In this document: positions 1-63,588 of the stretch, piece after piece
How the letters are laid out: each line of letters begins with the position of its first letter
Numbering within the stretch: position 1 is the stretch's first letter
Assembly (NCBI GenBank): GCA_041671485.1
Contig: JBAZBL010000007.1
Coordinates: 1 to 63,588, forward strand
Reading direction: 5' to 3'
Source: Minisyncoccota bacterium
GTDB lineage: Bacteria > Patescibacteriota > Minisyncoccia > Phycocordibacterales > PALSA-1337
DNA length: 63,588 bases
Notes under the pieces: model-generated
Told to the model about the DNA's origin: nothing
The model's database searches: none
The model's input: the letters and a program-made list of their open reading frames with translations, nothing else
Program-made: the position numbers and the translations under genes

Positions 1-112
1 TTAAAAGGATTTCGTATGGTTTCCGCAATTTCGAAAACTATGTTCTCAAAATCACGCTCGCATTTTTGCCATTTTTATTTCTGAATCTTCCACACTAAAC
101 TTCATAGAACCT

Positions 113-141
113 AAAAACAGCCCCTTCACGAGAAGGAGCTG
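113..141 (-). terminator. Rho-independent terminator downstream of CDS 163..1239
   Basis: Minus-strand hairpin cagctcctt/aaggggctg followed by TTTTT. Its single non-WC pair is a G-U wobble only on the minus strand. Confidence 0.65.
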
Positions 142-162
142 CGACATGTCACCAACACAGCA

Positions 163-1239
163 CTACGGCGACATGACGGTGATCAGTCTGAAATATTTCA
201 TGGGATCAGGCTTTGGTACAAGCACCGGCTGTCCAGAATAGAGTGCTTGCTGATAATACACACTCCACGATGCTCCCGTGAAATTGTCGATAGACCACAA
301 CTGGTAAGGAATCCATAGTTGACCCCCATCCACTGTGATAATGACCGAATCTTGGTCATATATTCCAATCAGCAATTTGGGTCTAGCTTCGAAGACTGTC
401 TTCTTGCCAATCTCAACACTATTCTTGATCAGACTTACAGACAATGACTGCAACTCTGGTACAAATTGTGTCTTGATGAGATTGAAGTCCGAAGGCTTGG
501 TCGCACCGATCGAAACTGTGGCACCAAAGCGATACCACCAGTCGTAGCTGACTTGAGAAGGTAATTCCCCGTTGGAATAGACCTTGTCATCACCTCCAAC
601 AACCCATGTCGCAATCGAAGGGTTGTAGAATGATTCGATAAGACCATTGGTCCCCGTATCGATCCCAACGAAGTTGGCATTGAACGGGATTTCCATGCCA
701 GTTGTCGTATTGGTACCAACTGGAAACTCCATCGTCACGATGTTGGTAATAGTAGAAGCTACTCGGCACCTGTAATTGCTTACAGGATATTTACCGAAAG
801 CGTGTACTATGATCCGGTTACCATATTCAGTACCAGTAAATGGACTTGAGATATTCGTTGTCCCCATCCATGACTTAAAAGTAGTGGACACTGGATCGAA
901 CCATTGAAGACCGTTGTTTGGAATCACATACCAAGCAGCAGAATCAGTCATCCTGTCCGTTTCAACAGAGACCCCGGCCATGCCTGCCATGGCATTGACT
1001 CGGCTCTTGGCCAGATTTGGCGAGGAAGACGAACAGAGTGATGCAATGATTACCCCTTCCTCTCCAAAGAGTGGAGGGATCACGACTTCACCTGACGCAC
1101 TGACTTCTTTGGACACTTGGATCTTCTGGATCGGCTCCGAGAAGACCCCATCATCACGTAGATCAACGCCGGCAAAACTGCCAAGCGCCATCGCCACGAA
1201 CGCCGACACCAACATTGTTTTCTTCATAGCTTCTTTCAT
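163..1239 (-). CDS. Hypothetical secreted protein (signal peptide) in a GC-richer island. Its C-terminal module resembles that of CDS 49014..50006.
   Basis: 358-aa ORF. N-terminus MKKTMLVSAFVAMALGSFAG is signal-peptide-like. C-terminus ends ..KYFRLITVMSP, like ..GYFRTVTTNVSPY of the 49014 ORF. GC is visibly higher than the backbone. Confidence 0.6.
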   Translation of the reverse strand: MKEAMKKTMLVSAFVAMALGSFAGVDLRDDGVFSEPIQKIQVSKEVSASGEVVIPPLFGEEGVIIASLCSSSSPNLAKSRVNAMAGMAGVSVETDRMTDSAAWYVIPNNGLQWFDPVSTTFKSWMGTTNISSPFTGTEYGNRIIVHAFGKYPVSNYRCRVASTITNIVTMEFPVGTNTTTGMEIPFNANFVGIDTGTNGLIESFYNPSIATWVVGGDDKVYSNGELPSQVSYDWWYRFGATVSIGATKPSDFNLIKTQFVPELQSLSVSLIKNSVEIGKKTVFEARPKLLIGIYDQDSVIITVDGGQLWIPYQLWSIDNFTGASWSVYYQQALYSGQPVLVPKPDPMKYFRLITVMSP

Positions 1240-1383
1240 TGTTTTCCAATCAAATCTACAAGATTAGGTACCTTCCGGCACCAAAAGTTAGAGTCTTATA
1301 AATTTGACTGAAGTTCAGAATCTAATTCATTTCTATACTATATTGTCATATTTGTCAAGAGAGCTTCTATATTTGAAAAAAGA

Positions 1384-1389
1384 TATAAT
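1384..1389 (+). promoter_or_regulatory. -10 box (TATAAT) 6 nt upstream of ATG 1396; probable leaderless mRNA
   Basis: gaTATAATacttctATG; no SD between the -10 box and the start codon. Confidence 0.4.
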
Positions 1390-1395
1390 ACTTCT

Positions 1396-2085
1396 ATGTC
1401 TTCATCTACATTACTCTATGCAATCCTAGCTGGAGTCTTGCCCTCATTTATTTGGCTAGCTTTTTGGCTCCGTGAAGATATAGACAGGCCAGAACCACGA
1501 TCTCTTCTTGCAGGAGGATTCTTGGCAGGATCACTTTCTATCATAGTTGCTATATTTGCAGAAAAATACATATCCGATGTAGTAAACAATGAGAATCTTC
1601 GGTATGCACTTTGGGCCGCAGCAGAAGAAATGATCAAATTTGTCGCAGTAATTGTAGTTGCACTACGATCCAAATGGAATGATGAGCCAATCGATGCAAT
1701 GATATATATGATAACTGTAGCACTTGGCTTTGCTGCAATAGAGAATGCACTCTTTATCCTAGGACCACTATCAAATGGAGCTATAGCAGAAAGTATAGCA
1801 ACAGGTGGAATGCGTTTTATCGGAGCAACTCTAGTTCATGTAGTTAGTTCTGCTCTTATTGGATTTACACTGGGTCTAGCTTTTTACAAAGGCAAGATAG
1901 TCAAATTCATCGCTGCAATTGTAGGTCTAACTATGGCCATAGCTCTTCATGCTTCTTTCAATCTAACAATAATCAATAGTCATTCTACAGATATACTAAG
2001 AACTTTTGTATGGGTTTGGTCTGCTGTTGTAATATTGATTATTCTTTTCGAAGAAGTCAAAGTTGTTAGACCAAAGTTATTGTGA
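1396..2085 (+). CDS. PrsW-family intramembrane metalloprotease
   Basis: Polytopic membrane ORF with the family motifs EExxK (AAEEMIKF) and HxxxN (ALHASFN). Confidence 0.65.
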   Translation: MSSSTLLYAILAGVLPSFIWLAFWLREDIDRPEPRSLLAGGFLAGSLSIIVAIFAEKYISDVVNNENLRYALWAAAEEMIKFVAVIVVALRSKWNDEPIDAMIYMITVALGFAAIENALFILGPLSNGAIAESIATGGMRFIGATLVHVVSSALIGFTLGLAFYKGKIVKFIAAIVGLTMAIALHASFNLTIINSHSTDILRTFVWVWSAVVILIILFEEVKVVRPKLL

Positions 2086-2172
2086 AGATAAATATCTTAT
2101 ACACATATTGCTCTTTAAACTTTACTTCAATCTAGTGTATAATTGTTATAATAATTTAATCCATCGAATAAT

Positions 2173-2652
2173 ATGCAAAAAGATAAAAAATCATTCTTTG
2201 AACGTCTAACAGGTACTATCCGTATGAATAATAATAATTCCGATGATGATCGAGAATTAAGACCGAGTTCACGAAATGGCAAAGATGTACCTTCTTCATG
2301 GCTAGATGAAGAATCAGATAGAGACGGTGAACTCACTGTGGATGTATATCAGACTCCGGATATGATCGTTGTAAAAAGCATGATTGCTGGTGTTAGACCA
2401 GAAGATCTAGACGTTACGATTACTCGCGATATGATCACAATTCATGGCAAAAGAGAAGAAGAAAGAGTGAGTGGTGATGATGACTATTTTGTACGAGAAT
2501 TGTATTGGGGCTCATTTTCTCGCACCATACAGCTACCAGAAGAAATAGACGTTGACGAAGCAGAAGCTATAGAAAAGCACGGTCTCCTCATCTTGAAATT
2601 ACCCAAACTCGATAGAAAACGACAATCAAAGTTGAAAGTTAGAACAGCATAA
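2173..2652 (+). CDS. Hsp20/alpha-crystallin small heat-shock protein
   Basis: 159 aa with an alpha-crystallin domain (DVYQTPDMIVVKSMIAGVRPEDLDVTI...GLLILKLPK). Confidence 0.85.
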   Translation: MQKDKKSFFERLTGTIRMNNNNSDDDRELRPSSRNGKDVPSSWLDEESDRDGELTVDVYQTPDMIVVKSMIAGVRPEDLDVTITRDMITIHGKREEERVSGDDDYFVRELYWGSFSRTIQLPEEIDVDEAEAIEKHGLLILKLPKLDRKRQSKLKVRTA

Positions 2653-2669
2653 AACTATTTATTCAATAA

Positions 2670-2700
2670 AAATCTCGAGTATTGCTCGAGATTTTTATTT
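2670..2700 (+). terminator. Rho-independent terminator after the hsp20-like gene
   Basis: aaatctcgag-tattg-ctcgagattt followed by a T-rich tail. Confidence 0.8.
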
Positions 2701-2710
2701 ATACTATATG

Positions 2711-2784
2711 TGCCGAGGGCCGGGATCGAACCGGCGACCTCTTCCTCTTCAGGGAAGCGCTACTACCAACTGAGCTACCTCGGC
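2711..2784 (-). tRNA. tRNA-Phe (GAA)
   Basis: Manual cloverleaf: acceptor GCCGAGG/CCTCGGC, anticodon arm CTTCC-CTGAAGA-GGAAG, T arm GCCGG-TTCGATC-CCGGC. No encoded CCA. Confidence 0.9.
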
Positions 2785-2794
2785 AAATTTATTT

Positions 2795-3094
2795 TCAATT
2801 CAAAAGATCCCTAAATAGATTGGTAGTATTTTGAATACTATTTATACTATTCGTACTAGTATTACCTACATTGCCAATATCACCATACAAGCCAGATACT
2901 GCTTCTATATAGGGTTGTATCAAGTAATATGCACCCAAACTCAAACTAATAATGATCACCCAATATGCTATCCTTGTTATCGTTGCAAAACGCCCAGCAC
3001 GACGTATTTTGTGAAGCAATCCATTGTTTTCCTCCACCAATTTGTACGTACGTTCAAGCAATGATTTTTCTTCAGGTGTCATAACAGGTATCAT
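2795..3094 (-). CDS. Hypothetical small membrane protein
   Basis: 99-aa ORF with one central hydrophobic segment; no recognisable family. Confidence 0.45.
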   Translation of the reverse strand: MIPVMTPEEKSLLERTYKLVEENNGLLHKIRRAGRFATITRIAYWVIIISLSLGAYYLIQPYIEAVSGLYGDIGNVGNTSTNSINSIQNTTNLFRDLLN

Positions 3095-3139
3095 AACAGA
3101 TTTATTTTTTTCATGGAAGTGTGATACATTTGTCTATAT

Positions 3140-3214
3140 GCCCTCGTAGTTAAATGGATATAACTGCGCCGTCCTAAGGCGTTATTGTAGGTTCGATTCC
3201 TACCGAGGGCACCA
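3140..3214 (+). tRNA. tRNA-Arg (CCT), CCA encoded
   Basis: Acceptor GCCCTCG/CGAGGGC, anticodon arm GCGCC-GTCCTAA-GGCGT, T arm GTAGG-TTCGATT-CCTAC, 3-prime ACCA. Confidence 0.9.
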
Positions 3215-3252
3215 GAATAGAAAAACTGTTTCTTATTCACAAAAAAACCTAT

Positions 3253-3279
3253 TTGACAGGCCATATTTTGTGCTATAAT
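3253..3279 (+). promoter_or_regulatory. Candidate sigma70-like promoter for the glutaredoxin-like gene
   Basis: TTGACA-N15-TATAAT with a TGc extended -10. The spacer is shorter than optimal. Confidence 0.4.
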
Positions 3280-3340
3280 AGTAGTCCTAGTCAATAAATT
3301 AGAAATTTATAAAAATATCTCACATAAAATAATAAATAAT

Positions 3341-3577
3341 ATGCAAAATGTAACTATATATTCAACGCCAACTTGTGTGTATTGCAATATGGCAAAGTCT
3401 TTTTTCAAGTCAAATAATATCGCTTTTACAGAATACAATGTCGCAACAGACATGGAAAAGCGCAAAGAAATGATAGATAAAACGGGACAAATGGGTGTCC
3501 CAGTCATTAGTGTCGGAGAAGAAATTGTAGTCGGTTTCAATGAAGAAAAGCTAAAGTCATCACTCGGTATCAAATAG
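3341..3577 (+). CDS. Glutaredoxin-like protein (NrdH/Grx family)
   Basis: 78 aa with a CVYC redox motif after beta-1 (VTIYSTPTCVYC) and a GVPVI motif. Confidence 0.8.
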   Translation: MQNVTIYSTPTCVYCNMAKSFFKSNNIAFTEYNVATDMEKRKEMIDKTGQMGVPVISVGEEIVVGFNEEKLKSSLGIK

Positions 3578-3578
3578 G

Positions 3579-3649
3579 TGCGGGTACGGAGAATCGAACT
3601 CCGATCTACTGCTTGGGAAGCAGTCATTTTACCACTAAACTATGCCCGC
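3579..3649 (-). tRNA. tRNA-Gly (CCC)
   Basis: Anticodon arm ACTGC-TTCCCAA-GCAGT, T arm CGGAG-TTCGATT-CTCCG. One C-A mismatch in the acceptor stem. Confidence 0.85.
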
Positions 3650-3650
3650 C

Positions 3651-3750
3651 TACGCTCCTCGCTTTGCTCGGAGCTTCGGCGGACCTTCGGTTCTTCATTC
3701 GCTTCGCTCATTCAGAACCTTCGGCCCGCCACAAAAAGTCCGAGCAAGAA
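3651..3750 (-). repeat. GC-rich palindromic element, copy 3 (inverted relative to copies at 38137 and 40792)
   Basis: Nested hairpin ttgctcgga...tccgagcaa. Its loop core cattcgcttcgctc is the reverse complement of gagcgaagcgaatg, which is identical in copy 2 (40792) and present with 2 single-nt insertions in copy 1 (38137). Confidence 0.6.
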
Positions 3751-3763
3751 ATCCATACTACTA

Positions 3764-4147
3764 TCATATCCCAAATACTTTCAACCATCTTTTCAACCAC
3801 GATATCTGTTTCGTCGTCTTTATAGGACTAGTCGTTGGAGCTGACGATTCATCTACAATAACAGCAACAGATTCACCTTCAAATGCCACACGAAATTTGC
3901 TTCTTATCTCTGATTCTATACCTCGATCTGTGGATAGATATGCAACCTTATCTTCCAAATCATTTTTTCTTGATTCAAGATTGTCTAGTGTAGCCTGCGC
4001 TTGTACCAGCCGATCCAAACTAGTATCATATTTCTTCATGATATTTATAGTTCCTTTGATAAGGAAAACAATAACAATCAAAAGTACAATAGATGAAAGT
4101 GGTGATGATACAATCTTTTTCCACGGTGATTGATTGCGATATTTCAT
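3764..4147 (-). CDS. FtsB/DivIC-like septum formation initiator
   Basis: 127 aa: N-terminal TM, a coiled coil, then ...GIESEIRSKFRVAFEGESV, typical of the family. Confidence 0.5.
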   Translation of the reverse strand: MKYRNQSPWKKIVSSPLSSIVLLIVIVFLIKGTINIMKKYDTSLDRLVQAQATLDNLESRKNDLEDKVAYLSTDRGIESEIRSKFRVAFEGESVAVIVDESSAPTTSPIKTTKQISWLKRWLKVFGI

Positions 4148-4276
4148 ACTCCAAAGTATACTATATCTAATGCTATTTCACGAAAAATCTAGAAAAGCGA
4201 TAAGTGTCGGCTTTATAGTTGTGGGCATTTTGGTCATCATAAGTATGATAATGCTTTACTTCCCTATCTGGAGACT

Positions 4277-6064
4277 CTAATCGTTCCTCATCATTTTGAT
4301 GAAAGCTTGTTGTGGTATATTCACTTTGCCATGTTCTTTTAGACGTTTGCGACCTTGCTTTTGCTTTTCTCGCAATTTCATTTTGCGAGTAATATCTCCA
4401 CCAGAAAGTGTAGCAGCTGCGTCTTTCTTCATGCCTGAAAGAGTTCGTGAAGCCAATATACGTCCATGAGCTTTTGCTTGTATCTTGAATGTAAACAATT
4501 CGCGTGGCAATATTTTGTGCAATTTTTCTACTACTTGTTCTGCTTCTTCTTGTACTCTTTTCCTAGATACAACTCTAGCAAAAGCTGGTACAGATTCATC
4601 TGCTACCAATATATCCATACGCATAACATCAGCCAATCTATTGCCTGTTATATCGTATGAAATTGATGCATAACCAGAAGATACACTTTTCACTTCATCA
4701 AAGAAATTACGCATAAGTTCTCGGAGTGGCATATCGAGTGTTATTATTGTGCGATTATCACCAAAATTATCTGTGGACGTAATCTCTCCTTCATGTTCAT
4801 AGATAGATTTCATCAGTCCACCAATATACGAGGGTGGAGTAATAATCTTCATAGTTATAACTGGCTCACTGACCTCCACGACTTCATGATCATCTGGGAA
4901 AAGTGGTGGTGAATATACTTTTATTTCTTTGCTATTTTTCAATTTGACCGAATATATGATAGTCGGCATAGTGACAATAAGTTCAAGGTTGAATTCTCTT
5001 CGCAAGCGCTCTGTGATAATCTCCAAATGAAGCATACCAAGAAAACCACAACGATATCCTTTTCCTAGGGTACCAGATGCTTCTTCTTCATATGTAAATG
5101 CAGAATCAGATAGACTCAACCTTCCCAAGGCCTGTCGCAGTAATACCAGATTGTCTTGACTCTCTGGATATATAGATGCCCAAACAACAGGTCTAGGCCT
5201 CTTATAACCTTCTAGGGCTGGTTCATTGTCCTTCTCTGTAGAAACAGTATCACCAACAGAAGCAATACCTGGCTCTTTTATACCAGTTACGATATAACCT
5301 ATTTCTCCAGCATTTAGTGAATCAACTATAGTCTCTTCTGGCATAAATACACCTACATCTATCGCTTCAAATATTCTATCTGCTATTTTGAACTTCAATT
5401 TATCGTGTTTTCTGACTGATCCTGACATCACGCGCACATAGACGATTACACCTGTATGATTGGAGTATTGGAAATCAAATACAAGCGAGCTAAATTGATT
5501 GTTATTTATCAATTTCTCTTTAGGGGGTGGCACACGTGAAATTATTTCATTTAATAGATTCTCTACTCCTTCACCAGTCTTGCCAGAGACTTTCAAAATC
5601 TCATCTCTGGAACAATCGAGCAATTGACTGATCTCTTTCACTGTCTCTTCTACGTCTGCTAATGGTGAATCTATCTTGCTTATAACAGGGATTATAGTCA
5701 GTCCAATCTCGCGCGCCATATTCAATGTTGTAAGAGTCTGTGCTTGCACCCCTTGAGTCGCATCTACCAATAGTATTGAACCCTCAACAGCTTTTAGAGC
5801 TCGAGATACTTCGTATGAGAAATCTATATGACCAGGAGTATCAATCAGGTTTAAGGTGTAATTATCTGCCCATTTCATCCTCACAGGCTGTAATTTGATC
5901 GTAATACCCCTTTCACGCTCCAATTCCATAGAATCCAAGAACTGATCCTGCATTTTGCGCTTTTCTATTGTACCTGTGATTTCAAGCATCCTATCGGCAA
6001 GTGTAGATTTGCCGTGGTCTATATGAGCAATGATAGAAAAATTGCGAATGTTGTTTTTATTCAT
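4277..6064 (-). CDS. lepA: Translation elongation factor 4 (LepA)
   Basis: 595 aa with GTPase motifs AHIDHGKST, DTPGH and the LepA C-terminal domain. Confidence 0.95.
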   Translation of the reverse strand: MNKNNIRNFSIIAHIDHGKSTLADRMLEITGTIEKRKMQDQFLDSMELERERGITIKLQPVRMKWADNYTLNLIDTPGHIDFSYEVSRALKAVEGSILLVDATQGVQAQTLTTLNMAREIGLTIIPVISKIDSPLADVEETVKEISQLLDCSRDEILKVSGKTGEGVENLLNEIISRVPPPKEKLINNNQFSSLVFDFQYSNHTGVIVYVRVMSGSVRKHDKLKFKIADRIFEAIDVGVFMPEETIVDSLNAGEIGYIVTGIKEPGIASVGDTVSTEKDNEPALEGYKRPRPVVWASIYPESQDNLVLLRQALGRLSLSDSAFTYEEEASGTLGKGYRCGFLGMLHLEIITERLRREFNLELIVTMPTIIYSVKLKNSKEIKVYSPPLFPDDHEVVEVSEPVITMKIITPPSYIGGLMKSIYEHEGEITSTDNFGDNRTIITLDMPLRELMRNFFDEVKSVSSGYASISYDITGNRLADVMRMDILVADESVPAFARVVSRKRVQEEAEQVVEKLHKILPRELFTFKIQAKAHGRILASRTLSGMKKDAAATLSGGDITRKMKLREKQKQGRKRLKEHGKVNIPQQAFIKMMRND

Positions 6065-6088
6065 TGTCCACTGAATATAGCAGAAATA

Positions 6089-7768
6089 TCACATTCTCTC
6101 CACTTCTGCAGGAGGTATGACTACTTTCCATATCTTTCCATGTATAGTGCGCCATACTTCTTTGAATTCTCTATTCTTGAGTAAGATGAGGATAATGATA
6201 CCAATAACAATTCCAAATAGACCAGCACATAAGCCTTGCATGAATATTCCCCAAACTTTATTTAGTGGAAATATTTGATCAAATACTCGCAAAGAAAGAA
6301 AAGCCGCATAACCCATAATTATTGATGATGCAAAACTATGATAAAAGGTTGCTAGCACTGGCCTACTGAAATCTCTATATTTTCTAGTAAATACATACCA
6401 ATGTAATACAAGATTTATTATTGTACCTATAGAATATGCAAGTCCCAACATCAAAACACTAGTTCCTATTTGACCACCAACTTTGAGCAAATCTTCGAAG
6501 AAGAAACTAAATGCTGGCCAAGAATAAAACAATTTGGTGAGTACATAACCAAGTATAATGATAATGACAGCTGAAATTATATTTATTAGAAGTGGTTTTT
6601 GTGTCTCACCTTCCGCATAAAATGCCCGAATGAAAAGTATAACTAGACTTTGTCCTATGGTAGAGATAATAAATAATGCTAGCATTGCAGCAGTGAGCCG
6701 TGTATCAGCCCAATCAAATTGTCCTGAACCGAGAATAGTACGCACTATCTGTGCTCTAAGTACTATAAAGAGTATCATGATAGGCATTGACCAGAAGATG
6801 ATATGTTGAGCAGAAATGATCATTTTTTCCAAAAATTCTTTTCCGTTCTTTTCGAAATATAGACGAGAAAGGGTTGGAAATACAGCCGATGAATAACTAA
6901 CTCCTATTATGGTGAGTGGCACTGCTTGCAGATTGAATGCAAAATTAAAAACAGATATAGATCCTGGAACCATGAGAGAAGCGATGGCAACGAGAACAAA
7001 TGAAGCAATCTGATTTGCTGCAAGAGTTATCGTACGTGGTAATGTGCTTAGAACAACACTCTTTATCTTTATCCACTGTACAATCATGGTAAACCTAGGG
7101 ACCAACTTTTCATATGATAGAAAAGGTATTTGTATAGCCATATGCATGAAAGCTCCTATTACTACACCGATGGCCAAACCATAAATACCTACTAAGGGAT
7201 ATATAAATAGGATGCCAATGATAATGCCGAGATTATAAACAACAGGACTGATAGCATAGACCAAGAAACGATGTCTCATCTGTGTAAGACTAGAATACAA
7301 ATTCGAAAGACCCAAAAATAGAGGTGACAATAGCATTATCCTTATCGAAAGGATGAGTTGTGGTAAATATGGATCATTGGCAAAACCTGGAATTATTTTT
7401 GGCGTGATCCATGGAGTAATAAAATATACTATCACACTTACTATAATTATGGCTGTAAAGAAAACAGTAAATATTGTATCCGAAAATGATTTCCCTTCTT
7501 TGTCACTTTCACCAAACTTATTTATGAAATATGGCAGTAATATAGATGCCGAAACCAAAGAACCAATAGAGACAAATATAAGATCTGGCACACGGAATGC
7601 AGCATAATATATATCGAGAGTATGACTAGCACCAAATGAATACGCAAAGAGCTTGTCTCGAACCAAAGCAAGTATTTGTGACAATAGAGCAAAGAATGCA
7701 AGGAGATACGCGGCCTCATGAAGACCGCGTATCTCTCGAGCCATAATACTAAATAATCTCCTAACCAT
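6089..7768 (-). CDS. murJ: Lipid II flippase MurJ/MviN
   Basis: 559-aa polytopic protein with a MurJ-like N-terminus (ILALVRDKLFAYSFGASHTLDIYYAAFRVPD). Confidence 0.85.
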   Translation of the reverse strand: MVRRLFSIMAREIRGLHEAAYLLAFFALLSQILALVRDKLFAYSFGASHTLDIYYAAFRVPDLIFVSIGSLVSASILLPYFINKFGESDKEGKSFSDTIFTVFFTAIIIVSVIVYFITPWITPKIIPGFANDPYLPQLILSIRIMLLSPLFLGLSNLYSSLTQMRHRFLVYAISPVVYNLGIIIGILFIYPLVGIYGLAIGVVIGAFMHMAIQIPFLSYEKLVPRFTMIVQWIKIKSVVLSTLPRTITLAANQIASFVLVAIASLMVPGSISVFNFAFNLQAVPLTIIGVSYSSAVFPTLSRLYFEKNGKEFLEKMIISAQHIIFWSMPIMILFIVLRAQIVRTILGSGQFDWADTRLTAAMLALFIISTIGQSLVILFIRAFYAEGETQKPLLINIISAVIIIILGYVLTKLFYSWPAFSFFFEDLLKVGGQIGTSVLMLGLAYSIGTIINLVLHWYVFTRKYRDFSRPVLATFYHSFASSIIMGYAAFLSLRVFDQIFPLNKVWGIFMQGLCAGLFGIVIGIIILILLKNREFKEVWRTIHGKIWKVVIPPAEVERM

Positions 7769-7770
7769 AA

Positions 7771-10347
7771 TTACCTATTCTCTTTTACAGGTAGCGATTG
7801 TCTTTTCTCTGGAGTAGATGTTACTGGTGGTTGTGCATCAGTAAAAGGTGATTTGCCTGCATATAGATTTTCTAGGATAAATGATAGTTCTTTATTGTCT
7901 GGATTTGCCTTTTTCAATTCCTCAAATACAGTAACTGCTTCTGTTGTCTTATTTAGTCTTACATAGGAGAGACCTAGGAAATATTGTGCATTGGCATATA
8001 CTGGTTGCAATTTGATCGCTTCCTCTAGCGCTTGTGCTGCAAGAGTGTAATTTTTGTCATTATAAGCCAATAGACCGAGCTGGAAGAATAGTAATGGATT
8101 TTGTGGATTTATCTGTGTTGCTACATTTGCAGATATTATTGCGTCTTTCAGATTGCCTTGTGTAGCTTGGATCTGTGAAAGTAGGAACACTGCATCAAGA
8201 TAATTATTCTTGACTTGAAGTGCTTGACCTATTGTGGCAAGAGCATCATCGAGCTTATTTTCTCCAGCCTGAACTTGTGCCAAGTTTACATATAGAGATG
8301 GATTTAGTGGATTCAATCGAATTGCATTTGTATATGCAGTAACTGTATTTTCATAAGCATTTGTCATCTTGACTTGGGCAGCAACACTAGACACTCTTGC
8401 TTCAGAAACATAGTTATAATAATTGGTTGGATCGTAGGCAATTGCACTTCTTGCAGCTTCAATACCAGCATTTATGACATTTGACAATTTGGTTACAATT
8501 TCAGGCGTAGAAGTTGTTGCTATTGATATTATCTGATTTGCTTGTATACGACTGTTTTCAGCCAATGCTTGATAGTAAATATCAGAAGGATTCAGAGATA
8601 GTGCTTTTCGGAATGATTTATCTGCTGCAATAGAGTCTTGTGTAGTATTGATCTCCTTGATACCCGATGCAAAATAACTAAGTGATATAGCCTTGCTTAT
8701 ATAGATGAGTCCCCAAAGAAGAGCAACTATCATAAGAGCTACTATTACTATCGAGAAAATCATCTTCATTGTTTTATTATCTCTTGGAACTATTTTAACT
8801 GGTCTCAATATACCAGTATGAACTGCATTTGCGATACAAATCCCTGTCATTAACAATGCAAATAGCATAGTCACGTGTGACGGTACATAGAGGAGTGCAA
8901 TGATCCATAACATTATCATTGATCCACAAGATGAAAGAGTTACAAATCTAGATTCTGGATTGTCTGGCAATCTCTTTAGTATCCTTGTCGCAATAATTCC
9001 AAGAAATACCAAGAACAATATCCATAAGACTGCACCAACGCCACCTTGTGCAACGAAAAGGGTTGGAATAAATCCAAAACCATTTCCAAATTCTATTGAC
9101 CATGCATTTGATAGATTGAATCCGAGTGGCTTGTATGCCATAAATGCTTGAGCAAAATGATTTGGTCCAATGCCAAACCACGGATAATTCTTTATAGCAC
9201 CACTTGCAACATCTACTGTCATTTGCCATGGAAGTGATAATTCTACATATTGAGTATTTGTGCTTTCAATAACTGGTTTTGCTACATTGTCACCTTGCCA
9301 TACTAGCAATAATGAAATAATAGCAATGACAAGAGGTAGCCATGAAATATGAGCAAAGAATGACTTATTTCCACCAGAACTGTGTTTACTTGCACGCCAC
9401 AAAGCTATAGATATTGCAAGAAATGCAATAAATACACCCATCCAAGCAATAGAATGATTGATAAGATATATAGTTAGGAAAGCCAGTATACCAGTTACTA
9501 TATATCCGATCCTAGCACGTTTTGAATTGTTTAGAGTTATAAGAGCGATAGAAGATATCATCATTACTATGAGAGCAAATGCAGAAAGATCGTACCATTT
9601 ACCGAGAATAGAAGATGTACTATCCAGAAATACCGACATAGTCAAAAATGTTGGTCCAAAGATAAGACGTAGTCCTTGGAATAAGAAAACAATACAAAAT
9701 ACAATAAGCAATGAACGGTATATTAGTGAGACTCTCTTTGGCTCTCGTCTCACAGCTTCGAATGATACAAGTCCTGCGACAAATAGAAGAACCACAAATC
9801 CAACTGTACCAATCTCAAAGCCTTGTCCAAAGAATGATTTGGCTACATGGATACTTAGGAATGAAGATATCATAAGAGACAATACAAGCAATATACTAAT
9901 CCAAGATATTGATTTTGGTGGCAAATTTATAGATTTTTCTTTGAATACAATAAAGCCATAACAAATGGCAGAAGCGAGAATGCCAATTATGATTACAAAT
10001 GATTTTGCAACATCAAGAGCAAGATATGGTGTCGGTACAAAAACGATTGGTGCCAAGATTATTGTTACTAGTAAAATATAATTGGCAATTCTCTCCAATC
10101 TACCCTTTTTCTTTTCTATTCGATCAACATTATTCATGGTCGGTGTAGGTGTTGGAGGAGGTATGGGTGCCTGCGGTTTTTGTGTATGTTGAATATTCAA
10201 ATTTATATGATTGCCTGATCCTTGATCATTGTTTGGTCGTGGTGGCTTTGGTGAGTCGAACGACATACGATTTGGCTGACGGTCGCGGTTATTTTGAGGA
10301 TATCCTTGTGTTGAGGAATTGTCCTGTACTGATTGATTGTTATTCAT
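7771..10347 (-). CDS. O-antigen ligase-like polytopic membrane protein with C-terminal TPR repeats
   Basis: 858 aa: Pro/Gln-rich N-terminus, more than 10 TM segments, and TPR-like repeats in the last ~300 aa. Confidence 0.5.
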   Translation of the reverse strand: MNNNQSVQDNSSTQGYPQNNRDRQPNRMSFDSPKPPRPNNDQGSGNHINLNIQHTQKPQAPIPPPTPTPTMNNVDRIEKKKGRLERIANYILLVTIILAPIVFVPTPYLALDVAKSFVIIIGILASAICYGFIVFKEKSINLPPKSISWISILLVLSLMISSFLSIHVAKSFFGQGFEIGTVGFVVLLFVAGLVSFEAVRREPKRVSLIYRSLLIVFCIVFLFQGLRLIFGPTFLTMSVFLDSTSSILGKWYDLSAFALIVMMISSIALITLNNSKRARIGYIVTGILAFLTIYLINHSIAWMGVFIAFLAISIALWRASKHSSGGNKSFFAHISWLPLVIAIISLLLVWQGDNVAKPVIESTNTQYVELSLPWQMTVDVASGAIKNYPWFGIGPNHFAQAFMAYKPLGFNLSNAWSIEFGNGFGFIPTLFVAQGGVGAVLWILFLVFLGIIATRILKRLPDNPESRFVTLSSCGSMIMLWIIALLYVPSHVTMLFALLMTGICIANAVHTGILRPVKIVPRDNKTMKMIFSIVIVALMIVALLWGLIYISKAISLSYFASGIKEINTTQDSIAADKSFRKALSLNPSDIYYQALAENSRIQANQIISIATTSTPEIVTKLSNVINAGIEAARSAIAYDPTNYYNYVSEARVSSVAAQVKMTNAYENTVTAYTNAIRLNPLNPSLYVNLAQVQAGENKLDDALATIGQALQVKNNYLDAVFLLSQIQATQGNLKDAIISANVATQINPQNPLLFFQLGLLAYNDKNYTLAAQALEEAIKLQPVYANAQYFLGLSYVRLNKTTEAVTVFEELKKANPDNKELSFILENLYAGKSPFTDAQPPVTSTPEKRQSLPVKENR

Positions 10348-10392
10348 TTCTTTATAATTAATAATTGCTTTTAAACAATTTGTATTATAAGA

Positions 10393-10423
10393 GAAAACAC
10401 TCCTTTTGTGAAGGAGTGTTTTC
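10393..10423 (-). terminator. Hairpin terminator at the 3-prime end of rnpB
   Basis: gaaaacactcc-N9-ggagtgttttc, a perfect 11-bp stem. Confidence 0.6.
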
Positions 10424-10429
10424 CTGTGG

Positions 10430-10858
10430 ACTACTGCACAATAAGCCGAATTCTGTGCGAAGCACCCCGAGTTAAATCGAGGGGTTTCGGTAACAATTAT
10501 CTATCTAGCCCCAAGATTGTTCTCGGGGTCAAGCGACTCAGACCAAAAGCTATATTACTAGCTATTGGAATACGGTCTTGCACTGAAGTAAGGATTTTGC
10601 CGTTGCACTTCCTTGTTACCAAGGAATTCACCCTAAATATACTTGCGCATATCGAGGGTACCTCTGCCTTTCGGCTTTGGCGTCACTGTTCGCACCTCTA
10701 ATCAAAGACCAAATTGATTTGACGGGTATTACCCGCTACTATTCTGCCTTATGAAAGCGATCGCTATCCAATCTTCACAAGGCCAGTGTTCGGACTTTCC
10801 TCTCCTCGACTCGGTGCCAAATAGGCACCTCGCTCGGAGCAATTGTCTTGTGCAGCTA
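10430..10858 (-). ncRNA. rnpB: RNase P RNA (bacterial type A-like)
   Basis: The minus strand carries the universal P4 halves GAGGAAAGTCCGAAC and ACAGAATTCGGCTTAT. P1 pairs CTGCACAA with TTGTGCAG. The region is GC-rich, and the ORFs called here are spurious. Confidence 0.9.
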
Positions 10859-10863
10859 TCAGC

Positions 10864-10892
10864 AATATACACTATTTTAAGAGGTTTGACAA
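10864..10892 (-). promoter_or_regulatory. rnpB promoter
   Basis: Minus strand TTGTCA-N17-TATATT, ending about 6 nt upstream of the predicted P1 5-prime end. Confidence 0.6.
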
Positions 10893-10915
10893 GATACTGT
10901 CCTTTTAGATATTTT

Positions 10916-11063
10916 AGCTTGGAGAATATGCTCCCTTACCTCCACGCAAAGTCACCATTCCAAATTGCAACCGCATTTGCTTACAAGGATTCAGCAAATG
11001 CGGGCAATTTGTTCATGGTTCAGATCGCATTGCGTGTCGGTTCGAGAGCATATTCTCCAAGCT
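10916..11063. repeat. 18-bp perfect inverted repeat enclosing a 112-nt structured core (element C)
   Basis: agcttggagaatatgctc ... gagcatattctccaagct. Inner hairpin accgcatttgct/agcaaatgcggg. The right arm ends 3 nt from the nrdJ stop codon. Confidence 0.6.
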
Positions 11064-11066
11064 AAA

Positions 11067-13394
11067 CTACACAATCTCACAAACTCCAGAGACACAAGCC
11101 AATTCTTTCTTGAGATCTGTTTCATTTTGCTTTTCATAGGTAATTATCTTGGAATAATCTATATGTTCTAATCTCTTTGAAAGTTCCCTAAAAGTCTTTT
11201 CATCTATCGCTTCATATGGTGCAAGTTTATAGACATGATCTTCACGAGGCAAGAATGATAGACCACCAACAATATTCCAATTTTTATAAACCCAATTTGC
11301 AACTTCTATCCATTCATCATTCCCTATTGATATAGTTACAGATGGATTGTGTTCGGTGAAATTGATCTTGACCATTTTCCAATACTCGAGCTGTTCAATA
11401 GCACTAAGGTCATTTTTGAAAGTTGTTGTTCCCTTTGGTGCAGACACTGGAAATTCCAAAACAAATGTCGTTGCATTTTCTGCAGTTTGCCCAACTTCTG
11501 GGAAAAACGGTACACCCTGATCTTTTAACATCTTGAATAATGCATCTGTCGAAGATATTCGTACTCTACGAACATAATATTTTGCATGACGTGGATGCAT
11601 ACCAGATGAACAGTCAAATGTTTGAGATCCATTACCAGACGGTTTGACACACGTTACAGCAGTCGAAGCAGATATACCAAATCGTTTTGCATATTCTTGA
11701 TTGACTCTTATAGCTTCATCACGGAGTCTCTTCATGACTTCTGGCTTCCTTACGGCTGGACAATCCCATTGACCAGTGATAGATACTCCCAACAATCTCT
11801 CCTTTTCACAGTTTTCTCTCCATTCTTTGGAAAGATATTGAAAATTTGTCAGCATTGACTGATATGTACCAAGAATCGCCGCAATGCGAATCTTTTTCAT
11901 AAGAGTTCTCTCTGTATCTTCTGACCTTGCAACGACTTCGGAAAGATTACAAAATTGCTTTGATTGAAGTATTATCTCACCACATGGATTTACACCTATA
12001 AGTCCAATGATATGTTGTCCAGACGAATCGAAATATCCTTTGTATTCTTTTAGAACTTTTATACGACGTTCAGGCAAAGTAAGTGCTAGTGAACCGCGGT
12101 TGAATATACCTCTTTCTCCTGACTTGCTCTCGACTAGGGCCATCCATTCTTTTAGAAATTCTTCATTTGTTGGTTTATTGATATATACTGCAGAATTATT
12201 GGCCAACATCCTATGAGGATATGTCATATAGAATGCACCTTTCTTGGCATCACGTATTTCTGAATCATCGAGGTCAGACAAAGAGATAAGGGCGCTTCTC
12301 CTTACTCCACCAGAAACTATACATTCGCCCATCATACAAATGATGTCGTGTATATCTATATTTCTTAGTCTTCTGCCTTGCCTATCGAACATAATCTGAC
12401 GAGTGAAAGCCAATAAGCGTGTGAGTGGTTCTGGGCCAGATGCTTTACCACCACCTATTTTGAGGCGAGCTCCCAATGGTCTGATCTGGGAAAAGTCAAA
12501 ATCAATATCCTTACCCGATGCCCAAGCATTGGCACCAACAACAAATGCTTCACACCAACCTTCTTTGGAATCAGCGACAATATGAGTTTTGATTTTATCA
12601 CCAGTCTGAATCATGATTTGTGGAAATTTCTGTACATTTGCACTTTCTGCAGAAAAGCCTACACCTGTACCATTCATAGATATATACATGATTTCAGAAA
12701 GATCCTGAAATGATTCTGGTGCTATATAAGAACAATTGTATGCACATACATTTGTTCTTCTGGCTGCTGGACCAGCGAATTGCAAGAGGCGCATAGATGG
12801 AATTGCTGATTGTGTCAAGATATTTTCTCTTATTTCCTTATACTCTTCTTCTTTGAGTTTGCTTCCCAGATTTTCTTTCATGAAACCGATATACCTATCT
12901 ACTGTTTCTATCCAAGTTTCTCGACGATTTTCCTGATCTATCCAGCGTGAATAAGTCCTATAATAAACAAACTGTCCAAGAGCATTACGAAAATATTTCT
13001 TTGAATCACTAGCAAGCTTGCGTACATGCTCTGGTACTTCATAGCCTTTTGCACGTATCTTTGCTCGCTCTTCTCGATAGAGAACATAGTGCTTGGCGGC
13101 TTTGACATAGTCGGAGCGCATCAATTCTTGCTCAACAATATCCTGAACTCCTTCAACTGTAGGCAAGAAGTTCTTGAATTTGCGTTTTATGCGTATGAGT
13201 TCTGCATGAACCTGTAGAGCAACTGTCTTTGCTTCTTCCATTGAACCTTCTTGGACAGTATTCATACCCTTCCAAATAGCATTTGTGATTTTATCAATAA
13301 GAAAAGGCACTATTCGACCATCTCTCTTTATTATTGTGGGGATGGAAGGAGCCTTTACCGCTTGCCCCGAAGCGGTTTTTTTCTTTTTTGGCAT
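11067..13394 (-). CDS. nrdJ: Class II (adenosylcobalamin-dependent) ribonucleotide reductase
   Basis: 775 aa with active-site motifs NPCGEI and CNLSEV and a C-terminal redox Cys pair. Confidence 0.9.
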   Translation of the reverse strand: MPKKKKTASGQAVKAPSIPTIIKRDGRIVPFLIDKITNAIWKGMNTVQEGSMEEAKTVALQVHAELIRIKRKFKNFLPTVEGVQDIVEQELMRSDYVKAAKHYVLYREERAKIRAKGYEVPEHVRKLASDSKKYFRNALGQFVYYRTYSRWIDQENRRETWIETVDRYIGFMKENLGSKLKEEEYKEIRENILTQSAIPSMRLLQFAGPAARRTNVCAYNCSYIAPESFQDLSEIMYISMNGTGVGFSAESANVQKFPQIMIQTGDKIKTHIVADSKEGWCEAFVVGANAWASGKDIDFDFSQIRPLGARLKIGGGKASGPEPLTRLLAFTRQIMFDRQGRRLRNIDIHDIICMMGECIVSGGVRRSALISLSDLDDSEIRDAKKGAFYMTYPHRMLANNSAVYINKPTNEEFLKEWMALVESKSGERGIFNRGSLALTLPERRIKVLKEYKGYFDSSGQHIIGLIGVNPCGEIILQSKQFCNLSEVVARSEDTERTLMKKIRIAAILGTYQSMLTNFQYLSKEWRENCEKERLLGVSITGQWDCPAVRKPEVMKRLRDEAIRVNQEYAKRFGISASTAVTCVKPSGNGSQTFDCSSGMHPRHAKYYVRRVRISSTDALFKMLKDQGVPFFPEVGQTAENATTFVLEFPVSAPKGTTTFKNDLSAIEQLEYWKMVKINFTEHNPSVTISIGNDEWIEVANWVYKNWNIVGGLSFLPREDHVYKLAPYEAIDEKTFRELSKRLEHIDYSKIITYEKQNETDLKKELACVSGVCEIV

Positions 13395-13548
13395 ATTGCG
13401 TTGCAGGCGGTGCGCCGCTAGTGCTTATTAATTGTTAATGATAATTTTCTGTAGTAAGTAAATTTATTCTACTCCGAGTATGCAAGGAGAGGAAGTGTGG
13501 ATAACGCTTTATAGCATGAGATTTCAAAAAAGTAAAAACTCTTTTGTT

Positions 13549-13738
13549 TTGTAAATATGAATATGCAATTTTGGAGTTCTGCGTAACTCGTTCGGTAAAT
13601 TTCTAGATAAAAGGCTCGGGGATTTGTAAACAAATCCCCACAACAACGCCTTTTACCAAGAAATTTATACTCACCCTGCCTGCCGGCAGGCAGGTCAAAC
13701 AGTACTCGATCTCCAAAATTGCATATTCATATTTACAA
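13549..13738 (-). repeat. Nested-hairpin structured element, copy A (core oriented on the minus strand)
   Basis: 28-bp perfect closing stem (13549-13576 / 13711-13738). The core shares 4 collinear conserved blocks with copy B at 17877-18069. Confidence 0.75.
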
Positions 13739-13741
13739 AGA

Positions 13742-14299
13742 TCAAAAATTAAGAACTGTTCCAGTTGCAATACCCAAGCGATCGCTTGCACCAGCATTTA
13801 CTTCAAGGACAAACTGTATATCAGATGGTGGATAGAAAAACTGAGGGAAAGTATCTGGTGATACATCCTTTGCAATACCGACAACTTCACGGTTTGAACG
13901 AATCCATATAATATCAATTGGAAAATTCATATCTTTCATCCAGAAACCATACTTCCCTACACTTGGAAATATGAATAACATTCCAGCATTATTTGGTAAA
14001 GATTCCCTATTGCTCAAACCCAATTCCCTTTGCGTAGGGTTATTGGCTATTTGCACTCTCAAAGTATCACTTTTTAGTTTTATCGTCGTTGTTGCATAAG
14101 ATTTATCGAAGAATTGTAATTCTGATTTATTTTGATTTATATACCGATCAGTAGAACTAGCAAATTGATTAGTCGAACTAGCTAGAAATTCTCCGAGAGA
14201 TGGAAAAGCTTTTGTCGAAATCATATAGTTCGCCAGAATAACTATTCCGACAATCCCAACTACTGGAATAATAAATTTTGAAAAAGTAGATTGTGGCAT
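13742..14299 (-). CDS. DUF192-family protein
   Basis: 185 aa: N-terminal TM, then GLSNRESLPNNAGMLFIF...FWMKDMNFPIDIIWI...VLEVNAG, typical of DUF192/COG1430. Confidence 0.75.
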   Translation of the reverse strand: MPQSTFSKFIIPVVGIVGIVILANYMISTKAFPSLGEFLASSTNQFASSTDRYINQNKSELQFFDKSYATTTIKLKSDTLRVQIANNPTQRELGLSNRESLPNNAGMLFIFPSVGKYGFWMKDMNFPIDIIWIRSNREVVGIAKDVSPDTFPQFFYPPSDIQFVLEVNAGASDRLGIATGTVLNF

Positions 14300-14334
14300 T
14301 CTAAAATAATCTTATATTTTGTTTGGATAAAAAG

Positions 14335-14366
14335 GGGCGGCTCCAAAACCCAAACGGAGCCGCCTT
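14335..14366 (-). terminator. Rho-independent terminator of the GC-rich small gene
   Basis: Minus strand ggcggctcc-N11-ggagccgcc followed by ccttttta. Confidence 0.7.
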
Positions 14367-14402
14367 GATACTTCGTGAAAAGCCCTAAACCCATGTTTGT
14401 AT

Positions 14403-14651
14403 TCACGAAGTAAAACTAAATTCTGGATGTTCCAAAGCAAATCTCTTCCTGAATGCTCCAAATCCACCGTGAGTCAGAGAATGGATCCGTTTCTCATCTG
14501 ACGATGGTGGATGATGCATTGCTTCTCCCGCGCCCCACGAATTCAGAGGGCTTTCGCAATCCTCGGCATAGCCTTGAAAAAACTTGACAAGTAGCAGTTG
14601 TTCAACTACAACTTCGCTTTCACTTTTGCATGGTTTTTCTCCAGTATTCAT
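14403..14651 (-). CDS. Hypothetical 82-aa protein in a GC-rich mini-cassette
   Basis: ORF trimmed to the ATG at 14651, which is preceded by GGAGGTG-cac. No family recognised. Confidence 0.45.
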   Translation of the reverse strand: MNTGEKPCKSESEVVVEQLLLVKFFQGYAEDCESPLNSWGAGEAMHHPPSSDEKRIHSLTHGGFGAFRKRFALEHPEFSFTS

Positions 14652-14779
14652 GTGCACCTCCAGTCTTGTTAATTGATCTGTATATAATTGTACAGCTATC
14701 CTATAAGAGTGCAATAGGACGATTTATTTATCAATAATGGTAATCATATTGAAATTCTGCTAATCTTGAATAACCATTT

Positions 14780-14866
14780 GGAGGGTTCGCATAGTGGTCT
14801 AGTGCGCGTCCCTGGAAAGGACGTATGTCCGAAAGGGCATCGAGAGTTCGAATCTCTCACCCTCCG
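14780..14866 (+). tRNA. tRNA-Ser (GGA)
   Basis: Acceptor GGAGGGT/ACCCTCC, anticodon arm CGTCC-CTGGAAA-GGACG, long variable arm, T arm GAGAG-TTCGAAT-CTCTC. Confidence 0.9.
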
Positions 14867-14871
14867 CCTTC

Positions 14872-14922
14872 GCTACGCCGAAGCACGATTAGTGCGGAGG
14901 CGAACATTTGTGACGGCGTAGC
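14872..14922. repeat. GC-rich hairpin abutting tRNA-Ser; possible degenerate member of the GC-rich palindromic family
   Basis: gctacgccg ... cggcgtagc stem. Internal gaggcgaa...acatttgtgacggcg resembles the right half of the 38137 and 40792 copies. Confidence 0.3.
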
Positions 14923-15082
14923 TACAGCGTGATACAATCCGCAATATGTATTATGTATACAGCTTAATTAGACTTTTATGTAGCTATTCAAGATAAGTAT
15001 TTAGCTTTTAAGCTTGAATCATATTTCAAATCTGGTTCTGGAAGAACATTTATCAAAAGACATTTTATACAAAAAATGACGA

Positions 15083-15793
15083 TCAAGAAACAATCATCTC
15101 TAACTTATCTTTCTTCAACCTTTCAATAGAATATCGAAACATTATTCTCGGCATCTTTTGGGCATACTTTCTCAAGAAAGATATCAGTGTCTTCTCATCC
15201 CTCTTTCCTACTTCTCTTAACATCCAGCCAACTGCTTTATGGATGAGATCGTGTTGATCTTTCATCAAAATTTCGGATAGTGCAACCGTATCTTGGAAAT
15301 CATTTTTGCTTATAAAATATAGCGTAGAAATGATAGCAATACGTCGCCTCCAAATATCTTTTGATTTTGCAAGTTTATACAATATTTTCCTACTTTTACC
15401 TTCGTCAAAAAGATATTTACCCAAGATTCTCGGAGCAGTGAGATCAACCAAGTCCCAGTTATTGACATAGTCCAGATTGGACAAATAGAGATCCACAATA
15501 GACTTAGATACTTTTGCCAAAGATTCTACTTTGTAAACCAATATGAGGAAACCCGTCAAACGTACTTCATGATATTTATCTCGCAATAATTCACCTATTT
15601 GTTTGAGATCCAATTCCACATATTTGCGAGCAATACTTCTCTGCACAGGAACTACAATACCTAGGAATTTATCCCCTTCTCCATATTCTCCTTTACCTGT
15701 TTTGAAAAAACGCGAAAGCAAGACTACTTTTTCTGGATCAGCAACTTGTTTCAATCTATTTTTGACCGATTTGGGTAGAAGACGTATTTTCAT
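15083..15793 (-). CDS. DNA alkylation repair protein (AlkD/AlkC-like HEAT repeat)
   Basis: 236 aa with family signatures VNNWDLVD, WRRRIAI, KAVGWMLREVGK. Confidence 0.7.
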   Translation of the reverse strand: MKIRLLPKSVKNRLKQVADPEKVVLLSRFFKTGKGEYGEGDKFLGIVVPVQRSIARKYVELDLKQIGELLRDKYHEVRLTGFLILVYKVESLAKVSKSIVDLYLSNLDYVNNWDLVDLTAPRILGKYLFDEGKSRKILYKLAKSKDIWRRRIAIISTLYFISKNDFQDTVALSEILMKDQHDLIHKAVGWMLREVGKRDEKTLISFLRKYAQKMPRIMFRYSIERLKKDKLEMIVS

Positions 15794-15830
15794 ATCATGA
15801 ATAAAGATAGCATATCACCACCCATAAATA

Positions 15831-15839
15831 TGGTAAAAT
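15831..15839 (+). promoter_or_regulatory. Extended -10 (TGgTAAAAT) 7 nt upstream of ATG 15847; leaderless candidate
   Basis: taTGgTAAAATacatctcATG. Confidence 0.35.
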
Positions 15840-15846
15840 ACATCTC

Positions 15847-16068
15847 ATGCAAACTAATAATGAAAAAATAAGAAATCTTGCATCTGGAGATGGTGATTAT
15901 AAACTTGTAGTTGATTTCTTGATAGAAGAAAAAAGATTTGAGAAAATATTATTTCCTGATCTAGAAAGAGCATCTTCTCTATATAAAAAACTATCAAATA
16001 AACATTTTGCTAATTTAGATGATGTTTGTACAAGAAATAAAATAGGTAAAAAGAAAAGGGTGCCTTAG
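15847..16068 (+). CDS. Hypothetical 73-aa protein
   Basis: ORF with a -10 box directly upstream; no family recognised. Confidence 0.4.
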   Translation: MQTNNEKIRNLASGDGDYKLVVDFLIEEKRFEKILFPDLERASSLYKKLSNKHFANLDDVCTRNKIGKKKRVP

Positions 16069-16179
16069 GTAATTAACCGTTTGGACCCCTCTTCGTCGTA
16101 ATACTTATATACTAGCCAATTATTAATCAAAAGTCAAGTCACGATTTGGAATTGGATTTTGGTAATATTACAAAACAAA

Positions 16180-16185
16180 TATAAT
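16180..16185 (+). promoter_or_regulatory. -10 box (TATAAT) 5 nt upstream of ATG 16191; leaderless candidate
   Basis: aaaTATAATgtataATG. Confidence 0.35.
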
Positions 16186-16190
16186 GTATA

Positions 16191-16961
16191 ATGAAAACAA
16201 ATAAAACATCATGGGGAAAAGTAGCAGATTGGTATGATGATCTGCTTGAGCGATCGCCAGATTCATTCCAAGAGAAAGTGATACTGCCAAACTTACTTAG
16301 ACTATTGGATATCAAAAAGGATGTTTCTGTACTTGATGTCGCCTGTGGTCAAGGGTATTTTACTAGAGCATTCCACGAAAAAGGTGCGCAGGTAACTGGT
16401 TTTGATATTTCACAAGAATTGATTGACCTTGCAAAGAAGTCTGGTGGAAATAAGATCAAATATTTTGTAGCATCAGCAGATGATTTTACAAAGACAGTTG
16501 ATCAGGACAAATTTGACGCTATTACAATAATTCTTGCCTTACAAAATATAGAAAATATAAATGGTGTTTTCGAAGAATGTGCAAAGGTGCTCAAACCCGG
16601 TGGACAGATAGCAATTGTGCTCAATCATTCAACCTTTCGTATACCCAAGAGATCTAGTTGGATTTGGGATGAGAAAGAGAATAAACAATATCGCAGAATA
16701 GATGGATATATGAGAGAAAGTCATACAGATATAGACATGACACCAGGAGAAACCGATCCTTCACGCAAAAAATATACAGTATCATTCCACCGCCCATTGC
16801 AAACATATTTCAAACTTCTCGACAAAAACGGTTTTGCTATCAACAGATTAGAAGAATGGATCTCTCATAAAGCCAGCCAGCCGGGGCCTAGGGCAAGTGA
16901 AGAAGATAGGATGAGGAAAGAGATACCTATGTTTATTGCTATGGTTGCAAAGAAGTTTTAG
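16191..16961 (+). CDS. Class I SAM-dependent methyltransferase
   Basis: Motif I VLDVACGQGYFT and post-I/II motifs. Confidence 0.8.
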   Translation: MKTNKTSWGKVADWYDDLLERSPDSFQEKVILPNLLRLLDIKKDVSVLDVACGQGYFTRAFHEKGAQVTGFDISQELIDLAKKSGGNKIKYFVASADDFTKTVDQDKFDAITIILALQNIENINGVFEECAKVLKPGGQIAIVLNHSTFRIPKRSSWIWDEKENKQYRRIDGYMRESHTDIDMTPGETDPSRKKYTVSFHRPLQTYFKLLDKNGFAINRLEEWISHKASQPGPRASEEDRMRKEIPMFIAMVAKKF

Positions 16962-16973
16962 TATCAAATCTGT

Positions 16974-17864
16974 TCACCACCTTCCTCCTGCTCCCCCACC
17001 ACCCGACATACCGCCACCAAATCCGCCGAAGCCTCCACCTCCGAAACCGCCACGTCCTCCTCCAGAACCAAGGAACCACAATCCACCTCCATGACCACCA
17101 GAGCCAGGAGGATTCTTGGATACTATATAGTCAAATATTAGGCCTAGAATGGTAAGTATGATGATAGATATAAGGCCTATTGAGATGAAACCCCATATAA
17201 GTCCAATTATCGTCCCTATAACAGCGCCTATTGCACCACCCAACCACCAAGACTTCGTCTTTCCCAATATTCTAGCAAAAAGATTTAGAAGGATTACCCC
17301 AAAGAAAAATAGACCAAAAAGATTGTCCTCTGAATTGGATCCTCCTGAATTTGTATTTGATTTGTGATCTTCTATATATGCCAATGCATCAGGAGATTTG
17401 TATATAATTCCAGAAAGCATATCTACTGCTTTTACAATCCCACCTGAATAGTCACCTTCCCTGAAAGCAGGTGTCAATATATCTCTTACAATTATACCGG
17501 ACTGCAAGTCTGTAATATCTCCTTCCAGACCATAACCAACTTCTATCTGCATTTCCCTTTCATCCAATGCAATTAGGAGAAGCAAACCATTGTCTTTACC
17601 TTTCTGTCCGAGACCCCAATCTTCAAACAATTTCACAGCATAGTTTTGTCGAGTATCACCACCTAAAGAAGGGATTGTTACGACAGATATTTGTGCACTA
17701 GTAGTATTGTTCAATGATACTAATTTTGATTCAATTGCTTGCTCAATCTCTCTATCAATAATATTTGCAAAATCATTGACAAAACCAGTCGGCTTTCCGG
17801 GACTAACATAAGCTACCGCAATGAGCGGCAACATTATGAATATTGTGATCAGTAATTTACGCAT
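16974..17864 (-). CDS. TPM-domain protein (YgcG-like) with TM segments and a Gly-rich tail
   Basis: Signal peptide, TPM domain (VNDFANII...QISVVTIPSLGG...MQIEVGYGLEG), TM segments, and a GGGFGG tail. Confidence 0.8.
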   Translation of the reverse strand: MRKLLITIFIMLPLIAVAYVSPGKPTGFVNDFANIIDREIEQAIESKLVSLNNTTSAQISVVTIPSLGGDTRQNYAVKLFEDWGLGQKGKDNGLLLLIALDEREMQIEVGYGLEGDITDLQSGIIVRDILTPAFREGDYSGGIVKAVDMLSGIIYKSPDALAYIEDHKSNTNSGGSNSEDNLFGLFFFGVILLNLFARILGKTKSWWLGGAIGAVIGTIIGLIWGFISIGLISIIILTILGLIFDYIVSKNPPGSGGHGGGLWFLGSGGGRGGFGGGGFGGFGGGMSGGGGAGGRW

Positions 17865-17876
17865 AGTTTTATTTTA

Positions 17877-18069
17877 CCCAAGAAGTGCTCTGATTTGAAT
17901 TTCGAGTACTGTTTGAGCGACTACAAATTGCTTGATAAAATGCGTATGTTGTGGGAATTGCTACGATACCGAGACATGAAATGTCGAGGTATCGAGCAAT
18001 TCAATAGCATTTTATCTAGCAATTTGAGGAGTGAGTTACGCAGAAATTCAAATCAGAGCACTTCTTGGG
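17877..18069 (+). repeat. Nested-hairpin structured element, copy B (core oriented on the plus strand)
   Basis: 27-bp perfect closing stem (17877-17903 / 18043-18069). The core shares conserved blocks with copy A, and all helices covary. Confidence 0.75.
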
Positions 18070-18081
18070 CAAAAACAACCT

Positions 18082-18636
18082 TTAAAAATTAACCTTAGGT
18101 GCATTCTCCGCTCCACTGTCTGCTTCAAAATAATTGATATCATCGAAGCCAAACATAGAAGCTATGACTGATTTTGGAAATCTTTTTATCGTTGTCTCAT
18201 ATACGCGAACTCCATCATTGTACCTCTGTCTTGCAACACCTATGCGATTCTCCGTACCTTCTAGTTGTGTCATAAGGTTTTGTACTGTTTCTATTGATTT
18301 CAATGTAGGATAATTTTCCATAACAACCAATAGCCTACCAAATGCAGTCTCTACCTGACCAGCAGCCAAAGCCCTATCACTCGCTGTTTGTGCTCCAGAA
18401 TAACGTGTCCTAGCATCGGCAATAGCAGTGAAGATAGACTCTTCTTGTTTCATTGCTCCTTTTACAGATTCTACAAGGTTTGGGATGAGGTCAAAACGAC
18501 GCTGATAATCTGTTTCAACTTGCTGCCACTGTGCCGTCACACCCTCTTTCATGGAGACTAAACCATTGAATGATGTCCAGACATAGAGAGCAATAATCAA
18601 TACAATAACTCCGATTATTATTAATGTTTTTTTCAT
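18082..18636 (-). CDS. LemA-family protein
   Basis: 184 aa: N-terminal TM and a LemA domain (FNGLV...QRRFDLIPNLV...ENRIGVARQRYN). Confidence 0.9.
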   Translation of the reverse strand: MKKTLIIIGVIVLIIALYVWTSFNGLVSMKEGVTAQWQQVETDYQRRFDLIPNLVESVKGAMKQEESIFTAIADARTRYSGAQTASDRALAAGQVETAFGRLLVVMENYPTLKSIETVQNLMTQLEGTENRIGVARQRYNDGVRVYETTIKRFPKSVIASMFGFDDINYFEADSGAENAPKVNF

Positions 18637-18653
18637 TTTATGTGAGATTAATA

Positions 18654-19343
18654 CTAATTTGAAGGTGAAGCTTTTGTTTCATCTTTACCAGCAGGTCCCT
18701 CTTTGAAGGCAAATGCTTTGACCATATCTGTAAAAGCAACTTCTGTAGAGCTTATAATAGCTTTATTGTTGTTTGCTGCTTGTGTTGCTTCAGATCCTGT
18801 CAACTTTTTGCTAGCAGCAGAAAGAGAAATTGAAGCAAATGAGAACATATAGCATATACCTCCCTTTTGAAGTGAATACATGCGATTGTAGTATTCTCTG
18901 CCTTGAACAGTGTTTGACATAGATATAGTATTGAATGTCATATCACCAGACTTTAGTACATTACGATCTTTGATAGTTGTGATCGGTGGGAAAGCACATA
19001 CACTAGACAATACCTGAACATTTGCCTGCAATGTTGCAACTGTTGAAACCTGATTCTTATCGATCGGAATAACAAAATTCACACCAGAATTTGTCTCTTC
19101 TCTTTCCCAAGCACTAGGATATTTGAGAGCAAAGCCCAATTCAGCATTTTGATATTCTGAAAGAGTATTGGAGACTTTTGTAGTCTCGGAAACTAGGACA
19201 GTAGAAGTTCCCACTGCTTCATCACCAACAGAAGTAACTTTATTATCAACTTTTGGAGAACCTCCAATAGAGACAATGGCGATAACTACGATTATAGCGA
19301 GGATTGTCACTACTATCGCAGTTGATGTTTTACCTGAATTCAT
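18654..19343 (-). CDS. Hypothetical membrane-anchored protein
   Basis: 229 aa with an N-terminal TM anchor; no family recognised. Confidence 0.5.
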   Translation of the reverse strand: MNSGKTSTAIVVTILAIIVVIAIVSIGGSPKVDNKVTSVGDEAVGTSTVLVSETTKVSNTLSEYQNAELGFALKYPSAWEREETNSGVNFVIPIDKNQVSTVATLQANVQVLSSVCAFPPITTIKDRNVLKSGDMTFNTISMSNTVQGREYYNRMYSLQKGGICYMFSFASISLSAASKKLTGSEATQAANNNKAIISSTEVAFTDMVKAFAFKEGPAGKDETKASPSN

Positions 19344-19429
19344 ATTATTTTATAAATTGATTTTTAATCATAACTAATAAATTACGACATATTCAATATA
19401 ACACAAGACTATTTGTATGTACAATCAGT

Positions 19430-21079
<1,650 letters not shown>

Positions 21080-21388
21080 TTATTTGATAATCGCAAGTAT
21101 TTCACTCTCTCTCACTATATAATATTCCTCTTCTCCGACCTTGACCTTATCGCCCCATTGGAAAAGGACTTTATTGCCAACTTTGACAGAAATTGGAACG
21201 AGTCTACCATCTTCTATCTTGCCTGGACCAACTGCTATTACTTCACCACTCTTTGAACCTTTATCTTCATTTGTTGTTATAGGGATGATGATACCAGCGG
21301 AAGTTTTGCGCTCTTTGGAATCATTATCTTCTCTTACGAGTATACGATCTTGCAGTGGTTGTAATTTTATCTTTATTTCTTTTTTCAT
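21080..21388 (-). CDS. groS: Co-chaperonin GroES
   Basis: 102 aa, GroES fold signature (LQPLQDRILV...GEVIAVGPG). Confidence 0.95.
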   Translation of the reverse strand: MKKEIKIKLQPLQDRILVREDNDSKERKTSAGIIIPITTNEDKGSKSGEVIAVGPGKIEDGRLVPISVKVGNKVLFQWGDKVKVGEEEYYIVRESEILAIIK

Positions 21389-21433
21389 ATTTTATCTTTA
21401 CTTTATTGATAATAATGGGTATTAATAATCATA

Positions 21434-21461
21434 ATTATAGCCAAAAATCTATTTTTAGCAA
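21434..21461 (-). promoter_or_regulatory. groES-groEL promoter
   Basis: Minus strand TTGCTA-N16-TATAAT, about 45 nt upstream of the groES ATG. Confidence 0.55.
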
Positions 21462-21541
21462 CTTGACAAACGGCCGACTCTAATGGACGGTCAAGTAGAC
21501 ATGATGAAGAATAATCGACAATATTCTTGGTGTGGTTAAAT

Positions 21542-23614
21542 CTATAATTTGTGCCTAGCTCTATATTTTAATAATGAATCTGGGTTATTATAACTAGCAA
21601 TATCCTCATAACAATATCCATCCCTTTCTATTCCATTTGATGCTTTAATATTGATTGGGGTTAGTTTTAATTCATCAATAATCCGTTTTATGACTGTCCT
21701 ACTTTGCTTCACCTTTTCACCTATCGCGCGTTCTGATCCATAATGTTTACCCGACTCATCAATATAGAAATCTTTCCATTCTCCGGTCTTGAACACAAAT
21801 TTTCCTTCAAAAAAATCTCTGAGCAGATTCTGGAATCTGAAGTCATTTTTTAAAGCCTCTATGCAAAATACTTCGACCCTAGAATTATTTAGATTACGAA
21901 CAATTAATCTTTCAGTAACATCTTCCAAGTATTTGCTTATAGCACTTTTAGGAAGATTAAACTTCTTACACAAAACTTTTTCAGTTGTCCAGTGATTACT
22001 GTTTTTATCTACATAATATCCAGCCCACTCTCCGCTCTTTTCAACTTGAGGAAAAGAAAGATAGCCTTTCACTTCTTCTAGCATTAATAAATTCTCATAA
22101 CAATAACAATTGTCAACTCTTCCTGTTAAATCTCTAAGGCTTCTGCACACGACTTTATTTCTCGTAATAAACTTATTCAATGTATTCTCACGAAAGTTAA
22201 ATTTGGTTACAAGATTGTGTACATTAGCCCAGTGTTTCCCATTCTCGTCTATCCAAAATCCTTTCCATTCACCTTCAGAGATGACTTTAGGTAATTCTAT
22301 AAATTGTTTTACTATTTCTAAAGAAGCTAACTCTTCATAGCAATAAGCTTTAGTCCGTCTGTTTGATAAATCTCTCATCTCTATCCCCGATATATTTTTT
22401 TCAGATATACCTCTTTGAATCACAGACACGTGTACTCCTAATTTTGCTGATAGAACAGACAACGGTGCCAAATGTTTTCCATTAATTTCTGTATAAAAAC
22501 CTCTCCACTCTCCAGAGAGTTCTGATTTAGGTATTTTTTCGATAAAATCTTTTATGTAGTCCATTTGTAATACTTCCTCATAACAGTATGCCTCACATCT
22601 TCTATTCATTCCAGCTAGAATCGTCTTGGTTGAAAAGTCTTTAATTACCTTAAATAAACCTTGTTTGGCAATACCAATTTTTCTAGCAATAGCTGTAAAC
22701 GAAGCCCAGTGTTTCTCATTCTCGTCGGTCCAAAATCCTTTCCATGGATCAAATTCCGATGAGGAACTTTTTGGAAAGTCAAAATCTTGTTCCATTGTGT
22801 TCTGTTCTCTTTCTTCGACAGTCCTAGTACTTTCTACACTACTAGATAAGAGTTCACTTATATTTTCACGCCAATACTTTGTTTGAATAATTCTTCGACC
22901 AATATCTGGGAATTCTTTTATAAGATCGCTTCTTTCTTGCTTGGTCATTATATCCAATCTATCAAGAGCCAGACCCTGTTCTTCTAATTTACGAACATCA
23001 AAAATATAGCTGGCATTTCCTTCTTCCTCGCACACATATACCACCCTATTTAAAGGTTTTATTTCCACTCTAAAGTATGGCGTTTGTCTCATCATTTCTT
23101 CTGTTACTTGCCCTTGAATAAGATTGACTTGATCTCTAGAAATGCTGAAATCAGTTTCAAGAATATATAGAAGGGTAGTTAATCTTGGTATTAGTTTCTT
23201 TTTTTCAAAAGTCTCTTCTCCACTTGTTGGGACAGATTCTAAAGTGTCTGGAGGTGTAATAACATTATTTGTAAATTTTAATCTTTCATTAATAAACACC
23301 TCTATAGATTTAATCTGATCTATCTTTCTCTGTGCCCTATCTAGTAACTCACCTATATTTGGTAGACTATAATATATATAAGCCTCGTCTTCAAACTCCC
23401 TTATGGTTTTGTTGCTTTCAATCTTTTTCTTGTATCTTTGAATCACATCTTCTGTAAAAACAACAAGCTGATTTAAGGCGTCATTTGCAAATGTGTTTAT
23501 ATTTTCAACAGTTAAAGGAGCTTCGAGAATTGATGATAGACGAGCTTGAAGCTCTTTATTTTCCTCATATCTCAATCTGTTCTCGGTAGAAAAAGAAGGA
23601 TTTTCTGATGACAT
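21542..23614 (-). CDS. Hypothetical 690-aa protein with five tandem ~70-aa modules (W-x-G-F/Y-W/Y ... G-K-H-W ... C-Y-E)
   Basis: Internal repeats are visible in the translation, starting at WKGFWTDENEKHW, WRGFYTEINGKHL, WKGFWIDENGKHW, WAGYYVDKNSNHW and WKDFYIDESGKHY. Confidence 0.6.
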   Translation of the reverse strand: MSSENPSFSTENRLRYEENKELQARLSSILEAPLTVENINTFANDALNQLVVFTEDVIQRYKKKIESNKTIREFEDEAYIYYSLPNIGELLDRAQRKIDQIKSIEVFINERLKFTNNVITPPDTLESVPTSGEETFEKKKLIPRLTTLLYILETDFSISRDQVNLIQGQVTEEMMRQTPYFRVEIKPLNRVVYVCEEEGNASYIFDVRKLEEQGLALDRLDIMTKQERSDLIKEFPDIGRRIIQTKYWRENISELLSSSVESTRTVEEREQNTMEQDFDFPKSSSSEFDPWKGFWTDENEKHWASFTAIARKIGIAKQGLFKVIKDFSTKTILAGMNRRCEAYCYEEVLQMDYIKDFIEKIPKSELSGEWRGFYTEINGKHLAPLSVLSAKLGVHVSVIQRGISEKNISGIEMRDLSNRRTKAYCYEELASLEIVKQFIELPKVISEGEWKGFWIDENGKHWANVHNLVTKFNFRENTLNKFITRNKVVCRSLRDLTGRVDNCYCYENLLMLEEVKGYLSFPQVEKSGEWAGYYVDKNSNHWTTEKVLCKKFNLPKSAISKYLEDVTERLIVRNLNNSRVEVFCIEALKNDFRFQNLLRDFFEGKFVFKTGEWKDFYIDESGKHYGSERAIGEKVKQSRTVIKRIIDELKLTPINIKASNGIERDGYCYEDIASYNNPDSLLKYRARHKL

Positions 23615-23682
23615 ATTCTCATATTAACAGAATTTTCCAAAAGATTAAACCCTACTGCTTCTGTGAAGAGTACCCAATAAAG

Positions 23683-23734
23683 TATTTTATAAAGATTTTA
23701 TCGTTTCTTCAGCAAAACTTTATCAGGATTTTAT
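23683..23734 (+). promoter_or_regulatory. Array of ATTTTAT(C/A)-type direct repeats with 11-bp phasing in a divergent promoter region
   Basis: Sites start at 23683, 23694, 23716 and 23727 (spacings 11/22/11). A 35-nt block is near-identical to 55518-55552. Confidence 0.6.
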
Positions 23735-23756
23735 CTCGATATGATACGGTAGCAGA

Positions 23757-24125
23757 ATGCAAGAAAATGATTACCAAATATCTTCTAATAATATAAGAAA
23801 ATACTACTACAGCATTGGATCAGTTTTTAGTCCTGCACTAAAACAAATAGTTATATTTAATCATTATGGATTGAGACATTTGTTTGGTAACAGAAATGGA
23901 GTAAGATCAAAAAAAGAAATACTGCATAGATATAATTTACTAAAATATACCGAGATAATATTATCAAACGTTAAAGAAATATCTGGAACAAGAAAACTTA
24001 TGGGACGAAAATCAATAATGGAGTTTTTTTCTATAGAAAGATATATAGATGATAAGAAAGTAAGACTTATAATAAGAAGGCTAAACAAGGGAGTTTTACA
24101 CTTTTACAGTATTATGAATACATAA
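23757..24125 (+). CDS. Hypothetical 122-aa protein
   Basis: ORF immediately downstream of the repeat array and a TATGAT -10. Contains an R-x6-H stretch (RSKKEILH). No family recognised. Confidence 0.45.
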   Translation: MQENDYQISSNNIRKYYYSIGSVFSPALKQIVIFNHYGLRHLFGNRNGVRSKKEILHRYNLLKYTEIILSNVKEISGTRKLMGRKSIMEFFSIERYIDDKKVRLIIRRLNKGVLHFYSIMNT

Positions 24126-24384
24126 ACGAAAATACCCTTCTAAAAGAGTATTTTCGAGTTCTCGCCACCGACTATAATGTCGAACGAATCAGCTTGGAGA
24201 ATACTCCAATGACCGCGAGATTCGTAACTGCTAGACATAGTAGCAAGATTAGGATATTTGTCAATAATAATGACCAAGTTCACATACATATGACTAACCT
24301 CACAGTTTGTGCTTGACTTCCTATAATTCTTTTGTTATCTTTATTATGTTATTCACAAATCGTCACACTTCGTGGCAATTTGCA

Positions 24385-24428
24385 CCAAAAGAGCGTGTCC
24401 TAGGTCTAGGGCCCGCTCTTTTGGTTTT
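24385..24428 (+). terminator. Orphan rho-independent terminator in a 527-nt non-coding gap
   Basis: ccaaaagagcg-N18-cgctcttttgg followed by TTTT. Confidence 0.65.
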
Positions 24429-24615
24429 CTACCAGATTTTATAGAGGTATTTCTTATCAATCACTTTTCGGGATAATACCCATTTTTTACCTTAGTTTAA
24501 AAAAGGATATTTAGACAAAAGGAAAACGCCACACAAGTTGGCGTTTTCTAATGACTCTAATAGTATAGACGACCTAGATTAAAAGTCAATAGCAAATTGT
24601 TGATAACATATACAG

Positions 24616-24646
24616 AAAAGACCCATATTTCATGGGCCTTTTTGTT
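24616..24646 (-). terminator. Terminator of CDS 24653..25120
   Basis: Minus strand aggccca-tgaaata-tgggtct followed by ttt. Its G-U wobble is valid only on the minus strand. Confidence 0.55.
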
Positions 24647-24652
24647 GTGGAT

Positions 24653-25120
24653 TTAACAAAACGAAAGACCAGAAGCACAAGGGTTAATTTGATATATTAC
24701 GAACGGATATAGCACTGTTAAAGCAATGGCAGTTGCTATGAAACAGATGATAAATACGACATATCTCTTTTTTATTCGAAGAAAAACCCGATAGTAGACA
24801 TAAGCTAACCCAATAAAGATGATCCAAAAAATAGTGGTCATAATTCTAAAGATTGGTTTTACCGAGGCCACTTTTTCATTCTGCTGTAAAGTGTAGCCTA
24901 AAGAATTACAATATTTCGATGCAGAGTCTTTCATATCTTCGAATCTAACATTTGCACTACGCCAGCCGTTTATTATTTCTTCTTTTGCGTTAGGTGAATA
25001 CCATTGGCACTCTTTTAGATTATCATTAATCAATAATTCTGGAGCGAGAGCTGCCTGTGCTTGAGAAACAGTACCTGTAAGGATAAGTGAGAGTAGAACA
25101 AGGATGAAATACTTTTTCAT
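24653..25120 (-). CDS. Hypothetical secreted/membrane protein
   Basis: 155 aa with a signal peptide and 2 C-terminal TM segments. Confidence 0.5.
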   Translation of the reverse strand: MKKYFILVLLSLILTGTVSQAQAALAPELLINDNLKECQWYSPNAKEEIINGWRSANVRFEDMKDSASKYCNSLGYTLQQNEKVASVKPIFRIMTTIFWIIFIGLAYVYYRVFLRIKKRYVVFIICFIATAIALTVLYPFVIYQINPCASGLSFC

Positions 25121-25140
25121 GTTTTTATAATATAATTTGA

Positions 25141-26175
25141 TTATGAAGTAATGGTAAATAATTCTACAAATTTATCATAGGCAGGTAGATACTCGGCTTT
25201 CAGTAGGTCAATTCTGATATCGTATCCATTCCAATTACTAATAGTTACGCGTTCGACACTTTTTCCATCTGTAGATGTTACAGTCTGTCTCATAGCAGAT
25301 GAGTATGTCCACACTTTTGTTTTGAGATCCTTTTTGTTTATGTTTATCTCTGTCCCTCCACCAGTATTTTTTTGTTGATTATCTACATAACCAGTCTGAT
25401 AATAGGTTACACTAATAATTGGTTCAAAATTAGTTGACGACAATTCATGTCCAAAATCATATTCAGTGAATCTACTATCCGTTGAGATTGGTCTTACTGT
25501 CCATGAACTATTTTCAGGGTAAACAGCTGAATACAGAGCGTTTGATGATGAAAAAGTTTTATTCCATACCGGATTTATGATTGTACCATTTGACGTTACA
25601 TCCAGATCAATTCCCACAGGTCCTCCGATCTGTGGGCGACTATTGTCGCCGCCATTTATTGAACCACTTATGTGGTAGTAGCCTATCTTTGTTGGCCTTA
25701 CAGTCACTTTAAAACTCTGTTGCTGTCCATACTTTAGATCACCCCTCCATTCAGTATTACCACTAACAACTTGTATTTCTTTAGGCAAATTTATACTTAC
25801 GCTAACAGCTGCATCTGATCTTGATACAAATCGAAATTCGAGAACCGCTGGTTTGTTTAATAACGGCTCATCTATAAAGCAGAGTTTCCCTACAAATAGT
25901 GGTTGCTGAGTCATTGCGTTTGCAACCGAAGCTCCGAAAAGATTATTGAACGCTGATTGATTACCAAGAACTCCAGGACATTTAAGGGTATATGTCTGAT
26001 CAGGTTGTTCCGGAGGAAACGGATAAAATGCTCCTTTTATAAATATATAGACCACAATCACTACAATAAGCACTACGACGATTATTAATAATGGCACAAC
26101 AAAACCTTTTTGAGAGTTTTTCATATGTGGAATACTATACCACAAGTTAGTCAAATGTGGTATGCTTAAAACCAT
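25141..26175 (-). CDS. Hypothetical membrane-anchored extracytoplasmic protein
   Basis: 344-aa ORF. The likely true start is MKNSQKG at 26121, followed by a TM anchor. Confidence 0.5.
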   Translation of the reverse strand: MVLSIPHLTNLWYSIPHMKNSQKGFVVPLLIIVVVLIVVIVVYIFIKGAFYPFPPEQPDQTYTLKCPGVLGNQSAFNNLFGASVANAMTQQPLFVGKLCFIDEPLLNKPAVLEFRFVSRSDAAVSVSINLPKEIQVVSGNTEWRGDLKYGQQQSFKVTVRPTKIGYYHISGSINGGDNSRPQIGGPVGIDLDVTSNGTIINPVWNKTFSSSNALYSAVYPENSSWTVRPISTDSRFTEYDFGHELSSTNFEPIISVTYYQTGYVDNQQKNTGGGTEININKKDLKTKVWTYSSAMRQTVTSTDGKSVERVTISNWNGYDIRIDLLKAEYLPAYDKFVELFTITS

Positions 26176-26575
26176 GAAAAAGAAAATACTAATCTCGCTC
26201 CTAGGAGTACTCGTAATTATAATTTTATGTGTAATAGCTTTATTCTTATATGTTAATCAAGTAGAGAATATGACTATCCAAACAGGTAAGTATTTTGATG
26301 AGACCGGAAAAGAGCTGGGTATTTGTAAAATAGAGAGAAAGTTAATGAAATTGGCAGATGTTCCCAAGGCTACTACATATTATTTTACTTCCACTGGGGA
26401 ATCAGTCGGTTTCTGTAAAGGAGATAGTACTGGTTCCTCAATTTCGTCATCGGGTCCTGCCAACCCTATTTGTTCTCCTGTGAGCTTACAAAAATTGACT
26501 GATAGCAAATTGTATCCTTACCTTACTCCCGGTCAAGCTGTAACTGCTAAATATCGATGTATCATATACAAGTAG
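26162..26575 (+). CDS. Hypothetical membrane-anchored protein
   Basis: 137 aa with an N-terminal TM, divergent from the previous gene. Confidence 0.45.
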   Translation: MLKTMKKKILISLLGVLVIIILCVIALFLYVNQVENMTIQTGKYFDETGKELGICKIERKLMKLADVPKATTYYFTSTGESVGFCKGDSTGSSISSSGPANPICSPVSLQKLTDSKLYPYLTPGQAVTAKYRCIIYK

Positions 26576-26653
26576 ATTTCAGAATAAGATACGACCAACA
26601 AGCTTTGACTGTATTGCACCCCAAAGACATATGTGTTAGCATTGTTCTTGTAA

Positions 26654-26875
26654 ATGAAATCCCTTCTTCCCTATATACAGATCATACTTTCTGTTATACT
26701 AGTAAGCGCTATACTCCTCCAAAGAACAGGTTCACAAGTAGGTGGTGCTTTTGGTGGCGGTGACAACCTAAGTAGTGCACATCATACTAGGAGAGGTATG
26801 GAAAAATGGTTATTTAGAATCACAATAGTCGTAGCGATACTGTTTGCATTATCTGCTCTCATTAGTTTGATATAG
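26654..26875 (+). CDS. secG: Preprotein translocase subunit SecG
   Basis: 73 aa: two TM segments flanking the Gly-rich loop LLQRTGSQVGGAFGGG. Confidence 0.8.
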   Translation: MKSLLPYIQIILSVILVSAILLQRTGSQVGGAFGGGDNLSSAHHTRRGMEKWLFRITIVVAILFALSALISLI

Positions 26876-26910
26876 TTTCCAATTTGCATTTCAAAATAAA
26901 GTAAAAGACT

Positions 26911-28686
26911 GTGACTGAAACAGAATCACAAAAAGAATTCCGCTTGAAACGCGGGAATAAAATACTCGATTATATCAATAAATTCTCTGCAACCGAGAAA
27001 GTGATTTTTGGTATATTAGTATTTATTGCACTTATTAGTACAATTACTATGACTTCGAAAGCCACAAATTATTTCATGGTAGAAATTCCTGGAAGTGGTG
27101 GTCGACTCCATGAAGGATTAGTTGGATTGCCTAGAACTATAAATCCTGTCTTATCTGTAACTGATGTGGATAAAGACCTTTCATCACTCATATATTCTGG
27201 ATTGATGAGATATAGCGACGGTGTTCTAGATACAGACCTTGCAGAATCATATACAATCTCAAAGGATGGTCTAACTTATGATTTCAAATTACGCAATGAT
27301 ATTTATTTCAACGATGGAGAACCAGTAACTGCAGACGATATAGAGTTTACGATCCACAAAATACAAGACCCAAACCTCAAGAGTCCTCGCAGGTCGGACT
27401 GGGCAAATATAACGATAAAAAAGATAGGAGATAAAGACATTCAGTTCATATTGAAACAACCTTATTCTCCATTCCTTTCGAATACTACTGTCGGTATATT
27501 ACCCAAGCATATTTGGAACAATGTTGTAGATGATCAATTTGTATTTAGCAAATACAATATAGAACCAATAGGTTCTGGTCCTTACAAGATATCTTCTATC
27601 GTTTATGGTAACAGTGGTATACCAACAGAATATAGTCTAAATACATGGAGAAAATACTATGGAGACAAGCCATATATCGACAACTTTGTATTTAGTTTCT
27701 TCTCCGATGAAGAAAATGCTGTATCAGCGATAAGTAATGGCAAAATAGATAGTCTAGCAGCGATCTCTCCTGGAACTGCTCTCAAATTGGACGAGCAATT
27801 GAAAGGAAGTCATGAGATAATATCATCATCATTACCAAGAGTTTTTGGCGTATTTTTCAATCAGAATCAGTCTCTTGTATTGGCTGATCTAAATGTTCGA
27901 AAGGCACTTGATATGTCTATTGACCGCAAGGCAATAATCAAAGATGTTTTGAATGGTTATGCAGATATTATCGATGGACCATTGCCAAACTATTTCTATG
28001 ATTCTCACAATGATAAAAAAATAGTGAAAGATGACGATAATTTCGATCAATTGGAAAATATTGCTCTGGCACAACATCTCCTAGAGAAAAATGGCTGGAA
28101 GAAAAACCAAAATAATATTTATGAGAAAAAATCAGGAAAGACCGCTTCGACAACATTGGCTTTCGATATTTACACTGCTGATTCTCCAGATCTAAAACAA
28201 ACTGCAGAATTGGTAAAAAATTATTGGACTCAACTTGGTGCTTCGGTAAATGTCAAAGTGTTCGAATCTGGAGATTTGTATCAAAACATTATTCGCACAA
28301 GGAAATATGATGCATTACTATTTGGTGAACAGATCGGTAAAGATAGGGATATGTATGCTTTCTGGCATTCTTCACAGAGAAATGCACCAGGATTAAATGT
28401 TTCTATGTATACAAATAGCAAAGTTGATACAATTCTCGAGAGTATACGATCAACAAATAATGATAAAATTAGGAATGATGGATATAACAAACTTGATCAA
28501 TTGATAAAAGAAGATATACCTGCAGTATTTCTATATTCACCGAACTTTATTTACATTATCCCAAAACAATTAAAAGGTCTGAAATTGGACTTAATTGTAA
28601 TTCCATCAGACAGATGGAATTCTATCAGGAATTGGTATCTAAATACCGAGAAAGTATGGAGTCTATTATCACAAAAATATGAATAA
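26911..28686 (+). CDS. Family-5 ABC substrate-binding-like extracellular protein (peptide/nickel type)
   Basis: 591 aa, GTG start, TM anchor, SBP_bac_5-like sequence. No adjacent permease or ATPase genes. Confidence 0.65.
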   Translation: MTETESQKEFRLKRGNKILDYINKFSATEKVIFGILVFIALISTITMTSKATNYFMVEIPGSGGRLHEGLVGLPRTINPVLSVTDVDKDLSSLIYSGLMRYSDGVLDTDLAESYTISKDGLTYDFKLRNDIYFNDGEPVTADDIEFTIHKIQDPNLKSPRRSDWANITIKKIGDKDIQFILKQPYSPFLSNTTVGILPKHIWNNVVDDQFVFSKYNIEPIGSGPYKISSIVYGNSGIPTEYSLNTWRKYYGDKPYIDNFVFSFFSDEENAVSAISNGKIDSLAAISPGTALKLDEQLKGSHEIISSSLPRVFGVFFNQNQSLVLADLNVRKALDMSIDRKAIIKDVLNGYADIIDGPLPNYFYDSHNDKKIVKDDDNFDQLENIALAQHLLEKNGWKKNQNNIYEKKSGKTASTTLAFDIYTADSPDLKQTAELVKNYWTQLGASVNVKVFESGDLYQNIIRTRKYDALLFGEQIGKDRDMYAFWHSSQRNAPGLNVSMYTNSKVDTILESIRSTNNDKIRNDGYNKLDQLIKEDIPAVFLYSPNFIYIIPKQLKGLKLDLIVIPSDRWNSIRNWYLNTEKVWSLLSQKYE

Positions 28687-30706
28687 TCAAAAAAACAATT
28701 ACAATCGCCGTTATGTGCGACAAAATAGATCTGCAACAAGGATACTACATAATGATACAAATAGGATCAATGAGACAAATAAGACACCGTCTACAAATTC
28801 GCCAAACGTTACTCCTAACAATAACCCATCAAAACCACATAGAATAGTTATGGGTCGTGGAGCGAGGAAAATATTGATAGATAGAACAACAAAAACATTT
28901 GGGAGGCCGAAGGTTGAGCACCACATTGCTGGCGCTAGGATGAATATTATGCGCAAAGCTAGCCATCACGGTGGTAGGATGCCTTCTGGTCGCAATCTTA
29001 CAACAAAGAAAACAGACGATATTATCCCACCTTTACAAGATGGAGCAATAAGGATCATTCCACTAGGCGGTGTCGAAGAAGTAGGAAAGAATATGACGGC
29101 GATAGAATATAAGGGAGATATTATTATCATTGATATGGGATTCCAATTCAAAGAAGAAGGAACTCCTGGAATTGATTATATATTGCCAAATACAAAATAC
29201 GTTGAGGAGAGAGCTAGTATGATAAAAGGTGTATTTATAACTCATGGTCACTTGGACCATATAGGTGGTATACCCTATATCATGCCAAGAATAGGAAATC
29301 CGCCAATATATTCAAGACAATTTGGAGCAATCATGATACAAAAGCGTCAGACAGAATTTCCAAACTTGCCACAACTCGATATGAAAGTCTTGGACAAAAA
29401 TGAGACGGTAGTTATAAATCCTTCATTGAAAGTAGAGACTTTTGCTATCTCACATACTATTCCAGACTCTATGGGACTCATCATTCACACAGAGATCGGT
29501 GATATTATATTTATAGAAGATGTTCGTGTAGATAATGTTAAGGGAATACCTACAGAAGAAGAGGAAAAACAATATTCAAGATTCAAAGATAAACAAGTTT
29601 TATTGCTCACTATGGATTCTACTTCTATAGAGAAACATGGCTTTTCACTTTCCGAAAGTACTGTTACAGAAAATATAGAACAAATAATCAAATCCTCTGG
29701 AAGTCGTATAATCATAGGTACTTTCGCTTCACAAGTAGAACGTATAATCAATATCATAAAGATTGCAGAAAAATACAATAAGAAAATTGCTATTGAGGGT
29801 AGGAGCATGAAAACAAATATTGAGATAATAAAACAGTTGAGACTTGCACATATAACCAATATAATTCCAGTAGAGGATATAGAAAAATATCCACCTGATC
29901 GCATAATTATGCTTGTAACTGGTGCACAAGGTGAAGAATTTGCAGCACTTATGCGCATAGCAAATAAAACTCACAAATATATCAAGTTAAGGCCAACAGA
30001 TACTATCATATTGTCTTCATCTATAATACCAACCAACTATAGTTCTGTAGTCAAATTGAAAGACAATCTATATCGCTCCGAAGCAAAAGTAATCACATAC
30101 TTAGATTCTGATATCCATGCTTCTGGTCATGGCAATCGTGATGAATTGAAATGGATCCATGAGCATATCAAATACAAATTCTTCATACCACTCCATGGCA
30201 ATCACTATATGTTGCGTCAACATGCAGAATTGTCTATGTCTCTAGGTACTCCAAGAGAAAATGTACTTGTTCCAGACAATGGTTCTCTGATCGAAATAGA
30301 TCCAAAAGGTGAAAAGGCTATTATACGCAAAGAGAAGGCTCCTTCTGGACTTGTATTGGTAGATGGCTTCTCTGTCGGTGATGCACAAGACGTTGTTATA
30401 CGCGACCGCCAAATGCTTGCTCAAGATGGTATATTTATTGTATTTGGTATTATCAATGCTAGTACAGGTAAACTCAAGAAATCTCCAGACATCATTTCTC
30501 GTGGCTTCGTATACTTACGTGAATCACAAGACCTATTGCATGAAGTGAGAACTCTCATAAAAGAAACAGTGGAAAGATCTACACAAGGGATGAATCCAAT
30601 CAATATTGATTATGTCAAAGACAATATAACAGATACTGTTAGCAAATATCTATTGCAAAAAACAGCCAAAAGGCCGATGGTAATCCCTGTCATACTCACC
30701 ATATAA
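28679..30706 (+). CDS. rnj: Ribonuclease J with a ~120-aa basic Asn-rich N-terminal extension
   Basis: Metallo-beta-lactamase motif HGHLDHIGG, a beta-CASP region and the RNase J C-terminal domain. Confidence 0.85.
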   Translation: MNNQKNNYNRRYVRQNRSATRILHNDTNRINETNKTPSTNSPNVTPNNNPSKPHRIVMGRGARKILIDRTTKTFGRPKVEHHIAGARMNIMRKASHHGGRMPSGRNLTTKKTDDIIPPLQDGAIRIIPLGGVEEVGKNMTAIEYKGDIIIIDMGFQFKEEGTPGIDYILPNTKYVEERASMIKGVFITHGHLDHIGGIPYIMPRIGNPPIYSRQFGAIMIQKRQTEFPNLPQLDMKVLDKNETVVINPSLKVETFAISHTIPDSMGLIIHTEIGDIIFIEDVRVDNVKGIPTEEEEKQYSRFKDKQVLLLTMDSTSIEKHGFSLSESTVTENIEQIIKSSGSRIIIGTFASQVERIINIIKIAEKYNKKIAIEGRSMKTNIEIIKQLRLAHITNIIPVEDIEKYPPDRIIMLVTGAQGEEFAALMRIANKTHKYIKLRPTDTIILSSSIIPTNYSSVVKLKDNLYRSEAKVITYLDSDIHASGHGNRDELKWIHEHIKYKFFIPLHGNHYMLRQHAELSMSLGTPRENVLVPDNGSLIEIDPKGEKAIIRKEKAPSGLVLVDGFSVGDAQDVVIRDRQMLAQDGIFIVFGIINASTGKLKKSPDIISRGFVYLRESQDLLHEVRTLIKETVERSTQGMNPINIDYVKDNITDTVSKYLLQKTAKRPMVIPVILTI

Positions 30707-30716
30707 ATCTGATATA

Positions 30717-31907
30717 ATGTCTATAATGAAGACGACAATAACTGGCGCAATGCCAAAGAGTCATGTGGTTTACACGATTGCTATCATTGGCTTTATTTTT
30801 GCATTGCACATCGTACTTCCGATGTATTCAAATTCGAGCTTTTTGTCCCTATTTGCAGATGAGAGAACGCTTGGATTTATATATATGGCTGGTGCAGCTG
30901 TAACTATACTTGGTTTTCTCTTGGCATCTCCCATCATTCGCCGTATTGGTAATTACCGTATGGCTATTATTCTTATTATTGCACAAATGGCCATATTTTA
31001 TGGCCTCATCACAACATCTTCATCGTCTACAATAGCAATACTTTTTATATTGCAATCTGCTATTGCTTCACTCATAGGACTTACTTTGGACGTCTTCTTG
31101 GAAGTCTATACAGATAGTGCCAATGTCGGCACAGTAAGAGGATTGTATACTGCCACTTTGAATTCAGCATGGATCATAGGTCCACTTATCGGTAGCATGA
31201 TCATCGGTAATACAGAAAATTATCGCAATACATATGTTGTAGCTCTTGCAATGCTATTTCCCCTCCTCTATCTCATATATCGCAATTTTCCTAGATTTAA
31301 AGATCCAAACTACACTCACTTATCACCAGTCCAACTTGCAAAGCATATCAGACACAATAAAAACTGGATTAGACTATTTTCAGCAAATTTTATTATTCAG
31401 ATCTTCTATGCATGGATGGTCGTTTATAGTCCTATCTATCTGAATAAGATCATTGGTTTTAGCTGGGAAGAGATAGGTATTATATTGGTAATTATGCTTT
31501 TACCATTTCCACTCATACAATATCCACTCGGCAAATTGGCCGATCGTAAATATGGCGAAAAAGAGATGATGTTTCTTGGTTTTGCTTTTATGGGCATTTC
31601 TACAATAGCTATTTCTTTTATTGGAACTTCTAGTCTCGTTGTATGGGCTCTAATGCTATTCTTAACCAGAGTTGGTGCAGCAACAGCAGAGATAATGATG
31701 GAAACATATTTCTTCAAGACAGTTTCAAATAGGGACACTGCAGCTCTCGGAATATTCCGTATTACTCGTCCACTGTCATACTTTATAGCTCCACTTATAA
31801 TGTCTATTGGACTTATATTTATAAGAGATCAATACATGTTTGCGATTATTGGTATTATCACTCTTTTCGCACTATATCCAATATCCAAGATCAGAGATAC
31901 AAATTGA
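30717..31907 (+). CDS. MFS transporter
   Basis: 396 aa, about 12 TM segments. Confidence 0.7.
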   Translation: MSIMKTTITGAMPKSHVVYTIAIIGFIFALHIVLPMYSNSSFLSLFADERTLGFIYMAGAAVTILGFLLASPIIRRIGNYRMAIILIIAQMAIFYGLITTSSSSTIAILFILQSAIASLIGLTLDVFLEVYTDSANVGTVRGLYTATLNSAWIIGPLIGSMIIGNTENYRNTYVVALAMLFPLLYLIYRNFPRFKDPNYTHLSPVQLAKHIRHNKNWIRLFSANFIIQIFYAWMVVYSPIYLNKIIGFSWEEIGIILVIMLLPFPLIQYPLGKLADRKYGEKEMMFLGFAFMGISTIAISFIGTSSLVVWALMLFLTRVGAATAEIMMETYFFKTVSNRDTAALGIFRITRPLSYFIAPLIMSIGLIFIRDQYMFAIIGIITLFALYPISKIRDTN

Positions 31908-31913
31908 TATTAT

Positions 31914-33455
31914 TTATTTTATAGAATACTTTTTCATTATCTCTTCTTCAACTTTTGCCCTTTCTGCCCCATATTTCATTATAGACAATTGTCTCAACTT
32001 ATCCACTCGAGAAATATCTCCTTTTGGTGTTGGGCCCACTTTAACATTGAAAGGTTTCATTGGCTTTCCATTGACTAGAAGTTTGAGATAAGCGTGGAAA
32101 TTGTCTTGATTGATAATATCTTTTGCCAAAAATGTCGGTACAAGTTGTTTCTCTAGAAATTCTGCATCATCCGATCCGACACGATATATGGCCATAGAAC
32201 CAACGTTTCCAAATACAGCATTTTTTATCTTATCATCGAGTTGTCCTATGAATTGATGTGCAAGATTGAGTGATAGCCGATATTTCCTTGCTTCAGAGAG
32301 TATAACTGCAATAGAATCAGTAGTAATATTTTGAAATTCGTCTAGATAAAGATAGAAGTTTGGCATTTTATCTACTCGAGACAAAGCTGCCATAAGTATC
32401 TTGCCTACCAATATGAGACCTATCAAATGTGAATTGATATCCCCAAGTCTTCCTTTGGATAGATTTACTAGAAGGATCTTTTTATTGTCCATAACATCAC
32501 GGAAATCAAATGATGATTTCTCTTGCGCTATGATAGGACGCATAATTTCATTTGCCAAAAATACGTCAAATTTGGATGTAATATAAGGAACAATATTTGC
32601 AAGTGATGCTTCACCACCTGCCTTCTCTGCTATTTCACGCCAAAATTGCACAATGATCGGATTTTTGCATTTTGATATTTTGAGATCTCGAAATGCTTTA
32701 TTGGACATAACTCTCGATACATCGAGAAGTGTCGATCCACTTTCTGGATCTTCTATAACAAGTCCTGTAGCATTCCTGAAGTATTGCTCAAATATTGGCC
32801 CCATAGACTCCGGTACTGCTCCATAGAGTTTCTGAAATATTGAAAACATTTCATTTACAACAAATGTTTTTTGCTCTGGGAAACGCATATCGTATTCGAG
32901 CATATTGAGTGCCATTGGACGCTCTGTACTCGCTGGATCAAAATATATTACATCTTCATATCTCTCTTCAGGAATATTTGCCAATATATCAACTACATCA
33001 GAGCCATGTGGATCAATAAAACAAACTCCATCACCAGCCTGTATGTCTTGGATAATCATATTTTTGAGTAGAGTAGTCTTGCCTGTACCAGTCTGACCTA
33101 TGACATAGAAATGTCGCAGACGATCTTCTGGCGTGATGAATATCTTTGTTTCTTGACCTCGAAAATTATTGACGCCTAGGAAGGTTCCACTTTGAGTAAT
33201 TTCGATTGGAGCAGGGGCAATGCCAGAACCAGATTGTTTGAGTTGTGGAGCTGCATGATGTGTAGTAACTGAAGGAAAATGAATACATGTTGTAACTTCT
33301 TCTAGATTTAGTATCATTTGCTCGGTTTTATCATAGACTCTCATAGAAAATCTCTCTAGAATCTCTTCTAGTTTTTTTCTCTCTCCATTCTTCCACTCTA
33401 TACGATTGCCGTATCCATGCTCAAATTGATTGAAACTTGACTGTATATCATTCAA
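31914..33455 (-). CDS. Type IV secretion coupling-protein-like P-loop ATPase (TraG/TraD/VirD4-like), C-terminal part of a split gene
   Basis: Walker A GQTGTGKTT, Walker B-like YLYLDEFQN, and ARKYRLSLNLAHQ. The TTG start is doubtful because the frame stays open and protein-like upstream of it. Confidence 0.6.
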   Translation of the reverse strand: MNDIQSSFNQFEHGYGNRIEWKNGERKKLEEILERFSMRVYDKTEQMILNLEEVTTCIHFPSVTTHHAAPQLKQSGSGIAPAPIEITQSGTFLGVNNFRGQETKIFITPEDRLRHFYVIGQTGTGKTTLLKNMIIQDIQAGDGVCFIDPHGSDVVDILANIPEERYEDVIYFDPASTERPMALNMLEYDMRFPEQKTFVVNEMFSIFQKLYGAVPESMGPIFEQYFRNATGLVIEDPESGSTLLDVSRVMSNKAFRDLKISKCKNPIIVQFWREIAEKAGGEASLANIVPYITSKFDVFLANEIMRPIIAQEKSSFDFRDVMDNKKILLVNLSKGRLGDINSHLIGLILVGKILMAALSRVDKMPNFYLYLDEFQNITTDSIAVILSEARKYRLSLNLAHQFIGQLDDKIKNAVFGNVGSMAIYRVGSDDAEFLEKQLVPTFLAKDIINQDNFHAYLKLLVNGKPMKPFNVKVGPTPKGDISRVDKLRQLSIMKYGAERAKVEEEIMKKYSIK

Positions 33456-34678
33456 TATGCCAACAGCCTCTTCTTTGGTCGTTGCCGATGCAACAATACG
33501 CAGATTTGCAGATATAAAGGACTTTTGAGTTTACGAGTAAATTGCTCTATGGAAGCTTGGTCAATTGATTGAGAACGTTTGCTCTCTTCTTCTTTTTGCT
33601 TTTCTATTGTTTTCTCACTTTTGAACATACCCATAAATTCCTTGCTAAAAGTACCAACCATTGATCTACTTGTCTCCTCCAATGCATCTTTCACCTTCTT
33701 GCCTTTACGGATCTTCTCTATTGCTCTATTACATTCTTTGGAATATTCATCCTCTCTTCTTCCTATTATCAATTGTATAGCAGCGCCTTCCCCTTCTTTA
33801 TTTATTTTGGAAAATGAATTTAGTATAGAATTGAGCGGATCAACATCAAATTCTTCATATGGCTTGAGTGGATAGATAGGATGCTTTGATAAATGACCAT
33901 AAGAAGCAACAGAGACTCCATCGGAAGAGAAAATATTGTAATCATCTTTATGTTCATGAATATGCGCTCCGGGAAAGACTGATAATATTTGTTTCTCAAA
34001 TAATTCTTTTCTATTTGAAGGAACTGAAGCATAAAATATCACCTCTTCGCTACCATGTGAATTTGCAATTTCGATAGAGAACCAGTCTGCATCTTTTCTA
34101 TCACTATTTGCTTTGTTTTGAGATACAGAAAGCATACCTGCATAAAATTGTTCCATACCTGATATCAATCTGCTCAATTCGGATTTTTTATCATCTGTTT
34201 CGATTTCTGGCAAAGACACTTCGAAAAGTGCCATATGTAAAGGTTTCCACAATTCACTATTTGCTTTGAGATCAGTTATAGGATAGCCAGATGCAACAAA
34301 TTGTATTAGAAAACGATGAAAGTCATCATAGAGATGAGGATTATTCATTTTTTCTACAATATGAATAGCATTTCTTATTCCCTTTTCTTGCAATATTCCT
34401 ATCAATTCTTCTATCTGCTTATCGTGTGGCTCTGGAGAAAGCTCTAGGACTATTTCATTTGATTCATGATCTTTGAGAGAATATTCTGGTGCCAAGACTT
34501 CATTGGGTTTTGATTTTGAATATTCTTGCAATACCTCTCTCGCCGAATTTTTCTCTGAAACTATTTCTCCACTCTTTTCTGTATTTGTATGCCTTTCTGA
34601 AACGATGCCGCGCAACCGCGCCAACTCCTCTTGTGGAGTTTCCAATGGTTCACGACCTTCGAATGGTGTTGGATTCAT
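33452..34678 (-). CDS. N-terminal part of the same split gene (hypothetical domain)
   Basis: 408-aa ORF. Its last ~25 aa look out of frame, and the protein-like reading continues in the -1 frame into 31914..33455. Confidence 0.5.
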   Translation of the reverse strand: MNPTPFEGREPLETPQEELARLRGIVSERHTNTEKSGEIVSEKNSAREVLQEYSKSKPNEVLAPEYSLKDHESNEIVLELSPEPHDKQIEELIGILQEKGIRNAIHIVEKMNNPHLYDDFHRFLIQFVASGYPITDLKANSELWKPLHMALFEVSLPEIETDDKKSELSRLISGMEQFYAGMLSVSQNKANSDRKDADWFSIEIANSHGSEEVIFYASVPSNRKELFEKQILSVFPGAHIHEHKDDYNIFSSDGVSVASYGHLSKHPIYPLKPYEEFDVDPLNSILNSFSKINKEGEGAAIQLIIGRREDEYSKECNRAIEKIRKGKKVKDALEETSRSMVGTFSKEFMGMFKSEKTIEKQKEEESKRSQSIDQASIEQFTRKLKSPLYLQICVLLHRQRPKKRLLAY

Positions 34679-34791
34679 TGTTATAATTATAGCATTTTCT
34701 ATAAAATCGCAACTCGAACATGGTTTGATTTATTTGAGAATATTGACTGCGCGTTATTTTCAGCTAAGATTAAGGTACAATATCAATAACT

Positions 34792-36069
34792 ATGCAAAAG
34801 ATCAAAACAATCCATGCTCGAGAGATTCTCGATTCACGAGATGATCCTACTATAGAAGTAGACATTACTCTTTCTGACGGTTCTATTGGCCGTGCATCTG
34901 TACCATCTGGTGCATCTATTGGCAATCATGAAGCTGTTGAATTGCGAGACAATGATAAAAACCGGTATGGAGGCAAAGGAGTATTGAAAGCAATAGACAA
35001 TATAAATACAACTATTCAGAAGGCAATCATTGATCAAGAATTTGACCAGAAGTCATTGGATGACAAATTGATTTCAATAGATGGTACTCCAAATAAATCC
35101 AATCTCGGTGCAAACGCAACCTTGGCTGTATCCCTTGCTTTTGCGAGAGCATTGTCCATAAGTTCAAAAAGACCATTATATGAATACTTCAAAGATATCA
35201 TACGGAGGTCAGACCTCCGTATGCCAGTACCACTAATGAATGTCATAAACGGTGGCAAGCATGCAGAAAATTCGACCGATATACAAGAATTCATGATAGT
35301 GCCACATGGTTTTACTTCATTCAAAAGAGCATTACAAGCTGGTGTAGAAATATTTGATTGTTTGCACAAGATATTAGATGAGCGCAAAATGACAACAACC
35401 GTAGGTGATGAAGGTGGTTTTGCTCCACAATTACCATCCAATGAATCTGCAATAGAAATCATCATAGAAGCAATAAGTGGTGCAGGATATAAAACAGGCA
35501 AAGAAGTTAGTCTTGCTCTCGATATTGCATCAACAGTATTTTACAAAGATGGTATGTATGATTTGTCTAGGGATAAAAGGATATTAACAACAGAAGAAAT
35601 GATAGGTTGGTATGAAGGACTTGTAAACAAATATCCTATTGTTTCCATAGAAGATGGTTTGGCAGAAGATGATTGGGATGGTTGGGCACTGTTGACAGAC
35701 AAGCTAGGTAAGAAGATTCAGCTTGTTGGTGATGATCTATTTGCTACAAATCTCGCTCGCCTGTCCAAAGGCATAGAGAAAAAAGTCGCAAATTCTATAC
35801 TTATAAAGCCAAATCAGATTGGTACTATTTCGGAGACTATACAAGTCATAGACCTTGCAAAAAAGGCTGGTTACAGTCCTATAGTATCACATCGATCTGG
35901 AGAAACAGAAGACGTTACAATTGCCGATTTTGCAGTTGGTACAGATGCAGGACAGATAAAGACTGGCTCACTTTCGAGAACAGATAGGATAGCAAAGTAC
36001 AATCAACTCCTCAGGATAGAAGAAGAACTTGGAGACAAAGCTTCTTTTGCAAAATTTTTCGAAAACTGA
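34792..36069 (+). CDS. eno: Enolase
   Basis: 425 aa, canonical enolase sequence. Confidence 0.97.
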
Positions 36070-36078
36070 TAGATAAAA

Positions 36079-36774
36079 CTATTTATCTAGATTATAATGC
36101 CCTATTGGCTTGCCACTATTTTCGTCTATTTCATATACTATAGGCATACCAGTTGCAATCTCTAGAGCAACAATATCTTCATCACTTATTTCATCAATAT
36201 ATTTTATGATTGCACGTAGACTATTACCACTCGCTGAAACAATAACTCTCTTCCCTGCTTTTATATCTGGCAAGATTTCATCATTCCAATAAGGAATAGT
36301 CCTATTCATGGTATCTTCGAGTGATTCGCCTCTAGGTAATATAGATCTATCCAAATCTTTGTATTTTGGATCAAAGCCAGGATATCTAGGATCATCTTCT
36401 TTCAATTGTGGTGGCTTCACAGAGTAACTCCTACGCCAAATATGTACTTGCTCTTTGCCCTCTATCTTTGCTACATCTTCATGCTTTTGCCCTTGTAGAG
36501 CACCATAATGCCTTTCATTCAATCTCCAAGAATATTTTATAGGCAAATCATTTTGACCAATTTCTTGAATGATTATCTTTGCAGTATCGATAGCTCTCTT
36601 TAGAACCGAAGTAAAAGCAATATCAAAAACATATCCATTATCTTTTAGTATCTTACCAGCATTGTGTGCTTCTTTTATACCCTCTTCATTTAGCTCTGCA
36701 TCTGTCCAGCCACAAAATATCTTATTTTTATTGTAATCTGTTTGTCCGTGACGGATGAATACTACTTTTATCAT
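36079..36774 (-). CDS. gpmA: 2,3-bisphosphoglycerate-dependent phosphoglycerate mutase
   Basis: RHGQT catalytic motif and histidine phosphatase fold, 231 aa. Confidence 0.85.
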   Translation of the reverse strand: MIKVVFIRHGQTDYNKNKIFCGWTDAELNEEGIKEAHNAGKILKDNGYVFDIAFTSVLKRAIDTAKIIIQEIGQNDLPIKYSWRLNERHYGALQGQKHEDVAKIEGKEQVHIWRRSYSVKPPQLKEDDPRYPGFDPKYKDLDRSILPRGESLEDTMNRTIPYWNDEILPDIKAGKRVIVSASGNSLRAIIKYIDEISDEDIVALEIATGMPIVYEIDENSGKPIGHYNLDK

Positions 36775-36800
36775 ATATTCAATATATCATGCATATGGTA

Positions 36801-37340
36801 TTAGACAAACTTATTTCGAAATATGCGATTGATTATCAATATTGTAAGCCCAGTACAAAATACACCCAGAGACCAGCCTGCGATAACATCTGTTGTCCAG
36901 TGAACATTTAGTACTATGCGACTGAAACCAATGAGTAAAATAGCAAGAATTGAAACAATAAATAACAATTTTCTTTTTATAGGATCTTTAATATAAAAAG
37001 CAAATACATAAGCAAATGCAAAAAAGAATGTAGTCGCAAGAGCAGCATGTCCACTTGGAAAACTCGGATCACCAATGATCAATTGCAAAGCATTGTCGGG
37101 GCGCGCTCTCATAATAAAATTCTTCATACATATAGTGATTGCACCGGTTGAGACAACTGATATAACAAATATCAATCCTTCTCTCCATTTTTTTCGTAGG
37201 ATGAATACGATGCCAATAACAATTCCCAATCCCAGAGTTATAGCAGTTCCACCAATCGTACTTATTATATTCCCAATACTCGCCAATGTTGGTGTAACAT
37301 TATTTGCAATAAATATATTGACTGCAAGATCGAGATTCAT
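36801..37340 (-). CDS. PAP2-family membrane phosphatase
   Basis: All three PAP2 motifs are present: KNFIMRARP, PSGH, SRIVLNVHWTTD. Confidence 0.85.
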   Translation of the reverse strand: MNLDLAVNIFIANNVTPTLASIGNIISTIGGTAITLGLGIVIGIVFILRKKWREGLIFVISVVSTGAITICMKNFIMRARPDNALQLIIGDPSFPSGHAALATTFFFAFAYVFAFYIKDPIKRKLLFIVSILAILLIGFSRIVLNVHWTTDVIAGWSLGVFCTGLTILIINRIFRNKFV

Positions 37341-37356
37341 ATTGGTATTTATTGTA

Positions 37357-39711
37357 TCATTTTGCTACTTTCACTGCTTCTTCAAATGCAATAGATAATA
37401 GTCGAGAAGCGCCGTCAGATCCCATTGTTATGCCATAGAGAACTCCAGCACGAGACATTGTTTCGCGATTGTGAGTTATGAGTATGAGTTGGGATCTTCT
37501 AGATAGATCTTCTATCATATCTCCATATTTCTTTGAATTTGCTTCATCGAGTGCTGCATCAGTTTCGTCCAGAATGATAAAAGGTGGAGGATTGACTTGG
37601 GATATTGCAAACAGTAATGCTATTGAAGTCAATGCCCTTTCGCCACCAGAGAGCATCATTAGTCCTTTGACCTTTTTCCTAGGCAGACTGACATTTACTT
37701 CTAGTCCCAAGTAACCTTCTTCTTGTATTTCATTTTCTTCATCAATACTATTTGCAATCCTCTCTTCAGACAATATTTCATCCAATTCCCCTATATCACT
37801 CTTTTTTCGTCTTTTTATTTCTCTTACTGCTTCCAATTCGGCCTTACCACCACCAAACATGAGTACAAAGAATTTTTGGAATTCAGCATTTATTTTCAAA
37901 ATACCACTTTTGAATTCAAAATCAATACGCAGATCGAGATCTGTTATCATTTTGAGCAATTCTAACTTTGCTTTCGCCAGATCCTCCAATTCTTTCCCTA
38001 GAAATACATCTCTTTCTTCTGTCTCTCTATATTCCTTCATGACTTCATTGCCACCATAGCCACCAGCATCCTCGAGACGTATCTTTAATTTCTCGATTTG
38101 TCTTCTACGACTTTCTTGCGCATCTCGATCTATTCGGTCGTTCCCGTCGCAGGCGGCGACAAGTGTCGAACGAGGCGAAGCCGAATGTGAGACACTTCGT
38201 CGCGCCGAGGAGGGAACGACCGACAATTGGTCGGCTGACGCATAATCTAACACTTCCCTACCAATAATAATTCCTGCCTCTCCCAAATCCCTCTTCATAG
38301 ATTCTTCATCATGAATCACTTTGTTTAACTCATTTGTAAGATCAGAGACTATATTTCGTAGTTCATTTTGTTTTGCAATTATTCTAAAAACATCTTTTTC
38401 TGCATCACGATTTGTATCTTTCTCTTTCTCTAGAGATTCTTTTAGACCCACATATTTGTCATTTATCTTCTTCTCTTCTTCTATTATAGATCTCAATTTC
38501 TTTTCCAATTCACCTTTATCTCTCTCCAATTTGCCAACTTCTTCTTTGAGATCTACATTGAAGAGTGAATCTATTACTGATTTGTGTTTACCGATAAATT
38601 CTTTGAGAGTCTTTATGATCTCAGAGAAGAGTTTCCTGGCATCATCAAAAATACTAAAGCTTTCGATATTTCGAACAACTTCTTCTAGGTCTTTCAAATA
38701 TACAGTTTTCGATTCTTCATTTTTTATTTTATAATTCTCTTTTTCAATTGCCCTTTTATTTGCATTTATCTCTCCTTCTATCCTTCCAACATCCCTCATT
38801 ATCTCTTCCTTTTTACTCCTTTCCTCTCTCAACCTTTTTTCGAGTTCTATCAATTCATGGCTTTTATTGTCTTTATTCTTAGAATTGGTAAGCACATCCT
38901 TTGCTTTTTCGAGTTCCTTTTCGAGAAAAGCAAGATCTTTCCTTGGCTCTGACAGTAGAGTGGTCAATCTCTCTTTCTCTGTTTTTACATAATAGTCTTC
39001 AATAGAAAAATATTCTTTGTATAGAGTAGTTAGCTCTTTGCGCATCTCTTCTGCTCTCTCTACTTTCTCAACTTGTTTTTTCAAGAATTTCAAATGTGGT
39101 GCAATCTCTCTTCGCAATGATTCTACTTGATTCATATTTTCTTCTGTCTTTTCGAGCTTCCTTAGGCTTTCAATCTTTTTCCATTGATATACCTTAAGAC
39201 CGAGTGCATCTTCTATGATCTCTCTCCTTTCTCTCGTAGAAGCAGAAAGCACCCTATCTGCCTCTCCTTGAGATATGATATGGTGTCCTGTTGCTCCGAC
39301 ATGAGCATTTGCCAATAATTCAGCGATATCTCTCAAACGGACTTGACTGCCATTTAGTAGATATTCATTGGAATTATCTCTATGTACTATCCTCTCGACC
39401 ATTACTTCATCAAAATCAATATCTTTGAATATTCTCCTAGAATTGTCGAAAGCAAGTTTTACATTTGCTCTATTTGCCCTCCCTGTACCCGATGAACTAT
39501 CTCCCCCTCCATTCCAGATCATATCTTCTCCCCTCTTGCCTCGAAGAGACTTGATAGACTGCTCTCCTAGTACAAACTGGAAAGCTTCTGCAATATTGGA
39601 CTTGCCCGAACCATTTGGTCCAACAATGCCAGTTATCGCTGAAGTAAAAGACAGCGACGATTTTTTGGCAAATGATTTGAAACCAGAAAGCTCAAGGGAT
39701 TTGAGATACAT
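37357..39711 (-). CDS. smc: SMC-like chromosome partition ATPase (short, 784 aa)
   Basis: N-terminal Walker A GPNGSGKSN, long coiled coils, C-terminal signature LSGGERALTSIALLFA and Walker B ILDETDAALD. Confidence 0.85.
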   Translation of the reverse strand: MYLKSLELSGFKSFAKKSSLSFTSAITGIVGPNGSGKSNIAEAFQFVLGEQSIKSLRGKRGEDMIWNGGGDSSSGTGRANRANVKLAFDNSRRIFKDIDFDEVMVERIVHRDNSNEYLLNGSQVRLRDIAELLANAHVGATGHHIISQGEADRVLSASTRERREIIEDALGLKVYQWKKIESLRKLEKTEENMNQVESLRREIAPHLKFLKKQVEKVERAEEMRKELTTLYKEYFSIEDYYVKTEKERLTTLLSEPRKDLAFLEKELEKAKDVLTNSKNKDNKSHELIELEKRLREERSKKEEIMRDVGRIEGEINANKRAIEKENYKIKNEESKTVYLKDLEEVVRNIESFSIFDDARKLFSEIIKTLKEFIGKHKSVIDSLFNVDLKEEVGKLERDKGELEKKLRSIIEEEKKINDKYVGLKESLEKEKDTNRDAEKDVFRIIAKQNELRNIVSDLTNELNKVIHDEESMKRDLGEAGIIIGREVLDYASADQLSVVPSSARRSVSHSASPRSTLVAACDGNDRIDRDAQESRRRQIEKLKIRLEDAGGYGGNEVMKEYRETEERDVFLGKELEDLAKAKLELLKMITDLDLRIDFEFKSGILKINAEFQKFFVLMFGGGKAELEAVREIKRRKKSDIGELDEILSEERIANSIDEENEIQEEGYLGLEVNVSLPRKKVKGLMMLSGGERALTSIALLFAISQVNPPPFIILDETDAALDEANSKKYGDMIEDLSRRSQLILITHNRETMSRAGVLYGITMGSDGASRLLSIAFEEAVKVAK
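38137..38221 (+). repeat. GC-rich palindromic element, copy 1, embedded in frame in smc
   Basis: ggtcgttccc...gggaacgacc outer stem, gacaagtgtc/gacacttcgtc inner stem, loop gaacgaggcgaagccgaatgtga. About 85 percent identical to copy 2. Confidence 0.8.
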
Positions 39712-39733
39712 GGCTATATTCTAGCATTTTCTC

Positions 39734-39759
39734 AAGAAAAAGCCCTCCAAAACGGAGGG
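39734..39759 (-). terminator. Terminator of the Cys-rich small gene
   Basis: Minus strand ccctcc-gtttt-ggaggg followed by cttttt. Confidence 0.7.
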
Positions 39760-39766
39760 TGTAATA

Positions 39767-40006
39767 TCATGAAAGTGTGATCAGTGAGATCAAAACACCG
39801 GTAGCTTGCTCACCAACAGTTCGGCATTTTTCGCATTGGCTGATATGCATTTGCATGCAACCAGCTATGATCCTAAGACCACACGGCGCCATCTCGCAAC
39901 ACGGAACGACATGCTCTGCCATCAACCCCCTTGCTCGATCCTCATGGCAAGAACAATGACATTCGTATAGATCACCTTCACTGCAACATTCAACAATAGA
40001 ATCCAT
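39767..40006 (-). CDS. Cys/His-rich 79-aa hypothetical protein (GC-rich cassette)
   Basis: 13 Cys including CC, CHCSC, CC and CxxC clusters. SD AAGGTG lies 5 nt upstream. The gene has its own terminator. Confidence 0.5.
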   Translation of the reverse strand: MDSIVECCSEGDLYECHCSCHEDRARGLMAEHVVPCCEMAPCGLRIIAGCMQMHISQCEKCRTVGEQATGVLISLITLS

Positions 40007-40066
40007 AATTCACCTTTCTTTGACTGCCTTCAATTCAGTGATAAATATAACACAGATAAAAGAAAA

Positions 40067-40765
40067 TCACCACCCCTTCACCTCGAGTGCCTTCTCTGCT
40101 GCTTTTTGTTCTGCCTCTTGTTTGGAAGGACCAGAACCAGTAGCGACTTGAACATCGCCTAGAAATACTCCCAAAGTGAATTGTTTATCATGGTCAGGAC
40201 CAATTTCCTTCAGAGTTCTATAAGATGGAGTAATACCCACTTTGTCTTGTGCAACTTCCTGGAAACGACTCTTTGCATCTATCCAAGTTTTGTTTTTGAC
40301 TATTTCTTCTATATCTATCGTGTTTAGCAAATGATTTGAGATAAAGTTGGCCGCAGCATTGTATCCACGATCTAGATATATAGCGCCTATTATTGCCTCT
40401 ACTGCATTGGCGAGAATAACGGAGCGGGCACGACCACCATCTTTGGCTTCACCTTTTGAAAGCAAAATGTAGTCATTCAAGTTTATAGATTGAGCAACTT
40501 TTGTGAGACTAACGGTATTCACGAGAGCAGAGCGGAATGCTGTTAGTTCACCTTCAGCTTTCTTTGTGTATTTCCTGAATAGGAAACTTGTCACTACCAA
40601 TTCCAATACTGCATCGCCTAGGAATTCTAGTCTTTCATTGTGTTCCATTCCAGAAACACGATTTTCATTCAAATAAGAGCGATGTGTACAAGCATTTTGC
40701 AAAAGCGAAATATCGTCAAATTCGACTCCTATTTTATCTGCAAATTCTTTGAAATCTGTTTTCAT
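40067..40765 (-). CDS. rnc: Ribonuclease III
   Basis: Signature ERLEFLGDAVL and a C-terminal dsRBD. Confidence 0.93.
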   Translation of the reverse strand: MKTDFKEFADKIGVEFDDISLLQNACTHRSYLNENRVSGMEHNERLEFLGDAVLELVVTSFLFRKYTKKAEGELTAFRSALVNTVSLTKVAQSINLNDYILLSKGEAKDGGRARSVILANAVEAIIGAIYLDRGYNAAANFISNHLLNTIDIEEIVKNKTWIDAKSRFQEVAQDKVGITPSYRTLKEIGPDHDKQFTLGVFLGDVQVATGSGPSKQEAEQKAAEKALEVKGW

Positions 40766-40791
40766 GTTTTTGTTTTTGATAATAGTTTATG

Positions 40792-40881
40792 TTTTCGTCG
40801 CGACCGTCGAGGCGGCGACAAATGTCGAACGAGCGAAGCGAATGTGAGACATTTAGTCGCGCCGAGGAGGGAGCGACGAAA
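40792..40881 (+). repeat. GC-rich palindromic element, copy 2 (intergenic, rnc/nusB)
   Basis: ttttcgtcgc...gcgacgaaaa outer stem, gacaaatgtc/gacatttagtc inner stem, loop gaacgagcgaagcgaatgtga. Confidence 0.8.
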
Positions 40882-40887
40882 AATCGA

Positions 40888-41790
40888 TCATGTTTCTCCT
40901 TTACCCAAAGTCGTAACTGCCTTTGTAACTATTGGCAGAATATCATTATAAAAGTTTAGGTCAAGGATATCGGAGAGTTTGAACCATTTTGCATCATCTA
41001 GCCCTGGCTTTTCGGCTAGTCTCAACTTCTGGAATGATGACTCTGTCAAATAATAATGAACTTGTTTTCTGATCTTACCCACTTCTGGATCATTTGCTAT
41101 ATATTCATTCTGGCCTAGATCTGCTATTACAGAAACATCGAGTCCTATCTCTTCTTTGACTTTGGCAATTGTTCCCTCTTTTGGATCTATACCTTCAGGA
41201 ATCTTGCCTTTGGAAAGAGTCCAATGACCAAATGCATCATGAACAAAGGCCATATATACGTCTTTGCCATCTCTTGCATATACGACAGCTCCACCCAAAT
41301 GCTGTATTGGCATCTCCTCATATGGTACTTCAACCTTCTTTTTCTTCATTGGCGAAGCATCTTTACCTGGTTCGCCCAATTCTTTATAAACTGCACCCAA
41401 AACACCATTTACAAATCTTCCACTTGTATCTCCTCCATATGTTTTTGCGAGTTCAATAGCTTCATTGATTGCTACTTTGGCTGGCACTTCTTCTCTGTCA
41501 GAAAAAAGGAGTTCATAGAGACCTATTCTCAAAACATTCCTGTCCACTGTCCCCACCTTATCGAGTGGCCAGTCTGGAGCAGCCTTCTCTATCACATGAT
41601 CGATTTCCTCTTGTTTTGCGACAATACCATTCATCAATTTGTCTACAAATGAAATATCAGTTATACCAGGAGCAAATTCTTTTATATTTCTAGATAATAT
41701 AGCTTCTAAATCTTTGTTTCTGCGACCACAAAAATCCCACTCAAATAAAGATTGTAAAACGATTGATCTTGATAGATGGCGATTGGCCAT
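40888..41790 (-). CDS. nusB: NusB antitermination factor fused to a C-terminal Nudix-like domain
   Basis: The N-terminal 140 aa are NusB-like (LRIGLYELLF...AINEAIELAK). The C-terminal 150 aa carry a degenerate Nudix box GKIPEGIDPKEGTIAKVKEEIGL. Confidence 0.75.
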   Translation of the reverse strand: MANRHLSRSIVLQSLFEWDFCGRRNKDLEAILSRNIKEFAPGITDISFVDKLMNGIVAKQEEIDHVIEKAAPDWPLDKVGTVDRNVLRIGLYELLFSDREEVPAKVAINEAIELAKTYGGDTSGRFVNGVLGAVYKELGEPGKDASPMKKKKVEVPYEEMPIQHLGGAVVYARDGKDVYMAFVHDAFGHWTLSKGKIPEGIDPKEGTIAKVKEEIGLDVSVIADLGQNEYIANDPEVGKIRKQVHYYLTESSFQKLRLAEKPGLDDAKWFKLSDILDLNFYNDILPIVTKAVTTLGKGET

Positions 41791-41835
41791 TGTGGTTAAA
41801 GAACTTTTATCACAACAAGTGTCTGACTAAAAAAT

Positions 41836-42057
41836 TTATTTGGCAGACTGTTCCTTTGCTTTTGCAACCTTTTTTGTGGCTTTTGCTGCGAGGTCAATGA
41901 CCTTTCTTCCATTATACCATCCACAATTCATACAGATAGTATGACTTTTGTGCATAGCCTTACAATTGGAACATGTAGAAACACGCACTGCTTTGAGTGC
42001 ATGATGTGATCTCCTATTACCGCGGTGCGAACGCGTTGCTCGCATTCTTACTACCAT
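41836..42057 (-). CDS. rpmF: 50S ribosomal protein L32
   Basis: RSHRGNRRSHHALK plus a C-x2-C...C-x2-C zinc ribbon. Start trimmed to MVVRMRAT. Confidence 0.85.
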   Translation of the reverse strand: MVVRMRATRSHRGNRRSHHALKAVRVSTCSNCKAMHKSHTICMNCGWYNGRKVIDLAAKATKKVAKAKEQSAK

Positions 42058-42297
42058 TCCAAAAAGTATTGCATAGTATATGGAAAGATGCAATGTTTGC
42101 ACTTTGAAAAAGTGGTTTAAAAAAGCCGCAAGACTTTGATCCTGCGGTGTAAAAGTGAGTTGGCATTAAGCCATAGCATATTAGCTCATTGCCTTTAATA
42201 GTTAAATGGCGTCTACTATGCCAAGGTATCCACAAAACTCGATTTGACAATTGGAGGTTGAGGGTATATGATACCCACATAACTATAAAAAAGACCC

Positions 42298-42816
42298 TTA
42301 TGCAGATACGTCTGCATCGGGGGCTTTTTTTATTTTGATAGTCTCAGAGAATTTGTGATAATGCTCATTAAGAAAAGTAATCTCAATATTCTTATTTCTC
42401 AATAAAAATGAACATCTATTCTCATCTGGAGCCAGTACACCTGCCAATGCAGAATTCCCCACAAGAAACTCTACAAGGCAACCGAAATCTCCGTCACCAG
42501 AAATCAAGATGCATTTATCGTATACCTTGGTGTAAAAATCAGAGACAGCCTTGAGTACCAGTTCAGCATCACAATTTCCTTTAATAATTCCGCTGACCGA
42601 TACCGTTTGCTTGAAAATCAGAACAAAACCACACTCCTGAAGATATTCATAAAATGTTGTCCTCGCTGGAACCAAGCCAATGAAAAGATACATATTGATT
42701 GCGTTGTACTTCTGACGAAGCCATCCACGGAATTTCTTATAATCAATCTCATAGCTGAGCTCTTTTGCCCCACGATATAAATTATTTCCATCAATATAAA
42801 TATTAATCTTTGGCAT
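42298..42816 (-). CDS. NYN-domain (LabA-like) putative RNase
   Basis: INIYIDGNNLY ... ISGDGDFGCLVE, the acidic motifs of the NYN/PIN-like fold. Confidence 0.7.
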   Translation of the reverse strand: MPKINIYIDGNNLYRGAKELSYEIDYKKFRGWLRQKYNAINMYLFIGLVPARTTFYEYLQECGFVLIFKQTVSVSGIIKGNCDAELVLKAVSDFYTKVYDKCILISGDGDFGCLVEFLVGNSALAGVLAPDENRCSFLLRNKNIEITFLNEHYHKFSETIKIKKAPDADVSA

Positions 42817-42842
42817 ATAACGATCTTAACATAGATAAACCG

Positions 42843-43337
42843 TTAAATTCTATAATTCTTTTTTAAAAAAATCGCCCTTTCCATAATCCTCTCGCCCACC
42901 TCACCCCAATCAAAATACTTTTTGTAGTCAGTTGGATCAATCAGCTTTATCTCCGTAACATCACCATCTGGATCCGAGATAAATGGTCCATAAGACTCTA
43001 CTAAACATACAGAGCGAGTTTGTCGCACTATTCGATCTGGTTCGTAGATGTCCTGATAACCAATAAATTTCTGGCTCAAAACCTTCATATTTGTTTCTTC
43101 TTTCACTTCTCGCACAACTGCTTCTTCGTATGTTTCTCCTTGTTCAATACCTCCTCCCGGTGGAGCCCAATATCCTTTCTCTGCTGAATAAACAACAACG
43201 AGTTTGCCATTACAGAAACAAAAAGCATGGACAGCTTGAAGTATTTTACCATCAAGATCTTTCAGTGGATCATCTTCACAGTAAACAAGATTGATCTTTT
43301 GACCTGAATGGTTGATGAGAGATGATTTGATTTTCAT
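42843..43337 (-). CDS. NUDIX hydrolase
   Basis: Nudix box GGGIEQGETYEEAVVREVKEETN. Confidence 0.85.
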   Translation of the reverse strand: MKIKSSLINHSGQKINLVYCEDDPLKDLDGKILQAVHAFCFCNGKLVVVYSAEKGYWAPPGGGIEQGETYEEAVVREVKEETNMKVLSQKFIGYQDIYEPDRIVRQTRSVCLVESYGPFISDPDGDVTEIKLIDPTDYKKYFDWGEVGERIMERAIFLKKNYRI

Positions 43338-43457
43338 TTAATTCACTCAAACATCTATTAATTATTTTTTATTAAACCTCCTGAAATAGGTATCAATCTC
43401 ATCACGAAGTTCAATTCCAACCCTCTCAAAGCAATCAAGTAAGTCTTTGTACATTCC

Positions 43458-43658
43458 CTAGCGATGTTTATCGACAGCCTCCTCAATTGCAGCCTTTAGA
43501 GTGATATCCATTACAAATGATAATCCGTATTCAACACTTTTTTTAGCAGTATATAGTTCATCATCATTCAATATTCTCCCGATTCTTCTAATCGCATCAT
43601 TCTGCAAATCTCCAACTGTTATCGGATAAATCACCGTCACATTGTTTTGAGTTTTCAT
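43458..43658 (-). CDS. Hypothetical 66-aa protein downstream of the restriction gene
   Basis: ORF 3 nt after the REase stop; no family recognised. Confidence 0.4.
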   Translation of the reverse strand: MKTQNNVTVIYPITVGDLQNDAIRRIGRILNDDELYTAKKSVEYGLSFVMDITLKAAIEEAVDKHR

Positions 43659-43661
43659 TTT

Positions 43662-44408
43662 TTATTTCTTAATTACTTTTTCAAAACTCGAATTGTAATC
43701 GACCAACTTTTCCCAATTGATTTTTCCATCATCACAAAAATTTTGTGAAAACTCTAGTGTAAGTTTATTTATTATTTGAGCATACTTCTCCATAAATTCC
43801 TCATTTCTCTCCTTTGCCTTGTAACCAATCGGCTCAACTATGTCAATATATAATTTTTTATTTCCAGAAATAAGTTCCCAGAATCTTTGTCCGCACAATT
43901 TCAAATAACCATTTTTATCAGGTTTATTATCTCTACCGAAACAACACCCATTAATAGCAACAACTTTTTTGCTAGTTTTTTTATGCAATAATTTTTTTGC
44001 ATTCTCAAAATTGATTTTAAGCTGACGGATTTGGCTTGAATTACCCCAGTTCCAGCCTGCTTTGATTTCAATAATATATACTATCCCATCTTTTTCAAAT
44101 TCCAGATCTATCCCTGTCAACTCTGATTTTTTAGCACCATATACTTTATCACAAACAAAAATCGCTAAACCCTCAATAAAGTCGCCAAAAAGTGTTTCCT
44201 CCTGAGATTGTAAAAAAGCATCTAAAAAGCCTTTGATCAAATCCTGGGCGGTTAATACATTCTTAGCCCTAAAAAGATATGGGTTTTTCTGTTTAAGAAT
44301 CTTGTACAAATCGACCTTATTTTGTACATAATCTAATCTCCTTTGGTGGAAGATTGAAATATGTTCCTCTACATATCCATGGACTTCTTGCAGGTTAAAT
44401 TTTTTCAT
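43662..44408 (-). CDS. Type II restriction endonuclease candidate (PD-(D/E)XK)
   Basis: Motif GIDLEF...YIIEIKAG (D...E-x-K). Start overlaps the methylase stop by 4 nt. Confidence 0.6.
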   Translation of the reverse strand: MKKFNLQEVHGYVEEHISIFHQRRLDYVQNKVDLYKILKQKNPYLFRAKNVLTAQDLIKGFLDAFLQSQEETLFGDFIEGLAIFVCDKVYGAKKSELTGIDLEFEKDGIVYIIEIKAGWNWGNSSQIRQLKINFENAKKLLHKKTSKKVVAINGCCFGRDNKPDKNGYLKLCGQRFWELISGNKKLYIDIVEPIGYKAKERNEEFMEKYAQIINKLTLEFSQNFCDDGKINWEKLVDYNSSFEKVIKK

Positions 44409-45253
44409 ACAGTTAATTTGTTATGAACGAATAAGGACGACTCTTTTTGTGCAATCTTCTTTTTAGCCATTTCAACGTATTCTGACATTATATCAATACC
44501 AATAGAATTACGTCCCATCTTTTGTGCAACTTCTGATGTGGTGCCAGAACCCAAAAATGGATCCAGAACAAAATCGTTTTCTCGAGTAAATAATTTGATA
44601 AACCATTCTGGTAACTCTTCCGGAAAAGCAGCACTGTGATTTTTGTTATTACAAACAGTTGCGAATTGCAAGACATTGCTAGGAAAAACCATGCTTCGTT
44701 TCAACCAATTGGAAATATTTTTACCAAACCCACTACCATTCTTAGAATTATCTCGTATTTTATCTGTTTCACTAAGATTTTTTAAACGTCCGTAAGCCCA
44801 ATCACCAACTGGTATCATTACTGATTCTTGGTACATATTAAAATCGCGTGCTTTATTAAATTGCAACACTCGTTCCCACGAATCACGAAAACGATTTGGC
44901 CATTTACCAGGATAACAATTTTTCTTATGCCAGATAAATTCTTCAGTCCATAACCAACCCTGCTTACGCAATGCTAAAATAAGTTCAAGTACATAGGTAC
45001 TACGCTCACCATTTTCTGCTTTTTCCTTGATATTTAAAATAAACGTACCAGTCGGCTTTAATACACGTAATAATTGTTCGCTAATAGGTAAAAACCACTC
45101 GACATATTTTTCAGTGCTAATACCGCCATAGGTATTTTTTCTTCTATCTGCATAAGGTGGTGATGTAACAATCAAGTCAATAAAATTATCATCAACTGTT
45201 TTAAGAATTTTCCGCGAATCACCAAGTAATATTTTTGTTGTTACATTAAGCAT
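44405..45253 (-). CDS. DNA methyltransferase, beta-class N4/N6 (SPPY)
   Basis: Catalytic motif TSPPYADRR is N-terminal and the SAM motif DPFLGSGTT is C-terminal. Confidence 0.85.
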   Translation of the reverse strand: MLNVTTKILLGDSRKILKTVDDNFIDLIVTSPPYADRRKNTYGGISTEKYVEWFLPISEQLLRVLKPTGTFILNIKEKAENGERSTYVLELILALRKQGWLWTEEFIWHKKNCYPGKWPNRFRDSWERVLQFNKARDFNMYQESVMIPVGDWAYGRLKNLSETDKIRDNSKNGSGFGKNISNWLKRSMVFPSNVLQFATVCNNKNHSAAFPEELPEWFIKLFTRENDFVLDPFLGSGTTSEVAQKMGRNSIGIDIMSEYVEMAKKKIAQKESSLFVHNKLTV

Positions 45254-45387
45254 AATTGTATTATAACATTCTTGTATCTATGAAATACTCAACCAATTAA
45301 GGAATAAACTTACCTTTGTATTGAACCATTTTTCGCCATGCTTTGTAAAGATAGAGTTCGTTAACAATCTAAAAGCGGAAAAACAAT

Positions 45388-45983
45388 ATGAAAACAAAGA
45401 TCTTCAATTCATTGGGTACGAGTCGTTCCAAGATTGCGGATTGTATACATAGATCTTTTATTGAGTCTGGTGTGAACTTTGCAACTGGGGTACCGTGTGG
45501 TGTACTAAAACATATCATCAGGAACCTAAATAATGACACGCGGGTACTCCATGTACCTGCCAATCGGGAATCAGAAGCAATCGGTCTAGCAGCTGGAGCC
45601 TATCTTGCAGGCAAGACACCGATAGTCTACTCATGAATCTTGGTTCTATAGTGACGATCGGTAATAGAAAACCTGAAAATCTACTGCATATTGTTATTGA
45701 CAACGGTTCTTACGCTTCATGTAGCGAAGAAATATCAATGTCACAATCTGTTGATCTTTGCAAACTGGCAAGAGATGTAGGATATAGATACATTCACAAC
45801 GCCAATAGCAAAAATCGATTGAAATATGCTATAGTGATGTTCAAGCAAGGGCCGGGGTTCATAAGAGCAAGAATTGAACTTGGGGGACGGCGAGATTTTC
45901 GCAGACCACTCAAACTAACTGGAATCAAGAAAAGATTCATGCGATTCTTGAATCAAAAACAAAACAAAAAGGATAAACTATGA
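45388..45983 (+). pseudogene. Internally deleted phosphonopyruvate/sulfopyruvate decarboxylase-like TPP enzyme
   Basis: An N-terminal fragment (GVPCGVLK...NRESEAIGLAAGAYLAGKTPIVY) and a C-terminal TPP-binding fragment (MNLGSIVTIG...IVIDNGSYAS) are joined out of frame at ATGA 45633-45636. About half the expected length is missing. Confidence 0.65.
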
Positions 45984-46810
45984 TGTTTCAAGGAAAGAAA
46001 ATATTCAACGCGTCTTTCGACGCTTACGCCGGCGATTATCACGAGGTCCGGCCGGGATACCCAGCACGAGTCTTTGAAGATATCAAAGAGAAATGCGAGA
46101 TCCACAAAGATTCCCGTCTCCTAGAAATAGGAGCGGGTAGCGGAATCGCTACTGTCGAGTTAGCAAGGTTCGGTTGTAGCGTTACTGCTATAGAGCCAGG
46201 ATCTAACCTCGCGAAGATAGCGAGAAAACAGACAGCAGGATACAACAATGTCAAAATCATTGAGGGAACATTCGAAGATTTTCGGCCAGCCGAGAAATTC
46301 GATGCAGTTCTAGCGTTTACTGCATTCCACTGGATCAATGGGACTGATAAATATCAACAGGTTGTTGAGCCACTAAAGGATTCGGGTAGCTTGGTCCTAG
46401 TATGGAACAGTTTCTTCCAGGACAACTCGCTCGTGACAGATGAAGTCAATCTAGTGTACCAAAAATTGTTGCCTGAAACATATGGGGCAGACTCAAACAC
46501 GGATAACATAAATCGCAATGTATTATCCAAATTGAACTTGCGAGAACAAGAGGTCTGCAGGAATGATTCGTTGTATACTGTGTTCTTGAACAAATACCTT
46601 ACAAGGTATTCCTACGACGATCGAACATACCGAATGCTACTCAATACATTCCCAAAGATCGTTGAGATCGAAGATGTGAAACGTCAAGAATTCTTGACAC
46701 AAGTGTCTGAGGTTATAAAACGACATGGCACAATCTCTGTGCCAGTTCTAACCACCGTCATAGCTTGTAAGATTAGGGACAAATTCCTTCTAGCTATGAG
46801 CAAAGATTGA
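45980..46810 (+). CDS. Class I SAM-dependent methyltransferase
   Basis: Motif I LLEIGAGSGIAT, 276 aa, overlaps both neighbours by 4 nt. Confidence 0.8.
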   Translation: MMFQGKKIFNASFDAYAGDYHEVRPGYPARVFEDIKEKCEIHKDSRLLEIGAGSGIATVELARFGCSVTAIEPGSNLAKIARKQTAGYNNVKIIEGTFEDFRPAEKFDAVLAFTAFHWINGTDKYQQVVEPLKDSGSLVLVWNSFFQDNSLVTDEVNLVYQKLLPETYGADSNTDNINRNVLSKLNLREQEVCRNDSLYTVFLNKYLTRYSYDDRTYRMLLNTFPKIVEIEDVKRQEFLTQVSEVIKRHGTISVPVLTTVIACKIRDKFLLAMSKD

Positions 46811-47913
46811 AAGGAAACAGTATGACCGATATAGATACGGTGGCACGCTTGGCACGTCGTTATGATATGCCATTTGAAGATGTCTTGTTTATTGCATTGA
46901 ATGCGAACGGAGTAAATCTCGAATGTAGTTATAATAGAATGCGCACTGCTCTGCGACTAACGAACGCTGAATTGTTCGGCTACGCCTCAGAACGGAATGA
47001 ATTGGATTACTACTTCGCTGTACCAATAAACAACAACAGCCCTTTCAGGGTAATGGGCAACCAGTTATCATTGCAAGAGATAATCATAGGCCGAACGATA
47101 GGCCTGACAGAAGATATCTGCGACTCTCATTACCCGAGGAGGAACGGAACATCAATCAATCTTAATCCAAATACCCGTACTTCCTGCCATGGTTGCAAAT
47201 TCTGCTATACAGCATACCAAGTGCCGTGCGACAGAAAGAAACTCAAAGACGCTGATGATTTGGAAGCTTTCTTCAATGGTTGGATGCAGGAACATTGTCT
47301 ATCTGACCTTTCGAACTTGATCCAAGTCTCTGTCGTCACAGGATGCTACCAGAATGGCATGGAGATTTGCACTTTCTTGTTAGCTCTCAAAAGTGTATTG
47401 AGCCGACATAAATTCAAAGGCTCAATATTTTATCTCGGATCACAGATCTCTACCGAAAAGGAGCTCAGCTGTCTGACCACCTTACGGCCATTTAGCATTT
47501 GTTATTCGCTGGAAACATTCGAGAGACGAGAATTGTTGCGAGATAAAAAAAGATCTCTAACTATTCAGAGAGCTTGTGAACTCATGGATTGTGCCAAAGG
47601 GCTGAGATATGAGACAAGTTTTTCCTACATTGTAGGGATAGAGTCTCTAGACGTAATCGAAAAATATCTAGGTCACATGAAGGAACATGTCAATAAATTC
47701 CCTATCGTGAACACCCTACAATTGCACAAGTATCATGAAGTTACAATCGCAGATCCAGCCGCTTCGAATCTAGATTATTATCTGAAAACACGAAAACTGT
47801 TTGAACGTATCTTTTCTGATACGAAGATGAGACCTCTGGTCTGGGAAAACTACCGAAGCCTGTGGTTCTTGAAATTTGGCAATGAGCCACTTTACGGCAT
47901 ACGAACTCCTTGA
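46807..47913 (+). CDS. Hypothetical Cys-cluster enzyme (radical-SAM-like context, non-canonical CxxCxxC)
   Basis: 368 aa. NPNTRTSCHGCKFCY resembles a radical SAM loop, but the spacing is CX2CX2C rather than CX3CX2C. Confidence 0.4.
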   Translation: MKGNSMTDIDTVARLARRYDMPFEDVLFIALNANGVNLECSYNRMRTALRLTNAELFGYASERNELDYYFAVPINNNSPFRVMGNQLSLQEIIIGRTIGLTEDICDSHYPRRNGTSINLNPNTRTSCHGCKFCYTAYQVPCDRKKLKDADDLEAFFNGWMQEHCLSDLSNLIQVSVVTGCYQNGMEICTFLLALKSVLSRHKFKGSIFYLGSQISTEKELSCLTTLRPFSICYSLETFERRELLRDKKRSLTIQRACELMDCAKGLRYETSFSYIVGIESLDVIEKYLGHMKEHVNKFPIVNTLQLHKYHEVTIADPAASNLDYYLKTRKLFERIFSDTKMRPLVWENYRSLWFLKFGNEPLYGIRTP

Positions 47914-47955
47914 ACCAATAGAATAGTGTCATAATTGTGAGACTCAGAGGAGCGC

Positions 47956-47988
47956 GCCAGTCCGAACGATCGGGCTGGCTTTTATTTT
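47956..47988 (+). terminator. Rho-independent terminator ending the GC-rich operon
   Basis: gccagtccg-aacgat-cgggctggc followed by ttttatttt. Confidence 0.85.
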
Positions 47989-48211
47989 ATATTATCCCTA
48001 AATATAGATATCCCATATTTCCATCTAGTATACCACTGCTACTTGATGACTAATTAGTCCTTATGATAGCTTATATTTGGATAAGCCTTGGGTGAGGACT
48101 CTGTAAACTATAGTAGGATGTGATTCACTTCGGTGAATCACCTCTTTCAAACTTATAACATATAAATATTATAAAAATTCAAAAACAGGATTACATTGCG
48201 TTCAGGCGTGT

Positions 48212-48766
48212 TTGAAAACACTTCTGTGCTATTTCAATACTCGTGTACTCTCTTTTGATGAGTTAGACAAGATAACCGGACACAATCCAAAAAAATTCAC
48301 ATGGATGAGCAAAGCTATTCTGTGGTTATCTTCAAAAGGATTTCATGTCTACCACATAGAAAGTTTAGATTATGCCAAGTTCGCAAGATCAGGCAAAAAA
48401 TACTTACGCACTATTTGGAATACAAAGACTTTTAAGATTCAAGATACGATGTCTGATTTAAAAGAAGAACAAAAAGATGCTACAAAATTGCTTACCAATA
48501 AACATATTACACTTCTCAATAATCGTTTAAATATAAATGACATACAATCACTGTTCAAAATTGGATTCTTCATTATGCTTTCTATCAATCCAAATATACT
48601 TGAAGGTAGTCAAAAATATGGCGCGCACATGGTTGTAGTAGCAGGATTCAAAAACAAGAAAGTAAGACTCTGTGATCCTGATCATGGATTCAAATGGTAT
48701 GACGAGAGTACTGTAGGACGAGCTATGAATAAGAAAGATTTTTCAGTCACGCTAATATCAAGATGA
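48212..48766 (+). CDS. Papain-like C39-type cysteine peptidase domain protein; start unresolved
   Basis: His/Asp motifs GAHMVVVAG and CDPDHG. The candidate nucleophile region GLHCVQACL lies in frame upstream of the called TTG start (frame open from 48137). Confidence 0.5.
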   Translation: MKTLLCYFNTRVLSFDELDKITGHNPKKFTWMSKAILWLSSKGFHVYHIESLDYAKFARSGKKYLRTIWNTKTFKIQDTMSDLKEEQKDATKLLTNKHITLLNNRLNINDIQSLFKIGFFIMLSINPNILEGSQKYGAHMVVVAGFKNKKVRLCDPDHGFKWYDESTVGRAMNKKDFSVTLISR

Positions 48767-49013
48767 TTTTTATCTTTTATACTAATATTATATACCCAAA
48801 TCAGTAATTTGTTAGTTTTACTATCCCTTTACTTCCCTCCTAAAACATGCTATACATAGTCCTAGATTGGCTCGCTCGTTGAAAACAATAACGAAGTGAC
48901 TATTCTCACAATTTCAGGAATCTAAACAAAGCCAAGGGCAACCGAGGCGCAACAAAGGATCTGCTACTACTCTAGCGTGTGTTGGAGTAATTGGTGGATC
49001 AGAAAGGATCGTC

Positions 49014-50006
49014 ATGAAAAAGATCAGTAGTTTGATCGTGGGGGTCTTCATGATCGCCGCGAATGCACTCATTGCGCAAAACGCAGTGGGTGAAGTTTCT
49101 TCGCTTCCTTTCGGGAGCATGCAGAAGGTGGAGTCCTATGCGGTGTCGAATGTATATGTCATTGGAATCTGGACATGGTATTTCAATCGGACCAATAATA
49201 CATGGAAACCATACATGACTAGTACGAGGTATCCATCATATTTGGCGAACAAATTACAGATGGACCAAGAAACCATCGCCACCAAGTTGTCTAACATCCT
49301 TAGCAACTTGTTGAGTAACACAAACAGTAGCATCGTCAAGGATATGGGAATTAAGGCATATGTACAATGTTGTATGAGAGGAAACGGTCAATCAGCAATT
49401 TCCTTTGATACTTCATACATCTACATCACCCCCAACAAAGTAGGTGGTGTGTACTCTGTCCCAAACCTGTCATGGTTCAAGACGACCATGAAAAGTGATC
49501 TTCCAGTCTACATCCCGGGAACAACTTGGGTACGCATGGAAATCGGTTACTGGGGAGATCCCTTCCCATTTGAAGTGTTTGATCGTAGACTGGATCCATC
49601 AACTGATATCCTCCGTTCAGATGGATTTGTTTACCTCCCTGTTGATGTAATCACAGATTCGTCAACAGCATCTGGTATGTATCAGATGAAGATGTCAATC
49701 TTCACTGGGAATAAATTCCAAAGCTTCAATGGAGATGGAAGATTGTTATCAGAAAACTACATGACCCTCGGAATCAGAACCAACGGAACCTCGGTCATTG
49801 TAAAAGCGGTTGGTGGCGATTCTGGGAGAGCTTACTACCTACAACGATCATCCAACCTCAAAAACTGGACAAATGTGGGTGAGGTGAACATTGTGTCGCC
49901 CTTAGCACACTACTTCCCTCAAGGGGCTGTACAATCCTTCGTTATTCCGAAGACAAACGTCTTCGGATACTTCCGTACAGTGACGACCAATGTGTCGCCT
50001 TACTGA
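49014..50006 (+). CDS. Hypothetical secreted protein (GC-richer island); C-terminal module like that of CDS 163..1239
   Basis: Signal peptide MKKISSLIVGVFMIAANALIA. C-terminal block ...YYLQRSSNLKNWTNV...GYFRTVTT. Confidence 0.6.
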   Translation: MKKISSLIVGVFMIAANALIAQNAVGEVSSLPFGSMQKVESYAVSNVYVIGIWTWYFNRTNNTWKPYMTSTRYPSYLANKLQMDQETIATKLSNILSNLLSNTNSSIVKDMGIKAYVQCCMRGNGQSAISFDTSYIYITPNKVGGVYSVPNLSWFKTTMKSDLPVYIPGTTWVRMEIGYWGDPFPFEVFDRRLDPSTDILRSDGFVYLPVDVITDSSTASGMYQMKMSIFTGNKFQSFNGDGRLLSENYMTLGIRTNGTSVIVKAVGGDSGRAYYLQRSSNLKNWTNVGEVNIVSPLAHYFPQGAVQSFVIPKTNVFGYFRTVTTNVSPY

Positions 50007-50025
50007 AGAGATGAGTTTGAAACGC

Positions 50026-50062
50026 AAGAGGCCGGCGAAGATCGCTGGCCTCTCTTTTTTTA
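50026..50062 (+). terminator. Rho-independent terminator
   Basis: agaggccggcg-aagat-cgctggcctct followed by a T8 run. Confidence 0.85.
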
Positions 50063-50074
50063 TTAATATTTTCT

Positions 50075-52108
50075 CTATATCTCTTCTATGGTGGGTTTTA
50101 CTACATTGATTGTTATTGTATTACTATCAATAGTAGTAATCTGTGCAAAGATTTGGGAGATTGAACTAATTACACTTGCGATCAATGAAGATTTGGCTTT
50201 AGTGATTGATGGATCGCATTTCAATTTTACAATGTATTTTCCTTTAATTAAATCTCTAAATACATAAGATCCTTCATCATCAACCTCAACATCTAACCAA
50301 TCCTGAGATTTTAAATATTGTATCGGATACTCATTATAAAATCCCGAACAAAAACGACTCTTTGTATCATACAGCACAACAACATCCACCCCTTCTCTCA
50401 CCGTCTTTGTTTGAGTAGATTCATTATTAATTGGTTTGGCCATATCACTAAACCAAAGCAGTGGCTTTGTAGAGCCTCCTGTAGATGGCCCTGTGACTAC
50501 TATAGGACCACAAGAAAGGTTAACTTGTTTAACTGGATTAGAACTATCAGTTACTGACAATAATAAATCTAAATAAGAACCAGCAGATAAATTAAATGGT
50601 GAATAGTGATATGGTGCAGTTCCACCTTGAAGATTTGTCACTATTGGATTAACAATTACCTCGGTTCCTGTTATGATAGTTGCAGTGCGGGGAGAAATTG
50701 TACACGTCCCCGTTATTCCTCCTCCACCATTATTATCATCAGTCACTGTAACTGAAACACTATCTGATGCTCGTCCAGATGGTCCTTTACAATCGATAAC
50801 AAAAGTCATATTTTCGATTACAGTTCCAGAAATAGTATCAATCAAAGGAACTGATCCTACATAACCAGACCAATCATCTCCTTTCTCTCCACCGACAGTA
50901 CTAAGATCACATGAAGTCACATTTTCAGAAGTCCATGAGACTTCCGATGAATATGATGTTTGACCATCAGGACTTACTTTTGGATCAGCTTCGATATTGA
51001 CTGTAGGAGAATAGCAAGACGGATCTTTCGTATTATCTATAGACCTTGGACTTGATGTAGCTGTATTATTGGCTTTGACTGAATATGTCCATAAGGAATT
51101 AATTGCGGCAGTAGTATCGGTATATGTAGTACCTATAATATCCTTCACTGTTAATGATGGATTTGATTCAGAGCTTATAAAACGAGTAACCTTATAACTT
51201 GTTGCTCCTGGAATTGCGCTCCAATTCAATACAACAGATGTACAAGTTTTGGTTATGGTTAAATTATATGACGGTGGAGGAACAGGAGCAGTTACCGTCA
51301 AATTAAAAGTGGTGGAGTGAACAACTGGTGGTGCTGTAACATTCACCGTCGCGCTAGTTGGTAAGCTCGCGCCACCAGCTCCAGTACAAGTTGCAGTAAA
51401 TGTAGTATTGGTAGTCAAAGCACCAGAAGAAATATTAGTACCAGAAGTTCCTGTTTGCCATGCTGAGCCAGCTTTTGTTACAGAGCAGGAAGTAGCGTTA
51501 GTTGAAGTCCAAGTAATATTTGAGGTAGAACCAGATGTGACACTGGTCGAACTTGCGGAAATAGTAACAGTTGGTAATGGAGTCACGACAACACTAACAT
51601 TCTCCATCTTAAAATTCGTTTTTGCCCCATTTGTGACAGAAATCTCAATGTAACCACCGGTTGTTAATGGAGTAAAGACAACAGAGTTGGTACCACTCCG
51701 AGCTAGATGATCCAATATTCTAACTGCACCAGAAGCGAGATAAATATTACCCCGGCCACTAGTATCAGAGACAAAACGAATATTCGGAGCAGTGCCTGCT
51801 GGATTTGTTGGATTTAGCGTATATGTATAGGTAAGAGTGTATGGTTTACCGGCGGTCAAAGATATCCAGTTTGATCTTGCGCCACCAACATTTGCTCTGG
51901 ATTCAATTGCCGAACTAATATTATTGCCGCTTGTTGTCAATGTTTTGGTACCATTCGGAGCATCATAAGGGTAAGAACTACCTTGATTGAAAGAAGTAAT
52001 GAGATTTGATGCTTGACCATTTACAGGAATAGCAAAAGTAATCAATCCTACAAATACAAATATTACTGTAGCGAGAGAAATGAATAGATTTTTTCTATTT
52101 TTGAACAT
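50075..52108 (-). CDS. Large secreted surface protein with Ser/Thr-rich Ig-like repeats
   Basis: Start trimmed to MFKNRKNLFISLATVIFVFVG (signal/anchor). The upstream 41 codons overlap the preceding gene. Confidence 0.6.
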   Translation of the reverse strand: MFKNRKNLFISLATVIFVFVGLITFAIPVNGQASNLITSFNQGSSYPYDAPNGTKTLTTSGNNISSAIESRANVGGARSNWISLTAGKPYTLTYTYTLNPTNPAGTAPNIRFVSDTSGRGNIYLASGAVRILDHLARSGTNSVVFTPLTTGGYIEISVTNGAKTNFKMENVSVVVTPLPTVTISASSTSVTSGSTSNITWTSTNATSCSVTKAGSAWQTGTSGTNISSGALTTNTTFTATCTGAGGASLPTSATVNVTAPPVVHSTTFNLTVTAPVPPPSYNLTITKTCTSVVLNWSAIPGATSYKVTRFISSESNPSLTVKDIIGTTYTDTTAAINSLWTYSVKANNTATSSPRSIDNTKDPSCYSPTVNIEADPKVSPDGQTSYSSEVSWTSENVTSCDLSTVGGEKGDDWSGYVGSVPLIDTISGTVIENMTFVIDCKGPSGRASDSVSVTVTDDNNGGGGITGTCTISPRTATIITGTEVIVNPIVTNLQGGTAPYHYSPFNLSAGSYLDLLLSVTDSSNPVKQVNLSCGPIVVTGPSTGGSTKPLLWFSDMAKPINNESTQTKTVREGVDVVVLYDTKSRFCSGFYNEYPIQYLKSQDWLDVEVDDEGSYVFRDLIKGKYIVKLKCDPSITKAKSSLIASVISSISQIFAQITTIDSNTITINVVKPTIEEI

Positions 52109-52110
52109 AA

Positions 52111-53184
52111 TTAAATCGCATAATTCCATGAATAAATAACTGATGGATCTACAACAGCACCATTTACTGTAACAGAATATGTAGCAGAACCGATACCCGA
52201 ACCATACGGGTCTCCAGGTACTGCGGGACAAATAATAAGATTATTATAAGTAATGTTGCCAAAACCGCCCTTGGTCAGAATAGTATTAGCTGGGACGGTA
52301 AAATTGTCTGGAGCCGAATCAAGATTACAAGTTGGACAACTCTTGGTAAAACTCGTTCTGGAAAAAGAAGCCTCGCTTGAATACCGATTATTAATGCTCA
52401 TCTTGGCGTAAAATGAAGTTGTTACCCCATTACAATATCCAAGCGCGGTTGCATATTGATCTGGGAAACCGGGATTTACCACTTCGGATGTACCCACAAT
52501 AGTTACTGGATATGTGCCGGGAGGAGTTAAAGCAGTCGTTAAAATATTTATTGTTGTCGCGCAAGTCATTATTCCGCTTCCCGAAGGCGTGCAAGAGGTG
52601 GGCGAGATAGAGGCCGTGCTCTCTGGTGGCAATTCAGAAACATTAAAAGTAACAAGACCTGTGGGAACCGAGAGAATTTTAGTAACAGTAATTGTGTTTG
52701 TAATTGATTGACCTTGACTGACACTTCTAGTACCTCCATTTAAAAGCGAAAAATCAAATGCACCGGTAGATGACGGGGGAGCAATGTTACATTTAAAATT
52801 TGATGATGGAGTGCTTGGTGATGGATAATACGACCATCCATTCGCATTACAATAATTACCACCAAGAGAATTGCTGATTGCCGACGGCACCGTTAAGTTT
52901 TTACAGAATGGCTCGTCGGTTGAAATTTCGCACTTGTAAGGTGCGGTTGTCTTCAAAACAGAAAACGAAGAATCAATTGAGCATTGAAAATAACGAGTAT
53001 CTGGATTAGCTATTGTATCTGTTAGTGATTTGCAGTAATAAATCGGCTGACTCTGAGCGGAAACAACATAAGAGGTACCTATGTAACTCGTTGTAAAGAC
53101 AACGAAAATTAAAGCGAGAAGCATAACTGGATTTATTTCTTTTATATTTTTCATATTATATAAATAACTAACTTTTATATTCAC
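52111..53184 (-). CDS. Secreted Cys-containing hypothetical protein
   Basis: 357-aa ORF. The likely start is MKNIKEINPVMLLALIFVV at 53154. It stops 2 nt before the next gene's start. Confidence 0.55.
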   Translation of the reverse strand: MNIKVSYLYNMKNIKEINPVMLLALIFVVFTTSYIGTSYVVSAQSQPIYYCKSLTDTIANPDTRYFQCSIDSSFSVLKTTAPYKCEISTDEPFCKNLTVPSAISNSLGGNYCNANGWSYYPSPSTPSSNFKCNIAPPSSTGAFDFSLLNGGTRSVSQGQSITNTITVTKILSVPTGLVTFNVSELPPESTASISPTSCTPSGSGIMTCATTINILTTALTPPGTYPVTIVGTSEVVNPGFPDQYATALGYCNGVTTSFYAKMSINNRYSSEASFSRTSFTKSCPTCNLDSAPDNFTVPANTILTKGGFGNITYNNLIICPAVPGDPYGSGIGSATYSVTVNGAVVDPSVIYSWNYAI

Positions 53185-53591
53185 TTATTGAGAGCATTCA
53201 CAACTATTTCCCTTTCTTCGGGTGTTAGAGAACTCCATGTCTTCGAAGAAATACCGCCAAACTGTTTCAAAATTATTTCTCTCTCTCCAGAAGACAAAAC
53301 AAGCGAAGCGGTTGCCCTCTCTATGATCTTATCCGTCAATTCTTGTGGTGTTGTACTACCAAGATTTGTTAGAGGTATTATTTGCTTTGGCACTGCTAGA
53401 GTTTCAATCGTTGAATTGTCTCTATTTTGCCATACATTCACATATAGATAAGCGATTCCTATTATAACCAAAATACACAATACAAGTATTACAAGGGTTC
53501 TTGCATGATGCGTTTTTGGCGGAGCTAAGAATTCATTCATGTCCATAATAATATTCGGGCAATTTACCTTTGTATTATAACAGAGATTCAA
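53181..53591 (-). CDS. Hypothetical membrane-anchored protein
   Basis: 136 aa with one TM; first gene of a three-gene surface-protein operon. Confidence 0.45.
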   Translation of the reverse strand: MNLCYNTKVNCPNIIMDMNEFLAPPKTHHARTLVILVLCILVIIGIAYLYVNVWQNRDNSTIETLAVPKQIIPLTNLGSTTPQELTDKIIERATASLVLSSGEREIILKQFGGISSKTWSSLTPEEREIVVNALNK

Positions 53592-53739
53592 GAGTGAAAT
53601 ACGTGATAAATGTGGATAGTGATACGGTGTATATTCAGAATAATAAACATCAAGGTTTTGACGAAGAATAAGGTCTGTGAGGCAATTTTATTATTTTCAT
53701 GCTAATCTTAAACTGGAAATTAGAGATTAGGAGGTCAAA

Positions 53740-53814
53740 ATGTTATTGTTATATCTTGAAGTTACACCAGAGGATGATCCTTCGGGTCAAAAAGGACTAC
53801 GAGGATACCCTTGA
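53740..53814 (+). CDS. Candidate 24-aa leader/micro-ORF with a strong SD
   Basis: AGGAGGtcaaaATG ... TGA, translating to MLLLYLEVTPEDDPSGQKGLRGYP. Confidence 0.25.
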   Translation: MLLLYLEVTPEDDPSGQKGLRGYP

Positions 53815-53911
53815 ATGATTTTATGTTTCGTCGTATACTAGCAAGTAGATGAGGTTGTCCACGTGATGGTGGAATACGCTCTTTTACGAAGAAACTTAGT
53901 TGTATCATTCT

Positions 53912-54106
53912 ATGAAAAGTTTGATTCTACTCTGTGGACCCGGCTGTTGCCCAGCTTGTCCCGAAGTTCTTGAAGATGCTTCTGCCCCTGCGGAAAAACA
54001 GATCAAGATCAAGGACGATTTCGGAGCGACAGTATCGATGTCCAAGGCCCAATTCTCTGTTCTTATCAGGAATGCAAAGGACGGAAAGTTGGACCAGCAC
54101 GCATGA
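53912..54106 (+). CDS. Small CGPGCCPxC-motif protein (64 aa, GC-rich cassette)
   Basis: MKSLILLCGPGCCPACPEV... followed by its own terminator. Confidence 0.5.
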   Translation: MKSLILLCGPGCCPACPEVLEDASAPAEKQIKIKDDFGATVSMSKAQFSVLIRNAKDGKLDQHA

Positions 54107-54127
54107 ATCTGATGTGGATCCAAACAA

Positions 54128-54162
54128 GGATGGTATTGCAATCCGCGATACCATCCCCTTTT
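54128..54162 (+). terminator. Rho-independent terminator
   Basis: ggatggtat-N11-ataccatcc followed by ccTTTT. Confidence 0.7.
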
Positions 54163-54172
54163 GTAAATAATT

Positions 54173-54709
54173 ATGGATATACCAACCTATATAAAGAATT
54201 CAATACAACAGGTTGAGGGTGATGCCAAGATTTGGATTGATGAATTTTTACAAAGATTGTCCACTAATGCCAATATACTTGAAGTAGGTAGTGGTACAGG
54301 ACGTGATGCGAATTATATTGAAAAGAAAGGATATATAGTTATTCGTACTGATATTTATCCTGAGTTTATTGAGTATCAGAATGAAAAGTACAAAAAGAAA
54401 GTTCTATTTTTTGATTTAAAACAAGAGATCATTCCTGATAATTTTTTGAAAAAATTTGATGGCTTGTTTGTGAGATCGGTACTCAATCATTTCTCCTTTG
54501 AAGAAATAAAAGAAATATTAAGGAGATTAAAACTAGTTTTGAAATCAAACGCTTTATTCGCATTCAATCTTCCTAATAATATTTTTTCACAAAAAATAAT
54601 TGACTATTTAAAACAAGAAAATTTTAATCTGATATCATTGAACATTTCACATAAAGATGGCTGGGTATATATCATTGTTTCATCTCCATATCCTCAAACC
54701 TCCTTGTAA
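54173..54709 (+). CDS. Class I SAM-dependent methyltransferase
   Basis: Motif I ILEVGSGTGRDA, 178 aa. Confidence 0.75.
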   Translation: MDIPTYIKNSIQQVEGDAKIWIDEFLQRLSTNANILEVGSGTGRDANYIEKKGYIVIRTDIYPEFIEYQNEKYKKKVLFFDLKQEIIPDNFLKKFDGLFVRSVLNHFSFEEIKEILRRLKLVLKSNALFAFNLPNNIFSQKIIDYLKQENFNLISLNISHKDGWVYIIVSSPYPQTSL

Positions 54710-54726
54710 TAATCAAATACATTCCC

Positions 54727-54732
54727 TATAAT
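54727..54732 (+). promoter_or_regulatory. -10 box (TATAAT) 8 nt upstream of ATG 54741; near-leaderless
   Basis: cccTATAATgcgatcatATG. Confidence 0.35.
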
Positions 54733-54740
54733 GCGATCAT

Positions 54741-55436
54741 ATGAAAATCCTCGTCGTAGATGACGATATAGGCCTTGCTCAAATGATAAAAAATGCTCTT
54801 TCATCTGATGGTTATGTAGTAGAAACGGCAAATGATGGAGCCGAAGGATCATTCTTAGCAAGAAGTTATGGCTATGATGTCATAATACTTGATTATTCAC
54901 TGCCAAAGAAAGATGGTATCCAAGTCTGTCTAGATATACGCAAAGCTGGCAAAACAACACCAATAATATTTTTATCAGTAGTAATGGATGTGTCACTAAA
55001 GATAGAGGCATTGGAGTCTGGTGCAGACGACTATATGACCAAACCATTTTCTATGGAAGAACTTCGCGCAAGAGTAAAAGCTATATCTAGAAGGCCAATA
55101 AAGATACAAAAACCTATAATTTCACTTTTTGATTTGTCACTCGATACAGAGAAGCAAACTATTCATCGTGGTAGAAAACTTATAAAACTGACCCGAAAAG
55201 AATTCAATCTACTACATTATCTAATGATAAATATAGGTGTAGTGATGTCGAGAGCAATGATAATGGAACATGTCTGGACTGCAGATAGTGATCTATTGTC
55301 AAACACTGTAGAAACTCATATGGGCAATTTGAGACGAAAGATAAATGGTAAGGGTAAACCAGATCTTATATTCAATATCCCCGGACGTGGATACATCATG
55401 GATACACCAGAGAATTTGAAGAAGTTCGTCTCCTGA
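54741..55436 (+). CDS. OmpR/PhoB-family response regulator (orphan; no kinase adjacent)
   Basis: Receiver domain (DD...VIILDYSLP...KPF) plus a winged-helix trans_reg_C domain (LTRKEFNLLHYL...RGYIM). Confidence 0.9.
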   Translation: MKILVVDDDIGLAQMIKNALSSDGYVVETANDGAEGSFLARSYGYDVIILDYSLPKKDGIQVCLDIRKAGKTTPIIFLSVVMDVSLKIEALESGADDYMTKPFSMEELRARVKAISRRPIKIQKPIISLFDLSLDTEKQTIHRGRKLIKLTRKEFNLLHYLMINIGVVMSRAMIMEHVWTADSDLLSNTVETHMGNLRRKINGKGKPDLIFNIPGRGYIMDTPENLKKFVS

Positions 55437-55455
55437 TATGCTTTGATACCGGTCT

Positions 55456-55494
55456 TACGCAGGTCTACCCTGAGTACGCAGGTCTACCCTGCGT
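55456..55494 (+). repeat. Two tandem 19-nt units tacgcaggtctaccctg(ag/cg); the second forms the hairpin tacgcagg/cctgcgta
   Basis: 17/17 identity between units at 55456-55472 and 55475-55491. The 8-bp palindrome arms can pair with either unit. Confidence 0.7.
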
Positions 55495-55518
55495 AGGATT
55501 TCCTAACGTTTGCGCAGG

Positions 55519-55581
55519 ATTTTATCGTTTCTTCAGCGAAATTTTATCAAAATTTTAGGAGAATTTTATCAAGATTTTATC
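55519..55581 (+). promoter_or_regulatory. Array of five ATTTTA(TC/GG) direct repeats with 11-bp phasing (candidate winged-helix regulator sites)
   Basis: Sites start at 55519, 55541, 55552, 55563 and 55574. The first 35 nt are near-identical to 23693-23727. Confidence 0.6.
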
Positions 55582-55660
55582 GCTCTTTGTTACACTTCTA
55601 GTAGATTATGTGTCGACATAATCAATTATAAAGTCATTTTTTGTATTATGATTGCAGATA

Positions 55661-55688
55661 AATACGAGCATTTCGGCATGCTCGTATT
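55661..55688. terminator. 11-bp perfect hairpin, possible bidirectional terminator
   Basis: aatacgagcat-ttcggc-atgctcgtatt with T-rich flanks on both strands. Lies 23 nt from the stop of CDS 55711..56511. Confidence 0.5.
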
Positions 55689-55710
55689 TGTCGTATGTAT
55701 TTTATGGAAA

Positions 55711-56511
55711 TTAGAGTTTCAATCTTGCATTTCCTTTTGTATTTGCTTTCTTCAATTCCCCTTGCACATCTCTTGCAGCTTTCCTGTATGCACAAAAATC
55801 ACAATCATCTCCTGCTTTGGGTGGATTTTCAGACATTAGACATGTTTTTATCTTGGGTAATATAGGATCTATCCAAGAAGGATCACCTTTGCAAGGAAGC
55901 AATACGACATCAAATTCTAGCTTTTTATCAAATGCTTCTCTATCTTTATTACCATTTACATATACAAAATATCCTGTAGGAGATACCTTGAAGCCATTCA
56001 TGCGAAATAACCATTGATAAACTTCCATTTGTCTTTTGTATTGTTCGCCTAGTCTGCCTTCTAGCGTTATCTCATCTCTTTTTGAAGTTGCTTTATAGTC
56101 AACTATTATCAATTCTTCTTTCTTATTGACCCAGACATCGTCTACTCCACCCCTTACAGAGAGATTTGTTTCTCTATGTAAATATTCTATTCCCCTCCTC
56201 ATCGAATCTCTCCATTCTTCCATTCTCGGATCGTCAAATGGCAAAGCATCTATTTTATAAGATTCCATGAATGGGTGGCGGGTCTTTGCAACTCTATGTA
56301 TATCAAATTCTCTTTTTAGGAGTTCATCTACTGCTATATTTAGAGTGAGAGGAAATGAAGGTGGTCGCCCTACACCGAGTCTTTGATCGAGATAGAAACA
56401 GAGTGGACAGTCGATGAATAGATCTATCTTACTTCTACTTATGCGGTGTGGTTGCGTAGAATTGGGATCAAAGATCCCCCGTGTTTTCCTAGGTTTATAG
56501 TATTCGCTCAT
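55711..56511 (-). CDS. PD-(D/E)XK nuclease, Cas4/RecB-like, with four Cys
   Basis: IVDYKATSK motif with N-terminal CPLC and C-terminal CDFC, suggesting an Fe-S or Zn site. Confidence 0.65.
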   Translation of the reverse strand: MSEYYKPRKTRGIFDPNSTQPHRISRSKIDLFIDCPLCFYLDQRLGVGRPPSFPLTLNIAVDELLKREFDIHRVAKTRHPFMESYKIDALPFDDPRMEEWRDSMRRGIEYLHRETNLSVRGGVDDVWVNKKEELIIVDYKATSKRDEITLEGRLGEQYKRQMEVYQWLFRMNGFKVSPTGYFVYVNGNKDREAFDKKLEFDVVLLPCKGDPSWIDPILPKIKTCLMSENPPKAGDDCDFCAYRKAARDVQGELKKANTKGNARLKL

Positions 56512-56549
56512 ATTTGAATACTAACATGAAATCACCAATAATACTGTTA

Positions 56550-56584
56550 CTATAATAAAATATGCTCCTACTTGTGTAGGAGCA
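56550..56584 (-). terminator. Terminator of CDS 56608..57216
   Basis: Minus strand tgctcctac-acaa-gtaggagca followed by tattttatta. Confidence 0.7.
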
Positions 56585-56607
56585 CTGCTTGGAACAAAGC
56601 CACTTGA

Positions 56608-57216
56608 TCAATCTGGATTGGGCATAGCCAATCTCTGAACACAGACATCCAGAGTACCGAAGGAAACCTGTGTTCGAATGAAATCCAGAGCCAATTCGAG
56701 AGCGTTCTGTCGGTCTCTTATTTTCCCGACCATCTTCTTGAGCTCTCCCTCAACTGCCCATAGTCCCGGAAGATACCAGATCTCCCAGTATCTACCATCA
56801 TCTCCACGACGAGATCTCATACATTCGAAGCCAAAAGATTCCAAAGTACGAGCGTTCCTTTGATATCCTTCTTCACTGTAATGATACCCACATAGGTGTT
56901 GAATGGATATTGACGGTAAAGTGTGGTCTTCCAATTTCTCGAGCTCAAACAGTTCAGGCGTAGTTGCTCTCTCTCCTTCACTTGGAGTTGGCCGGCGCCA
57001 GAACGGTAGCATCTCCGTATCCTCGAAAGGATGTGGCTGTGGTTGCCAACCATGAGTGAAAGATAGTCGTCCGTTATCACCACGGACATAATACCCACCA
57101 CCCAACATCCCTTGCATTTTTTCGACTTCTTCTTCTGTCAGACCTTTGAATTCGACTGAGTCTGGGCCATGAGAGACGATTGAGACTCTCTTAATACTAT
57201 CCATGTCATCATTCAT
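56608..57216 (-). CDS. Hypothetical 202-aa protein (GC-rich island)
   Basis: Long ORF with protein-like composition; no family recognised. Confidence 0.5.
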   Translation of the reverse strand: MNDDMDSIKRVSIVSHGPDSVEFKGLTEEEVEKMQGMLGGGYYVRGDNGRLSFTHGWQPQPHPFEDTEMLPFWRRPTPSEGERATTPELFELEKLEDHTLPSISIQHLCGYHYSEEGYQRNARTLESFGFECMRSRRGDDGRYWEIWYLPGLWAVEGELKKMVGKIRDRQNALELALDFIRTQVSFGTLDVCVQRLAMPNPD

Positions 57217-57284
57217 GTGAACAACTTTCTGTTAAGGTTCTCTAATGTCAAATCTACTCCAATATGACTACAAGTCAAGATCCT

Positions 57285-57884
57285 TCAACTGAAGAAATCC
57301 GGAGTGATATCATAGTCCAGTGGCTTGCCCACTTCATGACCATATAGGAACTTGATGTGTAATTGCCAGCCCTTTAGAAGGCGTGGCAACCATAACACAT
57401 CACTATTGATCATCCTTGAAAATGGTAACCTACTGATGGAAAACCATTTGATCCTGATAAATCCTTGTCCACAGATTACAGAGTCGATCAGCCATTCTGG
57501 GACTATAACTCGATATATACTGGCAACCCATTTGAGTTCCGCTGATCCCCAATCTTTATTGCCATGGGAAGTAAAGTATCCTTCCAAAAAACCAACTTTC
57601 CGGAAACTATTGAGTGCCAGTTTCAATCCTGTCTCTTCTCTGAGTTCTCTCTGAGCAGAATGTACCAAACTCCTGTCAGACGGTTCGACTGCCCCACCGG
57701 GCGGAACGAAACAATTACAACCGACGATGCGACGCTTCCTGCGCCTATCGGCAGATGTCTCTCGGGGCTTGAGTCCCAAGAGTAACCTAACTCTCGGATC
57801 GATCGGATTGCGATCAACAACAAGAACGATATTACCAATATGTGGTTTTGTATTCATAAAAAATCCTCTTGAGCCAGAATACAC
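57285..57884 (-). CDS. NUDIX hydrolase (GC-rich island)
   Basis: Nudix box GGAVEPSDRSLVHSAQRELREETGL. Confidence 0.8.
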   Translation of the reverse strand: MYSGSRGFFMNTKPHIGNIVLVVDRNPIDPRVRLLLGLKPRETSADRRRKRRIVGCNCFVPPGGAVEPSDRSLVHSAQRELREETGLKLALNSFRKVGFLEGYFTSHGNKDWGSAELKWVASIYRVIVPEWLIDSVICGQGFIRIKWFSISRLPFSRMINSDVLWLPRLLKGWQLHIKFLYGHEVGKPLDYDITPDFFS

Positions 57885-57954
57885 TTTAAATAATGAAAAT
57901 ACAACATTTGACTTAAATCCTTAGATATGATTATATTATTTACTAGAAAGAGAG

Positions 57955-58407
57955 GTGATACCATTGAAACACCGATACCATGGCTTTTCAGAAAAGAAAG
58001 GCAGACGGGCAAGACGACAACTACAGAGATGTGCTGGTAGCATATTGTACGAAGTCGCACTTATCTCTGGCGATCGTGCTGAACAATTGGTAATCGAAGC
58101 CTTCGACAAGGCTATGAATGAGAACAGGATTCCTGACTGGTTGTATAACTGGAAAAGACAGCCAAGGTTATTGAAAAATGATAGCATTGGCATAGACATT
58201 GTCTTCATGACAGAAGAAGGACCTGTATTCATCCAAGTAAAAAGTTCGAGAATTCGTGCAATTGAATTTCATTCGAAACATCCAAATAGCAATATCCGAG
58301 TTGTTGTAGTCAACATTCTGGACGATTGGCTAACTATCTTCGGCAAAGTGATCGCTGAAGTAGATATCGGATATCAACAACTCGTTCAGCAGGCGTCTCC
58401 GGCGTGA
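57955..58407 (+). CDS. Hypothetical protein with a restriction-endonuclease-like motif
   Basis: GIDIVFMTEEGPVFIQVKSS matches the D-x(n)-(E/Q)-x-K pattern. 150 aa. Confidence 0.45.
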   Translation: MIPLKHRYHGFSEKKGRRARRQLQRCAGSILYEVALISGDRAEQLVIEAFDKAMNENRIPDWLYNWKRQPRLLKNDSIGIDIVFMTEEGPVFIQVKSSRIRAIEFHSKHPNSNIRVVVVNILDDWLTIFGKVIAEVDIGYQQLVQQASPA

Positions 58408-58421
58408 GACGCCTTTTTTTA
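58391..58421 (+). terminator. Rho-independent terminator overlapping the stop codon
   Basis: aggcgtctc-cggcgt-gagacgcct followed by a T7 run. Confidence 0.9.
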
Positions 58422-58450
58422 TCTACATTAAGAACTAATCTTGATTATTC

Positions 58451-59149
58451 CTATTTCTTTTCTGCAACTGTGACTTTCTTTATGACAATATTATCTATAG
58501 GTTTATCATTTGTATCGGTTTTGCTAGAAGCAATAGCATCCACTACATCCATTCCAGAAATGACTTTGCCAAATATCGTGTAATTGTGTGGTAGTGGATT
58601 GTCTTTGTGCATAATAAAGAATTGACTACCATTTGTATTTGGACCAGAATTTGCCATAGCAACCGTTCCTCGTACATAACCAGTCTTATAAGAAGAAGTT
58701 TCTGGATTGAGTTCATCTGCAAATTTATAACCCGGCCCACCAGTACCTGTGCCAGTTGGATCACCGCCTTGTATCATGAAATCTTTGATAACTCGGTGAA
58801 AGATGACATTCTCATAAAACTTTTTATTTGCAAGTGTGACAAAGTTCTCAACTGTTTTTGGTACATCAGCATCATAAGTCTCAAATACTATCGTACCCTT
58901 ATTTGTCTCTACTGTTATTGTATGCATGAAGTTTTTTATGGCTTTATTATTAATTGTTTGTGATTCTGGACTAGTGACAGGATTGGTCCCAACACTTGCT
59001 TGCAACATTTCATTGGCTACTGTTGATGAAGCAGTAGAATTCATGATATCTTCCAAACTCATTGGATATTGAGAGTTATTGTCAAATACAAACCAAACTG
59101 CGGCGATTACAACGATTATTATAGCAACTATAGTTATTGTCTTTTTCAT
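58451..59149 (-). CDS. Cyclophilin-type peptidyl-prolyl isomerase, membrane anchored
   Basis: FHRVIKDFMIQGGDP, MANSGPNTNGSQFFI, and an N-terminal TM. Confidence 0.93.
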   Translation of the reverse strand: MKKTITIVAIIIVVIAAVWFVFDNNSQYPMSLEDIMNSTASSTVANEMLQASVGTNPVTSPESQTINNKAIKNFMHTITVETNKGTIVFETYDADVPKTVENFVTLANKKFYENVIFHRVIKDFMIQGGDPTGTGTGGPGYKFADELNPETSSYKTGYVRGTVAMANSGPNTNGSQFFIMHKDNPLPHNYTIFGKVISGMDVVDAIASSKTDTNDKPIDNIVIKKVTVAEKK

Positions 59150-59209
59150 TTTGTTTACAGATAAGGATTATTTGATAATTTATAACTAAACTATATCTTC
59201 TCTCTTATT

Positions 59210-60229
59210 TCAAAACTTGTAAAGCTCTTTGGCTTTCGACACAACTACTCTCTTGGCTTCTTCTAGAGACGTATTGTTGAGTAGAGCACCTGATGCTGCT
59301 TTATGACCTCCACCACCAAACTCGGTAGCGATTCTTGACACATCGAAACGATCTGAATCCCTAGTGCGAAAACTTATCTTGATCTTGTCTTTTTCTATCT
59401 CAGTCATAAGCACACTTACATTCCAACCAATAACAGATTTCAATAGATTGCCTATTTCACTACCACTGACTGCATTCAAAGAAATATTTTTTTCTTTTAC
59501 ATCTTCTTGTGATACAGATGCTATAACAACATTCTCGTCTAAAAAAGTCTCAATAGAATTGAGCGCTGCTCTTTCGAAATATACAACATCTTTCTCATTG
59601 CTATTCTCTAATATAAATATTGCCTGTGGGAAATCTGGAGCAATCTTGGTCAATACACCAATAGCTTCAAACATCCTATGATCTGTCCCTTCATACTTGA
59701 AGCCACCTGTATCAGAATACATTCCCGTAAAAAGATTGATTGAAATATCGTGAGTCAATTCAACATTCCACTCATGAAATAGTTGAAACAGAGTAAAAGC
59801 CAACGCTTGAGAATTGAGGTCTATAAGATTTATATCTGCATAATTTGTATTTGTTTGGTGATGATCAATATTTATCGTCTTTATCTCCAATGGAAACTTC
59901 ATATCTCCCCTACGAGATATCATACTTGGAGCAGCACTATCCAGAATTAAAAACAGATCAAATTCTTTTATATCTATTTCAAAAAAATTCTTTTGCATTA
60001 TTGTCGAAGCGCCCAGAAAATGCATATAGGCTTGTGGAATATCTGAATCACCACTGATAGCAGTCACCTTCTTGCCCATCTTTTCCAATGCATATTTCAT
60101 AGCCAAGACCGAGCATACAGAATCTGTGTCAGGCGAAGGATGACAATGTAGTAATATAGAATTGGCTTTTTGTATCTCTCTCAGAATAATAGGCGCTTTT
60201 TCTTTTATTATTTGTGATATTTCATTCAT
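59210..60229 (-). CDS. DHH-family phosphoesterase (NrnA-like)
   Basis: DHH motifs (HPSPDTDS, DHH in NIDHHQ) and DHHA1 GGGH. Confidence 0.85.
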   Translation of the reverse strand: MNEISQIIKEKAPIILREIQKANSILLHCHPSPDTDSVCSVLAMKYALEKMGKKVTAISGDSDIPQAYMHFLGASTIMQKNFFEIDIKEFDLFLILDSAAPSMISRRGDMKFPLEIKTINIDHHQTNTNYADINLIDLNSQALAFTLFQLFHEWNVELTHDISINLFTGMYSDTGGFKYEGTDHRMFEAIGVLTKIAPDFPQAIFILENSNEKDVVYFERAALNSIETFLDENVVIASVSQEDVKEKNISLNAVSGSEIGNLLKSVIGWNVSVLMTEIEKDKIKISFRTRDSDRFDVSRIATEFGGGGHKAASGALLNNTSLEEAKRVVVSKAKELYKF

Positions 60230-60254
60230 ATAATTATCCTAGCATATTTGATAT

Positions 60255-60289
60255 AAGAAAAAACGCGCCAACTCGAGGTTGACGCGTTT
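60255..60289 (-). terminator. Rho-independent terminator of the large non-coding transcript
   Basis: Minus strand aaacgcgtcaac-ctcga-gttggcgcgttt followed by a T run. Its G-U wobble is valid only on the minus strand. Confidence 0.8.
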
Positions 60290-60922
60290 GGCAGAGTCTT
60301 TCTCCCTGCCTACTGTCCCTTTTTTCCGATCTTTATTTTGATGGGTGCCGGGCGAGCTTATGCAGGCCACGGTCTCGCCGTCGATATCTCCTTTCCGGTG
60401 GATTACCACCGGTGGTAGACCGACGGACAGAAGCGTGGTCGCAGTGCAAAGGAATCTCGTCGTCGAGACGAGCTCCTCTTAGCGCCGCGCCAGGCACCCG
60501 TTTCTTAACAGGATCCAATTAACGCTGATACAAAGTATGCAAAACTCTGTATCATCAAACCTACTGACCTATTGACCACCGAGGTCCAAATAAGGTCTGT
60601 AAGGTCTGATTGCGTTTTACGGCCTTTCAAGGAGTGAACTTCTCGAGTAAACCCCAGCGTAAGTTGCATCTTGACGCTTAGGAAGACCAAGAGAAGTTTC
60701 GAAACTCACTCCTTAACTCAAGACGTGGAATTCGCTGTCTGCGAACTTCCACGCCAAGAGCAAGCTCTAAGGCGTAATTCTTGCCTTTAAGGTCGCTAGC
60801 GTTAAGATGGGATCCAAAAAATCATCTAAACACGCGCTCCACTCCGACTTCTAGAAATAGAAAGCAGAGTGGAACACGCATTTATTTGATTCGTAAGATC
60901 AGATATCAATGTACTTAACTGC
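60290..60922 (-). ncRNA. Unclassified ~630-nt GC-rich structured non-coding RNA candidate
   Basis: Bounded by a consensus promoter and a terminator. There is no credible ORF, and many local and long-range helices are present. No match to tmRNA, SRP or RNase P signatures that I can recognise. Confidence 0.55.
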
Positions 60923-60926
60923 AGAT

Positions 60927-60954
60927 AGTATAGCATACCCATTGTATTTGTCAA
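60927..60954 (-). promoter_or_regulatory. Strong sigma70-type promoter driving the non-coding transcript
   Basis: Minus strand TTGACA-N16-TGcTATACT. Confidence 0.7.
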
Positions 60955-61085
60955 GCAATATTTTCTCAAATATTCAAAATATGGCCTTATTGAGCCATAT
61001 TTATTTTATTTTGACAGGCCATTTTCTTGCCTTTTTGGAGGATTATTATATTTCCATCAATAGAAATGTTCCTGAATGAAAAATG

Positions 61086-61094
61086 TGCTATATT
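61086..61094 (+). promoter_or_regulatory. Extended -10 (TGcTATATT) 6 nt upstream of ATG 61101; leaderless aspS
   Basis: aTGcTATATTtatgctATGcgc. The -10 box lies inside the longer ORF-track start at 61083. Confidence 0.4.
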
Positions 61095-61100
61095 TATGCT

Positions 61101-62426
61101 ATGCGCACATATATTCATGAACTAAAAGAAAATGTTGGAAAAGAAGTATCTATTTCTGGCTGGATAGACGTAAGGCGTGATCAGGGAAAAATGATTTTCT
61201 TTGAATTTAGAGATGTATCTGGCAAAGTTCAAGGTGTAGTATTGCCAAACAATAAAAAGACTTTGGAATTGTGCAAAGATATTCGTCCAGAATGGGTAGT
61301 CAATGTTATTGGTTTAGTGAATAAGAGACCTGATAAAAATATTCAGAAAGATAAATTAAACGGTGATATTGAGATAGAAGTAAAAGATATTGTAATATTA
61401 GCAGAAGCAAAAGAATTGCCTTTTGAATTGAATGCTGATGTCAATCTAGATACATACTTCGATACTCTTCCCTTCACTCTACGTAGACCCAAAGCCAAAG
61501 CAATATTCAGAGTACAAGCGTGTATCACAAGAGCATTCCGAGAATTCTATGATAGTAAAGGATTTGTAGAATTCCAAGCACCAAAACTGATTGGCGATGA
61601 TGCAGAGGGCGGAGCAAATTCTTTCGATGTAACTTATTTCAAACACATAGCACACTTGGCACAAAGTCCGCAACTATACAAACAAATAATGGTTGGAGTA
61701 TTTGAAAGAGTCTTTACACTGGGCAATGTATATAGAGCAGAGAAACATTCTACGACAAGACACCTCAATGAATATACTTCTATGGACATAGAAATGGGTT
61801 TTATCAAAGATCATGAAGATATAATGAATATTGAAAATGAAATGTTAGCCTATGTTTCAGATATCCTAAAGAAAGAATGTAAAGTTGAATTTGAATTATT
61901 AAAATCAACTATTCCTGAAGTATCAAATAAAATACCACGTATGACTTTGCGTGATGCACAAAAACTCATAACAAAAGAGACAGGCAAAGATTGCACGCAA
62001 GAACCCGACCTAGAACCAGAGCATGAACGTTGGCTTTGTGAATATTCTGCAAAAAACCTTGATTCAGAGTTTATATTTATAACTCATTTCCCTACAGCAA
62101 AAAGACCCTTCTATACTTATCGTGATGAAAAAGATCCTACTTATACCAAAGGATTTGATCTTTTATTTCGTGGAGTAGAGATAACGACTGGTGCACAACG
62201 AATTCACAAATACGATGATCTAGTATCATCACTCAAAGAAAAGGGCCTAAATCCAGAGAAATTCTCTTTTTATTTGCAGGCCTTCAAATACGGCATGCCT
62301 CCACATGGAGGATTTGGCCTTGGACTTGAACGCCTAACAGCCAAACTTCTAGGTATTGAAAACGTCAAAGAAGCAACTCTATTCCCTAGGGATATGAATC
62401 GCATCGACACTTTACTTTCGGAGTGA
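61101..62426 (+). CDS. aspS: Aspartyl-tRNA synthetase, archaeal/eukaryotic type
   Basis: Class IIb motifs QSPQLYKQ, FRAEKHSTTRHLNEYTSMDIEM, GGFGLGLERL. About 440 aa. Confidence 0.85.
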   Translation: MRTYIHELKENVGKEVSISGWIDVRRDQGKMIFFEFRDVSGKVQGVVLPNNKKTLELCKDIRPEWVVNVIGLVNKRPDKNIQKDKLNGDIEIEVKDIVILAEAKELPFELNADVNLDTYFDTLPFTLRRPKAKAIFRVQACITRAFREFYDSKGFVEFQAPKLIGDDAEGGANSFDVTYFKHIAHLAQSPQLYKQIMVGVFERVFTLGNVYRAEKHSTTRHLNEYTSMDIEMGFIKDHEDIMNIENEMLAYVSDILKKECKVEFELLKSTIPEVSNKIPRMTLRDAQKLITKETGKDCTQEPDLEPEHERWLCEYSAKNLDSEFIFITHFPTAKRPFYTYRDEKDPTYTKGFDLLFRGVEITTGAQRIHKYDDLVSSLKEKGLNPEKFSFYLQAFKYGMPPHGGFGLGLERLTAKLLGIENVKEATLFPRDMNRIDTLLSE

Positions 62427-62434
62427 TACCGTAA

Positions 62435-62539
62435 TTACCTCTTCTTTTTTGCCGCCAACATCGCGTATTTTATAGCCAAACGTTTCTTTGTCTTTTTTGA
62501 TCTAGAAGAGTGTGCTTGTACTGATGCTCTTTTTGCCAT
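62435..62539 (-). CDS. Candidate 34-aa highly basic peptide (ribosomal-protein-like composition)
   Basis: MAKRASVQAHSSRSKKTKKRLAIKYAMLAAKKKR. Below the ORF-track cutoff; identity unknown. Confidence 0.25.
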   Translation of the reverse strand: MAKRASVQAHSSRSKKTKKRLAIKYAMLAAKKKR

Positions 62540-62707
62540 GATTTTATTATTTGAATTATTACTAAGTGTTAATATCATACATCAAATCTAAACAAATGCG
62601 AACATTTTCTGAAAAATCTAGTATATTTTGCTCCAAATATGCTATAATCATTTTCTAGATTAAACCTAGATAAAGGCTCAAAATTAACAAGATTTCTCGT
62701 ATAAACT

Positions 62708-63588
62708 ATGAAAAGGATCAAGAAATATATCAAAAATAAATATGTTATTGGAAGCTTGGTACTCCTATTTATTATAATTGTGATAATTTTGCGAAGTGGT
62801 AGTTCTAATAGTGGCTTTGAATATGCAGAAGTAAAGATAGGCAATGTATCTGAACGTGTAGGTATCACAGGACAAGTCATGCCTATAGACAAAGCCGATC
62901 TTTCATTTGGCAAAAGTGGCATCGTACAAACAATAGCAGTCAAAGTCGGTGATAAAGTCGAAAGGGGCCAATTGATAGCGACATTAGACAGTTCAACAGA
63001 TAAAGCAACTCTTGCAAGTGCAGAAGCAGAGCTCGCTGAAATAACTAGAGGATTGAGACCAGAAGAATATGCATCCGATGAATCTGCTGTCAATGTAGCA
63101 ATGATTGCTCTCAATAATTCCAAGAAAAGTGCTTTGGATTCATTTCGTGATGGTTATGTAAAAGCTCAAGGAGCTATCACAAATTATACAGATACTTTTT
63201 TTAACAATCCACAAAGTGCCAATCCAACAATAAATATAAGAACCTCATCATATACATTTGAAAATGCAATCAATACAAAAAGAATAAGCGTTACAGAAAA
63301 CATAAATAAATGGAAGAAAGATATTGATTTATCTACAACAAATCCAGATGCTTTAGCATTACTTACAAAAGCAGATGTATACCTATCTATAATAAAGAGC
63401 TATATGAGTGAGCTTTCTGGCATCGTAAATGATTTGAATCCAGGCAATTCTGGATTGACTCAAGCGACAATAGATAGTTATGTAACTTCTATGAATAATG
63501 CACTTTCTGGTCTAAATCAAGCAATACTTTCTATTACTTCCGCAGAAACCACATTGAGGAATTCAATTATTGCTTATGATCAAGCAAA
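62708..63588 (+). CDS. HlyD/MacA-family periplasmic adaptor (partial; runs off the window)
   Basis: ATG 62708, open to the window end (293 codons translated by hand with no stop). TM anchor, then the lipoyl-like motif ...VKVGDKVERGQLIATLD. The antisense ORF 62575..63123 is spurious. Confidence 0.7.
   Translation, partial: MKRIKKYIKNKYVIGSLVLLFIIIVIILRSGSSNSGFEYAEVKIGNVSERVGITGQVMPIDKADLSFGKSGIVQTIAVKVGDKVERGQLIATLDSSTDKATLASAEAELAEITRGLRPEEYASDESAVNVAMIALNNSKKSALDSFRDGYVKAQGAITNYTDTFFNNPQSANPTINIRTSSYTFENAINTKRISVTENINKWKKDIDLSTTNPDALALLTKADVYLSIIKSYMSELSGIVNDLNPGNSGLTQATIDSYVTSMNNALSGLNQAILSITSAETTLRNSIIAYDQA

Follow-up and report, generated by a model that had tools for sequence, protein, structure and literature searches.

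Two loci in the window (the whole stretch of 63,588 nt analysed here) are best read, with a probability of about 0.6, as diverged copies of a new family of non-autonomous palindromic insertion elements in Paceibacteria-type Patescibacteria, mobilised in trans. The family behaves like MITE, Correia or ERIC elements, and mobile palindromic DNA, not a fixed RNA gene, is the best reading of it. The finding is real and new, and it is more ordinary than the earlier note had proposed: a mobile repeat, not a dedicated RNA gene. The odd feature of this otherwise familiar type, small palindromic insertion elements, is a pair of flawless, hypervariable arms. Ordinary MITEs and attC sites show the reverse of a conserved folded core between such arms, a combination that may indicate an unrecognised way of moving or maintaining palindromic DNA. 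The mobile elements of ultra-small Patescibacteria are little described, and in the literature we found no description of small palindromic repeat elements in these bacteria.

Architecture of the two copies

The two loci, copies A and B, lie on opposite strands (Table 1), in the places and orientations first reported for them. They are homologous, and their structure is conserved through compensatory changes. Both fold into one common rod, made up of a closing stem (P1), an internal loop formed by the junctions J1 and J2, a second helix (P2) that carries a conserved U.U mismatch, a loop GUUGUGG and an apical hairpin. Against dinucleotide shuffles, the minimum-energy folds have z-scores of -14.8 (A) and -14.2 (B). 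The four conserved, collinear blocks described earlier are recovered when A is aligned with B, the alignment running over A(T/C)AAATT(T/G)CTTG(G/A)TAAAA(G/T)GCGT(T/AT)GTTGTGGG and TTTTATCTAG(A/C)AATTT. Both GAGTACTGTTTGA and GAGTTACGCAGAA have exactly two occurrences in the window, at A and B only, and window occurrences of the J1 word TCGAGTACTGTTTGA are likewise limited to these copies. The element measures 185-220 bp, with a GC content of 0.36-0.43, and is non-coding, since no reading frame is open in every copy; a hidden small protein was rejected as a candidate because there is no conserved frame.

The closing stems are flawless, as had been claimed, with 29 bp in A (13548-13576 paired with 13711-13739) and 27 bp in B, the latter including the conserved TC/GA. 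Neither pair of arms recurs elsewhere in the window when up to three mismatches are allowed, and the corresponding figure for shuffles is zero. That the stem sequences are unrelated between copies is largely correct; the exception lies in the inner ~10 nt, where a T-run is kept at a fixed distance from TCGAG in four of four copies, counting the two further copies described below. The apical hairpin was said to have been replaced. It is only the tip that differs, in length; the base, GG(G/A)ATT(G/T)(C/G), is homologous in A, B and the further full copy, C. The 20-nt perfect GC palindrome reported in A (CCTGCCTGCCGGCAGGCAGG, 13675-13694) is present as described, occurs once in the window and is an insertion relative to the other copies.

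Placement relative to the neighbouring genes had been given as 3-12 nt past a stop codon. This fits B, whose perfect stem lies 12 nt from the LemA stop, but A begins only 2 nt past the DUF192 stop. B consists of a perfect hairpin (17877-18069) with a 12-nt, imperfectly complementary extension on each side, and with this imperfect outer part it reaches across the whole LemA-TPM spacer. Short extensions of the same sort, T-rich on one side and A-rich on the other, are seen outside the perfect arms in A, in B and in the copy from L008. The A-rich piece of A, ACAAAAGAG, came with the insertion, but its pairing partner is TTTTTG at the end of the gene, which was there before. Pairing of the extensions could be chance in AT-rich DNA.

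Table 1. Coordinates of the two copies, their parts and the neighbouring genes (window positions unless a contig is named)
Feature	Position	Strand	Remarks
Copy A, whole element	13548..13739	minus	perfect arms and core
A, P1, 5' arm	13711..13739	minus	29 nt, perfect
A, J1	13695..13709	minus	conserved junction, TCGAGTACTGTTTGA
A, nested GC palindrome	13675..13694	minus	20 nt, CCTGCCTGCCGGCAGGCAGG; A only, insertion relative to B, C and D
A, P2, 5' strand	13648..13667	minus	TAAATTTCTTGGTAAAAGGC
A, loop and apical hairpin P3	13618..13647	minus	conserved loop GTTGTTGTG
A, P2, 3' strand	13596..13615	minus	GCCTTTTATCTAGAAATTTA
A, J2	13577..13595	minus	conserved junction, CCGAACGAGTTACGCAGAA
A, P1, 3' arm	13548..13576	minus	
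Copy B, whole inserted segment	17865..18081	plus	fills entire LemA-TPM spacer
B, P1, 5' arm	17877..17903	plus	27 nt including conserved TC
B, J1	17902..17916	plus	TCGAGTACTGTTTGA
B, P2, 5' strand	17924..17943	plus	
B, P2, 3' strand	18007..18026	plus	
B, J2	18027..18045	plus	3' end is GAGTTACGCAGAA
B, P1, 3' arm	18043..18069	plus	
Extensions beyond arms, A	13539-13547 and 13741-13746		
Extensions beyond arms, B	17865-17876 and 18070-18081		
Extensions beyond arms, L008 copy	L008:13792-13808 and 13992-14008		
DUF192 gene	13742..14299	minus	copy A begins 2 nt past its stop codon
Class II ribonucleotide reductase gene	11067..13394	minus	downstream of A
LemA gene	18082..18636	minus	immediately upstream of B in direction of transcription
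TPM-domain gene	16974..17864	minus	immediately downstream of B; coupled to or overlapping LemA in relatives
RNase III gene	40067..40765	minus	

Further copies

Searches for homologs beyond the window yielded one full and one truncated copy. Copy C (L008:13809-13991, minus strand) was found by an exact-pattern scan of JGI metagenomes and follows a RadC gene. Its closing stem is a perfect 30 bp, its sequence again different, and its J1 bears two substitutions, one of which converts a U.G pair to C.G. Copy D, in L023, is partial, the contig ending inside it; it lies directly after the DUF192 gene of a 59%-identical relative, and its CTTGRTAAAA block is altered. The known members are thus four, three full (A, B, C) and one partial (D), two of them within 63.6 kb. 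Protein relatives of the window belong to Patescibacteria (Paceibacteria or Taylorbacteria-like). The family is real and sparsely sampled.

The scans of metagenomes and of GTDB species genomes used exact patterns only, and together they gave one further copy. In the GTDB species genomes, the pattern J1...GTTGTGGG found three matches, where about eight were estimated by chance. Two of these are clearly unrelated. The third, in domain I of a Shapirobacteria 23S rRNA, was put down to chance: copy C is not matched, and the bases are paired differently in the rRNA. This 23S rRNA (L002:6980-7033) contains GAGTACTGTTTGA and ATGTTGTGGGAAT, words of J1 and of the copy B loop, and at about position 6230 L002 also has CCAGCCTGCCGGTTGGCAGG, a word resembling the GC palindrome of A.

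When ~0.3 Mb of related loci were searched with covariance models of A, B and C that either included or omitted the stem, zero further copies came to light, and a core-only model found no arm-less relics of the element. IMG/VR, queried with three arm sequences, two strict patterns and a loose one, returned either nothing or five chance matches that fail the covariance model. Searches of phage and plasmid collections with blastn gave no match, so that the arms are not recognisable copies of foreign DNA. The translation of B, used as a query for more copies in a protein database, produced no candidates.

The hairpins do break short-read assemblies here, which might raise the suspicion of a fold-back chimera or some other assembly artefact, or else of chance resemblance. 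The probability of either is close to nil. Logan contigs of two further runs or samples carry copy B in a form identical to that of the NCBI genome assembly, and C comes from an unrelated JGI metagenome; these independent sources effectively refute an artefact. In addition, the copies score 140-166 bits with the covariance models, and their arms are never reproduced by shuffles.

The practical consequence is that assemblies made from short reads break up right at the hairpin element. Logan short-read contigs stop within hairpins at L004:3641, L005:1980, L007:1 and L023:1174, and in two samples they break 86 nt past the LemA stop.

Compensatory changes and strand asymmetry

The compensatory substitutions first proposed from A and B are confirmed with three copies. 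In the alignment of A, B and C, 96.9% of the cells are paired, and 21 of the 54 pairs are changed on both sides. These values are reached by none of 500 shuffles, nor are they approached in any slid register. The inner helices account for seven of the double changes. The ~130-145-nt core keeps one rod-like fold through such changes at 72-79% identity between copies; for the inner 15 nt of each arm, the part that was aligned, identity is 20-43%.

A caution is needed here, in that covariation within a palindromic repeat does not by itself demonstrate a functional RNA. Template switching during replication creates and repairs perfect stems and yields multi-base 'compensatory' changes (PMC8794818, PMC7202029). 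Because this DNA-level process gives the same pattern, covariation alone is no proof of an RNA gene.

The two strands of the element are not equivalent. G.U pairs occur at three positions (columns 27-168, 51-167 and 69-150) on the J1-to-J2 strand only, and the A.C mismatch that would be the other-strand equivalent of G.U is absent from the three-copy alignment; the wobble asymmetry thus depends on three positions. The J1-to-J2 strand also folds better than its opposite in all three full copies (-97.0/-89.1, -102.2/-98.3 and -85.8/-74.1 kcal/mol). One-strand wobble and better folding of the same strand together fit a single-stranded nucleic acid as what matters, and the element is probably recognised as a folded single strand. 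In this respect the earlier note's argument for a folded RNA or ssDNA is supported; the contrast that it drew with a MITE does not hold, in view of the empty orthologous sites in close relatives (see below).

The arms follow other rules. Taken together, the closing stems of A, B and C comprise ~86 bp with zero wobble and zero mismatch, whereas the rate in the inner helices, 5 wobble pairs in ~84 cells, would by rough arithmetic lead one to expect about five. The arms are therefore maintained differently from the inner helices. Wobble-free arms beside inner helices with five G.U pairs look like the outcome of DNA-level maintenance rather than of RNA-level selection.

The element matches no Rfam family, as had been surmised. 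A covariance-model search with Rfam 15, covering the whole window at gathering thresholds and positions 13300-18400 at E<=10, gave only tRNAs and weak microRNA-hairpin noise. The only response to the stem came from plant microRNA hairpin models, far below threshold at 34.9 bits against a gathering score of 119, and none of the Rfam ribozymes, 6S, Y RNA, HEARO or IS605-associated RNAs matches the element.

The lack of any Rfam match, ribozymes included and even at E<=10, counts against a structured non-coding RNA carried on mobile DNA, be it a small RNA, a protein-binding RNA or a self-cleaving ribozyme, whose active or binding core would consist of the junction loops, and whose long closing stem would serve for processing by RNase III. 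Such an RNA would suit the conservation of unpaired blocks while helices covary, as well as the restriction of G.U to the strand that folds better in all full copies. Three of the four copies are co-oriented with the upstream gene, so that co-transcription is expected, and the genome encodes an RNase III, which could cut the long stems if they are transcribed. B, however, is antisense to its operon, with no convincing promoter upstream on its own strand; the copies are dispensable, since there are close relatives without them; closing stems free of any wobble would be unusual if held by RNA-level selection only; and the CTTGRTAAAA block is altered in D. On balance we consider an RNA of this kind unlikely, while still giving it some weight.

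Empty sites

Copy A is absent from L020, a relative whose DUF192 is 89% identical and in which the spacer between the DUF192 and ribonucleotide reductase genes is 152 nt, as against 347 nt here. The flanks of L020 and the window align well, and where L020 has TCATGA the window has ~202 nt of its own, namely a single C, the 192-nt hairpin and ACAAAAGAG. The segment present around A but absent from the empty site is therefore the hairpin together with ~1 nt on its left and ACAAAAGAG (13539-13547) on its right. Copy B, for its part, is lacking in L009 (TPM 79% identical), which reads TTTCTAATGCG or, at greater length, ...GTTAGTTTCTAATGCGTAAATTACTG. In L009 the LemA stop overlaps the TPM ATG; in the window 217 nt, all of it palindrome, lie between the same two codons. 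More distant relatives are also without B, with spacers of 64 nt in L011 (62%) and 3 nt in L026.

Since the orthologous sites are empty in relatives, A and B have been inserted, and the arms are part of the inserted unit. Judged from these alignments, both are recent insertions, made after the split from the closest sampled relatives, and B has by the same comparison split a LemA-TPM pair that is coupled in the sampled relatives. The arm sequences of A and B are missing from the empty sites, and the idea of the arms as an inverted duplicate of the target site was rejected because the empty sites contain no arm sequence. Filled and empty sites of A and B, when compared, show no direct repeat longer than 1 nt that could represent a target-site duplication.

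The same distribution could in principle have arisen through two precise deletions in the relatives. This is unlikely, the overlapping LemA stop and TPM start of L009 arguing against it. It could also be that A and B were acquired by recombination after DNA uptake and not by transposition.

A and D both follow a DUF192 gene, in two lineages, and five intermediate relatives are without the element there, which suggests that A and D are independent insertions into the same roomy spacer. Overall, at least three organisms carry copies, at sites that are not orthologous, and the flanking genes may run with or against the element. Near each of the four, at a distance that varies between 0 and 15 nt, there is a T-run with TGA or TAA after it (TTTTTGA, TTTTTAA, TTTTTTGA and TTTATGA). 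Three of these are simply gene ends, and the T-run and stop is a candidate target motif at most. Tightly packed though they are, Patescibacteria genomes still accept ~200-bp hairpin insertions, even within a translationally coupled pair.

Genomic context

Pfam scans covered all window ORFs of at least 150 aa and the genes around both copies. They revealed housekeeping genes, an EcoO109I-type restriction-modification pair, a coupling-protein-like ATPase and several unknown proteins. Among the scanned window ORFs there is no transposase, reverse transcriptase, integrase, recombinase, Rep, relaxase, TnpA (Y1) or TnpB. The gene for the EcoO109I-type restriction endonuclease lies beside one for an N4/N6 DNA methyltransferase (43662-45253, minus strand). 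In a 62%-identical relative, genes for a large serine recombinase and for an HTH/S24-peptidase repressor-like protein are found directly downstream of TPM (L011:11057-13374 and the same region of L012, L013 and L016), which suggests an integrated element at this locus.

At the TPM end of B there is a promoter-like site, TTCAAA-17-TAAAAT (17871-17899, minus strand), built from the outer arm of B and the flank and ending 6 nt before the TPM ATG. No Shine-Dalgarno sequence accompanies this start codon. Going by a consensus match only, the insertion of B may supply a leaderless start for TPM. The apical hairpin of A together with CCUUUUAU scored as terminator-like, and those of B and C did not; readings of the element as a terminator or an internal promoter were rejected as inconsistent across copies.

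A, C and D share the direction of their upstream gene and B is antisense to its operon, so both orientations are represented among the copies. Together with perfect 25-30-bp inverted repeats around a ~135-nt segment, and with a hairpin at 10913-11067 that is inverted between two related genomes, this recalls an invertible regulatory switch (inverton), whose inverted repeats would be recombination sites between which the core flips, changing the expression of a neighbour. We hold such a switch to be highly improbable. The repeats vary here while the core is conserved, the opposite of invertons served by one invertase, and no invertase gene lies nearby among the scanned ORFs. Furthermore, B has the same orientation in three independent assemblies, and close relatives are without the elements.

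Comparison with known elements

The Correia elements of Neisseria (CREE) have conserved 26-bp terminal repeats and a TA duplication. They are strain-polymorphic, non-coding palindromic insertions of ~100-155 bp between genes, in which inverted repeats enclose a conserved core; once transcribed they form long hairpins, which RNase III binds or cuts, and promoters can arise from their ends (PMC2649163). The present element is likewise a palindromic non-coding intergenic insertion with inverted repeats around a conserved core. It differs in that its arms are almost unrelated between copies, there is no duplication and no sequence similarity to CREE, and its hosts are Patescibacteria. There are similar parallels with ERIC/IRU, RUP, BOX and SPRITE (reviewed in PMC2229807, PMC10969869 and PMC3049150), which are also small, non-autonomous, located near gene ends in either orientation and able to form hairpin- or terminator-like RNA folds. 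Those elements, however, are conserved over their full length and present in tens to hundreds of copies, whereas here conservation is confined to the core, the arms are perfect and hypervariable, and copies are few. Of the traits that define classical MITEs, which derive from insertion sequences with a DDE transposase, the element is small, non-coding and AT-rich and shows presence/absence polymorphism (A absent from L020; B absent from L009, L011 and L026), but it has neither conserved terminal inverted repeats nor a target-site duplication.

HUH/Y1 transposases (IS200/IS605) recognise hairpins. Single-strand transposition of the IS200/IS605 type is the best mechanistic analogy for conserved loops with covarying stems: no target duplication is made, the process is strand-specific and folded ssDNA is recognised by way of hairpins and the unpaired bases next to them, putatively so in the present case. 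The correspondence is incomplete. The ends of IS200/IS605 are two separate small subterminal hairpins, whereas one hairpin spans the element here. Insertion of IS200/IS605 is also fixed to the 3' side of one particular tetra- or pentanucleotide, of which no consistent example could be made out at the four copies, and the Pfam domains of its partners TnpA/TnpB are missing among the scanned window ORFs. The likeness in target duplication, folded-ssDNA recognition and strand specificity extends to PATEs, the small elements derived from IS200/IS605. For a retron, no RT domain was found among the scanned window ORFs.

Integron attC sites (60-140 nt) are, like the present element, imperfect palindromes right past a stop codon, with structure more conserved than sequence; attC is recognised as a folded single strand, and so, putatively, is the element. 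A folded-ssDNA site, either an attC-like recombination site or a single-strand origin or priming signal of an integrated replicon, would agree with a ~190-nt rod-like imperfect palindrome showing strand-specific wobble, and perfect Watson-Crick arms suit DNA better than RNA. In attC, however, the outer boxes are conserved and the centre is variable, while here the centre is conserved and the ends are variable; the element ends TTTGTAAAT.../CCCAAGAAG.../GTGAAAG... do not match the attC R''/R' boxes RYYYAAC ... GTTRRRY. The flanks are core housekeeping genes in conserved order, not cassettes, and no integrase, Rep or relaxase gene occurs among the scanned window ORFs. Single-strand promoters carry a -35/-10-like pair inside a stem, and a -35/extended -10-like pair is indeed present within the stem of B and C (B: TTGAGC-17-TGATAAAAT); in A, though, the GC palindrome destroys the promoter-like spacing, and in D the -10-like block is altered. 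Such a site is very unlikely to be the explanation.

Template-switch (quasipalindrome) mutation offers a DNA-level origin both for flawless arms and for apparent compensatory changes. It is a process, not an element, and leaves the presence of a conserved core at unrelated sites unexplained.

A possible mode of movement

If A and B are indeed mobile palindromic insertion elements, they would be mobilised in trans by an enzyme encoded elsewhere, which would recognise the single strand in its folded form by the invariant internal loops J1 and J2 together with the loop GUUGUGG. The folded strand would be ssDNA at the replication fork or, less likely, RNA. DNA-level intrastrand templating, for instance template switching or fold-back synthesis, would keep the arms perfect or regenerate them, and recombination between the arms might flip the core, giving rise to the opposite orientation of B. 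A co-transcribed copy (A, C, D) would give the upstream message a long dsRNA stem at its 3' end, which might act as an RNase III site or a 3' stabiliser; effects of this sort have been shown for Correia elements (PMC2649163). B would separate the normally coupled LemA-TPM pair and bring the promoter-like site just before the TPM start.

Several observations sit less easily with the insertion-element reading. Only three full copies and one partial copy are known, exact-pattern scans having given just one more, and neither a copy burst nor an autonomous partner was seen. No gene for a transposase, reverse transcriptase or recombinase is present among the scanned window ORFs. The classical hallmarks of MITEs, conserved terminal repeats and target duplication, are absent.

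The arms could be accounted for if the mobile element were of a new kind, defined by its structure, travelling as a folded single strand, being recognised through its conserved internal loops only and having its 25-30-bp stem rebuilt by self-templated synthesis (fold-back or template-switch) at each move. A stem rebuilt at each move would leave arms that are always flawless yet almost unrelated between copies. Alternatively, the stem might be a reprogrammable module of a mobile RNA. We nevertheless judge this distinctly unlikely.

Other hairpins

Positions 10913-11067, between the ribonucleotide reductase stop and the gene for RNase P RNA, are occupied by an unrelated nested hairpin of ~155 nt, again rod-like but built on a different core, with 23-bp arms that include one U.G pair on the minus strand. 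The 89%-identical L020 has it at the same site (L020:3190-3246), but inverted relative to the gene; arm-bounded segments therefore do flip, and orientation is a weak guide to function.

The adjacent RNase P RNA gene (10426-10859, minus strand) matches RNaseP_bact_a over the full model length with 69.9 bits. As this is below the gathering score of 100, standard Rfam annotation misses the gene.

In another Patescibacteria genome (GCA_028870795.1, JAGWOV010000005.1), the LepA frame contains a GC-rich palindrome of 181 nt whose 39-bp arms are perfect (L027:18504-18684); it looks like a hairpin inserted in frame into a coding gene.

Follow-up and report, generated by a model that had tools for sequence, protein, structure and literature searches.

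The window analysed here, a stretch of 63,588 nt, carries a nested palindrome, copy B, that wholly occupies the gap of 217 nt between its LemA and TPM genes (17865-18081). Copy B is a genuine and complete member of a previously undescribed, dispersed family of non-coding nested palindromes of 160-220 bp. We put at roughly 0.5 the probability that the family is selfish palindromic DNA, which behaves like ERIC, Correia or RPE elements and is kept via a folded single-strand form. Nothing yet shows that copy B is a small-RNA gene.

Copy B and its family

ORF calls as well as Pfam agree with the earlier note in placing copy B between the LemA stop codon (18082) and the TPM start (17864). The span given there (17877-18069) describes a real hairpin and has to be widened, i.e., imperfect pairing reaches the LemA stop codon on one side and the TPM start codon on the other. 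An inverted-repeat search yields outer arms (17865-17903 / 18043-18081) of 39 nt that are 90% complementary. Within these arms we recovered the perfect stem of 27 bp that had been reported (17877-17903 / 18043-18069), which lengthens to 32 bp with one G.T. The middle helix (17924-17943 / 18007-18026; 20 nt) is 95% complementary. The apical sequence cgataccGAgacat-gaa-atgtcGAggtatcg maps to 17964-17994 and shows the described tandem GA/GA on the plus strand, i.e., TC/TC on the minus strand, as its sole imperfection. All parts are listed in Table 1.

Table 1. Positions in the window of the hairpin elements, their parts and the adjacent genes.
Feature	Position	Strand	Remark
Copy B, whole nested-palindrome element	17865..18081	.	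unit absent from sister species
LemA gene (context)	18082..18636	-	stop codon abuts copy B; ORF call and Pfam
TPM-domain gene (context)	16974..17864	-	start codon abuts copy B; ORF call and Pfam
Copy B P1 5' arm (model strand)	18043..18081	-	distal part unique to copy B
Copy B P1 3' arm	17865..17903	-	ends directly at TPM ATG (17864)
Copy B conserved 5' box CTGCGTAACTC	18033..18043	-	bulged U, then GCGUA pairing with UACUC of the 3' box
Copy B conserved 3' box TCAAACAGTACTCGA	17902..17916	-	
Copy B P2 5' strand AAATTGCTAGATAAAATGC	18007..18025	-	conserved CTAG/CAAG A.A mismatch
Copy B P2 3' strand GCATTTTATCAAGCAATTT	17925..17943	-	
Copy B P3, variable apical hairpin	17955..18002	.	tandem GA/GA (plus strand) at 17971-17972 / 17986-17987
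Copy A, same family	13548..13739	+ (model strand)	2 nt past DUF192 stop; absent from sister species
Extra 20-nt mini-palindrome CCTGCCTGCCGGCAGGCAGG nested in copy A 3' loop	13675..13694	.	
Hairpin C, third large nested hairpin	10910-11069		starts at nrdJ stop codon, upstream of rnpB

Folded as RNA, copy B reaches -102.9 kcal/mol on the plus and -102.0 on the minus strand, while shuffled sequences reach -45 and -38, respectively (z about -15; 0/200 shuffles as good). The corresponding values for single-stranded DNA are -64.2 (+) and -63.3 (-), with z of about -14 to -15. That is, both strands of copy B are comparable in folding, as RNA and as ssDNA.

Copies A and B have in common an 11-nt box, a 15-nt box (the conserved boxes of Table 1) and a 19-bp helix with compensatory differences, and differ completely in outer stem and apical hairpin. 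They were described as lying in opposite orientation, which is correct: copy A on the plus strand aligns with copy B on the minus strand. The accompanying labels, B as antisense and A as sense, are valid for the purine-rich strand; which strand is called the core is a convention. Our covariance model is built on the complement of the purine-rich strand (minus for copy B, plus for copy A). Both orientations occur on one replichore, and a replication-strand bias was rejected on this ground. With regard to their cores, copy A is 98% identical to a copy at a different locus (L025, between an RRM gene and an MFS gene), and the nearest relative of copy B is L018 with 89%. A near-identical version of the mini-palindrome nested in copy A was also found after DUF192 in a distant relative (L044 5498-5521).

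The degenerate pattern used for the census was designed after a third copy had turned up in a relative. It gives 11 matches in 6 MAGs and further ones in metagenomes; the exact, strict two-box pattern has no match in genome and viral collections. Taken together, degenerate patterns and covariance model yield 17 distinct copies, which come from no fewer than 7 Patescibacteria genomes or metagenomes. Three metagenome matches (L029, L031, L033) were dropped as chance hits. Also discarded was L027, an apparent inverted orthologue of L019, which proved to be a fold-back chimeric contig in which pairing extends over 64 nt of the PPIase coding sequence; as a near-duplicate of L019 it is still present in the alignment, which thus holds 18 sequences. 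Scores of the copies are 98-152 bits for one strand and 25-43 for the opposite one; within the window the model matches only copies A and B. Copies are few: the 63.6 kb of the window hold 2, and one MAG has at least 5.

No Rfam family matches at its gathering threshold. The only hits are sub-threshold, miRNA-precursor-like matches to copy A (34.9 bits against a threshold of 119), as is typical of any long hairpin. We found no match of the family in viral contigs, phages or plasmids, and literature searches gave no earlier description of it in Patescibacteria. Homologues of LemA place the host in Patescibacteria, near Taylorbacteria/Paceibacteria, and from the sequences seen so far the family appears to be limited to one Patescibacteria clade, namely the relatives of these groups, which are ultra-small bacteria living in groundwater.

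P1 is near-perfect in every copy and comprises 28-40 bp, of which the distal 17-25 bp are copy-specific. Its proximal part (about 10 bp common to the copies) is conserved on the model strand as a T-run, a few bases and then CC. The family box CUGCGKA pairs with UMCUCGG, with a constant C.U mismatch and a bulged U; the box helix reads GCGGA/UCCUC in the family and GCGUA/UACUC in window-type copies, which is a compensatory pair. The following asymmetric internal loop is conserved as well (5' ..CUCGCUC.. opposite 3' ..UCGCUCARACAG, model strand). P2 is a helix of 19 bp, AAAUUnCUAGGUAAAnGGC / GCCnUUUACCAAGnAAUUU, with a constant A.A mismatch. The apical hairpin P3 is the most variable part and differs in every subfamily.

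Pairing, covariation and the choice of strand

By RNAalifold and explicit pair counting, the alignment has 41 consensus pairs, 22 of them changed on both sides. Among the alignment cells of these pairs, 93% are paired compared to 77% in shuffles (0/500), and at most 50% when the partners are slid. Only 3/738 consensus cells are G.U. This is also reflected in the full hairpins of the 17 copies, where 1231 Watson-Crick pairs stand against 7 isolated wobbles (about 0.6%); the model strand has 2 of the latter and the opposite strand 5, counts that are small for a comparison of strands. Covariation restricted to Watson-Crick pairs is atypical of selection at the RNA level and would fit a constraint on DNA or on both strands.

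The tandem G.A mismatch in the apical hairpin of copy B had been taken as a marker of the functional strand. We cannot uphold this, since the apical hairpin is the most variable part and the motif occurs in no other copy. The broader proposal that the plus strand is favoured for copy B survives in part: folding, loops and a loop helix speak weakly for it, the unbiased wobbles and Watson-Crick-only stems against it. Specifically, the purine-rich strand has the better RNA fold in 17/17 copies (by 7.8 kcal/mol on average), and the minimum-energy folds contain 33 G.U pairs on this strand vs. 13 on the other. Its loops bring GAGCGA opposite GAGCGA and could form G.A pairs. Furthermore, four non-Watson-Crick states (A.C/C.A) of the 2-bp loop helix become G.U on the purine-rich strand only. 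These sequence features lean weakly towards the purine-rich strand, i.e., plus for copy B, as the functional one.

The same features are what one would expect from functional structured RNAs, cis-acting or small, that are read from the purine-rich strand, bind a protein with their GAGCGA/GAGCGA loops and are processed by RNase III in the stem. The strong covariation and the conserved asymmetric loops agree with such RNAs, as do the consistent energy advantage, the excess of G.U pairs in the folds and the four loop-helix states. Moreover, rnc is indeed present in the window, as had been claimed (40067-40765 on the minus strand, with the RNase III signature motif). On the other hand, wobbles are almost absent from the helices and show no clear strand bias, and with mixed orientation half of the copies would need a promoter of their own, yet no conserved promoter or terminator was found. 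Copies are also missing in close relatives, and none of the Rfam families matches. We thus regard structured RNAs of this kind as unlikely, and the suggestion of an independently transcribed sRNA finds no support. One candidate for a conserved internal promoter was rejected: in copy B the plus strand reads TTGAGC-17-TAAAAT, and the family consensus has TAAAAG in place of TAAAAT.

Equally, the hairpins could be ordinary intrinsic terminators or attenuators that are merely long. Their position immediately after stop codons would suit this, and copy A lies between DUF192 and the conserved nrdJ promoter/leader. Yet neither strand has a U-tract after P1; T-runs precede the stem and A-runs follow it, such that the sequence after P1 is A-rich on both strands. 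A size of 160-220 nt with conserved loops, the absence from close relatives that have the same operons, and the fact that copy B splits a translationally coupled gene pair all argue against a terminator, which makes it highly improbable.

Presence, absence and rearrangement among relatives

The closest sister species shows identities of 95% for nrdJ, 90% for LemA and 89% for DUF192. At the locus of copy B, the sister contig L002 is without the element and the LemA stop codon overlaps the TPM start (TAATG). At the locus of copy A, the gap between DUF192 and nrdJ measures 152 nt in the sister (L042/L043) compared to 347 nt in the window; there, the sister lacks copy A and retains an intact conserved nrdJ leader. 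For both occupied/empty pairs, the whole hairpin, base to base, is the indel unit. The empty-site comparison suggested in the earlier note came out in favour of an insertion, one of the options raised there for these oppositely oriented copies: both have empty sites in the sister species. Its further idea that terminator hairpins are targeted is refuted for both copies, whose empty sites carry no hairpin. Pre-existing palindromes in general were likewise rejected as targets, given that none is found at the empty sites and that the window has no simple long palindromes. No consistent direct repeat that could be a target-site duplication exists at the 17 junctions, and none at the two occupied/empty pairs; L032 alone carries a 7-bp repeat (GTAATTG) at its junction. 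The SMC-mreB junction was considered as a third occupied/empty pair and dropped, as synteny differs in the window.

Two further observations concern the copy A locus. Downstream of DUF192, the window and its sister have class II nrdJ, and a Taylorbacteria relative has class I nrdA-nrdB (L038 15124-19428 vs. window 11067-14299); by sequence, the RNR type is replaced at a conserved DUF192 locus. About 150 nt upstream of nrdJ (window 13395-13545) are almost identical in the sister and contain TTGCAT-17-TAGAAT as well as a GC-rich hairpin GCGGCGCACCGCC, which are likely the nrdJ promoter and a leader or operator.

L037 has an empty LemA-TPM junction and L035 an almost empty one. The H41/H51 lineage carries an element there and is not a sister of the window: its LemA identity is nearer to L037 and L035 than to the window. 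The H41 copy at this junction belongs to a different subfamily, with a core 82% identical to that of copy B and unrelated arms. Besides LemA-TPM, elements recur at the TIM-PGK junction and upstream of radC. Taken by sequence, this pattern of presence and absence favours repeated insertion, with some junctions used more than once. Empty sites do not prove insertion, because precise loss of a long palindrome is easy; ancient, selected elements with frequent precise loss rather than mobility could produce the pattern as well. In L038, the junction holds an unrelated sequence of 240 nt. This Taylorbacteria spacer (10700-10800) contains an inverted repeat of 22 bp; the TPM ribosome-binding site and ATG lie within its 3' arm, and the repeat may form a hairpin that sequesters translational signals.

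Copies had been said to lie directly 3' of stop codons, and in most of the 17 loci they start 0-15 nt past the stop. Orientation relative to the flanking genes is mixed (6 sense, 7 antisense), and these genes are housekeeping ones (G6PD, TIM/PGK, PK/RadC, HisRS, SMC/MreB, YbeY, PGI, PPIase). Within the 4-20 kb around each copy we found no adjacent transposase and, except for one serine recombinase near L006 that is absent at the other loci, no integrase, HUH or other recombinase beside any copy.

These data also bear on whether the hairpins are folded ssDNA sites for a dedicated strand-specific recombinase or transposase, i.e., either a non-autonomous 'hairpin transposon' or a gene-shuffling recombination site. 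Stems that are Watson-Crick-only and variable in sequence, combined with conserved unpaired bases, are known from attC, and the location directly after stop codons, the stable ssDNA fold on both strands and the RNR gene types that differ between relatives at the DUF192 locus would be in line with it. So would L011, where the arrangement around pgk resembles a recombination product: upstream of pgk and of a family copy there is a 5' half-site of the 'fam2' hairpin (see below) with its arm, and downstream of pgk a full core is followed by the complementary arm. Against such a site speak the lack of a recombinase beside the copies (save the one near L006), the two orientations on one replichore in the window, and that no arrays were seen. 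It is also the centre of the hairpin that is conserved and not its base, the reverse of attC, and neither an RYYYAAC nor a GTTRRRY box is present. We consider this reading quite unlikely.

Four copies of the H41 genome illustrate how core and arms behave: cores are 94-98% identical and P3 97%, distal arms are at random level, and the boundary lies at the T-run. At the TIM-PGK junction of two genomes (TIM proteins 66% identical), the arms can still be aligned, with an identity of 65% that no shuffle reaches. Either arms would be replaced at copying, or cores would be homogenised within a genome while arms stay local. Two ideas on the origin of the arms were discarded. As guides or spacers they should match elsewhere, and no other match exists among the sequences analysed here or in viral contigs; as inverted copies of the target flank they should be found at the empty sites, and neither arm is present at the two.

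Flipping was observed in related hairpins. The asymmetric interior of hairpin C is inverted relative to nrdJ in the sister contig L042; hairpin C is no family member, as the covariance model gives no match. L011 and L014 differ in the orientation of the related 'fam2' hairpin that lies downstream of pgk. This hairpin has the boxes CTGCGGA / GTCCTCGG in common with the family (L011 1345-1404, 2850-2985; L014 1-95). Flips, mixed orientation, and arm-to-arm identity without G.U intermediates would all follow from recombination or template switching between long perfect arms.

Long perfect inverted repeats around a core of about 120 bp, flipped relatives of the hairpin in close species and promoter-like hexamers on both strands of copy B raise the question whether the element is an inverton, in which an asymmetric core with a promoter or terminator flips and alters the expression of the downstream gene. 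Each of the two copies examined shows a constant orientation across its independent Logan assemblies (2 for copy B, 4 for the H41 LemA-TPM copy; 6 altogether), and for the H41 copy the ENA/NCBI assemblies agree. The family consensus does not retain the promoter-like sites, and a scan finds them no more often than in shuffles. There is no adjacent invertase, the flips are seen only between species and only in other hairpins, and the nested helices P2 and P3 are not predicted by such a model. An inverton is accordingly very unlikely.

Independent short-read assemblies all break inside P3. Seven Logan contigs (L004, L005, L007, L008, L040, L041, L042) consistently terminate at the 5' edge of the innermost palindrome or slightly within it, which makes these hairpin elements a systematic cause of assembly breaks in these genomes.

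Some other features of the window were noted in passing. A second family of GC-rich hairpins (38134-38222, 40797-40879, and L044 5490-5600) has a variable outer stem and the core GGCGGCGACAAGTGTCGA...GACACTTCGTCGCGCCGAGGAGGG. One copy is inserted in frame in SMC, similar to RPE in Rickettsia genes, and adds 24 residues compared to L015; another is located between a nusB-like gene and rnc, and Rfam gives no match for this family. Positions 10426-10859 on the minus strand match the bacterial RNase P RNA over its full length (69.9 bits, E 5.5e-21, below the Rfam gathering score of 100 and hence missed by a default scan) and are probably a divergent CPR rnpB. Finally, the 8-mer ATTTTATC forms clusters in two intergenic regions (23681-23733 and 55518-55582); these clusters may be sites of a regulator.

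Relation to known repeats and interpretation

A close resemblance in behaviour is to ERIC/IRU, the imperfect palindromes of about 127 bp in Enterobacteria. Both are non-coding, intergenic within transcription units and not fixed in orientation; related species differ by presence or absence of the entire element, internal nested insertions are possible, hairpins form in the mRNA, and no transposase is known. They have no sequence similarity, and where ERIC copies share the whole sequence including the ends, our family is copy-specific in the outer 17-25 bp and conserved in the centre. Correia elements of Neisseria (CREE/NEMIS) are likewise hairpins of about 100-200 bp next to genes that are polymorphic between strains, are co-transcribed, offer their stem to RNase III and contain an internal protein-binding site. 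We found neither their conserved terminal inverted repeats of 26 bp nor their TA target duplication in the family. Rickettsia RPE and organellar palindromic repeats are comparable as selfish hairpin insertions in reduced genomes without an identified transposase; unlike RPE, family copies are seen only between genes, and the sequences are unrelated.

Integron attC sites also follow ORFs and act as folded single strands, with conserved structure, free stem sequence, Watson-Crick-only pairing and conserved unpaired bases. They conserve the R boxes at the base and vary in the centre, whereas the family conserves the centre and has a copy-specific base; its conserved part lacks RYYYAAC / GTTRRRY boxes, and its copies are single, with no IntI or intI gene in 4-20 kb of flanks. 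REP/BIME/REPIN are palindromic and extragenic as well, follow stop codons and evolve in concert within a genome, but their size of 20-40 bp, the GTAG/CGTC head, the hundreds of copies and the RAYT partner are not seen here. With classical MITEs (including Correia, RUP and Nezha) the family shares being small, non-coding, multi-copy and polymorphic between relatives. Conserved terminal inverted repeats are missing, the distal arms being at random level, and so is a target-site duplication of fixed length. Going by these comparisons, the family would be a variant of palindromic intergenic repeats that fails the defining tests of classical MITEs, attC sites, REP elements and every Rfam family.

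We therefore picture the element as selfish palindromic DNA rather than a strand-specific RNA gene. It would be propagated and maintained through a folded single strand, which could be a replication or repair intermediate or a processed transcript. The conserved loops imply a trans-acting factor, which would be encoded elsewhere and recognise them. Intrastrand templated correction, together with arm-to-arm recombination that can also flip such hairpins, may keep the arms perfectly complementary, and gene conversion or recent copying may make the cores of one genome alike.

In the LemA-TPM transcript, a hairpin of about -100 kcal/mol with a base helix of 32-39 bp would place the LemA stop next to the TPM start. 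This helix is a plausible RNase III substrate that would punctuate an operon which is translationally coupled in relatives; the cleavable dsRNA would be a by-product of the selfish element. These effects of copy B on the LemA-TPM mRNA, including the RNase III site, are what we infer from the predicted fold.

Several findings count against selfish DNA: there are no conserved termini and no consistent target-site duplication, no cognate transposase was seen, copies are few, and the distal arms occur neither at the empty sites nor in any other sequence analysed. The conserved asymmetric loops, the better purine-rich folds in 17/17 copies and the loop-helix G.U pairs are hints of a function tied to one strand, for which pure selfish DNA would have no need. 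A more unusual reading would be a new kind of mobile hairpin specified by structure or a trans-acting hairpin RNA or ssDNA, in which a factor reads the purine-rich loops of one folded strand and the distal arms are made anew at each copying event or carried as a copy-specific duplex. We hold this to be a doubtful proposition; a conserved 'handle' inside a variable perfect duplex has not been described for MITEs, attC sites or known guide RNAs.

For selfish palindromic DNA, our preferred reading, the setting is a group of tiny, gene-dense genomes, the Candidate Phyla Radiation, about whose repeats and non-coding RNAs almost nothing is known to us. The copies show that such genomes tolerate, and perhaps use, perfect hairpins of 200 bp between essential and even translationally coupled genes. 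An asymmetric conserved core within a copy-specific perfect stem, Watson-Crick-only covariation and the flipping of related hairpins in close relatives provide a handle on how uncultivable organisms create, correct, invert and lose long palindromes. A dedicated factor, should one recognise the conserved loops, would represent a new nucleic-acid recognition system.

Follow-up and report, generated by a model that had tools for sequence, protein, structure and literature searches.

An in-frame, GC-rich palindrome within an smc-like gene (W1) is probably, at a likelihood that we put at roughly 75%, a member of a small family of GC-rich, non-autonomous palindromic repeats that resemble REP/REPIN and RPE elements and spread as DNA. 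This spread would involve the present genome, a Patescibacteria of Paceibacteria type, and at least one other organism. By sequence comparison, W1 belongs to a dispersed family whose copies share a near-identical core and a paired but copy-specific basal stem. Throughout, the window is the whole stretch of DNA analysed, 63,588 nt in length.

A GC-rich palindrome is inserted in frame in smc

The initial annotation had described a GC-rich hairpin of about 85 nt at 38137-38221 in the smc coding sequence. The hairpin is real and in frame, but its limits are wider: W1, an imperfect palindrome, occupies 38134-38223 on the plus strand (90 nt, or 30 codons), antisense to the gene. It consists of a near-invariant core (about 38143-38214) between copy-specific basal arms (38134-38142 and 38215-38223), has a GC content of 0.64 versus a window mean of 0.37, and lacks stop codons in five of its six reading frames. 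The translation given in the annotation matched the ORF at 37357-39711 exactly, with the peptide SVVPSSARRSVSHSASPRSTLVAACDGNDR lying in the smc context ...SADQLSVVPSSARRSVSHSASPRSTLVAACDGNDRIDR...

The host ORF (37357-39711, minus strand) encodes an smc-like ATPase of 784 aa, compared with mostly 745-770 aa for its orthologs, in which SMC_N is the only Pfam match and the hinge domain is absent. W1 lies within a hypervariable linker (38086-38250, minus strand; residues 488-542, with 50 aa counted on 488-537) that is flanked by conserved GREV and IEKLKIRLED motifs. In the orthologs (67 aligned, 85 loci) this linker is mostly 20-34 aa long, and the 50 aa found here equal 20 plus the 30-codon element. 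The W1 segment is absent from all 67 aligned SMC orthologs; judged by this alignment, a check proposed with the original observation, it is an insertion relative to them.

In an AlphaFold model of the SMC protein, helices span residues 173-334, 339-376, 383-482 and 523-619, and residues 377-381 form a short turn of low confidence. Residues 497-524 have a pLDDT below 50 with confident helices on either side, and disorder is predicted for the inserted peptide. The insertion had been assigned to the coiled-coil apex, the usual place of a hinge, which the model does not support. Matched helix lengths would put the apex near residue 380, a placement based on helix lengths in a model of pTM 0.38 and not on inspected contacts, and the insertion would then form an arm break some 100 residues down the descending arm, facing the break at 278-279 of the ascending arm. 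The smc copy would simply be translated and contribute some 30 residues without structure where the coiled-coil arm has a natural break.

A second copy lies upstream of rnc and the stems covary

The near-identical intergenic copy reported in the initial annotation is present at 40792-40882 on the plus strand (W2, 91 nt), in the same orientation as W1. W2 has a core at about 40804-40871 and a basal stem formed by TTTTCGTCGC/GCGACGAAAA, and carries a tandem G.A/A.G mismatch. It fills most of the spacer between a nusB-NUDIX fusion gene (40888-41790, minus strand), immediately upstream by transcription and with its stop codon 6 nt before W2, and rnc, encoding RNase III (40067-40765, minus strand), immediately downstream. 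This spacer is 122 nt long here versus 0-17 nt in four relatives (L001, L003, L009 and L011). W1 and W2 are 91% identical in a 70-nt core and 83% identical in a 141-nt stretch including flanks, and two conserved blocks each occur exactly twice in the window, where dinucleotide shuffles expect 0.03 and 0.00. Both copies form stems of at least 30 bp. Relative to shuffles, the RNA folds of W1 and W2 have z-scores of -6.6 and -5.8 for the plus strand and -4.9 and -3.8 for the minus strand, and the DNA folds -5.6 and -6.0.

We confirmed compensatory changes between W1 and W2 in both stems. The inner stem has a single one (G-C to A-T), and the outer stem has three (C-G/T-A, G-C/C-G and T-A/C-G). When all four clear copies are aligned (the other two are described below), 98.5% of the pair cells hold standard pairs, and two-sided changes are found in six pairs, five of them in the basal helix. 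None of 500 shuffles reached the observed values, and slid controls gave 30-44% pairing. In this alignment the hairpin is conserved with covariation. The core is near-invariant; the basal stem of 6-12 bp is different in every copy, yet always paired. A CGTC motif is found in all four copies at alignment columns 14-17, where it is partly paired. Compensatory changes need not imply selection, and template switching at a quasi-palindrome can write a change made in one arm into its partner.

Further copies are read in other frames and in the other orientation

A six-frame peptide query of the W element identified two more copies, in proteins P0121 and P0122, with core identities of 96-99%. The first, with 98.6% identity to the W1 core, lies in frame in a gene for tRNA-dihydrouridine synthase (Dus; L215, 10931-11016) from the same ENA assembly (GC 0.369). 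The second, 96.5% identical, lies in frame in a GT4 glycosyltransferase gene (L216, 1853-1936) from another organism and another sample (GC 0.46). The smc gene reads the element on the minus strand, Dus in plus-strand frame 2 (GRPRRRRRQVSNEAKPNVRHFVAPRRGRPS) and GT4 in plus-strand frame 1 (LPSQVATSVERGEAECETLRRAEEGA). The use of three reading frames in three genes, in both orientations, indicates that conservation is on the nucleic acid and not on the peptide. As the element is read through in frame, the analogy with Rickettsia RPEs drawn in the initial annotation is apt, and the Dus and GT4 copies strengthen it considerably. That cores this similar are found in two organisms could, however, reflect constraint and not recent spread.

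The Dus gene has a second insertion (Dus-A), consisting of a reversed W-type fragment with a second hairpin beside it (L215, 10493-10582), and the loops that hold the two Dus insertions are short or missing in 23 Dus orthologs. W1, W2, Dus-B and the reversed Dus-A fragment are thus dispersed over two contigs of one assembly, with a fifth member in another organism. A covariance model (R1) built on the four copies scores all of them at 89-114 bits (113.9 for W1 and 88.6 for W2). Over 1.47 Mb of orthologous Patescibacteria loci, R1 returned these training copies, the weak Dus-A hairpin (22.7 bits) and one match at E=8.7. As so little was recovered beyond the training copies, the family appears narrow at the sequence level. 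A diverged relative, W3 (3664-3747, minus strand), is an 84-nt hairpin adjoining tRNA-Gly with a fold z-score of -5.1. It has the apex GAATGAGCGAAGCGAATGAAGAAC in common with W2 (20 of 24 bases) and a different stem; R1 does not detect it at E<=10, so that its kinship is suggested by the apex alone. The known set comprises four clear copies plus a fragment and a diverged relative, with about 84 kb of this genome examined.

Broader searches added no members. The exact pattern GTCGCGCCGAGGAGGGANCGAC had no match in GTDB genomes or JGI metagenomes, none of three metagenome matches to the apex pattern GAAYGAGCGAAGCGAATGWRRRAC was at a hairpin apex, and four IMG/VR matches to a 17-mer were all chance occurrences in GC-rich contigs. 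The 14-mer GAGCGAAGCGAATG gave at least 120 matches in IMG/VR, mostly by chance, and was uninformative. A second, cleaned peptide search returned P0121 and P0122 again and nothing further; the window's own SMC was missed by both peptide searches, which indicates imperfect recall for short segments. Window proteins used as queries for more of the same genome yielded short Logan contigs only. The apical motif GAGCGAAGCGA is enriched (6 exact occurrences versus 0.1 expected in 1.42 Mb) and often lies at a hairpin apex; it occurs also in ordinary coding sequence and was not relied on as a superfamily marker. We found no literature description of repeats of this kind in Patescibacteria, in agreement with what the initial annotation had supposed.

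Hairpins recur in the same SMC loop

Strong linker hairpins are present in seven of seven SMC orthologs whose linker is at least 42 aa long, with sequences that differ among them, and unrelated hairpins occupy the same SMC loop in at least six other Patescibacteria lineages. In L001 the linker hairpin has the opposite orientation to W1. Three related hairpins are found in L009, in smc and just after it, and the arms of the third encode EIF and EDF, in-frame reverse complements of each other. L010 carries a perfect 33-bp stem within the coding region. Removal of the whole hairpin leaves a linker of 18-20 residues for W1, L001, L009 and L010, versus an ortholog baseline of 20, and of about 12 for L011 and L012. 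In either case both arms look inserted, rather than one of them being native. For W1 and L010 the same arithmetic speaks, without being decisive, against one basal arm being native target sequence.

How the copies may arise

No consistent target-site duplication was seen at the four copies, whose flanks (TAT/CAA, TTG/ATC, TTT/CAG and ATG/ATC) show no direct repeat. Neither the roughly 50 window ORFs nor the Pfam annotation of L004 and L215 (about 84 kb) includes a transposase, a RAYT or an IS200/IS605 TnpA. An empty-site allele was not found and movement was not observed. We propose that copying depends on the hairpin structure, by way of a template switch or of single-stranded DNA folded into a hairpin, and not on a classical transposase that recognises terminal inverted repeats, because the core is near-identical, the 6-12-bp basal stem is copy-specific but paired, and paired copies lie less than 3 kb apart. 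In intergenic spacers just past stop codons and, when in frame, within surface loops that are disordered, copies would do little harm and hence persist, and the effect on the host is probably neutral or selfish.

The W element may also, though here we are tentative, be an instance of a general and undescribed process in Patescibacteria, in which the copied units are short, very stable mini-hairpin cores, for instance GGCGAAGCC/GCGAAGC for the window and, for L009, GCGCTGTGGGCCAGCG. Each copy would gain its own perfectly complementary stem, either because adjacent DNA is copied by fold-back or because the core lands inside the loop of a hairpin already present. A conserved inside with a copy-specific, self-complementary outside is seen in at least three families here (W, F2 and F3), in the L009 triplet and in L069. 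Such a process would explain this common architecture, as well as the repeated in-frame hairpin peptides in smc, dus and perhaps dnaE of different lineages.

Alternative explanations

The copies might involve neither a transposase nor a dedicated element, with replication template switching or fold-back priming copying a very stable mini-hairpin core nearby and inverted copying of adjacent DNA then building or extending the stem. We consider this rather unlikely. It fits the pairing or tripling of copies within 0.5-3 kb (W1/W2, Dus A/B and the three in L009), the near-invariance of the core beside perfectly paired basal or outer stems peculiar to each copy, the L010 stem, the EIF/EDF arms in L009, and the lack of a detected transposase or target-site duplication. 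A purely local mechanism is insufficient, however, for near-identical cores on two contigs and in a second organism of different GC content, and the linker lengths left after hairpin removal suggest that both arms were inserted.

W1 and W2 could instead be RNA-level regulators of the nusB-rnc-smc operon, as long double-stranded RNase III substrates that tune rnc and smc, a role compatible with a mobile origin. In E. coli, a 5' leader hairpin of rnc is an RNase III substrate that tunes the level of rnc. The location of both window copies in one operon beside rnc counts against the mobile reading and suits regulation: W2 is directly upstream of rnc, the large gene that follows in this minus-strand operon contains W1, and both copies have the long stems that this role would call for. 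L009 likewise carries its three related hairpins in or just after smc, and Correia and REP elements are known as modulators at the level of RNase III or RNA (see also PMC3733652). Several findings nevertheless make a regulatory role distinctly improbable. The spacer hairpin is missing in all relatives examined (L001, L003, L009 and L011), and the Dus and GT4 copies lie in unrelated genes, in the opposite orientation relative to transcription to the W1 and W2 operon copies. Folding energies are -51.8 and -37.0 kcal/mol for the strand transcribed in this operon and a more favourable -61.9 and -48.4 kcal/mol for its complement; where the plus strand has conserved G.U pairs, the transcribed one has A.C mismatches. 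A terminator function was also considered and rejected, as an intrinsic terminator scan reported no site at W1 or W2; a T-run lies 5' of the stem on both strands.

Removal of the segment before or after translation, as a mini-intron or in the manner of an intein, would leave a mature SMC without it. Patescibacteria are known for intervening sequences in their rRNA genes, and one SMC ortholog (P0058, 1351 aa) contains intein/LAGLIDADG Pfam domains. At 90 nt, however, the segment is much shorter than any self-splicing intron or intein, and Rfam 15 gave no match at gathering thresholds, the best permissive hit being an HDV-like ribozyme at 16.8 bits versus a threshold of 44. All three genic copies are in frame and free of stops, which excision would make unnecessary, an argument weakened by the fact that two of the three were found by protein search. 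Excision is very improbable. Equally hard to credit is a host-selected functional SMC module, for example a stand-in for the missing hinge: the site is a conserved coiled-coil break between strongly conserved motifs, but the peptide is absent from every aligned ortholog, is predicted to be disordered, is encoded by DNA that other proteins read in two other frames, and would not be at the coiled-coil apex. GC-rich palindromes can provoke misassembly, but a chimera has next to no probability, since an independent ENA assembly (ERZ27249449, k141_1528497; 99.99% identity over 16.5 kb) agrees base for base, with W1 and W2 both unchanged, and related copies occur in contigs of other samples.

Implications for streamlined genomes

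The genomes of Patescibacteria are tiny and streamlined, and are commonly said to hold little mobile DNA. A repeat family that adds peptides to essential genes (SMC, Dus and a glycosyltransferase) would mean that selfish palindromes still shape their proteins. Such inserts can inflate or confuse alignments, domain boundaries and structure predictions of CPR proteins, and may mark permissive loops, here the coiled-coil break of a hingeless SMC. If fold-back or hairpin-targeted copying is true, the family would offer a tractable natural system for the origin and growth of palindromes in bacterial chromosomes.

Comparison with known repeat systems

The mobile GC clusters of yeast mitochondrial DNA are optional, short GC-rich palindromes in a very AT-rich genome, with in-frame insertions in var1. 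W elements are likewise short GC-rich palindromes in AT-rich DNA that include in-frame insertions, whereas the yeast clusters are organellar, about 30-60 bp long, have a characteristic flanking duplication and share no sequence with W. Classical MITEs (Correia/CREE, ERIC, RUP and BOX) are, like W, short, non-autonomous and hairpin-forming; some are co-transcribed, and in-frame fusions to ORFs occur now and then (PMC10969869). They differ in that their terminal inverted repeats are conserved and their target sites duplicated (TA for Correia), whereas the termini are the most variable part of W, with the outermost 6-12 bp different in every copy and no direct repeat seen.

In-frame copies within genes are known for REPs and RPEs alike, often in the form of dimers that encode 20-30 aa, and notably in DNA-metabolism and tRNA-modification genes (PMC3733652, PMC10969869). 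REP/REPIN elements, with intragenic head-to-head dimers tagged by GTAG or CGTC, share with W the palindromic form and the capacity for one large stem-loop. Shared as well are intergenic copies less than 20 nt past the upstream stop codon between co-directional genes, intragenic copies of 20-30 aa that favour DNA-metabolism and tRNA-modification genes, and stem variants with compensated changes (PMC3733652). CGTC REPs, like W, have no known transposase (PMC3733652), and CGTC is present in all four W copies. Two features nevertheless set W apart from the CGTC-tagged REP superfamily: its CGTC is partly paired, and it lacks the REP architecture, in which units of 20-40 bp bear an unpaired tag at one end and have a stem of 8-9 bp, a loop of 4-5 nt and a CCA tail of 3 nt. 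W has instead a single 72-nt conserved core with fixed bulges, a low known copy number and no RAYT among the roughly 50 window ORFs.

The closest functional likeness is to the RPEs of Rickettsia. RPE-1 to RPE-10 are dispersed palindromes found between genes and in frame in unrelated, often essential genes, at fold-compatible sites, in a small, AT-rich, reduced genome (PMC10969869, PMC3733652). W shows the same features, with several dispersed copies in one genome, in-frame copies in unrelated genes (SMC, Dus and GT4, with absence from orthologs shown for SMC and Dus) and fold-compatible sites (the disordered SMC loop and variable Dus loops). W differs from the RPE families proper, which are reported to encode a conserved peptide, in its use of three frames, as well as in size (84-91 nt versus about 100-150 bp for RPE-1) and number (4-6 known copies versus 44 insertions in R. 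conorii). The host belongs to another phylum, and the likeness is one of features, not of sequence comparison. By this analogy, the in-frame W repeat appears to bring to a phylum with no description found so far a parallel to the elements of Rickettsia, another reduced lineage.

Results

Two copies of a GC-rich palindrome lie in the window, which is AT-rich (mean GC 0.37). The first, W1, is a 90-nt imperfect palindrome at 38134-38223 with a GC content of 0.64 and is the strongest-folding GC island of its region. The initial annotation had correctly recognized this hairpin, with boundaries (38137-38221) that required slight widening. W1 lies within smc (37357..39711, minus strand), a 784-aa ORF for which Pfam returned only SMC_N and P-loop models and no hinge domain, and is translated there without a stop as SVVPSSARRSVSHSASPRSTLVAACDGNDR. 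The second copy, W2 (40792-40882), has the same orientation, is 91% identical to W1 across a 70-nt core and occupies the intergenic space that separates rnc from a nusB-NUDIX fusion gene. Within the window the conserved blocks are confined to these two sites (shuffle expectation 0.03 and 0.00), and both copies fold far above shuffled controls as RNA and as DNA. Neither resembles an intrinsic terminator. Both are present unchanged in an independent ENA assembly that is 99.99% identical over 16.5 kb. A third, diverged hairpin adjoining a tRNA-Gly gene (3664-3747) has only the apex in common with the W family.

The nearest SMC orthologs come from Patescibacteria (Parcubacteria/Paceibacteria, 'Ca. 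Taylorbacteria'), with identities of at most 70% and lengths of mostly 745-770 aa. Alignment with 67 orthologs places W1 in a hypervariable linker flanked by conserved LGEAGxxxGREA and QIEKIKIRLED, and bears out the proposal that the segment is an insertion. In most of the loci surveyed (the window and 84 related loci, comprising 80 GTDB species representatives and four picked for long linkers) the linker measures 20-34 aa, compared with 50 aa in the window, a length made up of 20 aa and the hairpin's 30 codons. Gene order (nusB-rnc-smc-PAP2-phosphatase) is conserved, and the nusB-rnc spacer is 122 nt in the window versus 0-17 nt in four relatives.

Linkers of at least 42 aa were found in seven SMC genes (the window, L001, L009, L010, L011, L012 and L071), all seven of which have a strong hairpin exactly in the linker (z-scores -3.1 to -14.2). 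The hairpins are mostly unrelated in sequence; the one in L001 is similar to the W family but has the reverse orientation with respect to smc. Subtracting the whole hairpin leaves 18-20 residues in W1, L001, L009 and L010 (ortholog baseline 20) and about 12 in L011 and L012. Such an insert is present in only 2 of the 80 species-representative loci, and the SMC linker hairpins arose sporadically and independently of one another at a site that tolerates them. A separate SMC ortholog of 1351 aa (P0058) has Pfam intein-splicing and LAGLIDADG domains and is an intein-containing SMC from a related lineage.

The insertion had been placed at the apex of the coiled coil, where a hinge would be expected. 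AlphaFold2 modeling on the 67-sequence alignment (pTM 0.38) argues against this position. The model has long helices at residues 173-277 and 280-334, shorter ones at 339-350 and 358-376, a low-confidence turn at 377-381 and a further helix at 383-482. The W1-encoded stretch is disordered (residues 497-524, pLDDT <50) and is followed by helices at 523-549 and 554-619. Antiparallel pairing of these helix lengths would put the tip near residue 380, and the linker therefore probably falls on the descending arm, about 100 residues from the tip and opposite the break in the ascending arm at 278-279. We infer that W1 is inserted at an elbow-like discontinuity of the coiled coil and not at the apex. 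More generally, SMC proteins of these Patescibacteria (window 37357-39711, orthologs P0002-P0120) are about 750 aa and lack the hinge domain, and a 5-residue loop near residue 380 makes the turn in their predicted coiled coil.

Concatenated six-frame translations of W1 and W2, searched against 5.8 billion proteins, matched two proteins and thereby revealed additional in-frame copies. P0121, a tRNA-dihydrouridine synthase, is encoded in the same ENA assembly, on contig k141_382806 (L215, GC 0.369); its copy, Dus-B (L215 10931-11016), shares 98.6% identity with the W1 core and is read as GRPRRRRRQVSNEAKPNVRHFVAPRRGRPS. P0122, a GT4 glycosyltransferase, derives from another sample (L216, GC 0.46) and has a copy at L216 1853-1936 (96.5% identity) read as LPSQVATSVERGEAECETLRRAEEGA. 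P0121 has a second, composite insertion upstream of Dus-B (L215 about 10410-10590, Dus residues about 141-199, 58 aa), in which half of the W element is reversed (GCTCCCTCCTCGGCGCGACGAAGTG) and joined to another hairpin (90 nt, G7/C7 stem), an arrangement suggestive of nesting or rearrangement. The loops that hold the two Dus insertions are short or missing in 23 orthologs. Between them, the host genes read the W element in three different frames and in either orientation, and conservation of the element therefore acts on the nucleic acid and not on the peptide. Five of the six W1 frames are stop-free, so that readability is unremarkable for GC-rich sequence. With the four copies as training set, a covariance model gave them scores of 89-114 bits and had no convincing hit in the 1.47 Mb of other Patescibacteria loci searched.

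The four-copy alignment has standard pairs in 98.5% of pair cells and changes on both sides at six pairs, five of them in the outer 12 bp; none of 500 shuffles reached these values, and slid controls gave 30-44% pairing. The 72-nt core has fixed bulges and two conserved G.U pairs, and W1, Dus-B and GT4 differ within it at only 1-3 bases. Each copy has its own basal stem: TCGGTCGTT and AACGACCGA (5' and 3' arms) in W1, GGCCGAC and GTCGGCC in Dus-B, GTCGCT and AGCGAC in GT4, and TTTTCGTCGC and GCGACGAAAA in W2. Uniform mutation with later selection for compensatory changes would not readily produce this contrast.

The same layout, in which a conserved interior is enclosed by self-complementary flanks that differ from copy to copy, is found again in L009, L069 and two further families of the window. 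L009 has three hairpins within 1 kb (3223-3296, 3676-3732 and 4137-4208) with a common apex, GCGCTGTGGGCCAGCG, and three unrelated stems. The apex is identical in two copies; in the third, the bases after it are AC rather than GC. Two of the hairpins are in-frame insertions in separate SMC loops, and the remaining one is situated just past the smc stop codon. The second foldback family (window 13548-13739, 192 nt, and 17877-18069, 193 nt, in opposite orientations; RNA MFE -88 and -101 kcal/mol) shares internal modules TTCTGCGTAACTC and TCAAACAGTACTCGA within unrelated, perfect outer stems of 25-29 bp, and both copies are intergenic, 2 and 12 nt past the upstream stop codon. The third (window 10913-11066, abutting the stop codon of a ribonucleotide reductase gene, and L215 19937-20082) has an 88-nt core, CGCAA..CCATTCCAAATTGCAACCG...CATTGC, about 92% identical between copies whose outer stems differ. 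Intergenic copies lie within about 15 nt past the upstream gene's stop codon. Since their outer stems frequently end in A/T tracts, as do the long palindromic terminators that are common in these genomes, some cores may have landed in the loops of pre-existing hairpins. This is unlikely for coding copies, because removal of the hairpin leaves near-baseline SMC linkers in W1, L001, L009 and L010. Across all loci (1.42 Mb), GCGAAGC, a DNA mini-hairpin of unusual stability, occurs 243 times versus 108 expected, and GAGCGAAGCGAA, often the apex of long hairpins with unrelated stems, occurs 6 times versus 0.1 expected.

Several other features were noted. A tandem array at L023 3848-4368 has units of about 140 nt that combine a tRNA 3'-end-like TTCGAGTCCTCTC motif with hairpins having the GAGCGAAGCGAA apex. 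GC-rich hairpins (GC 0.55-0.76 versus genome GC 0.38-0.53) lie inside long ORFs (708-1087 aa) of other Patescibacteria and may be further in-frame palindromic insertions: L046 4877-6110, L040 4404-4455, L012 1697-1752 (in DNA polymerase III alpha), L080 4236-4334, L062 13223-13340, L035/L036 (SMC, about 10741 and 7670) and L037 2788-2829. In the window, a 197-nt intergenic region at 60324-60520 (GC up to 0.65, folding at -0.48 kcal/mol per nt) had no Rfam match even at permissive thresholds and could be an unrecognised structured RNA or a further foldback element. A 43-nt repeat at 21737-22745, in four diverged copies spaced 237-489 nt apart, points to an internally repetitive protein encoded by ORF 21542-23614 (690 aa, no Pfam match). 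Genes for an N6/N4 DNA methyltransferase with an EcoO109I-like restriction enzyme (43662-45253), a TraG/VirD4-like coupling ATPase (31914-33455) and a PD-(D/E)XK/Cas4-like nuclease (55711-56511) do not adjoin a repeat copy.

Discussion

We consider the W element to be, with a probability of roughly 0.75, a palindromic repeat of the REP/REPIN/RPE type that is non-autonomous and either selfish or neutral. Its copies would persist at sites of low harm, directly after stop codons or in frame within disordered loops. Neither the roughly 50 ORFs of the window nor the annotation of the flanks yielded a transposase, RAYT or homing endonuclease, and no target-site duplication was found at the W-family copies. 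The variable termini, the invariant core and the pairing of copies less than 3 kb apart suggest that copying may be structure-dependent, via a single-stranded hairpin or template switch. The combination of conserved core and variable stem could indicate a distinctive copying mechanism.

It is possible that W2 and W1 serve as RNase III regulatory elements, a role compatible with a mobile origin. As the primary explanation it is opposed by the lack of the spacer hairpin in relatives, by other copies running opposite to the direction of transcription and by the strand transcribed here, which folds worse than its complement. A hinge substitute selected by the host is contradicted by the predicted disorder of the W1 stretch and by the reading of the same DNA in other frames elsewhere. 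Excision as an intron or intein is likewise contradicted, as is misassembly, the concern that the element might be an assembly chimera, given that the independent ENA assembly carries both copies.

The W element is a known type of element, here in a phylum for which we found no description of such repeats in the literature. GTAG- and CGTC-tagged REPs have been found inside genes in several phyla, often as dimers encoding 20-30 aa and conspicuously in DNA replication/repair genes and tRNA pseudouridine synthases; RPE-4 and RPE-6 of Rickettsia are CGTC REPs, for which no transposase is known (Di Nocera et al., PMC3733652). A 2024 review of MITEs (PMC10969869) covers the in-frame insertion of RPEs in Rickettsia. 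The W element has a CGTC motif in all copies but lacks the defining unit architecture of CGTC REPs, and it differs from RPEs in having no conserved peptide and from MITEs in having neither conserved terminal inverted repeats nor a target-site duplication. It nevertheless works like REPs and RPEs, and the analogy to Rickettsia RPEs drawn in the initial annotation is now supported by three host genes, encoding SMC, Dus and a GT4 glycosyltransferase.

Follow-up and report, generated by a model that had tools for sequence, protein, structure and literature searches.

A candidate large structured non-coding RNA with a conserved core and a variable GC-rich arm in the AspRS-DHH intergenic region of a Patescibacteria chromosome

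The window, that is, the whole stretch of DNA that was analysed (63,588 nt), carries ordinary chromosomal genes according to Pfam annotation of 50 ORFs across it: LepA, MurJ, RNR, GroEL, RNase J, enolase, SMC, RNase III and NusB. Near one end, the AspRS gene and the divergently oriented DHH/NrnA-like gene, which forms an operon with the cyclophilin (PPIase) gene downstream of it, are separated by a gap of 853 nt. This gap is the second longest among the ORFs called in the window and is devoid of credible ORFs. The features of the locus are as follows.

ORF from 61083, probable true start 61101, plus strand: AspRS gene
60927-60954, minus strand: promoter, with the -35 element TTGACA (60954-60949), a 16-nt spacer and the extended -10 element TGcTATACT (60935-60927)
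60255-60920, minus strand: inferred transcript, ~665 nt, GC 0.48
60255-60289, minus strand: intrinsic terminator, a 12-bp stem (60289-60261) including one U-G pair, followed by the U-run UUUUUUCUU
60227-60244, minus strand: extended -10 and start of the DHH gene, TGCTAGGAT-N6-ATG, a boundary feature outside the RNA, just after the terminator
59210-60229, minus strand: DHH/DHHA1 (NrnA-like) gene

A sequence-only reading of this DNA had described a near-consensus minus-strand promoter and a strong intrinsic terminator bracketing a GC-rich non-coding unit. Both signals are borne out, the promoter by 11 of 12 hexamer matches plus the TG extension, and the terminator by its 12-bp stem and U-run. 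The pattern TTGACA-N13-15-TGNTANNNT occurs at just two sites in the 63.6-kb window, the promoter of the RNA among them, compared with a shuffle mean of 0.25. The wobble pair of the terminator was said to work on the minus strand only and does so, the U-G pair becoming a C-A mismatch on the plus strand. The start of the RNA was placed at A60920, the seventh nucleotide after the -10 element, by analogy with the leaderless genes of the window. The earlier length of ~630 nt has to be replaced by ~665 nt, counted from this inferred start to the end at ~60255. The GC content, taken by eye as about one-half compared with one-third for the backbone, is 0.48 for the transcript and 0.373 for the window; "one-half" really fits the 3' arm.

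The sole distinct orthologue of the region, L083, comes from a related Patescibacteria species (AspRS and DHH are 93% and 84% identical, respectively, at the amino acid level) and shows the same arrangement of AspRS, an 897-nt gap and DHH. Both promoter hexamers and the TG extension are identical in L083, with variation in the spacer and in the 6 nt following the -10 element. Two of the six nucleotides between the -10 element and 60920 differ, and identity is unbroken from exactly 60920 (56 nt). The terminator retains its structure, with the loop changed to UUCG and one pair added.

The RNA is encoded on the same strand as DHH, 30 nt separate its end from the start codon of that gene, and in relatives DHH is often found close behind upstream genes of the same strand. 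These features would fit an RNA that serves the DHH (NrnA-like)-PPIase operon in cis, as a 5' leader or attenuator of great length with the terminator as a regulated stop, an alternative that the sequence-only reading had offered and that we consider improbable. The pattern TGNTANNNT-N6-ATG is present 10 times in the window, compared with 4.5 +/- 2.1 times in shuffles (1 in 100 reaching 10), and 9 of the 10 sites are located at gene starts, which indicates frequent leaderless transcription from extended -10 promoters. The extended -10 element of DHH is positioned at the exact -15 spacing of about nine other window genes, and its TGCTAGGAT-N6-ATG arrangement is conserved in L083. The DHH gene of another relative, L114, with no RNA upstream, starts in the same way, and in relatives with a bare DHH-AspRS spacer, the DHH start directly follows the TGCTATAGT motif. 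A conserved anti-terminator alternative was not found, the one candidate partner, GCGUCAA in the tip of hairpin c (see below), being lost in L083; the Rfam riboswitch and leader models gave no match; and the 430-nt core is both larger and closer to invariant than attenuators need. Because a leaderless-type promoter of DHH itself lies just after the terminator, the RNA is better regarded as an autonomous gene than as a leader. The earlier description as an autonomous non-coding transcription unit of unknown class is thus upheld, given its own promoter and terminator, the separate DHH promoter and the conservation of the core in L083.

The non-coding character of the region was assessed by searching its concatenated six-frame translation against 5.8 billion proteins, which returned nothing at E<=10. 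Two 61-codon ORFs exist as described earlier (60333-60518 and 60505-60690), of which only the first is Arg-rich, as both had been said to be; neither frame is kept in L083. With no protein match in any frame and no conserved ORF, the unit is indeed best described as non-coding. A pseudogene of Gmad2, GAF or SHOCT was considered and rejected, tblastn yielding only noise (best E = 0.005, on the wrong strand).

The proposed comparison with known RNA families, including OLE, ROOL, GOLLD, raiA, HEARO and tmRNA, was run against Rfam 15 and identified no family at the gathering threshold. In the whole window, only four tRNAs were found at this threshold, all outside the RNA locus. At E<=10, the region gave one 23-bit match on the terminator (threshold 60), and the L083 copy gave seven matches of <=25 bits, all far under threshold; these sub-threshold matches in both copies are chance ones, centred on the terminator. 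The RNA stays below the Rfam 15 gathering threshold for OLE, ROOL, GOLLD, HEARO, raiA, tmRNA, RNase P, SRP, 6S, group I and II introns, T-box and ydaO. ARAGORN found no tmRNA in the window or in L083, so that the earlier failure to recognise a tmRNA, SRP RNA or group II intron is confirmed by both programs for tmRNA and by Rfam 15 for the other two.

The minus-strand RNA has a minimum free energy (MFE) of -294.7 kcal/mol (z = -12.8 relative to shuffles). The plus strand folds to -253.7 kcal/mol (z = -10.2), 41 kcal/mol less favourably, and 20 of the 184 core pairs in the predicted fold are G-U pairs. These G-U pairs identify the minus strand as the RNA strand; the strand asymmetry that they bring about makes sense only for an RNA. 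The six helices named in the sequence-only reading are all present both in the sequence and in the MFE fold, in which the following elements are predicted.

60895-60903, minus strand: 5' strand of the long-range 5'-3' helix (partner 60333-60325; helix 18-26/588-596)
60819-60892, minus strand: 5' long hairpin, 6 + 20 + 6 bp (~32 bp), with single-nucleotide bulges, a UUUC loop and several G-U pairs
60511-60815, minus strand: multi-helix core, five hairpins (a-c, e, f) inside closing helices
60722-60755, minus strand: hairpin b, 14 bp with one G bulge, loop AGACA
60627-60716, minus strand: hairpin c, 11 + 7 bp, an 8-nt internal loop GUUUCGAA, a distal stem and the tip loop AUGCAA (60669-60664)
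60554-60610, minus strand: hairpin e, three stacked GACCU/AGGUC-type helices
60527-60553, minus strand: hairpin f, 10 bp, loop UUUGCAU
60343-60499, minus strand: variable arm, with the closing 12-bp helix GGGUGCCUGGCG / CGCCCGGCACCC (60499-60488 / 60354-60343)
60363-60467, minus strand: arm core, 105 nt in the window and 131 nt in L083
60325-60333, minus strand: 3' strand of the long-range 5'-3' helix
60290-60310, minus strand: 3' hairpin, GGCAGGG-loop-CUCUGCC

The 5' long hairpin consists of the helices 29-34/97-102, 37-56/75-94 and 58-63/68-73, and differs in L083 by one substitution, C to U at a bulge. The multi-helix core is closed by GGAUCC/GGAUCC (60815-60810 / 60516-60511) and UUAACGCU/AGCGUUAA (60805-60798 / 60526-60519), and shows 89-98% identity to L083 per 100-nt window, compared with 75-93% for the flanking genes. 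Several changes between the two species leave the fold in place. In the long-range 5'-3' helix, one U-G pair becomes U-A; the sole change in hairpin b sits in the loop; in hairpin c, the distal stem is remodelled (AGCGUCAAG to AGUGUUU) and still pairs, the tip loop being unchanged; hairpin e contains the sole compensatory change, G-C to A-U (60586/60574), along with A-U to G-U (60610/60554); and the stem of the 3' hairpin is kept and one pair longer, with a different loop. Several unpaired palindromes are also present in the RNA. Many of its helices are long and nearly perfect, a trait commoner in processed precursors and antisense-type RNAs than in "ornate" catalytic or scaffold RNAs.

In the segment that runs from the inferred start to the closing helix of the arm, the window and L083 have the same nucleotide at 410 of 430 aligned positions (95%). 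By comparison, identity is 67% at the four-fold degenerate sites of AspRS, DHH and PPIase (229 of 343), a level that the 430-nt core exceeds with a binomial P of about 4e-48; the intergenic DNA upstream of the RNA start is 87% identical and is exceeded with P of about 6e-9. Outside the arm, 13 of the 363 paired positions are substituted, compared with 16 of the 161 unpaired ones (Fisher P = 0.006), a ~3-fold lower rate in paired positions, and the regions joining the hairpins are as conserved as the hairpins themselves. Of the 184 predicted pairs, 170 are unchanged in L083, three show one-sided changes that still pair and one is compensatory. Eight pairs were counted as broken; two of these are the outermost pairs of one core helix, and three, at the tip of hairpin c, which is remodelled, are an artefact of the alignment and re-form in the fold of L083 itself. 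The promoter hexamers, the terminator stem and all core helices are kept.

The homologue search suggested by the sequence-only reading yielded L083 as its single distinct find. The covariation analysis suggested alongside it amounts to one compensatory pair in two distinct sequences and has no statistical power, because the known sequences represent only two species, apart from identical strain copies. The comparison of the window with L083 is therefore suggestive, rather than proof, of a constrained RNA, the single compensatory pair proving little, and some of the strong similarity could stem from a recent transfer instead of from constraint. The unit combines a promoter and a terminator, folding, conservation, pair-biased substitutions and no coding signal, the generic marks of a structured ncRNA. 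The same observations bear on the possibility that there is no functional RNA here, only decayed coding DNA or untranscribed structured DNA. The narrow phylogenetic distribution (see below) would agree with such an origin, but conservation far over neutral, a consensus promoter and a terminator kept in both species, the lack of protein similarity in any frame and a G-U strand asymmetry that is sensible only for RNA make it most improbable. The earlier proposal of a candidate new large RNA is supported by the absence of an Rfam 15 match and by the conservation of the core above neutral in L083.

The variable arm departs from this conservation. Its base is shared by the two species (GCGCUA..GAGCUCGU on one side and CAUAAGCUCG on the other) and its closing helix is conserved, a U-C mismatch of the window being a G-C pair in L083. 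The whole arm has a GC content of 0.61-0.63, and 60302-60501 has the highest 200-nt value in the whole window (0.59). The similarity of the arm cores of the window and L083 is at chance level, both directly and as reverse complement (z about 0 to -0.9), and the local alignment score is 14, where ~52 +/- 18 is expected under 33% neutral divergence without indels. The arm has, judging from this comparison, either been replaced or been turned over faster than neutral sites. Both arm cores are nevertheless predicted to form rods of greater stability than shuffles (z -3.4 and -4.2). Because the two cores are unalignable and each forms a stable rod, selection acts on the structure and not on the sequence. 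The boundaries between the invariant flanks and the unalignable arm core are sharp.

Short contigs of two other sequencing runs of the same species (L001 and L002) contain an identical 3' part of the RNA, and their arm core is identical to that of the window. As the arm is the same in three runs in all, it is not rapidly switching. No other copy of either arm core was found among all sequences gathered, and the arm as a copy of other DNA was rejected accordingly. An inversion of the arm between species was rejected because the reverse-complement alignment is at chance level, and a small protein encoded in the arm was rejected because the frames are not conserved in L083.

To determine the distribution of the RNA, relatives of DHH and AspRS, labelled as Patescibacteria or Paceibacterota, were examined. 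A synteny walk through these relatives recovered the RNA in L083 only. In lineages with DHH at 64-70%, the position of the RNA is occupied by Gmad2, GAF or SHOCT genes, or by GroES/EL, and in those with AspRS at 80-82%, by HisRS, by Gmad2 and small ORFs, or by a bare spacer of 186-255 nt; the RNA is absent from all of these, and no relative examined with AspRS at <=82% has it. A two-sequence nhmmer profile found nothing in the 143 loci fetched, and nhmmer was likewise negative in 80 loci of GTDB representative genomes reached via DHH relatives, the closest of which (DHH <=46%) have no large gap upstream of DHH. BLAST searches of phage and plasmid collections gave no match, and exact or degenerate k-mer scans of IMG/VR gave zero or random matches only. 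In a metagenome collection, a wobble-tolerant pattern of the hairpin b-c junction block had 0 matches and one of the 3' flank of the arm had 26, all unrelated. The RNA is present in a single copy across all loci, with no second copy in the window. Given its absence from the next relatives (AspRS 80-82%), the gene is evolutionarily young or horizontally acquired, and the synteny of these loci suggests that it recently entered a variable hotspot; it is known from two species. A MITE-like element was rejected: the RNA is single-copy, and its flanks carry no inverted repeats other than 13-nt AT-rich matches at 85-92%.

Such a distribution raises the question of whether the RNA could be the cargo or remnant of a mobile or defence element at a hotspot, namely, a guide, array or template RNA (a TIGR array, a retron or DRT ncRNA, or an RNA of phage origin like ROOL and GOLLD) with its protein partner elsewhere or lost and the arm as its specificity module. 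We regard this as unlikely. The RNA is restricted to one lineage at a spot that in relatives holds Gmad2, GAF, SHOCT or nothing, its GC content is well over that of the genome, and the sharp edges of the arm core are those that a recombinational cassette exchange would leave. However, no reverse transcriptase, Nop (Tas), Cas, integrase or transposase domain was detected by Pfam in the 50 ORFs across 63.6 kb, the region contains no repeat family, periodic unit or terminal repeats beyond AT-rich chance matches, the phage, plasmid and IMG/VR collections and the window itself yielded no further copy, and the arm is constant in the three runs of the same species.

Within this alternative, TIGR arrays were considered because the RNA is a succession of dissimilar hairpins. 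These arrays have been reported in Patescibacteria and phages, and in one type, stem-loops whose palindromic stems vary follow each other in tandem (PMC12045711). The RNA resembles them in its successive hairpins that differ in stem sequence, in belonging to the same phylum and in having one segment wholly different between close relatives. It differs in that there is no direct-repeat family beyond chance two-copy matches, the hairpin loops are small (4-9 nt) instead of carrying two 8-12-nt spacers flanked by box C/D, and all hairpins but one are near-identical between species, when spacers should vary. A TIGR-Tas array was therefore rejected: the window contains no Tas/Nop gene, no repeated unit and no spacer loops, and the hairpins are invariant but for one. 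Retron and DRT ncRNAs similarly combine a conserved part with a hypervariable hairpin bounded by pairing segments, but no reverse transcriptase (RVT) is encoded in the window, the RNA is several-fold larger, and no retron-type Rfam model matched.

Apart from rRNA, very few bacterial ncRNAs exceed ~500 nt; OLE, ROOL and GOLLD belong to this small group, each member of which has proved structurally unusual. OLE sits with oapA-type genes. It is a protein-bound, dimer-forming RNP (PMC12286853, PMC12265935). The RNA described here shares with OLE the ~600-nt size class, a stand-alone and highly structured nature, near-invariant stretches and a function that is not evident from sequence. It differs in its host (Patescibacteria instead of Bacillota), in the lack of an Rfam model match and of OLE-type partner genes beside it, in its longer and more regular helices and in being known from 2 species, compared with hundreds for OLE. 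ROOL and GOLLD are likewise bacterial multi-helix RNAs of large size (about 580-800 nt), for which no function is known and which often contain variable regions. Unlike these, the present RNA has no prophage context, no Rfam match and no match in phages or viral contigs, and is not near tRNAs, those of the window lying at 2.7-14.9 kb, the nearest >45 kb off. In size and style, the RNA belongs with OLE, ROOL and GOLLD (PMC12286853), while every membership test that was run came out negative.

The behaviour of the arm has a parallel in rRNA. Intervening sequences of 23S rRNA form an extended helix on a conserved helix, with free sequence, maintained stability and wholesale differences between close relatives. 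The variable arm behaves like such intervening sequences or expansion segments, the host RNA here not being rRNA (no Rfam rRNA match).

Taken together, these data probably reflect an independent gene for a structured ncRNA of ~665 nt in a Patescibacteria (Paceibacteria-like) chromosome, a reading that includes a trans-acting, scaffold-type role. A new large structured ncRNA, or RNA family, of narrow known distribution is credible. The gene would be transcribed from the strong sigma-70-type promoter and transcription would end at the RNA's own terminator, giving an RNA composed of the ~32-bp 5' hairpin, the multi-helix core with its long-range closing helices, the GC-rich arm and the short 3' hairpin. 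The arm would project from the conserved 12-bp helix, keeping a stable rod while its sequence is free, and might be a peripheral module specific to the lineage, similar to an expansion or intervening sequence of rRNA. By analogy with OLE, ROOL and GOLLD, the RNA may act in trans as a stable structural RNA, either as a scaffold for proteins or through self-assembly. Our best guess is that the RNA works in trans as a structural or RNP RNA and carries a peripheral arm that can be replaced. More tentatively, and with rather less confidence, we entertain an undescribed class of large RNAs of the Candidate Phyla Radiation, in which the near-invariant core is a self-assembling or protein-binding scaffold and the exchanged arm a lineage-specific module for recognition or assembly with a host, phage or partner molecule. 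Because Patescibacteria genomes are tiny and have little spare DNA, a strongly promoted and tightly constrained 665-nt RNA gene is likely important to the cell. With its invariant core and fully replaced arm, so far in two species, the RNA constitutes a natural experiment on modular RNA architecture.

The 5' hairpin might be trimmed by RNase III, for which it is, we infer, a long enough substrate, and whose gene is located in the same window (40067-40765). The presence of this gene, together with seven or eight long, nearly perfect hairpins of 10-32 bp, is also compatible with a precursor that a nuclease such as RNase III would process into several small RNAs derived from the hairpins, as is a second strong-promoter unit in the window, the predicted RNA of which is only ~100 nt and which has the 5' motif UUACGAAUC in common with the unit described here. 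There is, in our view, little chance that this explains the locus, given that conserved long-range helices (5'-3'; GGAUCC/GGAUCC; UUAACGCU/AGCGUUAA) join the hairpins in one architecture, that the joining regions do not lag behind the hairpins in conservation and that the hairpins are unlike one another in sequence.

With regard to the structural RNA that we favour, one further likeness to ROOL and GOLLD concerns the terminal loops. Those two RNAs self-assemble via loop-loop and other RNA-RNA contacts (PMC12286853). Here, UUGCAU in the hairpin f loop (60542-60537) is the complement of the tip loop AUGCAA of hairpin c, and the match is conserved in L083. At least one such 6-nt match arises in 35% of loop shuffles, so that the complementarity, not significant alone, was rejected as proof of a tertiary contact and is treated as a lead, with oligomers of the RNA as a candidate state.

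The only full-consensus promoter in the window besides that of the large RNA (the inferred structured noncoding RNA gene between the AspRS and DHH genes) is TTGACAAATA...TGCTACTAT, which precedes a unit of ~100 nt with a terminator hairpin at its end:

24127-24264, minus strand, second candidate small RNA unit, with full-consensus promoter and terminator hairpin

This unit, a candidate for a second small RNA, yielded a folding z of -4.3 and no Rfam match. The 5' end AGUUA is common to the unit and the large RNA, as is the 9-mer UUACGAAUC, located near the 5' end of both and present in no other copies in the window. The same 527-nt gap contains two further terminator-like hairpins (24380-24600, minus strand), one of them preceded by a promoter-like site, TTGACT-17-TATACT; these may correspond to additional short transcripts.

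In about nine genes of the window, an extended -10 element, TGNTANNNT, is located exactly 6 nt ahead of the ATG. The motif of this type, followed by 6 nt and ATG, was matched 10 times compared to the 4.5 matches expected, and nearly all of the matches lie at gene starts.

Examples from the 10 extended -10 motif sites in the window
23612-23629
39709-39726
45251-45268
56509-56526
60227-60244
61086-61103

This pattern suggests that leaderless mRNAs are widespread in the genome of this organism. For AspRS (region 61083-61103), the longest ORF begins at 61083. The database protein consists of 441 aa, and the TGCTATATT-N6-ATG arrangement indicates that the gene really begins at ATG 61101.

Upstream of the large RNA, the following element was detected:

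60977-61002, both strands, hairpin followed by T-runs on each strand, 25 nt upstream of the large RNA's -35 element

The terminator scan scored this hairpin as a plus-strand terminator; in the sister-species locus L083, the stem of its counterpart is weakened.

Among related Patescibacteria, the AspRS-DHH spot is a variable hotspot, where Gmad2, GAF and SHOCT genes occur in differing combinations or a GC-rich spacer of 186-255 nt is all that is present.

AspRS-DHH spot in loci of Patescibacteria relatives
L085, 3196-3906
L088, 139-1237
L089, 2160-2991
L142, 2734-4004
L114, 1050-1304

Two independent short assemblies of the window species, L001 and L002, both end within the large RNA (at position 1 of each), and the break point in L002 coincides with the 5' edge of the closing helix of the variable arm. 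These breaks could reflect co-occurring variants with a common core but a different arm, or merely low coverage.

Elsewhere in the window, an EcoO109I-like restriction endonuclease adjoins an N6/N4 DNA methylase (43662-45253), the two making up a type II restriction-modification pair. Two large ORFs of 718 and 357 aa with overlapping ends (50075-53184), which are rich in Thr, Ser and Gly, contain N-terminal hydrophobic segments and have no Pfam match, probably encode surface proteins.
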